Origin: Podarcis liolepis
Lineage: Eukaryota
Direction: 5' to 3' (one strand)
Length of the DNA stretch: 64,000 nt
Assembly: GCA_965112155.1 (NCBI GenBank)
Contig: OZ218111.1
Below, piece after piece: positions 1-64,000 of this stretch. Each line of letters begins with the position of its first letter. Position 1 is the first letter of the stretch. The notes beneath the pieces are model-generated. The model did no database searches. It saw only the letters and a program-made list of their open reading frames with translations, and had not been told where the DNA came from. A program made the position numbers and the translations under genes.

Positions 1-766
1 TCTCTCTTTAAAAACAACTTGGTTTTAAATAATAATTCAATTTAATATATAGCCGATCCTGTAGCCTGTACTTCTAATCTCTTAAAACTGAATGTTGGTA
101 ATCTATCAAGTGCATTGGAGGATGATTCTAATAATGGACTGGAAAAAGTCCTGGACTGGCAGATAGACATGTAATATACCTGGAACTATTGAAGCTTTTT
201 GAGGGAAAATGCTTTTTCTGGGTGGTTTGTTTTGTCTTATCTTGGGGAACAGATTTGGTTTTTTATAAACCCTCTTTCATATAGTATTCCAAGGCTTTTT
301 AATAACGGAAATGAACAGTAACTACAGAAACAATTTAAAAATATTAGCATTCCAGTAAAAATCTACAAAAGCAGGGGTGGGGGGGAGAATGCAAGAAAAT
401 CATAGTTTCAACCTCTGGAAGGCAGTATAAAAGCAAAAAATAAAAGTAACCTAAAAGTCTGATGGGTAGCATGGTCCAGATGTGTTGCTGTATTCAAGTT
501 GTGCAAAGTTGCTACTTAATTGTAAACCAAAATGTTTTCATTATTAGAGTAACTACTTGAGTGTACATGTGTTCAGGAAATATGTGGATTTCAAATGGGA
601 TACTTGATTTTCATAAATGTATTTTACCCAAGTCATTAAAATCCAGCTGGCCAGTGCTGAAACGCTGGCTCCCAGTTCTGAGGCCAGGCTCCTGGAAAAC
701 AGGTAGAAAAGCAAATAGCAATTGGGAGGGTAAAAATAAGGCTTTATTTGATATTTTGTTTTCTAG

Positions 767-832
767 GGATACAAGAAACGGTTGAAAGAGATATTTGAAG
801 AAGCAGGCTTTTTTAAATTAACTGGAGAGAAA
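767..832 (+). CDS. unidentified gene, internal exon
   Basis: ag/GGA...AAA/gtgagt, 66 nt, GYKKRLKEIFEEAGFFKLTGEK. Confidence 0.65.
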
Positions 833-2127
833 GTGAGTGAGGGAAAGAATACAAAGCCTCAACGCCTGGAATTTGATTCACTGGAAAAGTGCAATAAGGT
901 ACAGAAATTGGTGCCTGGGATGCTAGGCTGGTGCATTGTGGCTGTTGTTTATCATTCTGCATTCTTCTTCCTGTGCTGTTTCAGTGACTTGGTCTATTAA
1001 AAAAATAGGCATAGACTGAGTGGGAGGTGTGTTAGAAGTTGCTGGAATGAATAGCATCAGTGAACGTTGCCCAGTGCTTAAAAGTGCTATGGATGCGGGT
1101 AAAGAGTGGCAAGGCCCCGACTGGGTTTCAAGCCTGCTATTAGAGTGACTCTTCCAGACATAATCATTATCTTGATGACGTAAAGGGCATCTGCTTTGCT
1201 TTTGTTTTCATGGCTTCTCTATTTGGGCATTTTGTAATTTTTGAACTTTTATGTTAAATTGTTACTTGTATTTGTGGATAACCATTGCCCTCTTATTTTC
1301 TAGGAGTACAAAGAACTTTCTAAAGATCTGAAGCGGCTTACAGATTTACTTACTCAACATGGAATTTCATATGAAACAAGCCTGAGTAAGTTGAGCAAAA
1401 TTATTTCCTCCTCCCACACAACACTGATACAGTGGTACCTCAGGTTACAGACGCTTCAGGTTACAGACTCCGCTAACCCAGAAATAGTACATCGGGTTAA
1501 GAACTTTGCTTCAGGATGAGAACAGAAATCACACGGCAGCAGCGGGAGGCCCCATTAGCTAAAGTGGTGCTTCAGGTTAAGAACAGTTTCAGGTTAAGAA
1601 CGGACCTCCAGAATGAATTAAGTTCTTAACCCGAGGTACCACTGAATTGGCAGTCTTAGTTAACACTTATTTGGGAATAAGTCTTGTTGAACGTGGCAGG
1701 CCCAAACATTGGCAGTGGAGGGGAGGGGAGAATGACGTAGAGGCAGTATTTAACTTTAACTTGTTTTTACTCCTTCAGTAACATAACATGTATAGTTTAT
1801 AACTTAGGCTTCAAGGTGGGTGACGTGTTGAAAGGGCTTGAGGTGGGGAAAAGCCAGGTTCAGGGTAGGGGAAATGACAGAGCATCCTTCTGAATTCATC
1901 CCAGTCCTAGTATTAGTTCTTGGTTGGGTGGGAAAGCTGTAGCTGGCTTATGGGATCAATGGTCTGAGCTTGGTATAAAGTAATTATCTTCTTATATTCT
2001 AGATGGAAACAGAGATGATAACCGTGCCACTCAGGCAGTTGTGACAGAAAAGCCAGCTCTTACTGTTGTTTCAAAGGCTGATTGGCACCTGCGTGGAGAC
2101 ACGGGAACATGGAACGACTCCCTCTAA
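767..2127 (+). CDS. 3' coding exons (767-832, 1304-1385, 2003-2127) of an unidentified gene
   Basis: Three exons with pyrimidine-rich acceptors (ttttctag, ttttctag, tattctag) and consensus donors (gtgagt, gtaagt) join in phase to give GYKKRLKEIFEEAGFFKLTGEK/EYKELSKDLKRLTDLLTQHGISYETSL/NGNRDDNRATQAVVTEKPALTVVSKADWHLRGDTGTWNDSL*. Confidence 0.7.
1304..1385 (+). CDS. unidentified gene, penultimate exon
   Basis: ag/GAG...CTGA/gtaagt, 82 nt, EYKELSKDLKRLTDLLTQHGISYETSL. Confidence 0.7.
1430..1644 (+). mobile_element. Tc1/mariner (Tigger/pogo-like) MITE
   Basis: TIRs CAGTGGTACCTC...GAGGTACCACTG, preceded by TA; same family as 37310-37535 in the opposite orientation. Confidence 0.85.
2003..2127 (+). 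CDS. unidentified gene, terminal coding exon
   Basis: Acceptor tattctag; frame continues from the phase-1 exon to TAA at 2125-2127. Confidence 0.65.
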
Positions 2128-2586
2128 GGAAAAATCCCCCTGGACAACTCGCTCAGCATTTGGGGTTTTCACAGCAATTAGAATTTAATGCACATTGTGT
2201 GGTTGTACTTGGGTTATGGAACCTGTGACCCCTCAGATGAGGCTGGAGTATAGCTTCCATCTTTCAGCATAGGCCACGCTAACTGGACCTGAAGGGAACT
2301 GGGATTGAACAAGAAGCATATAGAATGTCACAAGTTTCCTATCCCTCTTCTGTACCCCACAGGGAAGAGCAGAAACTGTTAAATATAGGACAGTCTTTTC
2401 AGCAGGCCAATATCTGGTAGGAGCCTCTGCTGCCAACTCAGGACTCTCTTTTGGAGTGAAGGCAAGTTGAAGCTGTGGCAGCCTTTTTGAGCTTTGTGTC
2501 TTATTGCTTCGTAACAGAGAATGCTGCAAGTGAGAGCAGCAGTCTTAAGTACTGTGTGGTGTCTTGGGCCAGAAGAGGATCCATCC

Positions 2587-2592
2587 AATAAA
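2587..2592 (+). terminator. candidate poly(A) signal of the unidentified plus-strand gene
   Basis: AATAAA about 460 nt after its stop codon. Confidence 0.5.
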
Positions 2593-2608
2593 TTCCAGTC
2601 CTTAGAAT

Positions 2609-2614
2609 TTTATT
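2609..2614 (-). terminator. candidate poly(A) signal of IQGAP1
   Basis: TTTATT on the plus strand (AATAAA on minus), about 770 nt after the IQGAP1 stop. Confidence 0.5.
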
Positions 2615-3384
2615 TAACAAAAGTGCATAGAGACCACAGTATAGGCGGAGGGACCCAATACAGGATTTATCCCAAAGGAACATTACAAATGACCAGTCAG
2701 TGTTGCAGGCATGCACTATGAAGAAAACTTCAAGCAGAACTAGCCCCCTATGCTTAATTTTACTCCTATTAATTCAGCAGGCCCCTCCACTGCTTTATGT
2801 GGATTGTTTCTACTAGGCTGCTAAAGCAAGAAACAACGTACTTGATTTCTGCCGCCGCTTTCATTCATTTCAGCGGGACACTGGGCACGGAGACTGCTGC
2901 TCCATAGGCCAGATCTGTTTATCCACCTTGACGAGGCTCAAAATTGCCCATCTTGCCTTCCTACCAAGAACCACCTACTTGATCACATGAGATGGCCCAT
3001 GGCCAGAGCAGAAGTGCCTCCAGGTGCTGTCTTGGTGGTTTGGTCACCTTAGTGGCCACCATAATGCTACAAGAATATCAAACTACACTACAATAGACTG
3101 GGGGGTAGAAGAGGAGGGAAAGTCCAAGACTTGGACTAAACACCCCCAAAGACAACAAACAAACCACTCAGGCTAATAATGGTTTAATTCTGGGTGTTGA
3201 GTACATGGGAAACAATATGCAGGAGGCGGTGCAGCCATACGTCAGGATGGGTGCAAAGATCTGGAACCAGCCGAGGTTGGCAATGTGGGAAGAGAGCTGC
3301 TCGTTTTGGGAGCCACTGGTGGGTGAAGCAGCTCACAGAAAGAAACTCATAGCTCCTTTTCCACAGACTTCCAAGTAACAAGAG

Positions 3385-3498
3385 TTACTTCCCATAGAAC
3401 TTCTTGTTTAGGAGAAAAATGAGGAGATTGACATTCACTTTTGCTCGGTCAAACAACTTCATGACAGCCACACCTTCATACTGGAGCTGCAACAGATC
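3385..3498 (-). CDS. IQGAP1: IQGAP1 exon 38 (coding part, stop TAA)
   Basis: DLLQLQYEGVAVMKLFDRAKVNVNLLIFLLNKKFYGK*. Confidence 0.96.
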   Translation of the reverse strand, partial: DLLQLQYEGVAVMKLFDRAKVNVNLLIFLLNKKFYGK

Positions 3499-4823
3499 CT
3501 GTGGGAGCCAGAGGAGGGGCGGGGAGAGAAAGAGAGAGAATAAATTATCAGCTGCGGCTCCTAGGACACACCTGGTCAGCATACAGAGGCTTGGCCTGTA
3601 GCGTTCCTACATCTTGCCCAGTTTGGACCTCTGAGATGGGCAAATCATACCCAGCAGTCATTTCTCAAGTAACACATGCTATCATTTTTTTGTGATGCTC
3701 AGCGGAAGGGGAAGCTATCAAGCTGCTATAGTGAAGGGTTCTCTGTTTTGCACAGGGTGGGAAGGAACCCTATTCCATGCATTGATACTTCTCCAAAACT
3801 AATTTCCTCACTGGTAAAAGCATGGATGCCATCCCTGTTGGACATTCTAATTTTGTTTTCAGTAATTTAAGTGCACATTTTTCCTTAATGCTGCCAAATA
3901 AGAAAAAAAAATGGTTTTCCCATGTAAGAATGTACACATGCCATTTTGCTGAAATAAATTATTCTGGAAATGCCTCTGCACTGACTCTTCAACTCATTTC
4001 CAAGAAATGAGGATGGAGCACACAAGAAGGACTGTGAATGTTGCATTTGGCAGCAGATGGAAAGAGAACAGCAAGCCATGTTATGCCCCAGCAATTATAC
4101 CCCAGCTGCTTGATGCTTGCATACTTTCTGATAGCAGGCTAAATAGAGAATAAGTTGGCAGTGAATAGATTAAGCTTTAGGAGTTATTTTTCCTATGCAA
4201 GTTATATGCATTTGCACCATCCACTTTGCTCCCCGCCCCCCATATGCTCCCCTAAGATTATTTCAGCACATTAAAAAAGCTCTAAGAACCAAATTGGGCA
4301 AAAAGATGAAAATAATAACTAAACTCTTACTCCAATCTAGGATCAATAATTGATAATAGGACTATTCCTTAGAATCACTGCTGGAGATCTCCTTGCTCAC
4401 TAACTAGGCCAAGAGGGAAAAAGAGGAGGAATGAACTATTTAAAAATAAATAAATGCTATAGCTCAAGCACTGGGCATGGCAGGCCTGGAGGGTGGGAAG
4501 GAGGCCTCTGTGCCCTCCAGGAACAAGTCTGGAAGACACCATCTCCTGATCAAGGAGAAGCCTATTCTCAAACCGTTTTGCAATGTCCACCTGCATCGGG
4601 TGTGTGGGTGTGGGTGAAAAGGCATTTTTTCAGAAAACTGAAGCAGCCACAAAGCTGCTGCATCATCTGGTGCAAACAGGCAGCAAACCTCCCCACCACC
4701 TCCCTCCCGGGGCGGGGGGAGTGGAGAGTCATTTTTAAAATCCATCTATTTATGTAAAACTGCTAGCACATTTAAAAACATTGTCTTTGATAAATATACT
4801 TTTCATTATGGTCTGCAGCTGGA

Positions 4824-4860
<37 letters not shown>

Positions 4861-7800
4861 CAATCCAACTCAAGCATCACCTAGGGCCCACTGGGTCCCT
4901 CCCCTCGGAGTCTAAACACACAAGCACAGCCATTCTCTGCCTGATTTATTCTGGAGAAGATAGGCTAACATTTTGTTCAGTTAGTTCCCCAGCTTTCACT
5001 TTCTGCTTCCTTTGAAGAAGTGTGCTCCTCAATCTAATTTAGATAAACCTGGAATGCAGTCTAGGAGAATAGGTCATCATGATTTATTGTTAAATATCTA
5101 ATATCATCCTCTCCTTCCCCGTAACAGTTTGGAGACCCTGAACGAAATCCCCTGATGCAAACTCAGTATAAGGGTGGACTGTACAGACAACATCAAGATC
5201 CATACCTGATAATGTAGAATGAACGTCTCCATCTGTACACCCATGAACTTTGCTTTTACCTCAAAGTCTCCGACTTCTTCCGTTGGGCTAATTTCAAATA
5301 TCACATTTTTGAATCTATACAGTTTGGGGACAAAAAAATATGCTTATTGTTTTAATGTGCCATTGGGAGTTGAAGTGGAGAATAAAGGGTTATTGGATAG
5401 GAATTAAGTACTTGCACTAGAGAGCTTCAGTGTGGATTTCAGACTGGAAGAACTGAAAGCAATTGTATTTCTAGGTAAAATGAGTCCCTTACTTGACCTG
5501 TCAGTCACAACGGACTGTTTCCTTCCTCTCCCTTACCCCATGTCTGGGGAGCTTAGAGATTACTTTCAGTTTTATAAGACACCTGCAAGCAAGCACAGTT
5601 TTTGATGTCTAGTCCACAGAAGCACCATGAAGTGCTTCAGAGGTCTTCTACAGCTCCCACTTTGCCTCTGACAAGCCAAAAGTCCTTCTTAAGGAGCCCT
5701 ACTTGGCCTCAGAATTAGTCTAAATCTGATGCACACTCCTAGCAAATAGTTACACACAAACCCCCTAATCCATGAAAATGTTCCTTCCCAATTTTATCCC
5801 AGAATGCTGCTAACTGGGTGAGACTTGCCTCTGTGCATGCTGCTGTGATAAATGACATACTCACTGGCTGGCTTGAAGATCTTCAATTTCCAACAGGACT
5901 CCCTTTTCATGGAGCCGGGCTGCCGTGTATTTCAGGGAGATCTTTTTGCTCTTCTTTCCCTTCATCTCCCGTGGTTTTTTGGAAACCCTGAGGAAAAGAA
6001 GGACGGGCACCTCACTGAGAGGCATTCTCCCATTTGTAGGATTTGAGGTCTGACTTGACAAGCATGGAGGCTGACAAAGACTTGACCCAAGGCACTGGGT
6101 TTTGCCTCTCCCTCCCCACCTGGGGGGTGGAAATAACTCCCCCTGACTCCTGCTCTTCCTGCAAGCAGCTATTTGAGAGCTAACCCTCCTTGCTCTTACG
6201 CTCTTTGTCAAGTCACCATTTTTCTTCTCATCACCTGGCAATCCCCCCCCCTCTCCATTTTTTGTTTTCATGTCAGGAGGTTTCCCAAGGACCCAGGGTA
6301 CACCCACCCAACCCCACGCCTCCGGGGGCTGCCACTCACTTGCCCTTGCTGGCCAAGTTATCCAGGCACGTTTTGATATAGCTCTTGTAGTAATCCACCT
6401 GCTCCTCGTAAAAAGTCGCCTTGGAGGTGAGGGCGTTGTGGGTCTGCTGCAACTTCACCAGCTCTGCTTTTCTCCTTTGGCGATAGCGCCGCTGATTTCG
6501 AATGTCCTAGAGTTTGGGGGGGGGGAGCAGAAGGGGAAGGGGAAACAGGCTTACCTTCTAACTCATTCCCACCCAAGACATTCCAAGTGTGTGTACACAT
6601 ATGCATTGAGTAGCCACCCTCATCCCCAGTCGCCTTTATCCGTCACACAGCATATGCACCTGCCAGCACAAGCCTGCTGGCTGTTAGCTCCGTTTCCCTG
6701 GATGCCGCCTACCTTGGCCACATCGTTGATCAGATCCTGGTATCTGTTCTTGGGGTTCACTGTCCCCAGTTCAGTCAGCTTCTTCAGGGCCGATTTTATC
6801 TTTTCCTTCTTTTCTTGAAGGCTCAGGTTGCTGTCCTCCTTGACTGCTTTGGATTTCTTCATCTTGTCAGGAGTTTTGGCATCCCGAATGGCTCGCCTCT
6901 GCATGGCTCTCTGGTGTTCGGCTTCCTGGGTGGGGATTGGGGTGTCAGAAAGGCTGTTGCAACTGGTCTGTCCTGGTACACACATTCCTGCCCCGCCACC
7001 CCATCATACACAACCAGAGCCCTCTTGCTTGAGCCCTTCTCTTCTTTGAACAGTCAGTCACAGACTGTCGTTCTCCCTGGCCTGCGACACACTCTTGCCC
7101 CTTGGAGACAGGAAGACTTTGGCGTCTGCTCCAACATGACTACACCTCCTCCCCATTACCTGTTCAGCACTGGCTGGAGTTTCCAGGATCTCAGTCAGTG
7201 TCTCTCCTGGCTGGAAGCGGATCACATCCACAATTAAGCGCTTTGTGCTGAAAAGCAAAAGGAAAGGAAGAATCAACGTGCCATCGCTGAGCAAGTGCCT
7301 GTTGTCTCTTCTGCCAAATATGCACCATCAGGGAGATACTCAAAAGAGGAAGGAAATCACAGAAACACCCACCCTTGACAAATCACATCTCAGCGGCACA
7401 GAAAGATGCAGATGTTCTTACACGTAGACTTGCCACTGTGATTTTATGAACTGTGAGCCTGAAGGCTGGGTTACTGTAATGCACTCTACGCAAGGCTTGT
7501 GCAGGGGCTGTAGCTACTGCAAAAGGAGGCCCACACCACTAACTGGGGGGCACATGGAATGCTTATTTCATGTCTCCTGAAGGAGTTGCACTGGCTGCCC
7601 ATTAGCCCCTGGGCTGGGTTTAAGGTTCTGATGTGCAAAACCTCTGAAACAGCTTAGGACCAGGTGACTTGAAGGAGTGCCTTCTCCAGTACAGTCCCAC
7701 TGGTTCCTTATGACTGGGCTAAGGGAAGCGAGTTGCCTAATCTAGGTTTGCTCAGCATTAAGGTGAATCACAAGTGGGTTAGCCCTGCCAGCTAGCTGCA

Positions 7801-10800
7801 AGTCCTGCCTGCTGTCTTCACCACGGGCCTCAGAAGTCTGTTCAGAAGATTCTAAGCTCTCCAGCAGTCTGCCTGGATAAAGAGTCCCTTGAGAAAGGGA
7901 TCTTTCCTAGGAAAACTGGGCAAAGAAAACAAGACTGAACTGACACATCAGGAATGAGGAATGTACCCCAGCAGTCCTGATATTTAGTAAGTATGTGTAT
8001 GAATTATTCTGGATTGCATCAAAAGTTTGCATTCCTTATTCAGAAAGCTGTCAATCAATTTCCTCCTTGGAGTTCACACACTGTGCATGATGGCAACACT
8101 ATCTCTCACTACACCCCTAGTTTCTGGACACAGGTTGTATGGGCACAGGAATTTAAACTAATCCTTAATAAAAGCCCAGTGTGCTGCTGAATATCGCAGC
8201 AGTTGCTACGTATCAACATGTAGCAAACATGTACAAAGAGATGCAGACTTCTGTACACCTCAAATGGCTGCTAATTACATGTGGTGGATGATCAGAACCT
8301 TGGGACAACAACTTTGCCATCCTTTTGAGGACCCTCCCTCCCTCTTCCTCCTCTTAGATACATGATCATCAAATAGTGGAACCCAACATGTTGAGAGCAA
8401 GACACATTTTTAGTCATTTCACTTCCCTGAATACTTCTGTTATTTCTGGATGTTTCCATCTTTTGTGTTTTACCTAGAAAACTGTGTAGGGGATTCAGAG
8501 TGGAGAGATGCAGCTTCAGAATCTCCACTAAGCCATGAAGCTCACTGATAAGCTTTTGGCTCCCTCCAGCCACCTTGTCTTAAAGCCTGGGCAAATGCTT
8601 CGGTGAACTGGGACAGCCCCAGGTGCCTTGGATGTGAAAGTGAGACAGGTTCAGGAGCTGTCATGGCCCCTACTTACTTCAGCAGAATTGTCTTGGCATC
8701 CATCTCTGCGTTCTCGTCCCCAGGAACATCAAATTTGTTAGTCAGTGTGAGTGAAACTTCTGTCTTGGCCAACATCTCTTTACTGGCTGGATCATTCACG
8801 CTGCCAGATCCCTCTCCTTGGAGAAAAGCAGAGCACAGGAAGAGAGTGTGGTTGTTTGCTTCACTCATTTAGTCTCTTCCCCTATGAAAACTCATTTTTT
8901 AAGTAAGTGATTTTAAATGTGTGTGTTCCTGGGTGCCAGCTGTGTCTCTTACCTGGAGGACACTATTTAATCACCTTAGGAACAGCAATGTTGAAATGTG
9001 TCTGCATAGCTTTGGCTACAGAGGCCTCAATATGCAGGCAGGAGTAAGGCTGGTGGAGAGACATATTAGCCCTGCTTCTGGATTGTTTGTGGCTAGTGTT
9101 TTAGCACTCAAGAGATACACTTGAACTATGTTTCTCATTACTAAATCAGAAAAAAGCTCACCTATCAGAGATTCAATGGTGGACACCTCCCCCAGGTCAT
9201 CCAGAAGCTCATGAATAGGGTCATTGTGCTCAGGAGCGATGGCATCTTGATGGTCCAAAAGCAGCTAGTTTGTGAGTAACAAAGATTAGGCAAGTGAGCT
9301 GATAATAATAATAATATAACAATTTATTATTTATATGCCGCCCATTTGACTGAGTTGCCCCAGGCACTCTGGGCAGTTCCCAACAAGAAATAGTAAAAAC
9401 ACAATACAGCAGCGGTTCTCAACCTGTGGGTCGCGACCCCTTTGGGGGTCGAACAACCCTTTCACAGGGGTTGCCTAAGACCAGGCTACCCATGCTACAC
9501 CATGCTTCAAGACAAAATTTCATTTATTTGTAATTAGAAATAAATATTTCACAATATAATTACATATTGTTTTGTGATTAATCACTATGTTTTAATTATG
9601 TTCAGTTTGTAACAAGGAAAATACATCCTGCATATCAGATATTTACATTACGATTCATAACAGCAGCAAAATTACAGTTATGAAGTAGCAACGAAAATAA
9701 TTTTATGGTTGGGGGTCACCACAACATGAGGAACTGTATTAAAAGGTTGTGGCATTAGGAAGGTTGAGAACCACTACAGTACAGGATGAATAATAATAAT
9801 TTGTGCTTGTGATGTTTGTGATGTTTTTGTCTAGTTTCTGGTATTCTTTAGGAAAACTTTTTTATTTATACCAAGAGAGTAAGTCTACACCACAACAGTC
9901 CAATACACAAAGGAGACTTACAGTGTGTGTGTTTATTATTTCTCCAATGGAAATATAGATCACTGGCTTTGTGAGGGTCACCAAGTCTGAATATTCATCA
10001 ACATTGAACTTCTCTTGCAGCTCTGGGACTTCACAAGCAGCCTGGAAAAACCGCCTTCAGAAAGACAAAAGAGAGTTAACCTAATCTGGAAAGTCCCACC
10101 CCTGCCACCCCCAACCCAGCTGGTGATGCTTTTCTGCCCCATTTTGGCCAAATAGGTCTTCACAAGCACCATATTTTTCCTCCACCAGGAGATTCTCAGC
10201 TGGGGCGATTATAACACTTCGCATAAATCACTATGGTGAACAGTCCCAAGCAGCATCCTTTAAAACTGGAATGCAACACACTGGATGATGGGAACTGGAG
10301 TCACAACAACCTTGGCTTTTAAGTTTGACCACGAAGCACACTCACCCACCCTATTTGGTGAAAGAAAAGATAAAACTAAACTTGTTCTCAAGTGAGTCTC
10401 CCCTGCTAAAAATATTTCTGCGTGCCCAGTTCTCAGAAAGGAACCTTACTTCCCCAGGTGACAAAACTTTTGGGGAATCTGTTGTTGTGGCTACCTAAAT
10501 ACAAGGGTGTATTTCAGGAGAAATTCCCAAGCGAGGTTGGACTGTGAATTTACGCCAGTCAGCCATGTCTGTGCCATGTCAGAAGCAGGCAACTTCTTGT
10601 GGGACTTTACAAGGAAATGTGTCCCCCCCACCAGAGAAACAGATCTCCTCCTTCCTATCTGTTCTGAATAATTCACTGTCATTGGCCCCATCATTCCTTG
10701 CTGTAAGTCATTGTCACTCTACTTTACCTGAATTTCTGGTAGGACTGAGAAAGGTACTCGTTGATGATGCCTAGGTGCGCATTGTCCCCCAGGAACATCT

Positions 10801-12275
10801 TATTGGATGCTGCATGCTGCAACATTTTTGCAATGGAGCCGAGGTTTCGCCGTTGGTCTGTCGTCAACTGTCCTCCAGCTGACAGATCAATGATGTCAAA
10901 GGCATCTGGAGCCACAATGGCCGGGTTCATGTAGCGATAGTACAGAAGGTTGCCTACAATCTAGGGAAAGAGTCCTTTGTGACCTCACCTTGTCTGGAGG
11001 AAGCCACTTTCACCAATTCTGTCCCCCACCGCCAACCTGCTCAGTTGCACAAAGAGGCAGAGGGGAGGCAATAGGGCTTTAGAAAGGAAAGGAAGCCGCA
11101 GGCATTTGGGAGCAGGCAGGCAGGCAGCTGCTGTTTTCCTCACTTTGGAAGAGAATTAGCCACATTGGGAAATGCAGCTGAGACGCGGAAAAAGCCAGGA
11201 AGAGCCAGAAACAAGGCAAGGACTTGGCAAACGGAACATCCAGCACAGACGCCCCGGGGCAGATCATTTCTCAGCTCCGCTGGGTGGCTACATTAAGCAG
11301 GTGCCATTTGTCTGGTTGGAGACAGGCCAGGAAAGAAAGGGAGGGAGGGTTGGCTCGCACGGAAGTGCCCTGGAGCTATAATCTTGCCTCCCCAACAGCC
11401 TCAAAAGGCAGTAGTCAAAGAAAGCCGCAGGCTAGGAAGTTTTCGCTGCTGGACTATGGGGAATGGGCAGTGATCCATGGGCTAAGGGCTCCCAGCTCTT
11501 TCCCCAGAGATACGGAGAAGCCAGGAGTTCACAGGCCACTTTAATGAAAAAGTTGAATGGTTTCAGCTCATTGGCTGCTCTAGCAGCTCCCCCCACCCTG
11601 AATTATGCACTTCCATCCTGACTTTTTGCTGCTACCCTGTGGCCGCTGCAAGCTCCTCCGCCTGCTTCCCACCTAAAGGCATGCTTTAAAAAAGGAATTC
11701 ACCTGCAGAGAAAGCCTAGATTCGATGCTTCAGTGTGGGAAAGCACAGAACTAGAAGAGAAGAAGAAAACAACAGCATTCAGGTCTCTTTTTTAGAAGAA
11801 GGCACAAGATGGCTCTTTATCTTTGAGAGAAACTGCCAGGCACAGGTCACGACAGTCCCCAAAACAGGGCAGACCCACTGGACGGAAAGGCCATCCTCGT
11901 GAGTTCTCTCGGGCTTTAAACTTGTATGAGAAGAGAGTGCCACTGACCGTCCACCAGAGAGACATCCTTGCTCTTTTGAAAAACATTTTTTGAAAAAAAG
12001 TTTATTTGTCTACCTGAAAAGCTCTCTTTTTTAAAAAAAGGAAAGTGGCACAGGCTGCTGCTGAGACAAAGTGTGACCACTGGCTGCAGCTCTTTAGAGA
12101 GAAGGAAGAAGCCCAGCAGAGATAGATAGATAGAGAGATAGAGAGAGATGCAGTAGAAGCAGCGAGTCCACCCCCTCTGCTCTCAAAGCAGCCCCCACCT
12201 CCATGCTCACCTAGGTCGCTGGAGCTGCAAATGTGATTGACGGGTGGTCTGACCAAGAGAGCGCGAAGCAAGTGG

Positions 12276-12327
<52 letters not shown>

Positions 12328-15300
12328 AGAAACCCTGCTTCCTCACCTTCAGCAGATCATCCTCACTGGCGTCAGGAAATTTTTCGTGTAGTGAATCTTT
12401 CAAGACCTTGGCAATGAAGCGCATGCCGTAGCTGTAGAGGGAGAACAAGGCCGGGAATGAGGAAAGAGGCGGAGAGAAGCTTAGAAGGACCCTCCTCCGC
12501 CTGCATCCGCCCGAGGCGCAGCTCGGGACACTCACGGGATTTTCTCCAGGGAGCCGATGATGGCCAGCAGAAACTTGTCGGTGATGGCCCGCATGTTCTT
12601 GATGGAGGCATCCAGGCGCGTCTTGACCTCCTCGTGGGCCAGGGCTTGCTCTGGAGTGACGTCGTAGGGCAGCTTACTGTCAAGGGAAAGCCATAGGCAG
12701 GTGAGTGGTGGGAAGTGTCGGCTGGAGGGTGCTGCTGCTTGCATCCCCCTCTTAGCCCTCCAGCTTATGCTGGACAGACACAACAAACAGCACATGCGCA
12801 TAAACAGCCATCTGGATCGTGCCCAGGGGGCACCTGGTGACAGATCAGCCCTATTTGAGGTGGGGGGTGGGGAGAGAGAAAGGCCCGCAGGTATGGGCTC
12901 TAAGGGAGTCTTCTGTCCCAATCATCCTTCCCAAAGGATGGTGGGTGGCAGGTAGCCCAGAGGGCAAGGGGGGGGACATAAGGGGTCCAGCAAGAGCTTT
13001 GGGTTTTGAGGTCTTTGCCGACATTCCTCTCCTATGACCATCTGACCCTTGATAAATGCCCCCAAAGCAGAAGGGAGGAATGAAGGAAGCAGCTTTCTAT
13101 ATCGCTCTTTATTGAGAACATGGTGTTTTTTAAATGGCTCTAAACCTTTTGCCAGGTTCAGCTCACCTTTGTGCCCTGGAATGACTACATGACCTTTCCT
13201 AAGGCCATGACTGTGAGGCCTTCAAGTTTAAATATTTAATCTTACATATCAGTGAATGGAATCTATTTTAAAAACTTTTGAGGGGGGAAAGGAACTTTTC
13301 AGATACAAGCCGCCACAAAACGTGAAAATCCAAATGAGGATGTGTGCTGATTCAGGGCATGACCCACCCAACCCGGGCTTCTCTCTCTCTCCCCTGAAAA
13401 ACATCCAGACCCCTTTTGGCACCTCCTGTGAGCATGAACAGCCCCTCATACCTGGCCTCTCCGGTCTGTGACTCCATCTGGTTGACCCAGGACTTGTAGA
13501 TGTCCACTGGATCAGTTTTAATATTGAGAGATTTGTCCTCCATGATCTCCTTCACAACCGGGGCCAGGATCTGCCTCAAGGTGTTCTGTCCACGAGCACC
13601 ACGGTTGAAGCTCACCACCATCTTGATCACTGTGGGGTTTCCCGTCACAATCTCTTGCAGCTGATCCACCTTTGATCTGGAAGAAGGCGAGAAAGGCTTG
13701 CTGGAAACACATGTGGATGAAAGCCAGCTTACTTTCCCAGCAGAAGATGCTGGTACCCAAGCCCAGAGGGTGGCCTTCCAATTTTCATGCTTCTCTTTCA
13801 TACATTCCTGTTATTGTTGTTGTTGTTGTTGTTGTCATCCTCAGGTTTTCAGATCCAGCTTTTGTTTGCAGGTGGTTTCAGAACCTTCAACCAGGAGGAG
13901 TTTCCTCCCCGCCTCTCCTATTAGTCAATGGCCGGCCAGCCTCCCACCAAGAGGGAAGCACAAGTACCTCTGTCTGTCTATCTATATCCAATTTACATAC
14001 CACCCTTCATCACAAAATCTCAGGGTGGTGCACTTATTCCAATGTGAAAGGGGCCCCCACACCACTATAACTGAGAATGCAAAGTCAGGGGGAAAGCAAT
14101 GTTTTTCTTTTTGAAAACATTTCAATTTAATAGTTTAAATAGCTTTATTGCTCCTCCCCTTACAACCACATGCGAGCATTTACTGCTGACCACATGGCAA
14201 ACTCATGCCTGGCCTTCCAACTTGGGAGCCAAAAGTGACAAGCAGGAACCAGAAGCCCAAAGAAAGCTGCCCTCTGTGACAGGCGTCTGGGCTCCACGAC
14301 TCCCCATGGTAACCAAGGGCTGAACTTCTACTAAAAAAATGAGAGCCCAAAGTGCGGTGAACAGCTGTAGCCTAACAGCTGTCTTTACGCCCCATGCAGC
14401 CCCTGAGAATTAAAGACTCCCAATCAACGTACTTGATCTCCTCCTGCAGTGCAGTCTTGAAGAGGCGCAGCAACAGGTACTCCTCCCGCTGATTGGAGGC
14501 GTAGTTGTACAGCGTGAAGATGACAGAGTCCATGAATTTTGTGGATTTGTTCTGGGGCATTTGGAAAATCAGCTTAGCCAGGTAAGTGGGGTTAGTCTGC
14601 AGCGAAACAAGGAGGGGATCATGGAGAGCAGTTCACGGAGAGAAGAGGAGAGAAGACAAAGGGTCACCTCCCGCTACAGCTCTTCCTCTCTCCTCACCTG
14701 CAGCAAGTAGAAGAGGTGCTGATAGGCTTCCAGCTTCTCCCTCTTCTCTTTGCTCAGAGCCTTCAAGCCTCCCCTTTGCTTGTTCAACATCATCATGTCC
14801 GAGAGCTGCTCCTTATTCTTCTTGGTAAGCTTCTTGCTGTGAGACACGACATCCTGCAGCAAGGAGGGAAGAGCAGAGGGGAACTCAGAGCCTGTGCTTA
14901 GCAACCCATCGTTTCCCTGGGACCCTGGCCTCGTCTCCTGCCGCTGACTCTCCAGGTGGGAGGTCGGGGTTGGCCACGAGAATGAACATTTGATCCAAGA
15001 GTAGACTTGGAAATACTAGCTAGCACCCTTCTGGCCCTCAAATCCAAGTTTTCCTTACCTGCTGAGCAGTATCAGTAGATCTATCAATCATTGAAATGGA
15101 AATATTGGGACAGAAAAAGAACAGAGATGCTTACCAAAGCTACATAAGGCAATAGCCGAATTGGGGGATTTGGATTGTTCGGGGCCTCTTATCTTCGCAG
15201 ATAAACAACCTACCATATTCAGAGACACAGGATACCCCCGACCGTCACGTTATGTGGATGTGGCCATCTTTCTCATCAGCCGTAGGACAACTGATGGATA

Positions 15301-18300
15301 ACTAATCTGGTCTGGCAGGGAAATTATTGACGAGAGGGAGACTGTTGCTTTATGAGCTCTAACAAACACCTTCAGGGGCTGCTAACAAACACCTTCAGAA
15401 CCTGCCATACACAACTGTGTCCTTGTTGCTTGAGGAGAACTTGGCAAGGGGGATTGCTCCCCTCCCAGACAGTGGGGAATATACCTGCAGCGTGATTTTG
15501 TTCTTCACCAGCAAGCCAATTTTTATGTCCATGAGGTTGAGGTCATTCTCCAGCTGCTGATTGGAGCGGATCAAGGTCACGACCTCCTCACGCAGCTTCA
15601 TCACGTCCAGTTCCTCTTGGAAATCTTGATCGCTCTGATCCAGCAAGTGCACAAACTTCCGGACAACCGCCATCGGGGGGTCTTCAGCATTGACTGTGGA
15701 GGGAAAGACGCCAGCCAAGGAATGGTGACAAATGCTGATGGCACAAAAGGAGCAGGCCTTTCATTTATTTTCACGAGAGAATTGCTCTTTCTTGTGTACA
15801 TAAGAAGCAGACAGACTGAAAGGGAAGAACCCAAACCCCTCCATTTTGCCCCGTTTTGAAGGGGAGGGAGGGAGTGGGGAGGTCCAAGGAGCCAAGACAG
15901 GCTCTCAGCAGAAACAGGACAGGCAAGTGAAGCAATCCACTTCTTAATAAGCTTTGGTCCATCAGCTTCCACTGAGTGGCTTTGTCCCCTTATGTCCCCT
16001 GTGGGACAACTGGATTGTAGGAAACCAATGAAAAATGGCAGCCTTCCTGCTTGCCGCAACAGTCCCTTCTTGGACAGTTTCAGGACATGACTAGCTGTGT
16101 GGGCCTCCCTTCCTGGCAATACTCACTCAGCGTCTTGTAGTCATCGCGAGCTTTATTGGCACGGATGAAAGCCTGGATCTTCACAATGTCATTGATCTAG
16201 CCAAGAGACAAAAGCAAACCCTTTGCCATCCTGTGCTTCCATCCACACCCCTCCACCCCTGGATGTCACTGGACAACCTCCACAATCATCATCATGACTG
16301 ACACCACTATCATCCATTGGCCCTGCTGGTCACCAGGACCGATGGGAGGGAATGCAGCAATCCCAGCTGCCCCACCTGCAATGCACTTACATGATCCCGG
16401 AAGTACTGCAGCCGACCTCGGTACCGTTTCCGGGCCTGGTACATCCTGGTCATGGCTTGAATCTGTGGAAGATGGGGAAAAAATTGAAAATGGGTGCTGA
16501 AAATGGGTGCTGCACTAAGCTGAGTAGGGGGGAGAGGAGGGAGAATGGGGCTCTGGGACCTCCTGCTTTCTGGTAGAGAAGGGTAAGTGGAGCCCCTGGC
16601 TTTGTATCCTCATCCTGGCTGCACGTGGGTCAGATGAAGCCCCCTCCTTTGCTCTCCTTACAATGCCAGGTGATGTGACAATCCGTGGCTGAGCTTTCCA
16701 ATCTTGGCTGAAGCACACCATGCGCCAGGAGATGCCTTGCATGGGTGTGAGGTGGAAAAGGAGGCTTCAAAGCAGGCGGCCGAGTCATTTGCTAGGAGGT
16801 TACTGTGGACACATTTGGGAAGGAGTCGGCCTGAGTAGTGCTTGGCCCTGCGGAGGGGATGTTGTTTTTGTTTTGCCTGCAGGCACCATGGCAGTGAGGA
16901 AGAGGGAAGCAGATGGCCAAAAGAGGAACAGGACCTTCTTTTCCTTTCCTTTTCTTTTTTGCGGGGGGTGGGGAAGAGTGAGAGGTTAACTGAGAGAGGC
17001 AAAGCAAGTAGAAGATCAGGCAAAAGGGGATCAGGGCAGACAACCACTGCCGGCCTTTTTCTGGAAGAGACATGGGAATATTGCTGGCCTCTTGTGAGAG
17101 GGTAGGGAAGCGAAGCAAGCACAGCCAAGGAGGAGGGGGCATGGCTTGGGGCTTGGTGGAAAGGCCCGGAAGGCTGGATTAGACCCATGGGCCAGAGGAT
17201 CTCATATCAAGTCTGTTTGAAAGCAGAGGTTGCCAACTCTTTGGGGCTAGTGGGCACACGGGAATTTTGTGGGTGCTGGTTACAAAATGGCTGCTGCGAG
17301 GGCATGGCCTAACATAAAATGGCCGCCACATCTAAAAGGGTGTGAAAAATTGTTGTCAAGCATAAATATGTATAACTGTTATTTAGAGTACGAAGGGGTA
17401 AAGACCAGCCACTAGGAGCCCCAGAGGGCTTGGGCTGAGGCAAGGAAGTGGGAGGGGAAGGAGACCACCAGTTTTATCCATCCTGGAAAGATAGAGCAGG
17501 GGCGGCATGACCTAGAAAGATAATTACCTTCACCGCTTCATCCTTGTGGGCCTCCAGGTACTTCAGGCGGTCTTGATAGGCCTTTCGCTGCTTGTAGCCA
17601 CGCCACTGAGACTGAAACCAAACCCAACACGAGGTTAGAAGCCTCCTTTGCCTGACTGCTACATCTCCTGTATGCTTCTGCACACACACCCCACTTCCCT
17701 CCAGTCTGCACCCCCAAACTGATCACAGCTGGGGACAGCCACTGCTTCGCTTTGCTCAGCTGCTGGACCAAAAGCAGCCTCTATTGAAAGCCAAACCACC
17801 TCAAAACGAGGGACTCTGAACAGAAACAGTGCCAAGGAGTGTGGCACCGTAATGAGCAGCAGACAGGATCTGGGCTTTTAGTAGCATGGCCAGCTCTCTC
17901 CAAAGAGCCTCTCTCACCCAGATTTGAAAACAAGGAACCAAAATATCCACCACCCTTGCAACAGATACCCTGGGGGAGCTTAAAGCTTAAACAACCTCAC
18001 TCCCCTACCCCAGAAGGAAAGACCAAGAAACTCTTCCAAGCCAATGCTGGACTGTTCTCCTGCAGGACTTGGTGGGGGCAAAAGAAGCGGGGACTTAGGG
18101 GGGCTGCATGGCCCTTTGCTTAGCTGCCCATCACTCTGGCACCAGAACTGGGCTCCTCAAATTCTCCACAGCCGTGAGGTACAGCCTGCGGAACATGGTA
18201 TCCCCAAACAGCAACCGCAAACAACAGAATGAGAACAAAAGGGTTGACTGTGGGCACCTTGAAGAAGCCCAGCCGACAGACCAAAGGAAGCTTTGCCAAG

Positions 18301-18962
18301 TGGGTACCGCCACAGACCAGCCACTTTACACATCCCTGACCCAGAGTTCCCCACCCTCAATGCCCACCCCCGGCAGCTCTTTGCTTTCTCTCCCCAAGTT
18401 CTCCCTGCCCTCCCACCACCAGTTCCCCCTGTACCTGGATGCAGGTGATGGCAGGAACCTGCTTCTTCAAGAAACGCATCCGGCCACTGAACTCCTGGCG
18501 GACAAGGTAGCCACGGCAACAGGCCTGCAGCCTGGTAATCAGGTTCTCGTTGGCCAGCCAGAGCTGCTCTCGGTTGTACGCGGCGGTGACGGCGGAGATG
18601 GAGCTCTAGATCGCCGTGGCCCGGGGAAAGGCAGTGGAGGGAGGGAGGAAAAAGGCCGCACTCAGCACCTGGCCAAAAGGCAACCAACACCCATCCTTGC
18701 CCCAGAGGCAGGTCCCTTGACTCAGGGTGACCCAAGAGAATGGCCTTTGCTTGCAACGGAAGGAGTTGCTGCCTCTGGTGCTCCCGGCATCACCTCAGGG
18801 AGTGTTTATTCACTACCTTCAGGGACCTTTTAACACTTTGCCTTTGCTGCCCTTTTGCCACTGTGTAGGGGTACTACCAGGTTTTAATGTCATTTTAATA
18901 TTTTGCTGATATAATTGTATTTTATGGTTTTTATCTGGAATGTAAACCATTATTGTTGTCAC

Positions 18963-18998
<36 letters not shown>

Positions 18999-21900
18999 AG
19001 CACCTGAAGTTTATGCCATAATACATTTCTTAGTGTTTAAGGTACTACGAGGCTATTCTTTTTGCTGCAACGATCTTATATAGCTACTACCTTACAATTT
19101 TCCAGGCATTGTACCAAGATTAGAAAAGCAGGCTGTGCCCACAGGTTTACAATCTAACAGACTTGGCACAAAAGGAAAGTGGGATGGGGAGGGAGGAGGA
19201 AAACCAGCAAACCTAAGACCCATTGCTAAAGTTACGTAATAGCTGTTATAATGAGCAGCTGGAAGGGAGGGGAAGAACCAAATGACAGGTGGGTCCCACT
19301 TCTCCACTCTATCATAGTTCTGTTTTAAATAGCGGAAAAAAATCTTGCAGCAGAAGCACCCAAAGCTGCCCCCTGAAGTCATAAAGGGCCTTGCACATGT
19401 CAGTGACTGAGCAAAGGAAATCAAGGATCACTTGAGAGGGGGCAAAACAAACCTGATACCCTGTGATGACACCCCTCCCTTGCACTGAACAGGTCAAGAG
19501 GCACTTGGCCCTGATTTGGTGGTGCTGAGGACTAGAGGAGGCGGCACATGCGCAACATACCTGGATATCCTCCCGGGAGAGCTGTGTGTTATTTGGCACA
19601 AATCCTCCCTGGGGCTCTTCCCAGCTTCCTTCTTTGGTCCTCAGGTTATGGTAATAATGGTAGCCTCCCTTCACCCAGTGCTTCACCCACTCACTGCCGT
19701 TGTCTCCTGGAAGAAATGGGATGTCGTGGGGAGGGGGACAAGGAAGCCCTTCTTCTCTGCCTCCGTGACGAGAACTGTGGGGCTCTGTGGCACAATGTGA
19801 GCAGACACTGCCAGGCAAGTACTCCGGTAGGAGCAGAGCGGGGAGAGGAGGCAAAGCTGGCCTGGATGGCCAAAGACAGCCTAGCTGTCAACACAGCCTC
19901 TCCCCTCCGCCAGTCCAGGCCCCTGCAGACCACATTCCCCATTCCTTTCCAGCCCCCACCTTCACCTGCTGCCAGCTTCGTCCTCTTGACTTCCGCCAGC
20001 TCCTGCTGGTACGTGTCGGCACACTCTGGGGTCACGCCATACAGCCCTACGTCAGCTGAACGCAGGCAACCCAGGGTCACCCCAACATCTCCTTGGTCCA
20101 CTGCCTCGTTGATGGCCAGGATTCCTACAGCAACTGAGATAAAAGCAAGAGAAGCCCTTGCGACCTCTGCAGAGACACAGACCAAAACGCAGGGAGAGGG
20201 TGGAGGAGAGTCTGAGCGGCCACAAAAATAAACGTCTCCACCTCCATCGTTCTGCCCGGACACTGAGGTCCAGCGAGAAGCCAAGTTACAGGGAACCAGG
20301 CAGAGGGCCTTCTCAGTAGTGGCACCCGCCCTGTGGAACGCCCTCCCACCAGATGTCAAAGAGAAAAACAACTATCAAACTTTTAGAAGACATCTGAAGG
20401 CAGCCCTGTTTAGGGAAGCTTTTAATGTTTAATAGGTTATTGTATTTTAGTGTTTTGGTGGAAGCCGCCCAGAGTGGCTGGGGAAACCCAGCCAGATGGA
20501 CGGGGTATAAATATTAAATTATTATTATTATTATTATTAATTATTATTATTATACACCACAGTGAACACTGGCCATTTTACAAGGAGGTCTCAGGCTACT
20601 GACTTAAGACCTGCAACCTCCCAAGAGACGAAACAGAGACATCCTTGACCCCTAGGGCTAAAATGACCCTAATGCCAGTTGGGTATTAGGAAGCAGGTTT
20701 CTGGGAAGCGTGACCAAGAGAAATGCCAGTGTTCAAACAAACAGAACCTGCTTCCCACCCTACTGGCATGGTTGCATCTTTAGATGGGAACAGAGATTGG
20801 CAGCCCCCTCCCCCCCAAAAAAAAAAAACCGCTGAAAAGACGACAGGGAGACTCACAGCGCTGGGCTTCCTCTGTGTCCCTGTTTGACTGGAGAACACCC
20901 CCCTGGATTTCATCCAGCCAGAGGACAGCCGTTTCATCCCGAGTTTCCTGAAAGCAAAGCAAAGCAAGGTTCATCCCCAGCCAAGAACCTGGAGCCAAAC
21001 AGAAGAGAGGATACCATACCCAGGGGAGGGGCAAAAGGCCTGCTTTGCCTCTCAATCTTCCCAGCCTACCCCAGTCTCAGCCAGTCCAATTTAGACATAC
21101 TAGATGACTGGCGTGCAAAGCAACATTTGTCTCCACCTGCAGACTGGCTCAGTTTTAAACTAAAATCCATTTAGCTAAATGGCACCCAGTCCAGCTTGCC
21201 TCAAACGAAGCACTGATGAAGAGTGAAATAGTCTCTCTTCGAAAGGGATGGTGGCAGCTCCTGCCATCATCCCTGACCATCGGCTTTGCTGGCAAGGGCT
21301 GATGGAAGTTGGAGTCCAACAGTATCCTGAGGGCACCATATTGGCTACCCCTTGCTCTAAGTGGGTGAAAGGAGATTGGCCGGGTCCCTGCCCTCAGAGA
21401 ACCAGAAATTTTCCTGATGGGCCAAACGAGACTCAACAGAAGCTCATGAACATAAAGGGGGCTGGGGACAAGCAATGCTATTAATAAACATCAACATTCC
21501 ATACCAATATCATTCCAACGAGGACCCCAAAGCTGCAGCAGAAGTTGCACACCTTGTCAGTGCACAGACAGGAGGCCACTCAAAGGCCCCTGAGATCCAA
21601 CAAAAGCATCACTGCCATCCTCCCTGGGCGCCAAAGGATGGCCCAGGTTATCTGGCCTGGCCCTGCTAAAGTATGGGGCTGTGGAACACTCCCAGCGGAG
21701 CAGTCAGACAGTGAAAACCTCCCCACCCCTGGATGCAGGGAGGGATGCCCAACACACCTGAGCTTTCTCCCTCTTGGTGCGGAGCAGCACATCTTGGTAA
21801 TGCTGTGCTACTTTGGGGGTGACCCCCTCCAGCTTTGCTGCAGGAATCTGCAGCGCCTGCAAGGTCTTCCTCGCATCTCCTTCGTCCAAAGCCTCATTGA

Positions 21901-24900
21901 TGAGCCCAATTGCCAAGATCCCTGGAGTAAACAGGACAGAAAGGAAAGGATGAAGGCAGGGGGATCCCTAGGGGCACATGAGGCACCACCCGGTAGACCT
22001 TCTGCTCCTGCTCTCTGCTGGCCCACACACTGCAACTGTTAGGCCAGGCACCTGAGGACGAGGCCAGGAAAGGAAGGGGAAAGCCCTCCCCAGTTTACTG
22101 AAAGGGCTGAGGGAGCAGCCAGGGTTGACTGGAAGAGCCCACAGAGGGGAGCAGGCAGGGAGGGCTGACTTTGCCGTTTATTCCCTCTAAAGGCTTATAT
22201 GCCACCCTTTAGGGAAACCACTTTCCCAATGTGGCTTTCATGCAGTATTAAAATATAAAACAAATTACAAAAGTCATATACTAGCCCTAAATATGAATTT
22301 ATAGAGCTATAGAAGACGTTGTAAAAACCATACACCAGCCATAAAAACCCTAACAGGACCGGCTGAGTTCAAGGCAGCTAGCATGTTGTTCCTCAGAGCA
22401 ACAGAAGCACCTGCGGAACACAAGAGATGCTGGACCCTGGAGGAGCTGCCTCCCTCTGATGAGACCCACTTCGCCCTTGCTGACGTTCCCGGGCTGAAGG
22501 TCCTCCCATTCTCCTGCCCCTGAGGAGGGGGAGCACCGTCTCCTCCCTCAAGGGAGACACTGACCTCGCCCTAACAGAGGTCGAGTGCACAGGGAAGACA
22601 AGATGGGCCAGACTTTCAACAGCACATCCTGGCATGCTGTCTTGCCTGGTTAGCATCCCAAGTGTTTGTTTGGGGTTGCACCGTGTTATTTTCAGCCCAC
22701 AACTTCCTGTTGATCTGATACTTTTATAGATAAAGCAACCACCTGACTAACCTATGACAGTCTGGGCTAGAAAACTGCCTTGCGTGGCCACCAATTGAAC
22801 TACCTATTGGCCACGCAAAAGACACACACTCCACCTCTGAATATCCCCTTCTGTGCTTTGCTGCCTTCACATCCATTCCCGGAATGGCGCCTTGATCTCA
22901 CCAGTGATCTCAGGCTCACTAAGAAGTCCTGTCCACCCAGTCATGGCACCAACAGGACCAATGCAGGACTTTCGGATCCCAAGCCACCAACTAGCCCTGA
23001 TGGGGCTTGGATGGAGGCCTGGGCAAGAAGGGTGTCTCCCCGGGAAGTTTCCACACCCCGAGAGCCACTTACGCTCATGCTCTTCATGCACTGCCACGTT
23101 CACCCGGTCAACGCACGACTGGATGTCATTCCAGGTGACGAACTCGGCCCCTTCGCTCCGTGCCTGACTCTTCAGCTTCAGCAAGTCCTCAATGTATCTG
23201 CCGAGAGTCAAGACAGCACACGTCAAGGGGCTGGCCGCTGAGAGAACAAAACATGAAGACGCAGGCAAGGCCACAGGAGAGGAAGGAAGCGGAAGGCCTG
23301 CGCAAAAGGCACCATTCCCAGTGGCAATGATCTGGAGCACATGAATGCAAAGGGGTTTGCCTGCAGGAAACCCTTCAAGTCCTGCTCCCCTGGCCTAACC
23401 CTGAGGGTCCAAAAGCCAGAGCCTCAAAAGGGGCTCTCGCAGACCTGAACTGTCCAATCACTATTTCTACCCCACTTCCCGGAAACCACTTGTCCCTTCC
23501 TTCCTACTGGCCATTGGAGGTGCTGTTGGGCCCTCCGGTCCATCCCCACTTGGGACTCAGAGGACTCTGGGTCACGATGCCAGAGGGCCTAACAGGTCCC
23601 ATTTCGGCCATCTTGAGCTGCTGCTGTAGCAGCAGCACTTGGCCGTTCTCAAGAGAGAAAGGCTGGTGGGTGTGTTGTGGAGTGGGGTGGGGGTCTGACC
23701 TCTGGGAGTTTTCATCCTCGACATTTGTCAGACCCGTCACTGAGCTGCTCAGCTGCTTCCAGACCATGTTGACATCCCCGGAGTCCAGAGCTCGGTTGAT
23801 GAGGGCCACTGAAGAGAGCATCTCCACAGCCACCGACAGTTCTGGGTGTGTGAGGTGACCCTGAGGAGACAGAGAAAGAGGACCATGCTGACCACACAAA
23901 GTGGGGAAAGGGAGCCTGGGAAGGGAAGCCAGGACTGCATGGCTTCAGGGGTGATGGTACTGGCTAAACTCCACTGGCAGAATGTCCGGGGGGGGGGGAG
24001 GGAGAGATCTGGGTCCGGGTCAACAATTTCAAGGTTCTTATCATTTCTTCCTCTCTCTGAGCAAAAGAAGCATTCTGCAATATCCCTGGAAGGCCGGACT
24101 AAAAGCCTGACTTGGAGGGATCTACTTGTGTAAATTAAGTAGACATGGACAAGAGGAAAAAGCCCAGACCATATCGGCAAAAATACCAGAGGTATTTCAG
24201 AAGCAAATGGTAGGAGAAAACCTCAGCACCCCCCGCCCCGCCAAGTTCAGCCAGCCAGCCAAGAAGCCTCCCGCCCCCCGCCCAGAGCCAAGCACAGCTT
24301 GTTCCACCTTCCCCAAATGCTCATCCCAGCATGAAGTCCCAGCGATGCTGCAGGAGGAGAGAAGGATGAAGGTGCCCCTGGGAGGCAGAGTGGCCGGCAT
24401 GCTTGCACATGCAGCTCCTGGAAGAGCTTCTTGTCAAGTTCACATCCCACATCCTGCAAAGGTCATGTTCAACACTGCATACACATGCAATAGGGAAACA
24501 TGTATTTCTCACGGATGCACACAGCCCTGGCAGGAATGCCCAAACAACGTCTCACAAGGGCAACTTAAAAGCAAACCATCAGCAAAAGCCTTCAAGGGAC
24601 TTACGTCCGGACTCTGCTGCTGCAAGGTGGCCAGTTCCTTCTGGTACAGCTCAGCAGCAAACGGATAGACTGGAGGCAGCTGGGCCTCGGGGTTCATCAG
24701 TTCCACCACTGTCTTCTCAGCGAGGCCATTGCGGATGGCTGTGTTGATCCTCCCCACAGCTGCCAATCCTGGGAGCCCAAGGAGAGAGGAAGGAAAGGTG
24801 AGAGGCTGAAGCTTTTGCTCCCCTGGAGGCTGCTGGGCATACCAGCAGGGAGGCACCCCCCTTTGCCAGGAGCAAGCCAGGTGCACCAAGAAGAATAACA

Positions 24901-27900
24901 GCGATGGCAGATTGCTGGCCCCCGAGAACAACTCCTAGGGAGGATGCCAGGCTGACCTGCTTCTTCCTCTTCCAAATGGACAGAGGTGAACAAGGAGATC
25001 TGGCTGCTTTAAGCAGCAGGCAGCAAAGCACCATGCCTTCCCCTCACAGGGAAACTGTCCACTTCAACCACAGCAGAGCCCAAGGCAACAGGTTCCTTTG
25101 GGGCTGCAGGACTGCTTTTTTCACAACAGGAACAATGCTTCACCTGAGGTTCTTCCCTAAGGGAGTGAGGTAGTGGGAGGGAAGGACTTGACCCCACCCA
25201 GCAGTGCCAGCACATCCCAAGGGAAAGATGCTCAAGGGCACCTGGGCCACAGGGGAGGGGAAATGGAAGGGTGTGTCAGCCACAGACACATTAAACAAAT
25301 GAAGGTAGAAAAAGATGAGGAGGGGATTAAGAAAGAAAGAAAGAGTGAGATGGCGTGCTCTTAATGGAAGGAAAAGTGAAGCTGGGGAGGTTGCTCTCAC
25401 AGCAGTCACAAGAAAACTGGGTGGGAGTTCAGCCCCCTGCCCAGACACCCCTCAGAACCTGCAGGAAGGGAGGAAGGAGGGGTGAATAGAGGACTTGCTT
25501 TCCAGCTAAAGCACAAGAAAGGCCTGCCCTGTCCAGCTGCAAAACCCAAACTGCAGGGGCCCCACGGAGGAGAACTTACTCTGCTGGTACTGCTGAGCCA
25601 TGCCGTTTGCCACGTCCACCCCGGCCTGCAGCTCCTCCTTCTGCAAGGGCCCAGCTCTGCCGGCCTGAGAGGGAAAAGAGTAGACTTGTCTGCACTGCCT
25701 CCAACATCCCCAGCAGATCCAGAACCTCCCTTTATTTCCTTTCCGCTGACCCCCTTATTCATGACCGGGAACGTGGAGGAGGCAGCAGCAGCATTCTGTG
25801 CAACGCCTCCCACAATTCCCAGCGCTTGGCCAAACATGGAGAGAAGCAGCTGGGCAGTATCTCAAAGCAGAACAAGAAGTTTGCTCTTGGAGAAGAGACC
25901 AAGAATAGGTCAGGCCAACCAGATTAGGAAGCCAGTGGCCAATGCTGAACAAAAACTTAATAGTTGCTCAGGGCCACCATGTATTCACGGGGTCTGTGTT
26001 GTTGGTCCTTAAGACATCCTGGGTGCCAAATGCACACCAGCGGAAGGAGCTCCTTGTGAGCCAGGCGTCAGGACCACCCACCCGCTGGCTCCCCTACCTC
26101 CAGCTTCTGCTGCTTGTCCCTCAGAAGCTGCTTCAGGTACCAGTCGCTATTCTCCGGCCGCAGCCCCCGGAGACCCAAGGCTGCCGATGACAGGACAGCG
26201 TACAATGCGGCAGCGTCTCCTTGGTCCAGAATCAGGTCGATCTTGGACAAGGCCGAGTGGGCTGAGGAGAGAGAGAAAGAGAAGGAAAGCTAGAGGGAGC
26301 TGGCCTTGCGTAGGCCTCCTCAGGAGGGCTTCTTCACCTCCACCACCCCATGCAGAACCCCAAATGCTCCCCATGCCTGAGATGTCCCAGAGCACAACAG
26401 AAGGTTCTAGAAGCCAGTGGGGGAGGGAGTGGCAATATGGACAGAGGATGGTCTCTCCTGGCACTTTGCCTCCCCCATCCTGCTGCTGGCTCCCAGCTAA
26501 GTCTCTAGTTCAGCATCTCAGGCACATTCATGAGGCAAATGGAGCCCACATAGAAGGATGGTGTTGGAGCATAGTTTTTGGGGAGGGGTGTAGTATTTTT
26601 TTGGGTGGGCATCCAGAGATGGGATTTTCTGCTTCCTAAAGGAGCTTCTTGAGCAAAGAGTGTCTCATAAAGAAGCCAGGAGTGCTAGGATGGGGCTGAT
26701 GGGCTTACTGTTGACTTTGTTGACGTTGCCCTGGATCTCTGCTTGAGTCAGCAGCTCTTCATACACGTCCCTTTCCCTTTCCATATCCTCAGAGGCAATC
26801 TGAAGGAAGAAGGGAGAAAACAGCAGTCAGGACAGGAGCACCTCCTTAGAGCTGCCTGGGGGGCGGGGCGGCAAAAGCTTCCCAAGCTGGGAGGTGCTGG
26901 CATAGGGCTAAATGGGCTGGCGGATGCACTAGACCCACGTGGAGACACTGCTGCAAGGGCCTCTAGGCCTTCCTCCCCACTGCCCAAAAGCAGGAAGGTG
27001 CTTGGAGACTCAACACCGAGTTCCTGCAATGAAAGGGAACATTCCCTGTCCCCCCCCCCCAATCCTCCTCCCGGACCAAGCAGCGCTGCCAGAGGCACAT
27101 TCCCAAACAACTAGCAAGAAATGACTGAAGCATCTTGTGCAAGACACGTGGCTGCAAGGCAATGCCAGCTTTCAGAGCTGCATCCCAACGCTGCAAACGT
27201 GTATTCAATCAATTTACTGCAGTGTCAGGGAGCATTTCTAAACTGAAGGGAGCATTCCTATCTGGGCAATCTTCCAGAGGCCACATACCAGCAGCGCACA
27301 GGGCCAGAGGCAAAAGTGGGTGGAGCAACTGATGCAAATTTCACCTCTGCACAGTTCACAGTAGGCTAGTTACTACACAAACCTAGAATTTGCATTGCCA
27401 GACATCAAGTGCACATCCTACCACACAAAAACACTCAAGGAGAGTAAACTGGACTGGGGAGGCATGTGGCTTAGGGGGGGGGTGGCCTGGGGAGAGTAAC
27501 AATTTAATCACACTTTCCTTACTGCTTTGAGCTTTATAGGAAAAGCTGTGTGTTAACTATCACAGTCTGGTTTGCAGACAGACAGACAGAAAGAAATTCA
27601 GCTTAGGTCACTTTCCTGCCAAGTTCCATGCAAGTCCCGATTCCTAGGCAAAGAGACTTTTCCCATTTTAATTCAAAAGCATAATGTGGCATGTGCATTG
27701 GCAGGTTCTGGCACTGCGCTCATTCAAGCACATGCCCTGGAGAGGTGCGAGAGAAGAGCAGGGCACGGCAAGCCTTTCCTCCCCACAAGACAGAGCTATC
27801 ACCTTGTGGCAAGCCTGCTCTACCCTGAGGCAGCTGTGGGTCGAAGCCATCAAAGCAATCTCTCCAGCTGCAGGTCTAAGCACTTCCACAATACGGAGCA

Positions 27901-30900
27901 GAAAGTGCCACGTGCAAACCTCATAGAGGTTTGGGTCATTCGGCGGTATACAAAATAAACTCTACCTTGTTCCGTGCATTTTCTGTCTTGTCCCGCTTCG
28001 CCTGGTACAGGGTGCTCTGGTAGGTGGGCGCGAGGGGCTCTTCCAGATTCACCAACATGGCATTGGGGTTCCTCATTGCCGCAAACGTTTCAACAGGAAT
28101 CTGGCGGTCGATGGCGTCGTTGATTGCAATCACAGCCGCGTGCACTGGAGGGAACACCAGGCACAGGCTCTGCTCAGTCACAGTCCTGGAGATGGCTCAA
28201 TGAGCAACCCAACCCCACAAGCCCAAGCCCCTTCCTTTTCTTGGGAGGAGAACGTGGGCACTTGGGCAGAGAACAGGAGCTCTGGCAGCACAACACTGGC
28301 AAGCACCCGTGGCTGCAAAACAGGTGCTCATCTCAGAAGGCAACCTCCAGGCCCTGCGTGATATAAAATCTCTGCCACTTTTACAGACTGAATCCCTTCC
28401 ATCATATTTAATTCTTCCAATAGATTATGTCTCCATGGCAATGCTCTATCTCATGCGACCAACCCGAAAAGGGTGAAACCCATTTCCCCTTACGTGCTGC
28501 TTCATCCACAGAGAGCTCGTTGGCCAAAATCCCACCAATCTTTCCAAAGGCAGGCATCTGAATCCCATACTTCTCCAGCTCGAGCCTCATGTTGCTGATT
28601 TCCTCCTCTGGAATAGCACAATGGAAAAGGACCAGCAGGTGAGCCCCAGGATATGCCCATATGCCCTTTTGAAAACACCTGGTAAAGGCAGGCAGCCAGC
28701 CAGCCAAGGGTTCAACAAAAAGGCAGCCAGTTATTTCCCCATCTCCTTCCCCCCTGCCATCCACAAATCCCAGTGACAGGTCCAGCCACTGGTGGAGGAG
28801 ATAGCACCTGGGAAGGCCCCTACTCAAGAAGGCAAGGCCTGGTCCAAGTCTGGGGTTTGATCTTTAGCAGAAAGCAAAGGGAGGCTCTGCTGTCCAACCC
28901 AACAGTCAGACGGTGCCCTTTCTAAAAACAAAAACTCGAGCTACTTCCTCCATGACCGACTCAAGGACAGGAAGGCAGGAGCTCCCCTCACCTGTGAAGT
29001 CCACTTTGCCATACAGGTCTTGAATCTGCGGGGCCAATCCCAACTTGAACAGGTACAAACTGAGGGAAAATAAAGGACGATCAGGCAGTGGGGTGAGGGG
29101 GTTGGTTTGGTTTGTTCTTTCTCTTGCTTCTATTATGCATTTTGAGTTTTTGTACTGCTTTTATGCTATGAACCTCCTGAGATCTTCAGATGAAGGGTGG
29201 AATACAAATTCAATAAATAATAAAATAATAATAATAACCCCTGGGGGAGATTAAAGGAGAAGCCACAGAAATGCTGTTTGAAGGAAATTTTTGGGATCTC
29301 TTCCTCTTACGACTTTTAGATTCAAGTTGCCTCTTGCCCTTAAGTCTTCTGCACATAGAAGATCTCCCCCTGCCAGAACAGGGCAAATTAGAAGCAGGGA
29401 GACTCCCTAAATTCCCAAGAATAAATAGCTTCTCACCGTGACAGAAACGGGGGGGGGGGATTGTTCTGTAGGGGGCAGGATTAATCACCCATCCATGCTG
29501 ATGTTAGCACAACCGATTCAGGACCGAGGCAGAAAAAGTTTAATTTCTTTTCTGGCCACCCTAGAAACTAATACTGTATACTGTTAGCGTTAGCATGTTC
29601 AGTTTTCCAGGCAGGAACTATGGGTGCATGGTTTAATTTTTGATAGAATCAACAAACATAATGTAAACCCAGATGGGGTTTAAGTAGGCAGTTGAAAAGA
29701 ATGCATTTCCTTGCCAACAAAGCAAGGAAAGTGAGAATTGACTGATTCTGCTGGGAAGCAGACTGTTGGTGCCTGTTACCTTTCTAAGAGACAGAGAGAA
29801 AGAGAAAGGGGCAGACAGGCAAGGATGTTTCTTCCAGCCTCAAAACATCATGTGTTGTATCGCCTCACCTGCGCCCCTCTGTGTGATTACCTGAGTGCGT
29901 GAATGCAGTAGATGCAGCGTGGCATGTTCTTCCGGTCATAGATGTCTGTTGTTTCTGGGTAAAAAATCTGAATGCAAAGAGAAAAAGGCTCACTGATTCC
30001 TCCACATGCTTGGCAGAGCAAAACAGAGCTCACTCCACTGTGCCCACAAGCTCAGTCCTTTTGTGGGGAGAGGGGAACAGGGAGAAGAGAGGGGGCACTC
30101 TGCAGCAAGGAAGAGTTGGCAGGAGGGAGAAACATGACGACTATGCCAAGAACCTGGAGTGAAGATGTAAAGTGGTTTGGAGTGCTCCACTCTTGGTTCC
30201 CATGTGCCTATTTCTTCTGCCAACACCCCACCCCCCACCTTCAAAGACTCCTTCTGTTCCCAGTCCAGGCAAAGTTACCTTGGGGAGGCCAATCTCTGCC
30301 ATTGCATTCAGCCACTGAATCACGTTGTCTGTATGCCGGAAGTGGAGGCCCGTAGCCTGAAACGCAGAGGAAAAAGCGGGAGATGTGAAGGAAGGTGCAG
30401 TGTAAGTTTCTTTAAAACTGCTTTTGGTATTGTGTTTTAGTATTGTAACCTGCCCTGAGACCTTAGGGTGAAGGGCAGGTAATAAGTAAATAAATAAAAC
30501 AACGGAGAAGCATCATGCACGCAGGCAGACTGTGTTCAGGTGGATCAGCCCCCTTCACCCCAGAAGCCAGGGATTTGGGGTGGGGGTGGGTGTCGTGTTG
30601 ACACATTTCTGTGCAAAAGCTGCCGCCTGAGCCTCACCGTAGCTGCAAGGGCCTTCAGAAAGCATCCCATACTCTAAGGAAGACATTCTGTGATCAACAA
30701 ACGAAACTGAGACTATTTGCATACTTTCTTATTGCTAGTGAAAAGCCATGCACCAATTTTTAGGAAATGAAATAAAAATTGGGGCACACCAACTGTGACA
30801 CATCTTCTCATATATCCTGCTCTGGGCTTTCCAGCAGCTGCAGTTGGGCCGATTGCTTATTTCTGCCCCCGCGAGATGCCTCATTACAGAAGAAAAATGC

Positions 30901-31995
30901 TTGCCTACCTTATACCTGGTCTGCTCCCGGTCGTAGATCTTCTTGAGAGACACCACTTTGGGGGAGAAAAAGTTTCCAAGCTTGGCCAGGTAGACCCCGT
31001 TCCTGAGCCCCTCCTCCAGCTCCGTTGTGGGGGGCAACTCTTCATTGAGGCAGGCCTCCATCCACCTGCAAGCGGGAGGTGTGGGGGAGAAGGACGTGAG
31101 TTGGGAAAGAGACCACCCAGTTCTAGCTTTTTATTCTTTATGCTTGCTTGCATGCCTGCCTTTCAAGAATTAACTACCAAGGATGGCTCATAAGGAATTA
31201 ATAAGATCAGCTGCGGTGGGGAAGGGCTGTGGAACTGCATTCCTGACCCCACTTGGGAGTCCAGCCCAGAAACACCCTCATCCAAGAGCATCTGGACCTG
31301 CACACAGACAAAGCACCTGCTTGAGCACCTGGCCCAGAAAGGAACTCTCTCTCCTGCAGAGGCTTCCTTGGTCAGTCACCTGCCACTGCCGGTTCTCACA
31401 AGGAGGCACCGCCATTAATAATGGTCTCTTGGGCCTTCTAGCCAAGTGGTCCCCTCCAGCTACCTGTTATATGTAAAGATGGCCAAGAATCAAGCTGGCA
31501 GGCACCAAGGCTAAGGCTGGCCGATATCTGGTTTTCAACATTGTGATATACCACCAGTTAAACATTGTGATATACCAATATATAACGATGTCTGAAATAA
31601 AGATGGAACTATGTAGAGGTGAACAGTAGGGCTGGGTGATATCTGGTTTTCAACTTTGTGATATACCACCAGCTAAACATCTCAATATTCTGATATATCA
31701 CAATGACTGAAATACGGATGGAGATATATAGATGCACTGGTTGGCTTCACAGTTTTTCCCATGTTGTGATTTTTGCATAACACACACACACAACATATTG
31801 AATCCAGGTCAAAAACTAGGAAAACAATATAATATCATGATATGGACTTCAAACCAGTTTTGAACAATATATCGCCTAGCCCTAGCCAAGGCAAACTCCT
31901 TTGAGAACATTGTCCACCACCTTGGGTTTCAACAGCTGAACAGCATCCCACAGAGCATAAGCAGAGGTGACCCTCAGCCTCTTTGCCCAGTGACT

Positions 31996-32030
<35 letters not shown>

Positions 32031-34170
32031 CTCCTCGCAGGGGTGTTGGTTGTACAGTATGTTTCAGTCGCTGCACTGGCTTCCCTCAAGCTGTCATAGT
32101 GAAGACAATCCAGCTAGCTTCAGGTTCTGCCCCCTCAATTCCAAAAGGACCGAGAAAAGACCTTCCAGGCAGAGCTGCTTTGGCAACAACTTCCTTCCGA
32201 CTACAGAATACTAAACAGCAAAGGGTGACTCAGGAAGCAGCAGGATTACCGCATCTGCAGGGGGTGACTTTGGCTGAACCAGCGACAACTGGTCCCATCC
32301 TTTTTCTCCCAGAAACCACAGCTCTGCACTTCCTCCTCTGCTGGGTGCTTTTCTCCTTCACCCCCCTTCCTGTTTATTGCCAGGGAAGGCAGCTGCCCAA
32401 CCCCTCCCTCTCTTCACGGCCTGCTCCAGCCGGGTCTGAGGCAACATCGAAAGAAGAAATGTAAGTCAAGGGCCATCTATGGGCTACAAAAACAAGCCAC
32501 AAGGCATCCTCCAAGATGGTGGGGCAGGTGGGCACAGGTGCTTTCTGCATGGGTAAAATGATGCCAGAAGAGGGGGTGCAACTGTGCCCCTTCCTGTCTC
32601 CTATAGAGCAATGAGTCTAAGCCACAAGGAAGTCTCTTGCAGGGGAATGAAGGGCCCCGGCTGCCTTTGTAATAGCCAATCTCTGGCTTCTGCAGGGGGG
32701 GCTGTGGCCTCCCTGAACCATCCATGCTGGATCCCCACTAGCAGCTGCCTGGGGGAGCCGCAGGAGCTCAGGTACCCTCAGCTCCTTCTCAGCCCTAACG
32801 TGGGGAAAGTTTTGGAACGTTGATGAGGACCCCAGCAGAGGCATCTCTTCCCCAGGCCAACTGTGGAGTGGAAGCCCTGGGGGACCCACAGCCCTCCCTG
32901 CCTCCCTCCCTCTGGGCCAGGGCTCTGCTTCCCTACCTGCATGTGCCCGTGGGGGGACAGGGGCACTTGCCTCCTACCGTCAACTCCTCAGGCTGGGTGG
33001 CGGGGGGGGGGAATAAACCAGCCATTGAAGCCTCTGACAAATAAGTCTACAACGCTCAGGAAGGGAGGAGGGAAGAGAGGCAGAACCCAACATACCCAAA
33101 CACGCCAGCCAGACATGTTTCACCATGAAAGGAGGAGGAGAGCCCTCCAAAGCTTGCAGCTGGACAGACAATTTGGGGGTGGGGCACTGCAGGGAACTGG
33201 AAGAAGCAGCCCAGGAAGTGCAGGTGGCAGATGTGGGGTGGGGGGTTGATTGAGCAGGCTCCGGAAGGGCTGGCACACTCTTGCAAACCTTTGAGAACAA
33301 CTATTTTTAGGAGCCTCCAGAAAGGCCCTTTCCCCACTTTCCGAGCCAGAGGCTCGTGGGCTGTCCTGGCTGGCTCCAGCTCTCCAATGCCCTCTGAGCC
33401 AGGCAGCCACCAAAAGCCTCTGGGAGGAAAAGGAGCAGAAAGGAAAGTGTGGCTGGAAGGCCTGCTGTTCCACCCCGACAGTCCCATGAGCTCCGAAAGT
33501 GGGGCAGCTACTGCCACACCCCTTCCTCTGTTGCACAGGTCTTTCCTTTCAGTTAGCTTTGGGGGGGGGGCACGGGGAGCGGAAGGCTGCCTCTAAAAAA
33601 CACCTCTGGAAAGGGTGCATCTGTGCGAGAGAAACTGCCTTGTCTAGACTCACACGGAGAAACAGCTAGGAAAAGGAATCCAGCCCACCCGGAGGCAGTC
33701 CTGAAACGGAAAGTTATTTTCCAAGGACGAAGCAACATTTCACAGAAACTCTGGCCAAATCCTCAGATTGCTCAGTTCCAACCTCTTCCTCCTACACCCA
33801 CCGAAAGAAACTTTCCAGTGAGCGGCTCAGGCAGGCAGGCAGGCAGGCACTGCTACCAAATTTAAAGCATGACATCATCCCAGGCCACACCCAGGCCTGC
33901 TGTGGCTGCTGTGGCATTGAATGTGCTGGCAGAGTTAGGCCAAGCAACGCAGCTGGGCTCTGGGAAAGACCAGCGCTCAGGCAAGATGTTTTCTGTTCTT
34001 AACACTGCAGGGGAAAAGGGCCCACTCTGAGGAAACACCCCCATTTTCATGCACCCCAGCTAGGACAAACAGGTGCTCTGGGCAGCCCCAGCCCCACCCG
34101 GAAAACCCCTCCCCATTTCAGCCACCAGTCTCTGGTGCAGGATGCCAACAGCACCTGTTGAGAAGGTGGC

Positions 34171-34213
<43 letters not shown>

Positions 34214-35599
34214 TTATTATTTATACCCCGCCCATCTGGCTGGGCTTCCCCAGCCACCCTGGGTGGCTTCCAACCAAATATTAAAATACAGTAATACATC
34301 AAACATTAAAAGCTTCCCTAAACAGGGCTGCCTTAGAAGGCTAAGCCTTCCTGAACTCTCAGGAGAGCCTCATGCACTGCTTCCTCCCTCTGCCTCCAAG
34401 GAGGCAGCAAGAGAAGGGTGCTCTCTGGGCAAACAGCGGCCCTGCCAAGGGGAGCCGGGCAGGAGGGACTCTCAAAGGGAAGCAAAGGACTCTCTGAGGC
34501 AGAAGAGGAGGTCAGATGCTGGGGGGGGGCACATCCCCCAAGCTCTCTCATCAGACGGGACGGCCGAATGGGACAAAGCTGTGGGCAGCCATCCATCTTG
34601 GGCCTGCCCATCACCCATGTTTATAATGGCAAACAGCCAGCATACTAAAACCAGAATTTCTGCATATAGCCTGCCCATAAAAAGCAAGTTTAGAGTGAGA
34701 GACTAGGGTTCACTGTTTCCAGGAACCCTTCTCGTTGTGAGAATTTTGTGGGTGAGCTGAGAGTTTGTTTGGATGCTGAAGGCAGAGAAGGAGGATGTGT
34801 CAGAAGGAAAATGAATTGATATTGATTTATTCATATATTATAAACTTTGCATTAATATGTTTTTACATGTAACTGTGTATTTTTTGTAATATTTTGTTTA
34901 AGTTGACTGTAGTTGCTTCAGTTTTCTGTACACAGCTTAGAGATACTTTTAATATATCATATTTAATATGTTATCATAATATAAATAATCTAAAAAGAGC
35001 CTGATGACACCAAGTGCAGAAAAAGAACCTGTCAGCAGCACCAGGAGGAGAATTCCCATTTCTACAGGCAGCTGAGCTGTAAAAAAGGTAAAGTAAAAGA
35101 CCCCTGGATGGTTAAGTCCAGTCAAAGACGACTATGGGGTTAGAGAGCTCATCTCGCTTTCAGGCCGAGGGAGCTGGCATTTGTCCACAGACAGCTTTCC
35201 AGGTCATGTGGCCAGCATGACTAAGCCACTTCTGGTGCAACGGAACACAGTGACAGAAACCAGAACACTCCGAAACGCCGTTTACCTTCCCGCCACAGCA
35301 GTACTTATTTATCTACTTGCATTGGCATGCTTTCGAACTGCTAGGTTGGCAGGAGCTGGGAGCAAAGCTACAGGGAACCAGGCAGAGGGCCTTCTCGGTA
35401 GTGGTGCCCGCCCTGTGGAATGCCCTCCCATCGGTTGTCAAAGCGATAAACAACTACCTGACATTCAGAAGACATCTTAAGGCACCCCTGTTCAGAGAAG
35501 TTTTTAATGTGTGACATTTTAGTGTATTTTTGGTCTCTGTGGAAGCCACCCAGAGTGGCTGGGGAAACCCAGCCAGATGGGCGGGGTACAAATAATAAA

Positions 35600-35668
<69 letters not shown>

Positions 35669-38600
35669 TGTTGTTGTTGTGCCACTGAAATTCACAGCCC
35701 TATGTTAGCTGTGCCCATTAATTTCAACGAGCATACTCAGAGGAAGACTAGCACGGGGCACAACCCTTGATCTACAGATTGAAGGCAAGGCATCCGCAAC
35801 GGTAATCAAGGCCCATCATATAATCAAAACCAACAAATCCAGAAAACTCTGTCAGCACAGCAGGGACAAAATGGGAGTGGGAAGGAGTTTCCTCTGAAGG
35901 GCAAGAAGAACAAAGCAAACCCGTCCGACTTGTTTGGCCTCCCCTGAAGGGCCCTCCCCATGCGGGAAAACTAGGTGCAGGAAGGAGGAGCGCCAGGTAG
36001 TTCTGGGAGATGTTCCAGCCACCTTCATCAGCTGCAAGGAGGAGGCAGCCTCCATCCCCCTGCCCTGAGGCCGCTGCCCGGGGGGGGGGGAGGAGGGAGG
36101 GGTCAAGCAGCCTCAGCCTTAGAGAGCAGCTACTGCAGCCCCATCCTTTGGGGAGGCAACTGACCTCCTAAAAAAACCCTGCCAGCCAGGTGGGCTGCCC
36201 TTCTACTTCCTTCTCTCTACAGCGCCTGCCATGGATCATGACCCCTGCCTCTCTTTGACACCTTCAGCCCTCCATTACTGCCTTGGACCTTGACCTCCTC
36301 TGGCCTCTCACTCCTCCGGCGCTTGACCTCCACCAGCCCATCTGCTTGTGGGTGACTGGCCAGGTCTGTTGCCCTCCCAGGCCCCCATCCAGGGCAATGG
36401 GAGCTGGAGTCTGACAACAGCTAGAGGGGCCCTGAGGCCCCCAAAAGATCAACACTTCTCTGCCCAGATCTCCCCCCAAGAGGTCCTTTGTCTTGGGACT
36501 CCAGACACAAGCACACCACTGGGCCAGCCCTGAAGTGAAGGCAACCATAGGCCCGAGTCCAGAGCTGCGCCTCTCATCTGGAAGCTTCCTCAGCTGAGGC
36601 TTCCTAGTGCTTTTTGCGTATCATTCCATTTTCCCAACATGTATTCAAAGCAGCATGCAATGGAAAAAATAAACCACAGCCATAAAACCAGAGACACGTG
36701 AGATTCAAAGCAGCTCTCAGCCGTTCAAGGGAGCAAAGTCCTCCCCTCCAGCACAATCCCAAATATCTTGCCCTGAAGACCACAGCACCCAGCTTCTCAA
36801 AATGCATGGCGGGGTCTCTCCCTCAGCACAGCAGCAGAACCCACCACCTGGTTCTTGGGCCCCAGGGCCATTATGACCGCTTGGCAGCTGCAGTGATCTG
36901 TGCAGAGCGGTAGCAGCAGGCAGCAATATCTTCTCCTTGCCCAAGCCCTCTTCCAAGGTCATCTTCCAATTCACAGTGGGCCACAATGAGTCCACCTCCC
37001 TTCTCCAACCTGACACTGCAAAGAACCTCCAGTGTCACAAGCGGAAAACAGTCAAGCAGAGGAGCAGGGTCATAGAGCAGAAAGCAGCAGAGTGCCATCT
37101 GGGTGAGAACTATAGGCTGGAAACGTTTCGTTTTAAACCACTACTAAATTTTTGTTACAGCTGGGTTCTTTTAAGTCATGTTTATGCAGTATTTTATCAG
37201 TATTTTGTGCCTCAGCTGGAGAGCTGTCCCGCTGTCCCGCCAGGAAGCTGAGCTTGACTGGGCAGGCAACCAAAGAGCCCACCTCTGACTGCAGCCAACC
37301 CTGTCAATACAGTGGTATCTCAGGTTAAGTATTTAATTAGTTCCGGAGGTCCGTACTTAACCTGAAACTGTTCTTAACCTGAAGCACCACTTTAGCTAAT
37401 GGGGCCTCCTGCTGCCACCGCACCACCAGAGCACAATTTCTGTTCTCATCCTGAAGCAAAGTTCTTAATCTGAAACACTATTTCTGGGTTAGCGGAGTCT
37501 GTAACCTGAAGCGTATGTAACCTGAGGTACCACTGTATTTGTTTTCAACAAGAAAGGTGGGGGGACTGGCCTAAGGCATTATGCCATTACACAGAGCCAT
37601 CATGGCCAGGGACTTTGGTGACCAAGGGCACTCCAAGGGCCACAACAGGTTCTTACCCCGACATAAATAATTTTTTCAGAGGAGGTGGAACACCAACAGG
37701 CTTTGCGGTTACCGAGAACTCTGGGTGGACCAGAGCTGGGGTAGGGGAGAAGAGAGAGGGGCAAGGACTCCAAAGGCCAAATGAGCCACTGCTCACCAGG
37801 CCCTGAAGAAGCCCAGAACCAAAGCAGAGCCTGAAACTGAACCCAGCGGTGGGAGGAAGGTGACAGTCTCCTACCTAGAAGACATGGTGCAAACCCTGCT
37901 GCGAGTGGCTCTCTTGTGCAAGACGCATGTCGGGGGGGAAACGTTACTTCCTCTTCCAAGAGGTGTTTTGTCCTCACTCGGTACTCACAAAGGGGCCTTC
38001 ATGGGCTGTGCTTGAAAGAAAGCCAGGATCTCTGCCCTGAAGGCCTCAAGGTCTAGTTCCCACACCACAGGGCCTGTTCAGGCAAGCAGCGAGTGCTTTG
38101 TTCCAAAGGCTGACTGAGGGTCAGTGGTTGCAACACCAGGCCAGCGCTCAAGCAGCTGGGAGTGGGGAATTGGGAGATCCCTTTTCTGCGTCAATGTGGC
38201 CTGAATCCTCCTGACACACTTGGCTCGCCCACACTGGTGCGCACGGCCAGCCTTCACACAGCAAGTCAAAGTGCGAGGAGAAAGAGAAGACAACACCCTC
38301 CTTCGGCAGCTGAAGAAAAGGATCAGCCTGGGCACGCTGCTGCTGCTGCTTCAGAATCTCCAACGGCACATCTGGGAGGATCCTTGCCAGGTGTGTGGAG
38401 CCCCATTGTTGTCAGCTGCCAAAACGCAGGATCCTCCCCCACCGATAACAAGCCCAGGCACCTGCTGAAAACTCCCGACTGTCAAGCATCTACAAGTCCC
38501 TAGCAAGTAACTTGGAGGGCATAAGACTGCAAAGCCTCCCAGGATCCCCCAGGCACGCAGGGCTGGGGCTCAGAGCTGGAAAAATGGCTAAGGACCAGCA

Positions 38601-41600
38601 TCAGGTTTTAGATTCGGGGTGGGGGGGGATGGGGACCAGCTGCCTAATTTAGATAGTTGCTGGGATTTATCCAGTCTTGATGGTGGGTGTTGCAAAGAGC
38701 AGCAGCAGGATACAGGCAGTCAGAGGCAGAGGAACCAGGAAGGCACAAGGAGGCAAATGCTAGCCAAGGCAGAAGTATCGGCCCCCAGGAGACGCCCCAG
38801 CCATTTGACTCCCAGCTACACAGAGAGGAGGGACGCGGGTTAAAGCACAGAGCCTAGGACTTGCCGAACAAAAGGTCGGCGGTTTGAATCCCCGCGGCGG
38901 GGTGAGCTCCCGTTGCTCGGTCCCTGCTCCTGCCAACCTAGCAGTTTGAAAGCACGTCAAAGTGCAAGTAGATAAATAGGTACCACTCCGGCGGGAAGGT
39001 AAACGGCGTTTCCGTGCGCTGCTCTGGTTTCGCCAGAAGCGGCTTAGTCATGCTGGCCACATGACCCAGAAGCTGTACGCCAGCTCCCTCGGCCAATAAA
39101 GCGAGATGAGTGCCGCAACCCCAGAGTTGGCCACAACTGGGCCTTATGGTCAGGGGTCCCTTTACCCTTTACCTTTACACAGAGAGGAGGGGCTTGAATC
39201 TAGATAGCTGTTGGTTAGAGCATGGTGCTGATAACACCAAGGTCACAGGTTTGATCCCCATATGGGACAGCTGCATATCCCTGCATTGCAGTGGGTCGGA
39301 CTAGATGATCCTCACGCTCCCTTCCAACTCTATAATTCTATGAATTCAAGGGAAGTTCAGGGAAGAGGCATTGAGGTGGGGGGGCAGCCATCCCTGTCCC
39401 CACTTCCCAGAGAGCCCGTGACATCAATGCACTGAGAGTTTTACAGACAGTTTATAAACTAAGAGAGTAAAGCTGCAAACCCAGGTGGCAAGGAAGATGG
39501 AAGTGTCCCCCCCCCCCCGTAAAAAGGCCAAGAAGCCAAGAAATTGGTCTGTGCTTCCTTCCATCTCAACTTCATCCTGTTCAGGCAAGCAGCAACCTCT
39601 CTATGAAGGAGAAGGGCAAGAGTGCCCCATGGGGGGAAGCACCTGCTGTTCCACGCCCAAGCAAAAGTGGGCTTTAAAAAAGAAGAAAGACTAGGGCTAA
39701 GGGGACGGTTATCACAGTACCAAACCTGGCAGTAGTACTTTACCATTTACTGGTCTCCACTTTGCTGTCTCGGAAAAGGACCACTGAGAAGCCCTGTGAG
39801 ATTGGAAAGGGGGACAAAAGGAATCTGCAGCAGGCTGGCGGTGTCTATCGTGCCAAGTATGCTAGAGAAAGGAAGAGGCTGCCAAGCCAGAAAATGAGGA
39901 ACTCTGGGCAGAAGTGCAGCACCTCTGGGCAGAAGTACGGCACACTGATAAGCACCTGTCCACAGCAATTCAAAGAAAAAATTACAGAAGCTTAAAAAAA
40001 TTGCTTTGTAGGCTCCTGCTGGTACATCTGAGATATTAATGAAGTATATGAATGAATATGGCACACACAACCCAGCTCACCTCCCTCCCAACCCTGGCCA
40101 TGGAAGCAGAGAGCAGCATTTCAGGCGATGGAAGGGCCTGGTGCCTCCACACAGGAGTTGCTTTTATCTATCACGCTGTAGAGAGAGGATTTAAAAATGG
40201 GAACAAGCTTAGAATTTCTGAATGGCGCAGTGGAAACCTTGCATGTCCCAAAAGCTGAAAAGTAAAAGGCTGAATCAACTGAGCTGGCCTTCATCCCTTA
40301 TGACATAGGTTGCACCAGAACAGGGCCAGCATGGGCTCAAATTACAAGGAGAAGGAACTACGGCTAACCATTGGGTTGTGGGTACTGTTTGGGGGGGGGG
40401 TTGTTGGGGGGGGGTTAAAGAATTTTATTTGCAATATACATATTAAAAGGTTATGGACCCCTGACAGTTAAGTCCAGTCGCGAACAACTCTGGGGTTGCG
40501 GCGCTCATCTCGCTTTACTGGTCAAGGGAGCCGGCGTTTGTCCGCAGACAGGTTTTCCGGGTCATGTGGCCTGCATGACCAAGCCGCTTCTGGCGAAACC
40601 AGAGCAGCGCACAGAAACGACGTTTACCTTCCCTCCAGAGTGGTACCTATTTATTTACTTGCACTTTGACGTGCTTTCGAACTGCTAGGTTGGCAGGAGC
40701 TGGGACCGAGCAACGGGAGCTCACCCCGTCGCAGGGATTCAAACCACCGACCTTCTGATCAGCAAGCCCTAGGCTCAGTGGTTTATTACATACATACAAA
40801 AAGAAAACAATTGTAAAAATAACAAGGAAGGGAAAAAACATGTACTAAAAAATGAAAAAGAAAATTAGAAAAAAGAAAAAGAACGAAGATAAAAAGGAGA
40901 AAAGGAAAAAGAGAAAAAGTAAAAATAGATAAAAGAAGAAAAAACTGTCTATTTTAGATCTTATTAGGACTTACATGAAAATTGTTTAAATGGGTTGTGT
41001 ACTTTTGATGGTCTTATTGTTTATGACTACTTTTATTACGTTTGTAATTATGTGGGTTTTATTCATGTAAATCACCTTGTACATAGTTTTAACTATGAAA
41101 ACGCAGCATACAAATAATATGCATATATTATGCAATAGTTCTTCCTGGAGGCATGGACTGTCCAGGAGCAGCTGGAAGGTGGCAGATTCATTTCCTTAGA
41201 GGTCACCTTCCCGGACAGCGCCCTCTGACCAAGGATGATGAAGTCGAGGACATCCTGCACCATCGCCAGCCGCCCAGACAGTCTCTTCAGACTGTGAGGA
41301 TTCTAGGAACTTAAGCCTCAAACTGCAACAGCAGCAAACTGGAATTGGCTGTTTATTTGCCAGCAGTTCTGTACATGCCAAGTCTATTCCCCAAAGGAAC
41401 AGAAGGTCATCCACAAAATAAGGCTGTCGTCCCTCATCCCCAGATGGATCAACTGCGGATCAGCATGAGGGCAGGAGTGGAAGTTTTGCCTTTGCTGCTC
41501 CGCAACTACAGTGTCCACAAAGCAGAGCCCACTGACGCTTCACAGGGCAGATGCTCTTACCAGCCAAAAATACTGACCTTTTGCTGCACATGGCAAAGCA

Positions 41601-44600
41601 GCAGAACAACCACAAGAGGATCCTTGGTAAAACCAAGGTTTAGTTTTATTTTTGCAAACTACTTTTACAGATTTTTCAGAAAACACCACGAGAGCAAGCC
41701 AGATCGAACACAAGGGAAAAGAGGAATGTCCAAGCACATTTATGACTGCAGCAGGAAATCCAGACAGACACTAAGAATCCAATCAGAGAGTCTCTCACAT
41801 CCATCGCTCACATCAGATCAGAATGATTAATGACCCACAGAAAAAGAGAGACGCTCTCTCATTGGCCAATGAAATAAATGGAAACCAACATGACTCTGTG
41901 GGCAGTGCTGATCCATTTGTTATGGCCCGTTTCGAAAGTATTTGGTCCCACTACTGGATGACAGGCGGCATCAAAGGGTCTCTCACCTGGCTGCCCGAAT
42001 CAGACAATCCAACAAGCTGCCTACCCTGTGGATTACAAACTGCATCCACTTCAACAACACTGAGCAAAGGAACCATCATAGCTTCAGGCTCACAGATTTA
42101 CTCAATCCAAGGCGAAGTTCATGAAACACTTGAGCCCGGCCAGCTATTTCCCCACAACTTCTCCACCCTTCAGAGGAGAGCCCTTTGTCAACAGCTTTAA
42201 GACATGGAAACTAGCTGAGAAGGGCCTAGAGGGCACTTTATTGCCAACTAACCAAACCAAAATTTCTAACTGGAAAGGCTTCGCAAATTGCAGAAGCGCA
42301 AAGCCTCTTGCAAGGCTGCTGCAGGCTCTGCACTTTGGGCCCGGAAGAAAGAAAGGAGGGAGGAAAACGTGAGTCACTTCCTCATCTCATTCTTGGCCCA
42401 ACAGTTCCTGTGTCATATTAGGAAGAGAGAGAGAGAGACAGAGGAAGGAGGTGGTTAGGATCAACCACATCGCACAAACTTGGGCAGCAAATGTTGCTGG
42501 TGGGGGGTGAACTCATGGGAGCTGTGGGCCAGGGATTCCCCATCAGCCCAAATCTCAGGTGCTGCTTGGAGGGGAGACCGGACACCAGTCTGGCAAGTGG
42601 AGATAACCCCTTGCTCTGGTTCCTGTTCCAGGGCTTGCCTTGTCACAGAAAAGGCTCCCACGAAGCCCCAAGGGGGCAGGGAGAAAGATCCTCCAGGGCA
42701 AGGCTTCTTGGTGGCTCCACTCTACCTTGGGAAGGTCTCTGGGTTTGATCCACAGCACTTCCAGGCAGAACAGACCACTTCCTGAAATCCTGGGCTTGCC
42801 TTGTAAACAACACTGGGCTAGATGGGCCAATGGTATGAGGCAGCTTCCTCTCTTCCTAGAGCAGGAGAACCTGAACTGCCTCTGGACCGTAAGACATCAT
42901 CAATACACCTCAAGCAACTGCAAAAGCAGTGTTGAACCTGCTCTTAAATCCTCTCCATTCCTGTAGTTCCATGGCCAGTTCAGAGATCAAACACAACCCA
43001 TAACCAACCCCAAAACACACTTGATACATCCCCCCCATTGCAGGAAGCAGCTTCCCTATTAAACCCCAAGTTTCCCTCACCTTCTGACATATCCCACAAA
43101 CCTGATTTATCTTCCAGGCTATTAACCCTTTTGCTTTCGTATCCAGCTGTATTATTCTGCCCCGTAATCGCACTCATTAATTTGGCGACCACATGCTGAT
43201 TTACGCTTAAAATACTATTTGTTTCCAGAGCAGCTTCAGATGATACGAAAATATGGTTTCTTTGAAAGCAAAAGGAGTAAAAAGAGGTCAAAAATAATCC
43301 ACTGGGAACTGCAGGTGGGAGTGGCACAGCCAAAGAGAAAGCAACGGAGCAGCTTAATTGGCCTGTCTCTAGGTGCCAGAAAACGGGGCAGCTGTTTCTG
43401 CAAAAGGTTAGGCCTGGCAACAAAGCGGCAGGTCGAACAGCTCAGGGATGCTCTGTTCCTCTCCCCACCCCAGCTGGAAGCTGCAATGAGCACCACTGGT
43501 GGTTTAAGCCAATGATACCCTTTGGGCATGTTAGCAGCATGGGGCTCACCACCCCTCTGAAAGGGCCCCCTTACCTCTTGGCTTCCTCCAGGTGGCAAAG
43601 ATATTCGTAGGCCACATTCTGCCGTCTCCGCTCATCCATCTCTTCTGCAGTCATCCTCTCATTATCCAGGACAGCTGCAAAAAGGCAGGACAGGGTCAGT
43701 CCAGGGAAGCCAGAAGGACCTGAGGCAAAGTGCAGCTCAACAGGGGGTCGTCCCCAAGTGGGAGGTGTTGGGAGCTGAAGGAGCAAAGCCTCACTGGGTG
43801 CCCAGAAGCACCCAAGGTCTGGCACCCCACCCACTCCCCCACAACAGGACAGCTAGTGCCAAGGGTTTGTTTTTGTTTTATTTGAATGGCTCACCTGTTC
43901 CCTCCAAGTCCCACCTCAATACAAGCAACAAATGGAGAGTCAACCCCCCTATACCACTTTACTATGTATTTAATTTAAAGCATTTTTACCCACCCTCTCA
44001 CCCCTTAGGCAAGACGATTGCCAGGGCTGCCTTGTTTGCAAAAACCAGGAGCAGGATTTTAACCCCAGATTCCGCTGGGAAGACGCTCGCCAACCGAAAG
44101 CACAGTGCAGGTAGCATCCTGCCCACCCTAGAAAGTACTAAAATAAGGCTCCCCCACGCAGAGCAGAGGCCCCAGGCTCCAACAGAGGAGGAAGCTACTC
44201 CAGATAGCCAGTCCAAGGACAGACTTGCCAGGTGCACACACCTGCTGTGACAACAGGGTGAACAGTTTACATTCAGTGTGCTCCCTTCCCCCCCCTCCAC
44301 AAATAAAAAACAAGCTGATGACAACATAAAGCCACTGCACTGCCTGAAACTGAAAGTTCTTCTGAGACTTCCTGAGACTATGCTCACAACCATTCACAAG
44401 AAATAGACAAACTAATCCCATGCCTTGGGGGGAGACAAGACACAAATCAGTGACTCTTGCAGAGGCAGCATGAGTGGCTGGGGCAACCCAGTCACATGGG
44501 CAGGGTACAAATAAAATAATAATTATTATCATCATCATCATCACCATCCTCCTCTCTTTGCTGAACAAGCCAGCTTACTAACTGAATGTTATAATAATTA

Positions 44601-47600
44601 CAGCATCCTGGTTTGCCACGAAACAGAGCCACTCCAAATCCTGTAAGCAAAAAGCAGACTTTGGGCCCTGGAGCCCACATGCCTTTTGCATCAGACAAGG
44701 AGTCTTGCGACACCTTAAAGACCAACACCTGAGATTCTGCACTACAGAACTACTTGATTTGAGGCAAAGTGAGCTTTTGGGAAATGGGCGGGGCTTCTCA
44801 GTGGCACTTTCTGTATAAAACTTTGAGATCTTGACCAGTCAGTGCCCAGAACCTTCCAGAAGCATGGGAGGATAGTTTGTGAGCAGAAACGCGTTTCTCC
44901 ATGAGTCAGAAAAGGAACGGTCCGGCCAAAGTGAGGCATGAGAACGCTCTGCTGACTCCTCTGGGAGAATAGAGCGAAGGGCACCTTCCCTCCCTGCATC
45001 TAAAAATACCAGGCTGTTTGGGCTGACAGTGGTAAATATTCATAATTTGCCACAGAAATATATCTGACAGATCGTAACATTTATAACACTTTGCCTCAGG
45101 TGTAAGATCCCCACTGATTCCCTTTGTGTAGGAAAGTCAGCTTTAGTTCAGTGACTTTGGTAACAGTCCCATGCTCCACATTTTAAAAAGTATCAATCAA
45201 ATCTAGTTGGAGAGATAAGGCAATAATGGTGGGGTAGTGAGGACCTCCAGTGGGAGGGTACTCCACAGCACCAGCCCCACAACCAAAAAGGCCCTGCTCC
45301 TCTCAACCAGTCCTGCAGGACCCAAGATAAGACAGTGGAAAGGTGTCCCTCGGGAAGTTGTGGACTCTCCTTCCTTGGAGGTTTTAAGAAGATGTTGGAT
45401 GGCCATCTGTCACGGATGCTCTAGCTGAGATTCCTGCACTGCATGGGGTTGGACTAGATGACCACTGGGGTCCCTCCCAGCTCCACAATTCTATTATATT
45501 TTACAAGTGCACATTATATTCCGAGGCAACAATTTAAATCAGAGGATCCTAAAATAGCTTCCTTTAATATAGTGGTTTGGGAGAAGATCCTCAGTTCAAG
45601 ACACACTCATTGCTTCAGTCATCCAAATGAGACAATCCTGACACCCCTTGAGCAGCCAGGATGAGCAAGACTTGCACACAAGATGCTCCAGTTCCAACCC
45701 TGGAGCTGAAAAGTCCTGGCTCAGATTACAACTGCACGCTGTAATTGACAGCACGTTCCTATACCACCCCACAAAGAACTGCAGTTTGGTAAGAGTGCTG
45801 GGAACTGTAGCTTAGTGAATAGCAAACTACAGTTCCCGGGATTATTTCTGGGGTGTGTTTAAATGAATAGTATATATGCACCCACATATGCCTCACTGCC
45901 TCTAACAGGGTCATCCACTCCTACCTGCTGGGCCAATTCCAGGTAGAGGTTTGTGGATACAGTGGATGCTCGGGTTGCGTACGTGATCTGTGCAGGATGC
46001 ACGTTCGCAACCCTCAGTGTTCGCAACACACATCTGCACACGCGCGGGTTACGATTCAGCGCTTCTGCGAATGCACAATTTAGTGCTTCTGCGCATGTGC
46101 AACAACCAAAAACCCGGAAGTAACCCATTCCGGTACTTCCGGGTTTCAGCGGTCCGCAACCCGAAAAAACGCAACCTGAAGCGGCTATAACCCAAGGTAT
46201 GACTGTACTTCTGTCCCATGACATTTGCCATTCTGCCCCCATGTTTTTCAGCCTTTATGTGAAGCTACTGAATGAGCTCGTCCACTGGTGAAAACCATAT
46301 CTGTCGGGCAAGGGTTTGGAAACAATAATGGACTGGATGAGGCCCAGTAAACTGAAAAGTCAACCTGACAAGGTAGAAGAACCATCTGATAGGATGGTGG
46401 TGCTCCACATGCTCTGGAAGGGCTGTACTCTCCCTAAAGCAGGGGTCCCCAGCATTTCTGGGCCCAGGGATATATTTTTAAAAATCTGTCAGGGCCACCA
46501 CAAAGTACCCATTTCACAGAAGGAAAACAGGTGATGCTCATAAACATTCCCTGCAACAGACAAACCCCACTGTCTGTGAATCGTTCCAAGGCCTAAGGAT
46601 GAAGGGTGGTATACAAATTTAATAAATAATAGTAATAGCCTCTTTTGCACCTCGCCAGCCAGGCCTGATTCTATAGACGGCAGTTCCAGAACCGCCAAAG
46701 AGGAATCCCTTTCTGCTGCCAGCTTTGAAACTATGCCTAGAGAGATAGGAAAGGACAGAGCCACCATCCTTATTGCCTGTAGACAGATCCTGTGGCTGTT
46801 TTTGATGCTGCCATTTCCTGGCAGTTTGACACAGCAGGAACTTGGCAGCAGAATTATTCATGCAGCCCACCCACAAAAAGTAGCAACAATGACTTATGAA
46901 AGTACGGCTTCGACATTTTTAAAATCCCCCTTCTGCCACCAATACAGAGAGCCAGGCTGATGTACAGTAATAGTTACCAACTGCTGGATTGGGGTGGGGA
47001 GATCCAGGTTCAAATGCCCATCAGCCCAAAAGTTCATTGGCTGATCCCTGGTCAGCCCTGTCTCTCAGCCTAACCTACCTCACAGGGTTGTTGGGAGGAT
47101 GAAATGGGGTAGGGAGAACCTTCAGGTCTTTGCAGGAATGCTAGCAAACAATGTAAAATGGACAGCTCATTTCCCCCACTTTCTACATGGAAAGGGTAGC
47201 TTGGATTAGCAGGCAGAAATCCAACAGGCTATAGCAAAGGTTCAGCTCTTTAACTTGCCGCCCCCCTACACAGACCCATTTCCAGCCTAAAGCCAGCACT
47301 CAGCTGCAGGCAGAAACCTTGAGCTTCATCCACTTGCACAAAGGAGTGTCATCCACAGAGTTCACAAGAAATAGGGAACACACAGTTGCCTGAGCCCAGC
47401 AACACTGAAATATTGGGACTCTTCCAATGTTTTCTAGCTCTCAGTACTTCCCTGGGATGCCAAGGTGTCTCCTACAAAATGTGAGGGCGGCTAAGCACCG
47501 CCTCGCTGGTATGACACCTTTTGCATCTAGTCCAGCCCTGAAACTCCTCCTCACAGGACCAGCGAGTTATCCGCTGACGCCCACGTGGAAAGGTAGACTG

Positions 47601-48368
47601 CCCTCAATCATGGAGGTTTGATTCGCCCAAAGGCTGCCACCCTGCTCGGTGGGAGCCAAGCCTCCTGCGCTTGGTGAAGCGAGGCATCCATGGAGCTGGG
47701 AGAACGGGCAGTTCGTGCCGAGGATCCGCCCCAGGAGCTGCACGTCGCCGCCCTTCCTGCTCGGGGAGGGGAGCGGTCCTTACCCCGCCCCATGGCCCCT
47801 AAAATCGGGCCTCCCCCTCTTCCTCTCCCCCCCCCGGCCCTCCCGGCAAAAGAAAGAGCGCGAGAGAAAGCGGCTGCTTCGCTCAAAGATGCCCAACAGG
47901 GGACCCAGCCCGTAACCCCGCGAAAAGCGACAGCGCGTGCAAACGAGCCCGAGAGAAACGCGCGCCGCTCGGCGAGGCAGGCCGTTCACACGAGCAATCC
48001 GGGGAGCGCTGCTTCCCGCCCGCCCGCCATGTTGAGGGGGCGATGGGGAGGCAGGGAGCGCCGAGACTTTCACAGCGGGCCCGGCTTCCTGCTCGGCCAA
48101 ATAAACCCACAGCCCCGGGCCAAGCGAGCCAGCGTCCTCCTTCCCCGCCAGTCGGAACGATTCCTCCGGGCCCGGTAAGGGCTGTGCCTGGGCGCCAGCT
48201 CCAACAAAGCGGCCCCGGCGGAGGAGGAGGAGACGCTGGCAGCAAACCGACGGCCCGAGGCATCTCTCAAGCCGCAAGCAACGCGCCCTTCCCTCCCTCG
48301 GCCCGAGACTCACAGCCGTAGTGGGGCCGGGCCACGCCCGCCCCGTCGATCTCCTCCGGGGTGGCCAT
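3385..48368 (-). CDS. IQGAP1: Ras GTPase-activating-like protein IQGAP1, complete 38-exon gene (about 1661 aa)
   Basis: 38 exons with GT-AG boundaries join in frame (4986 nt including stop). Domain order is CH, IR repeats, WW (WVKHWVKGGYHYYHN), four IQ motifs, GRD (GNPTVIK with Thr at the arginine-finger position; YYR instead of FLR) and RGCT, ending LLNKKFYGK*. The N-terminus (ARPHYGSVLDNER) and C-terminus match IQGAP1 as I recall it. Confidence 0.97.
4824..4859. repeat. (TAT)n microsatellite
   Basis: read directly. Confidence 0.95.
5206..5314 (-). CDS. IQGAP1: IQGAP1 exon 37
   Basis: FKNVIFEISPTEEVGDFEVKAKFMGVQMETFILHYQ. Confidence 0.96.
5865..5987 (-). CDS. IQGAP1: IQGAP1 exon 36
   Basis: VSKKPREMKGKKSKKISLKYTAARLHEKGVLLEIEDLQAS. 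Confidence 0.96.
6340..6506 (-). CDS. IQGAP1: IQGAP1 exon 35
   Basis: DIRNQRRYRQRRKAELVKLQQT...YIKTCLDNLASKG. Confidence 0.96.
6713..6925 (-). CDS. IQGAP1: IQGAP1 exon 34
   Basis: EAEHQRAMQRRAIRDAKTPDKMKKSK...LINDVAK. Confidence 0.96.
7160..7247 (-). CDS. IQGAP1: IQGAP1 exon 33
   Basis: TKRLIVDVIRFQPGETLTEILETPASAEQ. Confidence 0.96.
8678..8816 (-). CDS. IQGAP1: IQGAP1 exon 32
   Basis: EGSGSVNDPASKEMLAKTEVSLTLTNKFDVPGDENAEMDAKTILL. Confidence 0.94.
9162..9264 (-). CDS. IQGAP1: IQGAP1 exon 31
   Basis: LLLDHQDAIAPEHNDPIHELLDDLGEVSTIESLI. Confidence 0.96.
9302..9409 (-). mobile_element. L2-like LINE 3' end fragment with (TAT)n tail
   Basis: Matches the reverse complement of the 3' ends at about 20460-20552 and 35540-35670. 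Confidence 0.65.
9410..9776 (+). mobile_element. SPIN/URR1-type hAT MITE
   Basis: TIRs CAGCGGTTCTCAACCT...AGGTTGAGAACCACT(A); 8-bp TSD CAATACAG/CAGTACAG; internal sequence matches the SPIN/URR1 consensus as I recall it. Confidence 0.88.
9922..10054 (-). CDS. IQGAP1: IQGAP1 exon 30
   Basis: RFFQAACEVPELQEKFNVDEYSDLVTLTKPVIYISIGEIINTHT. Confidence 0.96.
10728..10960 (-). CDS. IQGAP1: IQGAP1 exon 29
   Basis: IVGNLLYYRYMNPAIVAPDAFDII...SYQKFR. Confidence 0.96.
12279..12324. repeat. (GT)n microsatellite
   Basis: read directly; about 22 nt into IQGAP1 intron 28. Confidence 0.95.
12347..12431 (-). CDS. IQGAP1: IQGAP1 exon 28
   Basis: YGMRFIAKVLKDSLHEKFPDASEDDLLK. Confidence 0.96.
12536..12676 (-). 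CDS. IQGAP1: IQGAP1 exon 27
   Basis: KLPYDVTPEQALAHEEVKTRLD...LEKIP. Confidence 0.96.
13452..13676 (-). CDS. IQGAP1: IQGAP1 exon 26 (GRD)
   Basis: SKVDQLQEIVTGNPTVIKMVVSFNRGARGQN...SQTGEA. Confidence 0.96.
14433..14596 (-). CDS. IQGAP1: IQGAP1 exon 25
   Basis: TNPTYLAKLIFQMPQNKSTKFMD...ALQEEIK. Confidence 0.96.
14698..14853 (-). CDS. IQGAP1: IQGAP1 exon 24
   Basis: DVVSHSKKLTKKNK...YQHLFYLLQ. Confidence 0.96.
15485..15693 (-). CDS. IQGAP1: IQGAP1 exon 23
   Basis: NAEDPPMAVVRKFVHLLDQSDQDFQEEL...KNKITLQ. Confidence 0.96.
16127..16196 (-). CDS. IQGAP1: IQGAP1 exon 22
   Basis: INDIVKIQAFIRANKARDDYKTL. Confidence 0.96.
16391..16462 (-). CDS. IQGAP1: IQGAP1 exon 21
   Basis: IQAMTRMYQARKRYRGRLQYFRDH. 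Confidence 0.95.
17528..17611 (-). CDS. IQGAP1: IQGAP1 exon 20
   Basis: SQWRGYKQRKAYQDRLKYLEAHKDEAVK. Confidence 0.95.
18435..18605 (-). CDS. IQGAP1: IQGAP1 exon 19 (IQ motif region)
   Basis: SSISAVTAAYNREQLWLANENLITRLQACCRGYLVRQEF...AITCIQ. Confidence 0.95.
18963..18997. repeat. (TAT)n microsatellite
   Basis: read directly. Confidence 0.95.
19561..19706 (-). CDS. IQGAP1: IQGAP1 exon 18 (WW domain)
   Basis: DNGSEWVKHWVKGGYHYYHNLRTKEGSWEEP...EDIQ. Confidence 0.95.
19966..20133 (-). CDS. IQGAP1: IQGAP1 exon 17
   Basis: AVGILAINEAVDQGDV...GLYGVTPECADTY...KLAA. Confidence 0.95.
20243..20552 (+). mobile_element. L2-like LINE 3' end with (TAT)n tail
   Basis: Encodes LQGTRQRAFSVVAPALWNALP...FRRHLKAALF, typical of the L2-clade ORF2 C-terminus, followed by 3' UTR and a TAT repeat. 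Confidence 0.85.
20857..20947 (-). CDS. IQGAP1: IQGAP1 exon 16
   Basis: ETRDETAVLWLDEIQGGVLQSNRDTEEAQR. Confidence 0.95.
21758..21921 (-). CDS. IQGAP1: IQGAP1 exon 15
   Basis: ILAIGLINEALDEGDA...KREKAQ. Confidence 0.95.
23073..23197 (-). CDS. IQGAP1: IQGAP1 exon 14
   Basis: YIEDLLKLK...TWNDIQSCVDRVNVAVHEEHE. Confidence 0.95.
23700..23860 (-). CDS. IQGAP1: IQGAP1 exon 13
   Basis: GHLTHPELSVAVEMLSSVALINRAL...EDENSQ. Confidence 0.95.
24605..24768 (-). CDS. IQGAP1: IQGAP1 exon 12
   Basis: LAAVGRINTAIRNG...YQKELATLQQQSPD. Confidence 0.95.
25580..25664 (-). CDS. IQGAP1: IQGAP1 exon 11
   Basis: AGRAGPLQKEELQAGVDVANGMAQQYQQ. Confidence 0.93.
26098..26261 (-). CDS. IQGAP1: IQGAP1 exon 10
   Basis: HSALSKIDLILDQGDAAALY...DKQQKLE. 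Confidence 0.94.
26709..26799 (-). CDS. IQGAP1: IQGAP1 exon 9
   Basis: IASEDMERERDVYEELLTQAEIQGNVNKVN. Confidence 0.94.
27966..28144 (-). CDS. IQGAP1: IQGAP1 exon 8
   Basis: HAAVIAINDAIDRQ...ENARNK. Confidence 0.96.
28494..28607 (-). CDS. IQGAP1: IQGAP1 exon 7
   Basis: EEISNMRLELEKYGIQMPAFGKIGGILANELSVDEAA. Confidence 0.96.
28992..29059 (-). CDS. IQGAP1: IQGAP1 exon 6
   Basis: LYLFKLGLAPQIQDLYGKVDFT. Confidence 0.96.
29891..29967 (-). CDS. IQGAP1: IQGAP1 exon 5
   Basis: IFYPETTDIYDRKNMPRCIYCIHAL. Confidence 0.96.
30279..30356 (-). CDS. IQGAP1: IQGAP1 exon 4
   Basis: ATGLHFRHTDNVIQWLNAMAEIGLPK. Confidence 0.96.
30909..31065 (-). CDS. IQGAP1: IQGAP1 exon 3 (CH domain)
   Basis: WMEACLNEELPPTTELEEGLRNGVYLAKLG...EQTRYK. 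Confidence 0.96.
31512..31884 (+). mobile_element. hAT-type MITE with tandemly duplicated left end
   Basis: TIR TA(A/G)GGCTGG..GATAT at 31512 and 31627, inverted ATATCGCCTAGCCCTA ending at 31884; 8-bp TSD ACCAAGGC/GCCAAGGC. Confidence 0.75.
31997..32029. repeat. (AGC)n microsatellite
   Basis: read directly; intronic. Confidence 0.95.
34171..34335 (-). mobile_element. L2-like LINE 3' end with (AAT)n tail
   Basis: Reverse complement of the same family as 20243-20552. Confidence 0.85.
35086..35361 (-). mobile_element. Sauria SINE, 5'-truncated
   Basis: Shares core blocks (GGTCATGTGGCCAGCATGACT, TATTTATCTACTTGCA, GAACTGCTAGGTTGGCAGGAGCTGGGA) with the other copies. Confidence 0.85.
35362..35680 (+). 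mobile_element. L2-like LINE 3' end with long (TAT)n(TGT)n tail
   Basis: ORF 35317-35514 contains RQRAFSVVVPALWNALP...FRRHLKAPLF. Confidence 0.85.
37310..37535 (-). mobile_element. Tc1/mariner (Tigger/pogo-like) MITE
   Basis: TA-CAGTGGTATCTCAGGTTA...TAACCTGAGGTACCACTG-TA. Confidence 0.87.
38830..39176 (+). mobile_element. Sauria SINE, near full length
   Basis: tRNA-like head with B box (GGTTTGAATCCC), (ACCTTT)n tail, flanking direct repeat TACACAGAGAGGAGGG at 38817-38832 and 39176-39191. Confidence 0.92.
39203..39343 (+). mobile_element. tRNA-derived SINE with CR1-type 3' tail
   Basis: tRNA-like head (TTGGTTAGAGCATGGTGCTGATAACACCAAGG..GGTTTGATCCCC) followed by GGACTAGATGATCC..CCCTTCCAACTCT..ATTCTATGA, similar to the CR1 end at about 45450-45495. 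Confidence 0.75.
40456..40785 (-). mobile_element. Sauria SINE
   Basis: Highly similar to 58417-58779. Confidence 0.9.
43575..43674 (-). CDS. IQGAP1: IQGAP1 exon 2
   Basis: VLDNERMTAEEMDERRRQNVAYEYLCHLEEAKR. Confidence 0.96.
45330..45497 (+). mobile_element. CR1 LINE 3' end
   Basis: Encodes QW..PREVVDSPSLEVL.. (CR1 ORF2 C-terminus), followed by the GGGTTGGACTAGATGACC...ATTCTA tail; abuts an inverted older L2-like fragment at about 45220-45305. Confidence 0.8.
45960..46205 (+). mobile_element. Tc1/mariner (Tigger-like) MITE, second family
   Basis: TA-CAGTGGATGCTCGGGTT...AACCCAAGGTATGACTG-TA, imperfect TIRs. Confidence 0.7.
46960..47118 (+). mobile_element. old MIR/CORE-like SINE
   Basis: B-box-like GGTTCAAATGCC plus CTCTCAGCCTAACCTACCTCACAGGGTTGTTG.GAGGAT.AAA. 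Confidence 0.6.
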
Positions 48369-49150
48369 GAGGACGAGCCAAGGCAGAGGGAGCGGCGGCG
48401 GTTCCGTCTAGTCGGAGCCCGTCGGTCGTCCGGCCGGGACGAGAAGGCTGCTGCTGTTTCTCAGGCTGCGGCGGCTGCTCGGAACGCGGGAGGGGAGTGT
48501 CCGCTCCGTCCGTTGGGCGGCGGCGAGGAGGTGGAGGCGGAGGGGAAGGCGGTAGGGAGCGGCCGCCCGTTCTCCTTCCTGGCGCGGCGGCGGCGCTGTC
48601 GGGCCAGCCCAGCGGGGTGTGTCTCCGGCTGCACCTCCCAGCCCAACCAGCTTGGCAGGAGCCTCCGCCAGGTCGCCCCGCCCAGTGGGCACTTGCTGGA
48701 AGAAGCGGCGGCTGGAGCCACTCCGGGGAGCACCGCAGCGGGGAAAGGGCTCCCACCGGAGAAGAGCCCGAGGGGCGATGCACGGCCCCTTTCCTGAAGA
48801 CGCGCGACTCCGCGGAGAACCTCCATGTCCAGAGGCAGGATACCCCGCTGTTGCCGACGAGGAAGGTCTTGCCTTCGTATTGCCCGCTTTCCGCCTCCTT
48901 GTTGCGGCTCCGGGCTAGCTGCGGTTGGAAACAGGACACTGGGGCAAAGGGACCGATTTGGGAAGCGGGGGTGGTGTTCTGTACCGCTGCAGTTTGCAAC
49001 TCTGCATTGCTAACTCCTCGCCCAGTGCAACCGCGAAGGATCTGCAGGAAACAGGCGGACGCCACCACGGAGTGAGCTGCCTCCGCTTTCTCGGGAAGGA
49101 GGGAGCCCCACCGATATAAAGGCAGCTCCAGGGCGATCTAGTTATACTAT
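47640..49150. promoter_or_regulatory. CpG island covering the IQGAP1 promoter, exon 1 and start of intron 1
   Basis: Visibly very high GC and CpG density compared with the CpG-depleted flanks; contains the IQGAP1 ATG. Boundaries are approximate. Confidence 0.9.
48314..48368 (-). CDS. IQGAP1: IQGAP1 exon 1 (coding part)
   Basis: MATPEEIDGAGVARPHYG, donor gtgagt, inside CpG island. Confidence 0.93.
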
Positions 49151-49476
49151 GCGGGGATGAGAGGCATTGGAGTGCTTCAGCCCTGCTTGGTAGCAAATCG
49201 GTTGCTTGTTCCCTAAGGAAAGAGGAGACATTCTGCGCATGCTCGGGGGTGGGGATGGCACCTCAAAGCGGGAGGAATCAAACTCACAACGGGGCACATT
49301 GTTAGAAGAGGGGCGGGGAAGGTTCGCTTCCTTCAATGATGGCAGATTTTGGCGAGCCCAAGAAGAAACAAGGCCGTAATTCGGTTTGCTGGAATTTCCC
49401 CCCTCCCCTCATAGGAGTCACGCCGATGAGTCTTCGCCGCCCCCCAATAAAATATTTAAGGGGTCCAGCCCCCCCC

Positions 49477-49654
49477 CATGGCTGTCAACTTTCAGATTTG
49501 AAAATAAGGGATCAGCAGCCTCAAAAATAAGCGATCAGCAGCCTCACCTGTCCCGGGGACAGCCTGCGGAATATCTAACAATCCGGGATAGCAGCGGGAA
49601 ACAGCGCTGGAATAAGGGAATTTCCCGCAAAAAAAGGGAAGGTTGACAGCTATG
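49477..49654. mobile_element. hAT-type MITE inserted in a poly-C tract
   Basis: TIRs CATGGCTGTCAAC...GTTGACAGCTATG, C runs on both sides, internal tandem copy of AAAATAAG(G/C)GATCAGCAGCCTC. Confidence 0.72.
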
Positions 49655-49826
49655 CCCCCCCCCCAGTTGATGGTTATTGCCATTCAAATTGTGTGCCTGC
49701 ACCCTGTCACGTGATCGATTATGGGGGCGGGGCTTGCCTGCCCTCCCATATTTTATTCAAGTTGGCAATCCTGCTGCCAACTGGAAACCATAAGAAAAAT
49801 TCAGATTTTTTTTTATTAGGTAGCAA

Positions 49827-50347
49827 CAGTGCTTTTTTTCTTTAAAAAATGTTTAGGGGTACTCTCTCTCTTTTTTAATATATTTTTATTAAGTACAAAT
49901 TAGAAAACATACATATTCACAACAAAAGAAAATACAAAAGAAAAAGAAAATACATCTAACCAAGGGGAAAAAAATAGAGAATATTTTGTTTCTTTTCATA
50001 TTTAGTTATTTATACCTCTATAAAATGCTATTCACAATAAAGCAGTGAAATGGAAGATATCAGAAAAAAGAACAAAGAAAGAATAAAGAAGTAAGAGAAA
50101 AAGATCATAAGTGAAAAAAAATTAAAGTAGATAAGTACTCACAACACATAGCCATTTCCCATCTATATTTATATTCAATTGTATAATTTCATCTTGTCCT
50201 TATCTACCTTAAATAAATGGTTTTTTGGGTTGTTTTTTAGGGGTTCTCTCATTTTCCTACTCATATTGAAATACTGCCCCTCAATGAGGCCAAACTTAGA
50301 TTCACAAAATGTTTAGGGGTATGCATCCCCCCTGAAAAAAAGCGCTG
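49827..50347. mobile_element. hAT-type MITE carrying an AT-rich nested insertion
   Basis: TIRs CAGTGCTTTTTT...AAAAAAGCGCTG, perfect 8-bp TSD GGTAGCAA at 49819-49826 and 50348-50355. Confidence 0.8.
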
Positions 50348-51320
50348 GGTAGCAATCTCTCTCTCACACACACTTACACATGCGCGTGTAGCAGCCAATA
50401 TCAGAGTCCCTCCTCTTTGTAACTTAGTTCTGATTTAAACCTCCGGATATATTATTTCAGGCTACAATTCAGATTTTTAAAATGACCCTGCAAATGCAGC
50501 CAGTCCACCATCGTTCTCCGACTGAGAGCTGCTTATAATACCCTCTATGGAGTTTCCATATTTAAAAAAGTGAAAATCCGGACACAAAAGCCTGCCCCCC
50601 CCCCTCAAAATCGTGTCTCCACTAATGGGAGTCCCCCATATATCTGTCAAGCGGTTGGAAAGTGTTTCTTTTTTTACATAGCCACGTGCAGTTCACCTGT
50701 GGCTGTGGATGTCATTGCTGCCTCCCCTCGTGGCACCATGGGTGTAGGCAGGGGGGCAGCTGCTGCCCCCAAATCAAATAATTAAAAGTATTGCAGTTTT
50801 CAAAGAGCAATTTAAAGAGCATTTTGTGAGCATTATTGAAGGGTTGGAGAGATTATCACTAGAAGGAAATGGCAACACGAGGAAATGGACACTCCAGCTA
50901 GATTCTGCTGCCACCAAAGCTCAATTCATCCTTGCTGCCGCTCTGTTAGCCAAATATTCTGCTTTATCGGAACCTGTGGTAAATGCCCTAGTGGTAAATG
51001 CCCTGGCGAGTGCTTTGTAATTTTGCAAAATATATTCGTTAACCACAAGAAAGGTACCTCCTGATGTTAATTTTTTAATTTAACTTTCTAGTTTTCAAAT
51101 GACTGAAGATTTTGAGATTTTCCTGAACACTTGGGGCCAAAAGAAAGTAATTTAAAACAACTGTAGTTGGGACATTTAATTCCGAATCTGCTAGACAGAG
51201 CCAGACAGAGGATGATGACAGATGAGGGTCCTGCTCCCCCCGCCCCCCAAATCCTAGCTACGCCCACGCGGGGCACCTTACGAATTCCATTCTGAAACCC
51301 GCCCTTCCTCCATCCAAAGT

Positions 51321-51335
51321 CGCGGGCGGTTTGAA
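51321..51335 (+). promoter_or_regulatory. candidate CDE/CHR cell-cycle element
   Basis: CGCGG + 4-nt spacer + TTTGAA; a second TTTGAA at 51541-51546. Confidence 0.5.
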
Positions 51336-51724
51336 CGCAGCCCCGCAGCCGAGAGCCTCCTGCCTCTGTATCTTTTGCTAGCTCTACACGTACAAGCAGT
51401 GCATTGAAAGCACATTCCCGCCTCGCCCGCCCCCCCCCCCCAAATCTTCCCTGCAGCGCCTGCTGCGATTGGCTTCCTCGCCCGTGTTTCGTTTTTTTGC
51501 AAAGCCGCGCACAGATCTCCTGCTGCCGCTCTCCTCCCGGTTTGAAGCGCTGTCCCGCTCAGCTTTGCAAGTGCTCGGTCAACGAGCCACGCGCGGTGAG
51601 GGCCGCCTGCCCTTCCCAACCTTTTGCTAGCTCTATGCGCTCGGAGGCGGTAGGCGCGCGCACCCTCTCCTTTTCCCGTCGGGCCTTGCGGGGCGCCGTC
51701 GTTCGCTCTTCGCCGGCCGCCGCG

Positions 51725-51811
51725 ATGATCCACGAGCTGCTGCTGGCGCTGCGCGGCTACACCGGAGGCCTCTTCGTCGCCGTTGGAGGCGGCGGCAGCG
51801 TCTGCCTGCAG
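51725..51811 (+). CDS. TUBGCP4: TUBGCP4 exon 1 (coding part)
   Basis: [29 protein letters not shown], donor gtggct. Confidence 0.88.
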
Positions 51812-54800
51812 GTGGCTTCCCGCTCCGCCCCCTGGGGAAGAGGCGCCCCAGGCCGCCTCCGCCGCCGCCTCCCACCCTAACCGGCTTCTCGTTGCCCTCC
51901 CCTCCCGCAGGTGCCTCAGGAGCCGGTGCTGCCGCCCTTCCTTCACCCGAGCGAGGCCGCCCTCCTGGCCCGCGTCTGCCGCCTCGGCGCCTTCTACATT
52001 CGCTTCAGCGACTTCGTCGAGCAGTTCGCAGCCGAGCACGTCCAGCCGCCGCCCTCGCAAGGAGGCCCCTCGCAGGGCGGGCAGCAGCAGCAGCCTCCCC
52101 CCGGCGCCCCCTCAGCCCCTTCAGCAGCAGCAGCCCTGCCCGTGCAGCCGCAGGTGAGCGGTCCCCTGAGCATGTGCAGAGCGCCTTCCCCGCGGGCGCG
52201 TCAGGGCGTTAGGCAAGCGAGGCCCCCACTTTTGCCCGCCTGCCTGTCACTTCTCCGGCCGTTTATGGGCAGTGACCCTCTGCGGAAGCGACTCGGCCCT
52301 TTCCCTCACAGGCTGTTTCTCTCCGTCCATTCTCGAGGCCTAAAAGAGCCAGGACATCAAGGGCTGCAGCGGCCGCCTCCACATCTCTCTCTCTCTCCTG
52401 CCCCTCAATACCCAGAAGGGCCCCACATCCCTGTCCATGAAGTCCTCCGAGGTTTATTTCCCCCCTGGCTTTCTTTTTCCAATTGCTGGGCCTTGGGGGG
52501 TGTTCATTGTTTTGGCTGCTTTTATGGAAGAACGTTGTCTGTAATACTGCTGTCAAAAAACAGTGATGTTTGTGGAGGAGCTTTCTTGAAAAGCAATGTG
52601 TGCATTTATTGAACAAGCCCTTCTCCTAATTGCACCTCCTGTGCAAGGGCTTTTGTGGCAGGATGCAGTCCCAGAACAATGGAGGGGGTGTTGCGTTGCC
52701 TTTGGGTCGCTTCCACTCATGGCAATAGAGGTGGTTCTAGAGCCTTATGCATGCCAGGAGATTAACCCTTCCTTGATCCACTTTCAGGATCTGCACCCCT
52801 CCCAGCAAGGGATTTATCTGCGAGCTTTCTGCACTGGGCTTGATGCCGTGCTGCGTCCATATCGGCAGGCCCTGCTTGACTTGGAGCAGGAGGTAAGCAG
52901 GGCACAGTGGGTTTCTGTAGTAAATATTGCATGATGCTCTGCCCATCAAATCCAACTGCAGGTTTTTGTCACTAATAGTGGTTTGTTGACTCCTTTTCAC
53001 TAAGCCACCCCACAACTAGACATTGTACAAGAATAGAGCATAAATGACTACTTGCTTGCTTAGCAGAGAGGGCACCAATCAGATTGCATCTGTTGATGGT
53101 GTCCTTCATTATTAAGAGAGACAAAATTATTAGCCATGCAGACAAAAATGCTGATGAGCATTAAATTCCAGCACCATGGCTGCGTAGCTCTGTAGCAGCT
53201 AAACCATAGAGGAGGTGTTGGCCCCTTGAAGCAAGAGAAGACAAGCTTCTCTTCTGGTAAGCAGCAAGGGCACGGCATCCACCCATCTGAGCCAGTTGCA
53301 AAATTGAAGCTCAGAGAGGTTGCAGCTACCTCCTGAACTTTGGTGTGGTGTGGTGGTGGGGGCATGGGGAGAGAGACATGGCTATAAAAGGACAGCAGTT
53401 CTAACACCAAGCTCTAAAATGCCCCAGGGGATCTGGTTACTGGCAGCCAATCAGTTCCAGCCTAGTACTCTGGGTGTAAGTCAAGGGTCAGCAGCAGCCA
53501 CAGACCCAAAATGAGCCCAGAGTGAGTGCAGGGCTGGGGCAACTTATTGACCATGATGCCCAAAGCACCAACTCATGATCTCCCAGGTACACAGTACTGG
53601 AAGGCAAGAGCAGGGAAAGCACAATTGAAGAGGATGAAGGAATCTCCCAAACAGGCAGCAACATGCAGGTTTTTGGGGGGGGAAGAGCAGGCAAGGAGCA
53701 GAAGGAGGAGGTGAGAAAAGGCTAGTTGAGAGAATGGGGAAGAAGAGCTTAATGTAATATTGAAAGCTGAGGCTGGAGGAGTTTCCCTTCTCCACAGAAG
53801 CAGGGGCTAAGGCTGGAGGTGGTTCCAGACCCAGCAGGTGCTTACCTGACAAGCCAACTTGCACCAAGTTGCTGTATTTTCCCTGGCTTCAGGCATAGGG
53901 CTCCACAGCCAAAGATTGTCTGTGCCTCAAATCAGCACTTGCCAATTTGTAATTTAAAAGCAACAGGCCAGTGTAGGTAACAAGTATACTGAATAAACCT
54001 TGCTTTGTTATCCCACTGCTTTGACCTAAAAGGTCTGGACACAGACAGTTCTTGACATGCCAGCCAGTGTCATGCATTGCTAATTCCACCCATGTATGTT
54101 GGATCTCTGTAGGAAACAGTGCCATCCGTATAACTGCTATATTCAAAAAGCTCCAGAGAGTGCTCCTTTCCTGCTTGTGCAACTTAGGATTTGCAAAACA
54201 AGAAGTCAAAACAAAGACTTACTCCAATCTCTCACCCACCTTTCATTTTTTCCAGTTTCTGGCTGATCCTCACCTTACCATCTCGCATGTCAATTATTCG
54301 CTGGATCAAGTAAGTTCTCCCTGCCCATACCTCCCTTCTGTTGGAGGAGCTGCCTTCTCTAGATGGTGCCTTCTCTTCATGGTTGCCTGCTGAAAAGAGG
54401 CTTGCCTATATGAGTGAGCTGTATTAGTTCACACTGACTGCCTTGAATAAGATCTGGAGGTCTGTTTTGAAGGGCAGGACCTCAACTGCTCTTGTTCTTG
54501 TCTGGCTGAGCCCTGGAGCTCTAGCACAAGGGATGGGGCTCCACGGCCAGTTTCCTGTCTCCGATCCTTTTCCTGCAGTGGAATAAATAAAAAAATTGAG
54601 GCAGGAGTAAGCCTTGACACAACCTCCATAAAGGCAAGGATTCTCTTCCTTCCCTCAGTCTGATTCATTGGCTATCCCAATCTCTGTAAGGGCCCTCCTG
54701 CCCCAAGGGACATCCTGTGAACTGCCAGTGTGAGCAATGGACGAGTACTGTATTTTTCGCCCTATAGGACGCACCGGCCCATAGGACGCACCTACTGTTG

Positions 54801-57800
54801 GGGGGGGGGGGAAATAAAGCAAAAAAAAATTATCCCCCCCCCCCTCACCGAGGATATCTGCCCGAAGCGTGGGGCGCTTTGCTTCAGCGCGCCCGGCGCT
54901 CCGGACAGCAGGCTGCTATCTGCAGCCTAGGGAGCCTTGTGGGAACTCCCGCAGGGCTCCCTAGGCTGTGGATATCTGCGCGAAGCGCGGGGTGCTCTGC
55001 TTCGGCGCGCTCCGGGCAGCAGGCTGCTATCCGCAGCCTAGGGAGCCCTGCGGGAACTCCCGCAGGCTCCCCAGGCTTGCTGATAGCTTCCTGAAGCCTG
55101 GAGAGCGAGAGGGGTCGGTGTGCACCGACCCCTCTCGCTCTCCACACTTCAGCGAAAGCCTGCATTCGCTCCATAGGATGCACACAGATTTCCTATAGGG
55201 CGAAAAATACGGTACTTTCTTGAGTCTCTCAGAGAGAGGCTCTTGGGACACAGGAAGCTTGGAAAGAGAGATAAAAGGTTTATCATCCTGAGTGGCTAGA
55301 ATATGAGAATGGAGGGTCTTATACAAGAGCTCTGGCTCCATCTGAGGGGCCACTTACCAGCTTTCCCCCAGAGCACCTTTATTCACCTAGTCAGTTTGGA
55401 GAGGCTCCGGATCCTGACAGGGGACTCAGTCTCTCTTCCCGCCAAAGAGAAAGGAGAGCTGCCTAGGGATGATTATGTATGCATCACTCTTAACTCCTGT
55501 TGGCTGCCTTCCACTGAAAATTAATCTACATTGCAGGCTGCACTGAAGGAAGACAAGGGGGTTAATCAGACCACATTCTTGTGGGGCAGGGGGCTGCCTA
55601 GGCAATCTCAGTTTTTGCTAGAGTACCCATCCTATGAGCAAAGGGCCTCCTCAGGAAAGGTAACATTAGTTTAGGCAGATGCCCATTTTCAGTGATAATA
55701 GCAAAATTCTGGACCCAGGCCAGGTGGCGGCGGCAGCAGCATCAGAGCTTTTCACAAGGAAACTCTGTAGACACACAGAGAAACTAGGAGGCTGCAATCC
55801 ACATGCCTCCTCCAACTGGTTCATTAAGGTGGCACATCTTTTGTGCAGTATTTAATATGTACTTTGGGCCTGAAGGGAAGCTTAGTCTTCCGAACTGCAT
55901 TTATAGCCTGCATTGATGTTGATCCTTGTTAGTTATTGCATCCTTGCCTGATGTTCAATAGGCAACATGGAAGGCCTTTCCTTTCCCCTTTTTTATAGAA
56001 AAAGGCTTGCACAGGCATTATCTTAAGGAACATAATCCTGATCATGCGGAAAGTTTGCAAAAACCTAAAGTGTGGTGCAAGTAATTGTGTGTGGTTTAGG
56101 AAACATACTGTGGCAGAGTGAATCTCTGTGAGTAGAATCTTGGCAGCCATTTCCAATTTCTGATGTCCTAAGCAAGAGAAATCTGACACTTTTATCTACA
56201 CAGCAGGTACAGTGCCTGCACCTTAAAAGGGGGCAAATAACATTCCTTGAAGAATTAATGAAGTTAGGGAGGTCATCTTAGTAGGTGTCTACTTATTTAG
56301 GTAGACTATCGAGGGGAGCCCCAACTGCAGGGTGGGGGGGACAAACCATGAAGGCAACACACAAATGAAGCCCCTGTGCAAGAAGGAAGATACTTCCATT
56401 TTGCTATGTGACATTGAAATTAGGAAAGGCTTTTTCCCACGCAGTCTGTTTCATAGCCTTCCCTATTGGAGTGAGTGGGAGGAGCAGCTCATAGGAGGAT
56501 TCCCAACCCACATTAGAAAAAGATCTCGTCTGTCACATTAAGTACAACACTCTGTTCTCTTTTTTCCCCATTATTGTCTCAAACTAGCAAATCATTCCTC
56601 ACCAGCTGATTCTTGTTTTGCAGTTCCAGCTCCTTTTCCCCTCGCTGATGACTGTGGTGGAGCAAATAAAGACCCAGAAGGTACAGTTGAGAATCCTGAT
56701 CTCCCTTGGTGGTGGCCCTCTTTTCACAGGCACCTGCCTGGCTTGATTTGATAATAGAGGGCAAATTTTGTGTGTAACTGAGATGGTGCTGATTTCTCTC
56801 ACCTCACTAGAGGTGAAAAATGGGAAGTAGGAGTTCTGGTACCATCATCCACAGAAAAGTAGAGCAGGGAGCTGGAAATGCTGCCTGCATGTGGATGAGG
56901 AGCTTCCTCCATCCAGGCTAGCTGGTCTCTGGACCTTCCAGAATCCAGCTGCCAGCCAGTGTTGTAGGAACATATGGCAACATCAGCTCTTGCAAGGGAT
57001 CTGCTTTTCCTTTGCAGATTCATGGCTGTCAAATCCTGGAGGTGGTTCACAGACATAGCCGAGGTGGTCTGCCACCTGTGCGCCGTGCTTTGGAAAAGTA
57101 AGAAACCCTCCTGGGTGGGGCCAGTCCATGCGCTAAGGAGGAATGCCAGGTTATGGGTCCTGGGAACCTGCCCCCTGAACAAGTTAATGTTCCTGAAGTC
57201 CCACTGTTGCCTTGGATGGTGCTTGTTTCCCTGTCCCCAGCCACCAATGGCAGCAGCTCCATTGTGGCTGCAGCCTGGTCAAGCCCCCTTCCCTCTACTG
57301 CTGTGTCCCCCTCCAGGGTCTTGGCCATGTGCCATGCTGCCATGTACAAGCAGCTCTCTGCCTGGATGCTGCATGGGCTGCTCCTGGACCAACATGAGGA
57401 GTTCTTCATCAAGCAAGGCCCTTCTTCGGGGTCTGTCCCTGCCCAGCCCGAAGAGGAGGAGGAGGACCTGGGGATCGGAGGGCTGACGGGGAAACAGCTG
57501 CGAGAGCTGCAGGACATGGTGAGGTTTGGGTGCTAAATACAAAGGAGGCTGAATCCGCCTCCCAATCCCTCTAGCTCGGCATAGTCCACACTGCCTAGCA
57601 GCCCCTTCCTAGGGCTTCACAGGCTTCTGCCAGTTCCACATGGAGATGTTGTGGGGTTGGACATGCAAGGCTGCTTGCATGCAAAGCAGATGCTCAGCCA
57701 CCGAGCCAGGTGCTCTCTTGCCTCGTGAAACCTGCTTAGCCCCCTCCAGTCATCTTTTTGTAGTTGGATCTAGAAGTTTCTGTTTTGATAGCTCAAGTAT

Positions 57801-58943
57801 TCTTTTCTGACTCTTTAGCCATTGTTTCATGGATCAAGAATCCTGCTCTGCTCCCCACTGACACAGATTGGTGGTTCCAACTAAGTCTTAACACACACCT
57901 ACCCTTTGATGGACAGTCCTCAGGATTGGGGGTGGGGCTTTCTATTTGGAGCCCCCACGTTTGTGCGTGGGGTTCTTTGACTTTCCCCCATTTTCACCTC
58001 TCCTTCCAACAGCGGCTGATTGAAGAGGAGAACATGTTGGCACCCTCCCCAAAGCAGTTCTCTCTGCGGATTGAAATGCTGCCATCCTACATCCCTGTGC
58101 GAGTTGCTGAGAAGATCCTTTTTGTGGGAGAGTCTGTCCAGATGTTTGAGAGTCAAAATGTGAGCCTTACCAAAAAAGGTAGGAAACACTTTGACTCATT
58201 TCATTCTGCATGGGGGCAGCAAGGATTGAAAGCTGTAGGGTGGTTGTTTCTTGGCTGTCCATTCATAAGGGCACCCTGGGACATAGCAGGGAAGTGCTGG
58301 GATGCCTCACCAGAGGTCTGCGCAAGATGGAATGGACCCTCCCTGTAAAGCACTCAAGCCACCCCTCCCCCTTGCTCTGCCACTCTTTCCTTGGGGTAGA
58401 GTATGGTGGCTCCGTAAAGGTAAAGGACCCCTGACAGTTAAGTCCAGTCGTGAATGGCTCTGGGGCTACGGCGCTCATTTTGCTTTACTGGCCGAGGGAG
58501 ACGGCGTTTGTCCACAGACAGGTTTTCCAGGTCATGTGGCCAACATGAAAAAGCCGCTTCTGGCGAAGCCAGAGCAGCGCACGGAAACACCATTTAGCTT
58601 CCTGCCGGAGCGGTACCTATTTATCTACTTGCACTTTGATGTGCTTTTGAACTACTAGGTTGGCAGGAGCTGGGACTGAGCAATGGGAGCTCACCCCGTT
58701 GCGGGGATTCAAACCGCCGACCTTCCGATTGGCAAGCCCTAGGCTCAGTAGTTTAGACCATAATGCCACCCATGTCCCTACTATGGTGGCTCCATAGCTT
58801 TTGGTAAAAAGAAAAGAAAAAGTGAGGCCCTGTTGGTGTTTTGCCTCACCAATACAGCCCCCAAGGAGGTGCCTTTAGTGTTTACAGTGAATTAAAATTT
58901 CTTCTTCCTGCTGGTTCTAGCTCTCAGGCTGCTTTCTGATGGC

Positions 58944-58989
<46 letters not shown>

Positions 58990-61900
58990 GACATGCTTCC
59001 TCCTAGCTCTGGTATTTGTACAGAACGACTGGGAAGCACTGAAAATATTTTGGAGCTACAGTGCCCTCCTCTCAGGAAGGCCACTTTGGAACAGCAAGAG
59101 GTTTTCTGACTTAATACCAGCCAGCTGTTTCCAGGAGAAAACAAAGGCAGACCGTCCTCAGCCCACCTCCATTGTCTGCTTTGTTACCGGTTTCCCAAAT
59201 TGTAGTTGCATCTGCTGCCATCAGATGCACTGCAGAGTCCTCAGTGGGCTGGAGTGAAGCTGTTTTCCATTTCCATCTGTTTAAAATATTTGAAGCATCT
59301 TGGTCGTCTACTATATAAGCTTGGGTTGTTGGCATCTGTCAGCCACAAAGCAAAAAGGAGAACAGGCTCTGGTGCTCACAGATGCGAAACTTCATTGAAG
59401 CTCAGTGTGTTTCAGGAGCTTGAAAGGTTTCAAATTCTTACAATTCAAACACTCTCCAGTCTTAAATTCTGACCTATTCAAGAACTTGCTTGAAAAACTG
59501 GGAGAGCAATTCCCCCTTTTCCTCTCCTCCACTTTTCCAAGCTGGATCTTGATGCAGCCTTGAACAGCCTTTGTCCTCTGCAAAGCTCTGCTGATGGAGG
59601 CCGTGACTGGCATCTTGCGTCCAGATTAGGCCACTCTTCCTTGCCTTCCGTTGCCTCACAGGCTCCATCCTGAAGAACCAGGAGGACACCTTTGCGGCTG
59701 AGCTGCATCGCCTCAAACAGCAGCCTCTCTTCAACCTGGTGGACTTTGAGACAGTGGTGGACTGGATACGGAGCACTGTGGCGGAGGTCAGCCGTAGCTC
59801 TAGAGTTGCATGTGCTAAGTTCTTTGTGCGGTAGCAGCAGGGAGCCGTTTGCAAACCCCTCGGCCAGAGCTTGCTGGAAAACCTTTTTCAGGCTGAGGGC
59901 CACATTCCTTCTTGGGATTACATGCTGGGAAGGTGGCAGGGATGGAGTCAAAAGCGCCAGGCCAGGCCAGAGCAACCCCATCACCAGCAGCAGCATCCAT
60001 TCAGTGAATTCTCTCCCCTCTCAAGAAAGGCTAAGTTAAAAGCTCCCATTAGCAACAATAAAAGCTTTAATAAAGCCTAATCTCTGTGGGGGAGATTTGA
60101 TTTTAATGGCAGATCAGTGCATAGAGCGAGGTGATATTAGTCCTCTCCCCTGCTTTTCAAAAGTCTGATTGGTGCGGGGGGAGGGGTGACAGGTGGGGAT
60201 CCAGAATTAACATTTGTCTCTTGCTAATGCACCCTGCACAATAATTAAACTTTTTAAAAGCCTCAACTGTTACAATATCCCATAGACCGGCTGTTTGTCA
60301 GTCCTGCCATATAGAGCATGGAGAGCCTTCCCAGCAATGGGCAAGTAGTCTCTGTCACTCAAAGCAAACAGATCAAGTCCTGGCTGCAGTGGGGTGGAAG
60401 GTCCCAGCAGCAGCTCGGAGCTGCTGCTGCTGGGGATCCCTGGTTCTTGATGCTGATGGACTGTTTTCTCTCCCTTAGCACTTATGGAAGCTCATGGTGG
60501 AAGAATCGGATTTAATAGGACAACTGAAGGTACATGCAAACCTACGGCGCTTCCAAAGCTGTTTCTTTCTCTTTGTGCAGGAGGAGACTCACTCCTGCCA
60601 GTGAAGTGTTGCTTGCAGGGGTCCATGGGTTCTGTATCCTTGATGCATTTAGTCATTCTCTCCTCCTTTCTAGATTATTAAAGATTTTTATCTCTTGGGG
60701 AGAGGAGAACTGTTTCAGGCCTTCATTGACACCGCACAGCAGATGCTGAAGACACCTCCCACTGCAGTGACAGAACATGGTGAGTTTCATGGGCTCTGGC
60801 TTCTCCGTTAGGCTGAGATGGTAAGATTGGTGGATCAGACCAACGACTCTCTACTCAAATACTTCCCTGCTTCCCAAGCCTTTCTACCAAGACTCTTGGC
60901 CCCTGCATAGGCACAGTTTGGCTCTGTAAGCTGTTGTGGCACAAACTCTGAAAAGGCCATGGGGGGTGGGAGAGTGGAAACAGGTGACTGTGCCTTCCTT
61001 GCTCACTGGGCACTCATCTGGAGTAAGTTGTTCTGGTCTGGCTCTCCTCAGATGTGAATGTGGCCTTCCAGCAGTCTGCCCACAAAGTGCTGCTTGACGA
61101 TGACAACCTCCTTCCTCTTCTTCACCTGACCATCCACTATTATGGAAAGGAGCACCGAGGTGGGTGCTGGTGCCAGGGAGCCAAGCAGTCCTAAACAGGG
61201 CAGGTTTAGGCCCTACCACAACTACAAGCACAAAGCCAATTTGGTTCCGTAGAGGCAGAATGGCAGCCCTAGGTCTGGGAAGCTGGGAGTTCAAAGCTCA
61301 AGGCCAGTCTTGTCAATCCCCTGGGTGGCCTGGAGCAAGTCTCTCACCTGCATTAGCTGCCCATTGATAAAATGAGAAGGAGGGTGGCAGGGAAGGAGGG
61401 TGGGGTCCAGCAAGGGTTGCTGCCGTATTGTTGCCCACCTGCCTCCTGGCTTCCTTTTCAGATGCCGCTCAAGCTCGAGATACGCCTTCTCGGGAACTGT
61501 CTCCCCATGAATCCCCTGCATCAGGCTGGGCTGCTCTGGGGCTCTCCTACAGGGTGCAGTGGCCCCTGCATATCCTCTTTACTCCTGCCGTCCTGGAAAA
61601 GTGAGGGCTGCTTTATCCCTGTTTCTGTTTCCAGGTGGATTCTGTGGCATTTTGGTGTCAAAGGTTGATGGTAGCAGAGCACATTTTTCCTGGGTGGGAG
61701 GAGGAGATGCTGGCCTGGTCTGAGCTCCTGGTCTACTTGCCCAGAGACCTGACCCAGCTATCTTTTGCTTGCCTTCCTCTTGGCTTGCAGGTACAATGTG
61801 GTCTTCAAGTACCTGCTAAGTGTGCGTCGAGTCCAGGCTGAGCTGCAGCACTGCTGGGCTCTACAGATGTGGTGCAAGCGCCTGGAATCCAACAGGACAG

Positions 61901-63603
61901 ATGCCATCAAGTGGCAACTGCGCCATCACATGACTTTCCTTGTAGACAATCTGCAGTACTACCTGCAGGTGAGCAGCAACACAGGTCTCGGGGGCTAACT
62001 GAGGCTTTGGTGCTGCTCCTCCAAGGGATATGCATCAGCCAGTTCTCCCAGCAATACCCTAAATCTCCCACCAAAAATTGATGGCTGGAAATGACTGGAA
62101 ACAGCAGGCAGTATATTCTCCCTCACTTTTCCTTATCCTCAGGTGGATGTTCTGGAGTCTCAGTTCTCCCAACTTCTGCAGCAGATCAACTCCACCCGTG
62201 ACTTTGAGAGCATTCGACTGGCACACGATCACTTCTTGAGCAATCTCCTAGCACAGTCCTTCATTCTGCTGAAACCAGTGAGTGATCCCCATAGCCTGTT
62301 TGCCTTGTGTCCCCAGGAGAACTGGTCCTGTTCGAACAGTCCAAATGCCCATCCAGTGCAGCACTCCTAGCTCACTTCAATGCAAACATGGCAAGAAGGA
62401 ACTAAAGCAAAAGCCAGACCCTTGTGAACATGGCTGTGTTGCTTGGCCATGAGCACAACCAAAGCCCTTACCTGCTAAAGTGAATAATGAAGTACAGGTC
62501 TGTATAGAAAAGCAGGATAGAAAATAAATGAACTGCAACTGTGTCAGTTTGCCTTCATTATGTGTTTTTTGGGGGGGAGTGTCTTCCTGGTGACTTGGTA
62601 GCATTTGGCAATCTGGAGAAGCCTGTCAAAGTCCTTCCCCAGAGCACCAGGAAAGTAGGTATGTTCATTGGTCTTGGAAACTCATGTTTAGAGCAGCTTA
62701 TGATGCTTGAACAGAAATTTCAGGCTTTGGTAGCTGCTGTTCAGTGTATGAAGATTTTTGGTTTTTGTTTGATTGCATCAGCTCCATTAGACCTACTAAG
62801 CAAGAAGTGAAATGGTTTGAGTAAACCAGTCCAAATAATCCTGCTGAATCTGGTCATTATCTCAGGCTGCGGAAGGGCAAGACGAGAAGCATCTGCTCTG
62901 GTGAGGCCCTCCTGGACCTTCATCTCCATTCTGCTCTTTGGTTTTGCAGGCTTTCCACTGTCTGAATGAAATACTGGATCTATGCCATAGCTTCTGCTCA
63001 CTTGTCAGCCAGAACCGGGGACCATTGGATGAGCGGGGGACGGCCCAGCTGAGCATCCTGGCCAAGGTGGGCCTTGCACTTTTCTACCTGAAAAACATCG
63101 CCCAAAGCTTTTGGGTCTTCTCTCCTGTGGATGCTGTTGGAAACTCAGAGCAGCCAGCTCTCTGATGAATTCAGCATGGGGTGGGGGAGGGGGTAGGAAC
63201 ACAAGAAGTCTGGCCATTGCTCTTCCATGAAGCTCATCAGAAACAGCCTTGTCCAGGCCCTTGTGGCATACTGGCAGCAACAGCTGGGGCCTTTCCTCCT
63301 CCAGGACAGCAATTCCCAAAGGGTGAGCGATGAGGTGGGGCAGTTGCCTGGGATGCTCTCTCCCCATATGGGTTCGAGTGGCCTTCAAGTCATCTCTGTT
63401 CAGCCCTTTCTGCTAAGGCAGAGCCCTCAATTTATGGCTCATGGGTGCTGTTTACCTTTGCAGGGCTTCAGCTGTCAGTCTTCACTCCTTTTCAAGATCC
63501 TCTCCAGTGTTCACAATCACCAGATCAATTCAGACTTGGCTCAGTTGCTGTTACGTCTTGACTACAACAAATACTATACCCAGGCTGGAGGCACCTTGGG
63601 CAG
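51725..63603 (+). CDS. TUBGCP4: Gamma-tubulin complex component 4 (GCP4), exons 1-17; last few codons unresolved
   Basis: 17 GT-AG exons join in frame (2093 nt). Starts MIHELLLAL; contains [47 protein letters not shown] and [14 protein letters not shown], all characteristic of GCP4. Confidence 0.96.
51911..52153 (+). CDS. TUBGCP4: TUBGCP4 exon 2
   Basis: [26 protein letters not shown]...low-complexity tail...PVQPQ, donor gtgagc. Confidence 0.88.
52788..52892 (+). CDS. TUBGCP4: TUBGCP4 exon 3
   Basis: [35 protein letters not shown]. Confidence 0.95.
54256..54309 (+). CDS. TUBGCP4: TUBGCP4 exon 4
   Basis: [18 protein letters not shown]. Confidence 0.95.
54748..55212. mobile_element. Tc1/mariner-type MITE with internal hairpin repeats
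   Basis: TA-CTGTATTTTTCGCCCTATAGGA...TCCTATAGGGCGAAAAATACGG-TA (22-bp TIR, 1 mismatch). Confidence 0.88.
56624..56680 (+). CDS. TUBGCP4: TUBGCP4 exon 5
   Basis: [19 protein letters not shown]. Confidence 0.95.
57018..57097 (+). CDS. TUBGCP4: TUBGCP4 exon 6
   Basis: [27 protein letters not shown]. Confidence 0.95.
57317..57518 (+). CDS. TUBGCP4: TUBGCP4 exon 7
   Basis: [32 protein letters not shown]...LRELQDM. Confidence 0.96.
58013..58178 (+). CDS. TUBGCP4: TUBGCP4 exon 8
   Basis: [19 protein letters not shown]...[16 protein letters not shown]...TKK. Confidence 0.96.
58417..58779 (-). mobile_element. Sauria SINE, full length
   Basis: (AAAGGT)n tail at the left; flanking direct repeat TATGGTGGCTCC(G/A)TA starting at 58402 and 58782. 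Confidence 0.92.
58947..58987. repeat. (TG)n microsatellite
   Basis: read directly. Confidence 0.95.
59662..59786 (+). CDS. TUBGCP4: TUBGCP4 exon 9
   Basis: [41 protein letters not shown]. Confidence 0.96.
60479..60529 (+). CDS. TUBGCP4: TUBGCP4 exon 10
   Basis: [17 protein letters not shown]. Confidence 0.95.
60674..60779 (+). CDS. TUBGCP4: TUBGCP4 exon 11
   Basis: [35 protein letters not shown]. Confidence 0.96.
61052..61159 (+). CDS. TUBGCP4: TUBGCP4 exon 12
   Basis: [35 protein letters not shown]. Confidence 0.96.
61462..61600 (+). CDS. TUBGCP4: TUBGCP4 exon 13
   Basis: [46 protein letters not shown]. Confidence 0.96.
61791..61968 (+). CDS. TUBGCP4: TUBGCP4 exon 14
   Basis: [22 protein letters not shown]...[11 protein letters not shown]. 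Confidence 0.96.
62143..62277 (+). CDS. TUBGCP4: TUBGCP4 exon 15
   Basis: [45 protein letters not shown]. Confidence 0.96.
62950..63066 (+). CDS. TUBGCP4: TUBGCP4 exon 16
   Basis: [39 protein letters not shown]. Confidence 0.96.
63464..63603 (+). CDS. TUBGCP4: TUBGCP4 exon 17
   Basis: [46 protein letters not shown], donor gtaggc. Confidence 0.95.
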
Positions 63604-64000
63604 GTAGGCCTTGGCGAGGGCCAGGAAATCACACAAGCCCCTTTTAGTTAGATTTGTGCTGGTGGTGGGAGGCTCTGCCTGAATGTGGACTCTTCTACAG
63701 CTAACCTTAGCCTGGGTTTCCTTGCCTTCCAGGGCTTAAGGTTTCCCAAGGACTGGGAATCTTTAATTACGCAGGCCTGTTACTAACCAGAAACACACAA
63801 GGTCTTAAGCCTATTTGAGAGCTGCTGGTGAGAGGGATGTGATTAGGCATCATCTAGACTTTCTGATGTTTCTGTTTTGGGACCCAGAAGGTGGGATATA
63901 AATGTATTTATAACCAGCTGTGTGCTATGTTAAAAAATGCAATTCAAACTTTGCACACTGTGGTCTGTAAATAATATGAAATTGGTTGTGTGTGCATCTC

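Follow-up and report, generated by a model that had tools for sequence, protein, structure and literature searches.

The TUBGCP4 orthologue of Podarcis liolepis and a probable lasting relaxation of GCP4 in squamates

Mutations in human TUBGCP4 are associated with microcephaly with chorioretinopathy. Two described systems lie close to the locus analyzed here. One is the lineage-specific rate shift (heterotachy) with CpG-driven turnover of arginine; replacement of Arg by His, Cys or Gln is among the commonest exchanges in vertebrates, and squamate GCP4 resembles this pattern in its recurrent R516Q and R621C substitutions. Unlike ordinary heterotachy, the GCP4 shift covers a whole order and affects an essential gene that is haploinsufficient in the mouse. 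The other system is vertebrate GCP4 itself (PF17681 and PF04130; PDB 3RIP and 6V69 chain I), which occupies gamma-TuRC spokes 9 and 11. The lizard protein shares its domain layout, its best PDB matches, TP53BP1 as a neighbour and 18 of the 22 modelled gamma-tubulin contacts. It differs in its identity to chimpanzee GCP4 (about 85% in squamates, against 95% in birds and turtles and 92% in frogs), in 19 squamate-fixed residues, in a remodelled, GC-rich N-terminus that carries a low-complexity insertion, and in its last residues. Mouse GCP4 is described as essential and haploinsufficient in PMC7206048, and 10.1101/2024.11.05.622067 places the NEDD1 pinwheel on the underside of the GCP4 GRIP1 domain.

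The TUBGCP4 gene and its copy number

The window is the whole 64-kb stretch of contig OZ218111.1 (assembly GCA_965112155.1; 64,000 nucleotides) that was analyzed, and it holds all but the last exon of TUBGCP4.

51725..63603, plus strand: TUBGCP4, 17 of 18 coding exons inside the 64-kb window
51725-51811, 51911-52153, 52788-52892, 54256-54309, 56624-56680, 57018-57097, plus strand: TUBGCP4 exons 1-6
57317-57518, 58013-58178, 59662-59786, 60479-60529, 60674-60779, 61052-61159, plus strand: TUBGCP4 exons 7-12
61462-61600, 61791-61968, 62143-62277, 62950-63066, 63464-63603, plus strand: TUBGCP4 exons 13-17
51725..52153, plus strand: exons 1-2, lying in a CpG island; the first intron spans 99 bp, and the alignment shows about 35 inserted residues rich in Q, P and A

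The 18th exon starts at the equivalent of position 64101, just outside the window. The 17 exons have GT-AG ends throughout and give 697 codons with no stop, in agreement with the original prediction of an intact ORF and splice sites, and their splice joints are present in sequencing runs of close relatives. The encoded protein is 99.7% identical to P. muralis GCP4 (2 residues differ), in which Pfam recognizes GCP_N and GCP_C, corresponding to GRIP1 and GRIP2. Two window exons matched only GCP4 in the PDB. Searches of the genome with two exons gave a single match each, and a PF04130 profile search found at least five loci, assigned to GCP2, GCP3, GCP4, GCP5 and GCP6. No second TUBGCP4 was found by the two exon searches and the profile search, which scored the best candidates only, so that the copy number is a lower bound. 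TUBGCP4 is flanked by IQGAP1 and TP53BP1, the latter (Tudor and BRCT exons, minus strand) lying downstream and tail-to-tail; TP53BP1 adjoins TUBGCP4 in human as well. IQGAP1 and GCP4 carry consecutive accessions on equal-sized contigs in a hummingbird and in Eublepharis, and relocation of TUBGCP4 within squamates was rejected because birds show the same IQGAP1 adjacency. The single matches, the assignment of the five loci and the conserved neighbours contradict the suggestion that this copy is a paralog: the gene is an ordinary, intact TUBGCP4 orthologue, neither a paralog nor a decaying copy.

It had also been proposed that purifying selection is relaxed on this copy. The terminal branch of the window protein is short (0.019); relative-rate tests gave no higher rate than in Rhineura (7 vs 14, p=0.19) and a lower one than in Anolis (11 vs 38) and Vipera (12 vs 38), and among the exonic differences listed for close relatives, 11 of 11 are synonymous. 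The proposal is therefore not supported for the individual copy and survives at the scale of the clade, where GCP4 is accelerated relative to IQGAP1 and GCP5.

Residue changes and arginine turnover

Chimpanzee GCP4 served as the reference for Arg (R331, R443, R502, R516, R621 and R634; 667-aa numbering), and Arg is seen directly in human GCP4 PDB chains at 502, 516 and 634. Residue sharing was counted among 25 other squamates and 21 non-squamates (7 mammals, 9 birds and turtles, 5 frogs); at residues 621 and 634, 23 squamates with a homologous C-terminus were used, two rows with other C-termini being left out.

58049..58051, plus strand: L254P (CCA); P in 25/25 other squamates, L in 21/21 non-squamates
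59763..59765, plus strand: R331W (TGG); W in 24/25 other squamates and 9/9 birds and turtles, R in 7 mammals and 5 frogs
61506..61508, plus strand: R443H (CAT); H in 25/25 other squamates, R in 21/21 non-squamates
61870..61887, plus strand: variable patch 501-506 with Q501W, R502C (TGC, 61873), H504R and K506E
61915..61917, plus strand: R516Q (CAA); Q in 4/25 other squamates (P. muralis, Euleptes, Crotalus, Vipera), otherwise R
63016..63018, plus strand: L601R (CGG), an Arg gain; R in 17/25 other squamates
63473..63475, plus strand: R621C (TGT); C in 16 and S in 7 of 23 squamates, C in 5/5 frogs, R in tuatara
63512..63514, plus strand: R634H (CAC); H in 23/23 squamates, R in 21/21 non-squamates and tuatara

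The six codons reported as Arg losses (starting at 59763, 61506, 61873, 61915, 63473 and 63512) are in frame with the quoted peptides, chimpanzee has Arg at all six, and the two further non-conservative changes, L254P and L601R, were confirmed. An origin of each codon by a single CpG transition out of CGN would fit the data. Dated solely by the living groups that carry it, R331W is a sauropsid-wide change rather than a lizard-specific one, and C621 recurs in all five frogs, so that the six sites are in part variable across vertebrates. By the same reckoning, R516Q is recent and recurrent, having arisen again in vipers and in a gecko, which makes three lineages. R443, R502, R634 and L254 are altered in all squamates compared; at residue 502, 20 of the 25 have C, 3 have S and 2 have G, and none keeps R. 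W501 is shared with P. muralis alone among these, and residue 504 varies among R, G, S and C. L601R is common to lacertoids, iguanians, Varanus and snakes, with L in 6 geckos and Hemicordylus and F in Lerista. Residues 516 and 634 are modelled gamma-tubulin contacts, corresponding to Arg515 and Arg633 in PMC3655011.

Among columns without variation in 9 other amniotes, Arg was changed more often (7/27) than other residues (45/556; p=0.007, post hoc). CpG-type Arg losses exceed those of IQGAP1 (5/27 vs 0/58, p=0.002), with p=0.075 against GCP5 (1/37, viper rows) and p=0.058 when expressed as a share of all changes (5/52 vs 0/46 in IQGAP1), all post hoc; the original prediction had overlooked 9 Arg gains, which stand against 7 losses and bring the window protein to 32 Arg (29-31 in other amniotes). 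Radical changes were not significantly enriched (14/52 vs 5/46 in IQGAP1, p=0.07; vs GCP5, p=0.32).

A rate shift across squamates

Rates were compared at the protein level, with two control genes of differing taxon sets: for IQGAP1 the P. muralis protein stood in place of the window's, and GCP5 was represented by five toxicoferans, with no gecko or lacertid. The sequences retrieved for GCP4 included no crocodilian, and tuatara was represented by a 140-residue fragment. IQGAP1 had been described as well conserved beside GCP4; its raw identity to primates is barely better (87.8% vs 85.5%), and the contrast lies in birds, in which GCP4 reaches 95% and IQGAP1 89%. Root-to-tip distances in squamates were 7.3 times those in turtles and birds for GCP4 (7.2 without the first 74 residues), compared with 1.9 times for IQGAP1 and 2.7 times for GCP5. 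Relative to the archelosaur-mammal mean, the squamate ratio was 6.0 for GCP4 (bootstrap range 4.3-9.1, n=25) and 1.6 for both IQGAP1 (1.45-1.79, n=12) and GCP5 (1.2-1.74, n=15). The GCP4 protein rate in squamates is thus raised beyond the lineage background set by IQGAP1 and GCP5.

Both the squamate stem (3.2 vs 0.7) and the crown (2.8 vs 0.9) are raised, as a lasting relaxation predicts. Amniote columns that are invariant but for this lineage hold 52 changes, 37 of which are common to the window protein and a gecko. The tuatara fragment retains the old residue at 6/6 informative sites in 533-667, indicating that the shift set in along the squamate stem and lasted. None of the papers searched was found to describe a squamate GCP4 speed-up, though TUBGCP4 may figure in supplementary tables of genome-wide selection.

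Explanations for the shift

This is an intact, spliced, single-match orthologue whose protein has evolved, in the squamates compared, about 3-4 times faster than the two controls predict; we consider it probable, from comparison of sequences, that a partial and lasting relaxation dating from the squamate stem underlies that rate. Constraint on GCP4 would have loosened in the squamate ancestor. With slightly deleterious changes now tolerated, methyl-CpG transitions (Arg to His, Cys or Gln), as the most frequent mutations, would have been among the earliest to reach fixation, and Arg was presumably gained at other sites. The loosened part may lie mainly in the N-terminal GRIP1 base and in surface loops; the gamma-tubulin-binding core would remain under purifying selection, so that GCP4 would keep its place in gamma-TuRC spokes 9 and 11. 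AlphaFold2 run on an 18-sequence GCP4 alignment gave a pLDDT of 37, too low for use.

The strongest rival, which we regard as unlikely, is adaptive or compensatory remodelling. Positive selection on the squamate stem would have acted on GCP4 surfaces, either by themselves or together with a partner (MZT1:GCP3 modules and NEDD1, GCP6, ATG7), and the new state would have been conserved afterwards. This rival is favoured by the 19 changes fixed in 12 squamates vs 7 other amniotes, by a stem branch (0.106) longer than most crown paths, by clusters of change at residues 1-100 and 501-522, by the position of R516Q and R634H at modelled contacts, and by the docking of NEDD1 on GRIP1. On the other side, the crown is likewise about 3 times faster, modelled contacts are not enriched for change (4/22 vs 24/267, p=0.25), the acceleration of GCP5 is no greater than that of IQGAP1 when set against the archelosaur-mammal mean, and MZT1 and MZT2 are present; loss of either was accordingly rejected.

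Many stem changes were later held fixed across squamates, a pattern that adaptation or entrenchment would explain as readily as drift.

Less probable again is local mutation pressure, namely more intense methylation in the germline, or a raised mutation rate, over this gene in squamates, which would have lifted dN and dS together under unchanged selection. The low CpG o/e of GCP4 would suit it, both at codon junctions (core 0.17 vs 0.43 in IQGAP1) and in introns (0.12 in introns 9-16 vs 0.27, p=5e-5), as would the excess of CpG-type Arg losses over IQGAP1 and the occurrence of R516Q in three lineages; however, only 6/52 GCP4 changes are CpG-compatible in context, 18 run from AT to GC, and the neighbouring IQGAP1 is not similarly accelerated.

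Exons 1-2 are the part of squamate GCP4 changed most (42 differences from chimpanzee in residues 1-100, 10 in falcon), and the first 110 codons have a GC content of 0.70-0.74, a GC3 of 0.85 and a codon-junction CpG o/e of 1.1. GC-biased gene conversion at the CpG-island promoter may contribute to these exons. As the driver of the substitutions at large it is very improbable, given that the changes show no directional excess (18 AT-to-GC vs 15 GC-to-AT; 12 vs 7 in IQGAP1), that core GC3 (0.62) is below that of IQGAP1 (0.68), and that acceleration in the core by itself reaches 7.2-fold. A copy peculiar to this lizard, whether duplicated or decaying, to which Q501W, R516Q and a few other recent changes might point, is scarcely credible beside the conserved neighbours, the short terminal branch, the synonymous differences listed for close relatives, the splice joints in their runs, and genome searches whose best candidates included no second copy.

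GCP4 keeps about 92-95% identity between frogs and mammals, yet a whole order carries 19 fixed changes. Tolerated natural variants such as R443H, R634H and L254P help to read human missense alleles, although compensation may apply. Squamate GCP4 also offers a direct route to separating the surfaces used for ring assembly from those used for recruitment. It is conceivable, though we would not expect it, that the GCP4 face of the squamate gamma-TuRC was remodelled along the stem lineage, with changes in the GRIP1 base that docks NEDD1 and MZT1:GCP3 modules and in the residues beside gamma-tubulin; lizards and snakes would then recruit or regulate their microtubule nucleator unlike other tetrapods.

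Gene structure and neighbours of TUBGCP4

TUBGCP4 is an already known gene, and its reading frame and splice sites in the window are intact, as originally predicted.

51725–63603: TUBGCP4, 17 exons within the window, the last exon just beyond it; GT-AG ends, 697 open codons
47600–48900 and 51300–52300: CpG islands about 3 kb apart, at the divergent IQGAP1 and TUBGCP4 starts
51911–52153: exon 2, with a Q/P/A-rich insertion
61601–61790: intron 13
58400–58790, 54750–55200 and about 38760–39170: high-copy interspersed repeats
G000:C15:26228001–26258000 (L001–L003, just past the window): TP53BP1, minus strand, ending within ~1.3 kb of the window end

GT-AG-joined contigs or reads were present in 4/4 and 3/4 runs of two sets from close relatives, the RNA origin of most runs being presumed. 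Low-depth contigs from several runs either kept intron 13 or spliced it differently, with a joint at 61631–61788 in one (X7). Pile-up in RNA runs was heavy on the repeats at 58400–58790 and 54750–55200; the 58400 element, which resembles the Sauria SINE, has a look-alike near 39000.

The suggestion that this copy is a diverging paralog was not supported by whole-genome searches. Two exons (2 and 4 candidates scored) had one match each across 1.57 Gb, and the 19 PF04130 matches fell into five loci, namely GCP2, GCP6, GCP5, GCP3 and the window TUBGCP4. GCP3, GCP5 and MZT1 share a chromosome-scale contig (C4; 28.1, 34.96 and 9.4 Mb). IQGAP1 lies upstream and TP53BP1 downstream on the opposite strand. 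IQGAP1 and GCP4 have consecutive accessions in hummingbird and Eublepharis, indicating that this gene order predates squamates. Since GCP4 contigs extend ~1.4 kb beyond exon 17, the 3′ ends of GCP4 and TP53BP1 may overlap.

Age and rate of the GCP4 changes

All six codons proposed as arginine losses were found at the stated positions with their quoted peptides, and chimpanzee has arginine at each (6/6; human chains directly show 3). The comparison set comprised named full-length matches, one per species, from 25 other squamates, 9 birds and turtles, 7 mammals and 5 frogs.

Lineages sharing each change
58049, L254P: 25/25 squamates
59763, R331W: 24/25 squamates, 9/9 birds and turtles
61506, R443H: 25/25 squamates
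61873, R502: 20 C, 3 S and 2 G in 25 squamates, Arg in none
61915, R516Q: 4/25 squamates, in three separate lineages
63016, L601R: 17/25 squamates
63473, R621: 16 C and 7 S in 23 squamates; C in 5/5 frogs
63512, R634H: 23/23 squamates, two rows with other C-termini excluded

A 140-residue tuatara fragment retains V579, L601, A609, V616, R621 and R634. Together with the residue sharing, this places the shift after the tuatara split and, for the most part, before the gecko split, an interval of about 250 to 200 million years ago.

On fixed species topologies (JTT+G4; stretches below 35% identity masked, 15–73 columns per squamate GCP4), GCP4 root-to-tip distance was 0.18 in squamates versus 0.025 in turtles and birds, a ratio of 7.3 (7.2 from residue 75 onward), compared with 1.9 for IQGAP1 and 2.7 for GCP5. 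Against the archelosaur and mammal mean, the ratios were 6.0, 1.6 and 1.6 for GCP4, IQGAP1 and GCP5; their bootstrap ranges did not overlap, with few replicates (25, 12 and 15). Relative-rate counts agreed: 59:7 for GCP4 and 89:67 for IQGAP1 between the window and falcon (Fisher p=1e-6), and 79:7 for GCP4 and 87:27 for GCP5 between viper and tortoise (p=0.004). Both stem and crown squamate branches were elevated, and the absolute pace approximated that of IQGAP1; the extremely slow evolution that GCP4 shows in other tetrapods has been lost in squamates. In the GCP5 tree, placental branches were long (0.16–0.20 from the amniote root), with turtles and birds at 0.05–0.07 from the saurian root; this would be a rate change distinct from that in GCP4, in a different component of the gamma-TuRC.

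Constraint and the distribution of changes

Relaxed selection, as originally proposed, probably describes the squamate-wide acceleration and is not supported for the window copy, whose lineage is among the slower squamates in the GCP4 tree. One set of close-relative runs gave 12 differences, 7 of them exonic and all synonymous; a second gave at least 4 further exonic differences among those listed, again all synonymous. With 498/2091 sites synonymous, 11/11 has p ~1e-7 under neutrality, for listed differences only and ignoring transition bias. Against this pattern stand two residue differences from Podarcis muralis (99.7% identity), which map to the low-complexity insert and to the acidic loop.

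Within residues 1–100, the window protein differs from chimpanzee at 42 positions; falcon GCP4 differs from chimpanzee at 10. Exons 1–2 lie within the promoter CpG island, exon 2 because intron 1 is just 99 bp. The length of the exon 2 insertion differs between squamates, with Podarcis and Rhineura having the longest among those aligned. GCP4 occupies spokes 9 and 11 (10.1101/820142, available text), and the NEDD1 pinwheel sits on its GRIP1 underside (10.1101/2024.11.05.622067, available text). Adaptive remodelling of GCP4 seems unlikely to us: at the 22 gamma-tubulin contacts of a molecular-dynamics model, as given in the available part of PMC3655011, 4 differ from chimpanzee, one also in birds and turtles, and changes were not enriched (p=0.25). 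For mouse GCP4, lethality in the embryo, haploinsufficiency in the retina and binding to ATG7 are reported (PMC7206048, available text).

Arginine turnover and the preferred explanation

The proposed methyl-CpG deamination signature was borne out in part. At columns invariant in other amniotes, arginine changed at 7/27 versus 45/556 for other residues (p=0.007), and five CpG-type arginine losses in GCP4 compare with 0/58 in IQGAP1; the excess over GCP5 was not significant. The gene body is strongly CpG-depleted, so deamination is active there. On the other side, nine arginine gains leave the total at 32 (29–31 elsewhere), with no net drop, and only 6/52 changes are CpG-compatible in context. 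Changes ran 18 AT-to-GC and 15 GC-to-AT. Deamination accounts for a minority of the acceleration, and local mutation pressure as its cause is improbable, more so than adaptive remodelling.

No earlier report of the squamate rate shift was found in the literature searched, which included few subscription papers and no supplements. The evolutionary pattern is real but modest, and its scale and age differ from the original prediction. We somewhat favour a lasting, partial loosening of constraint on GCP4 from the squamate stem onward, chiefly at the N-terminal base and surface loops, in which CpG transitions and other frequent mutations would have been fixed first while the core was kept.
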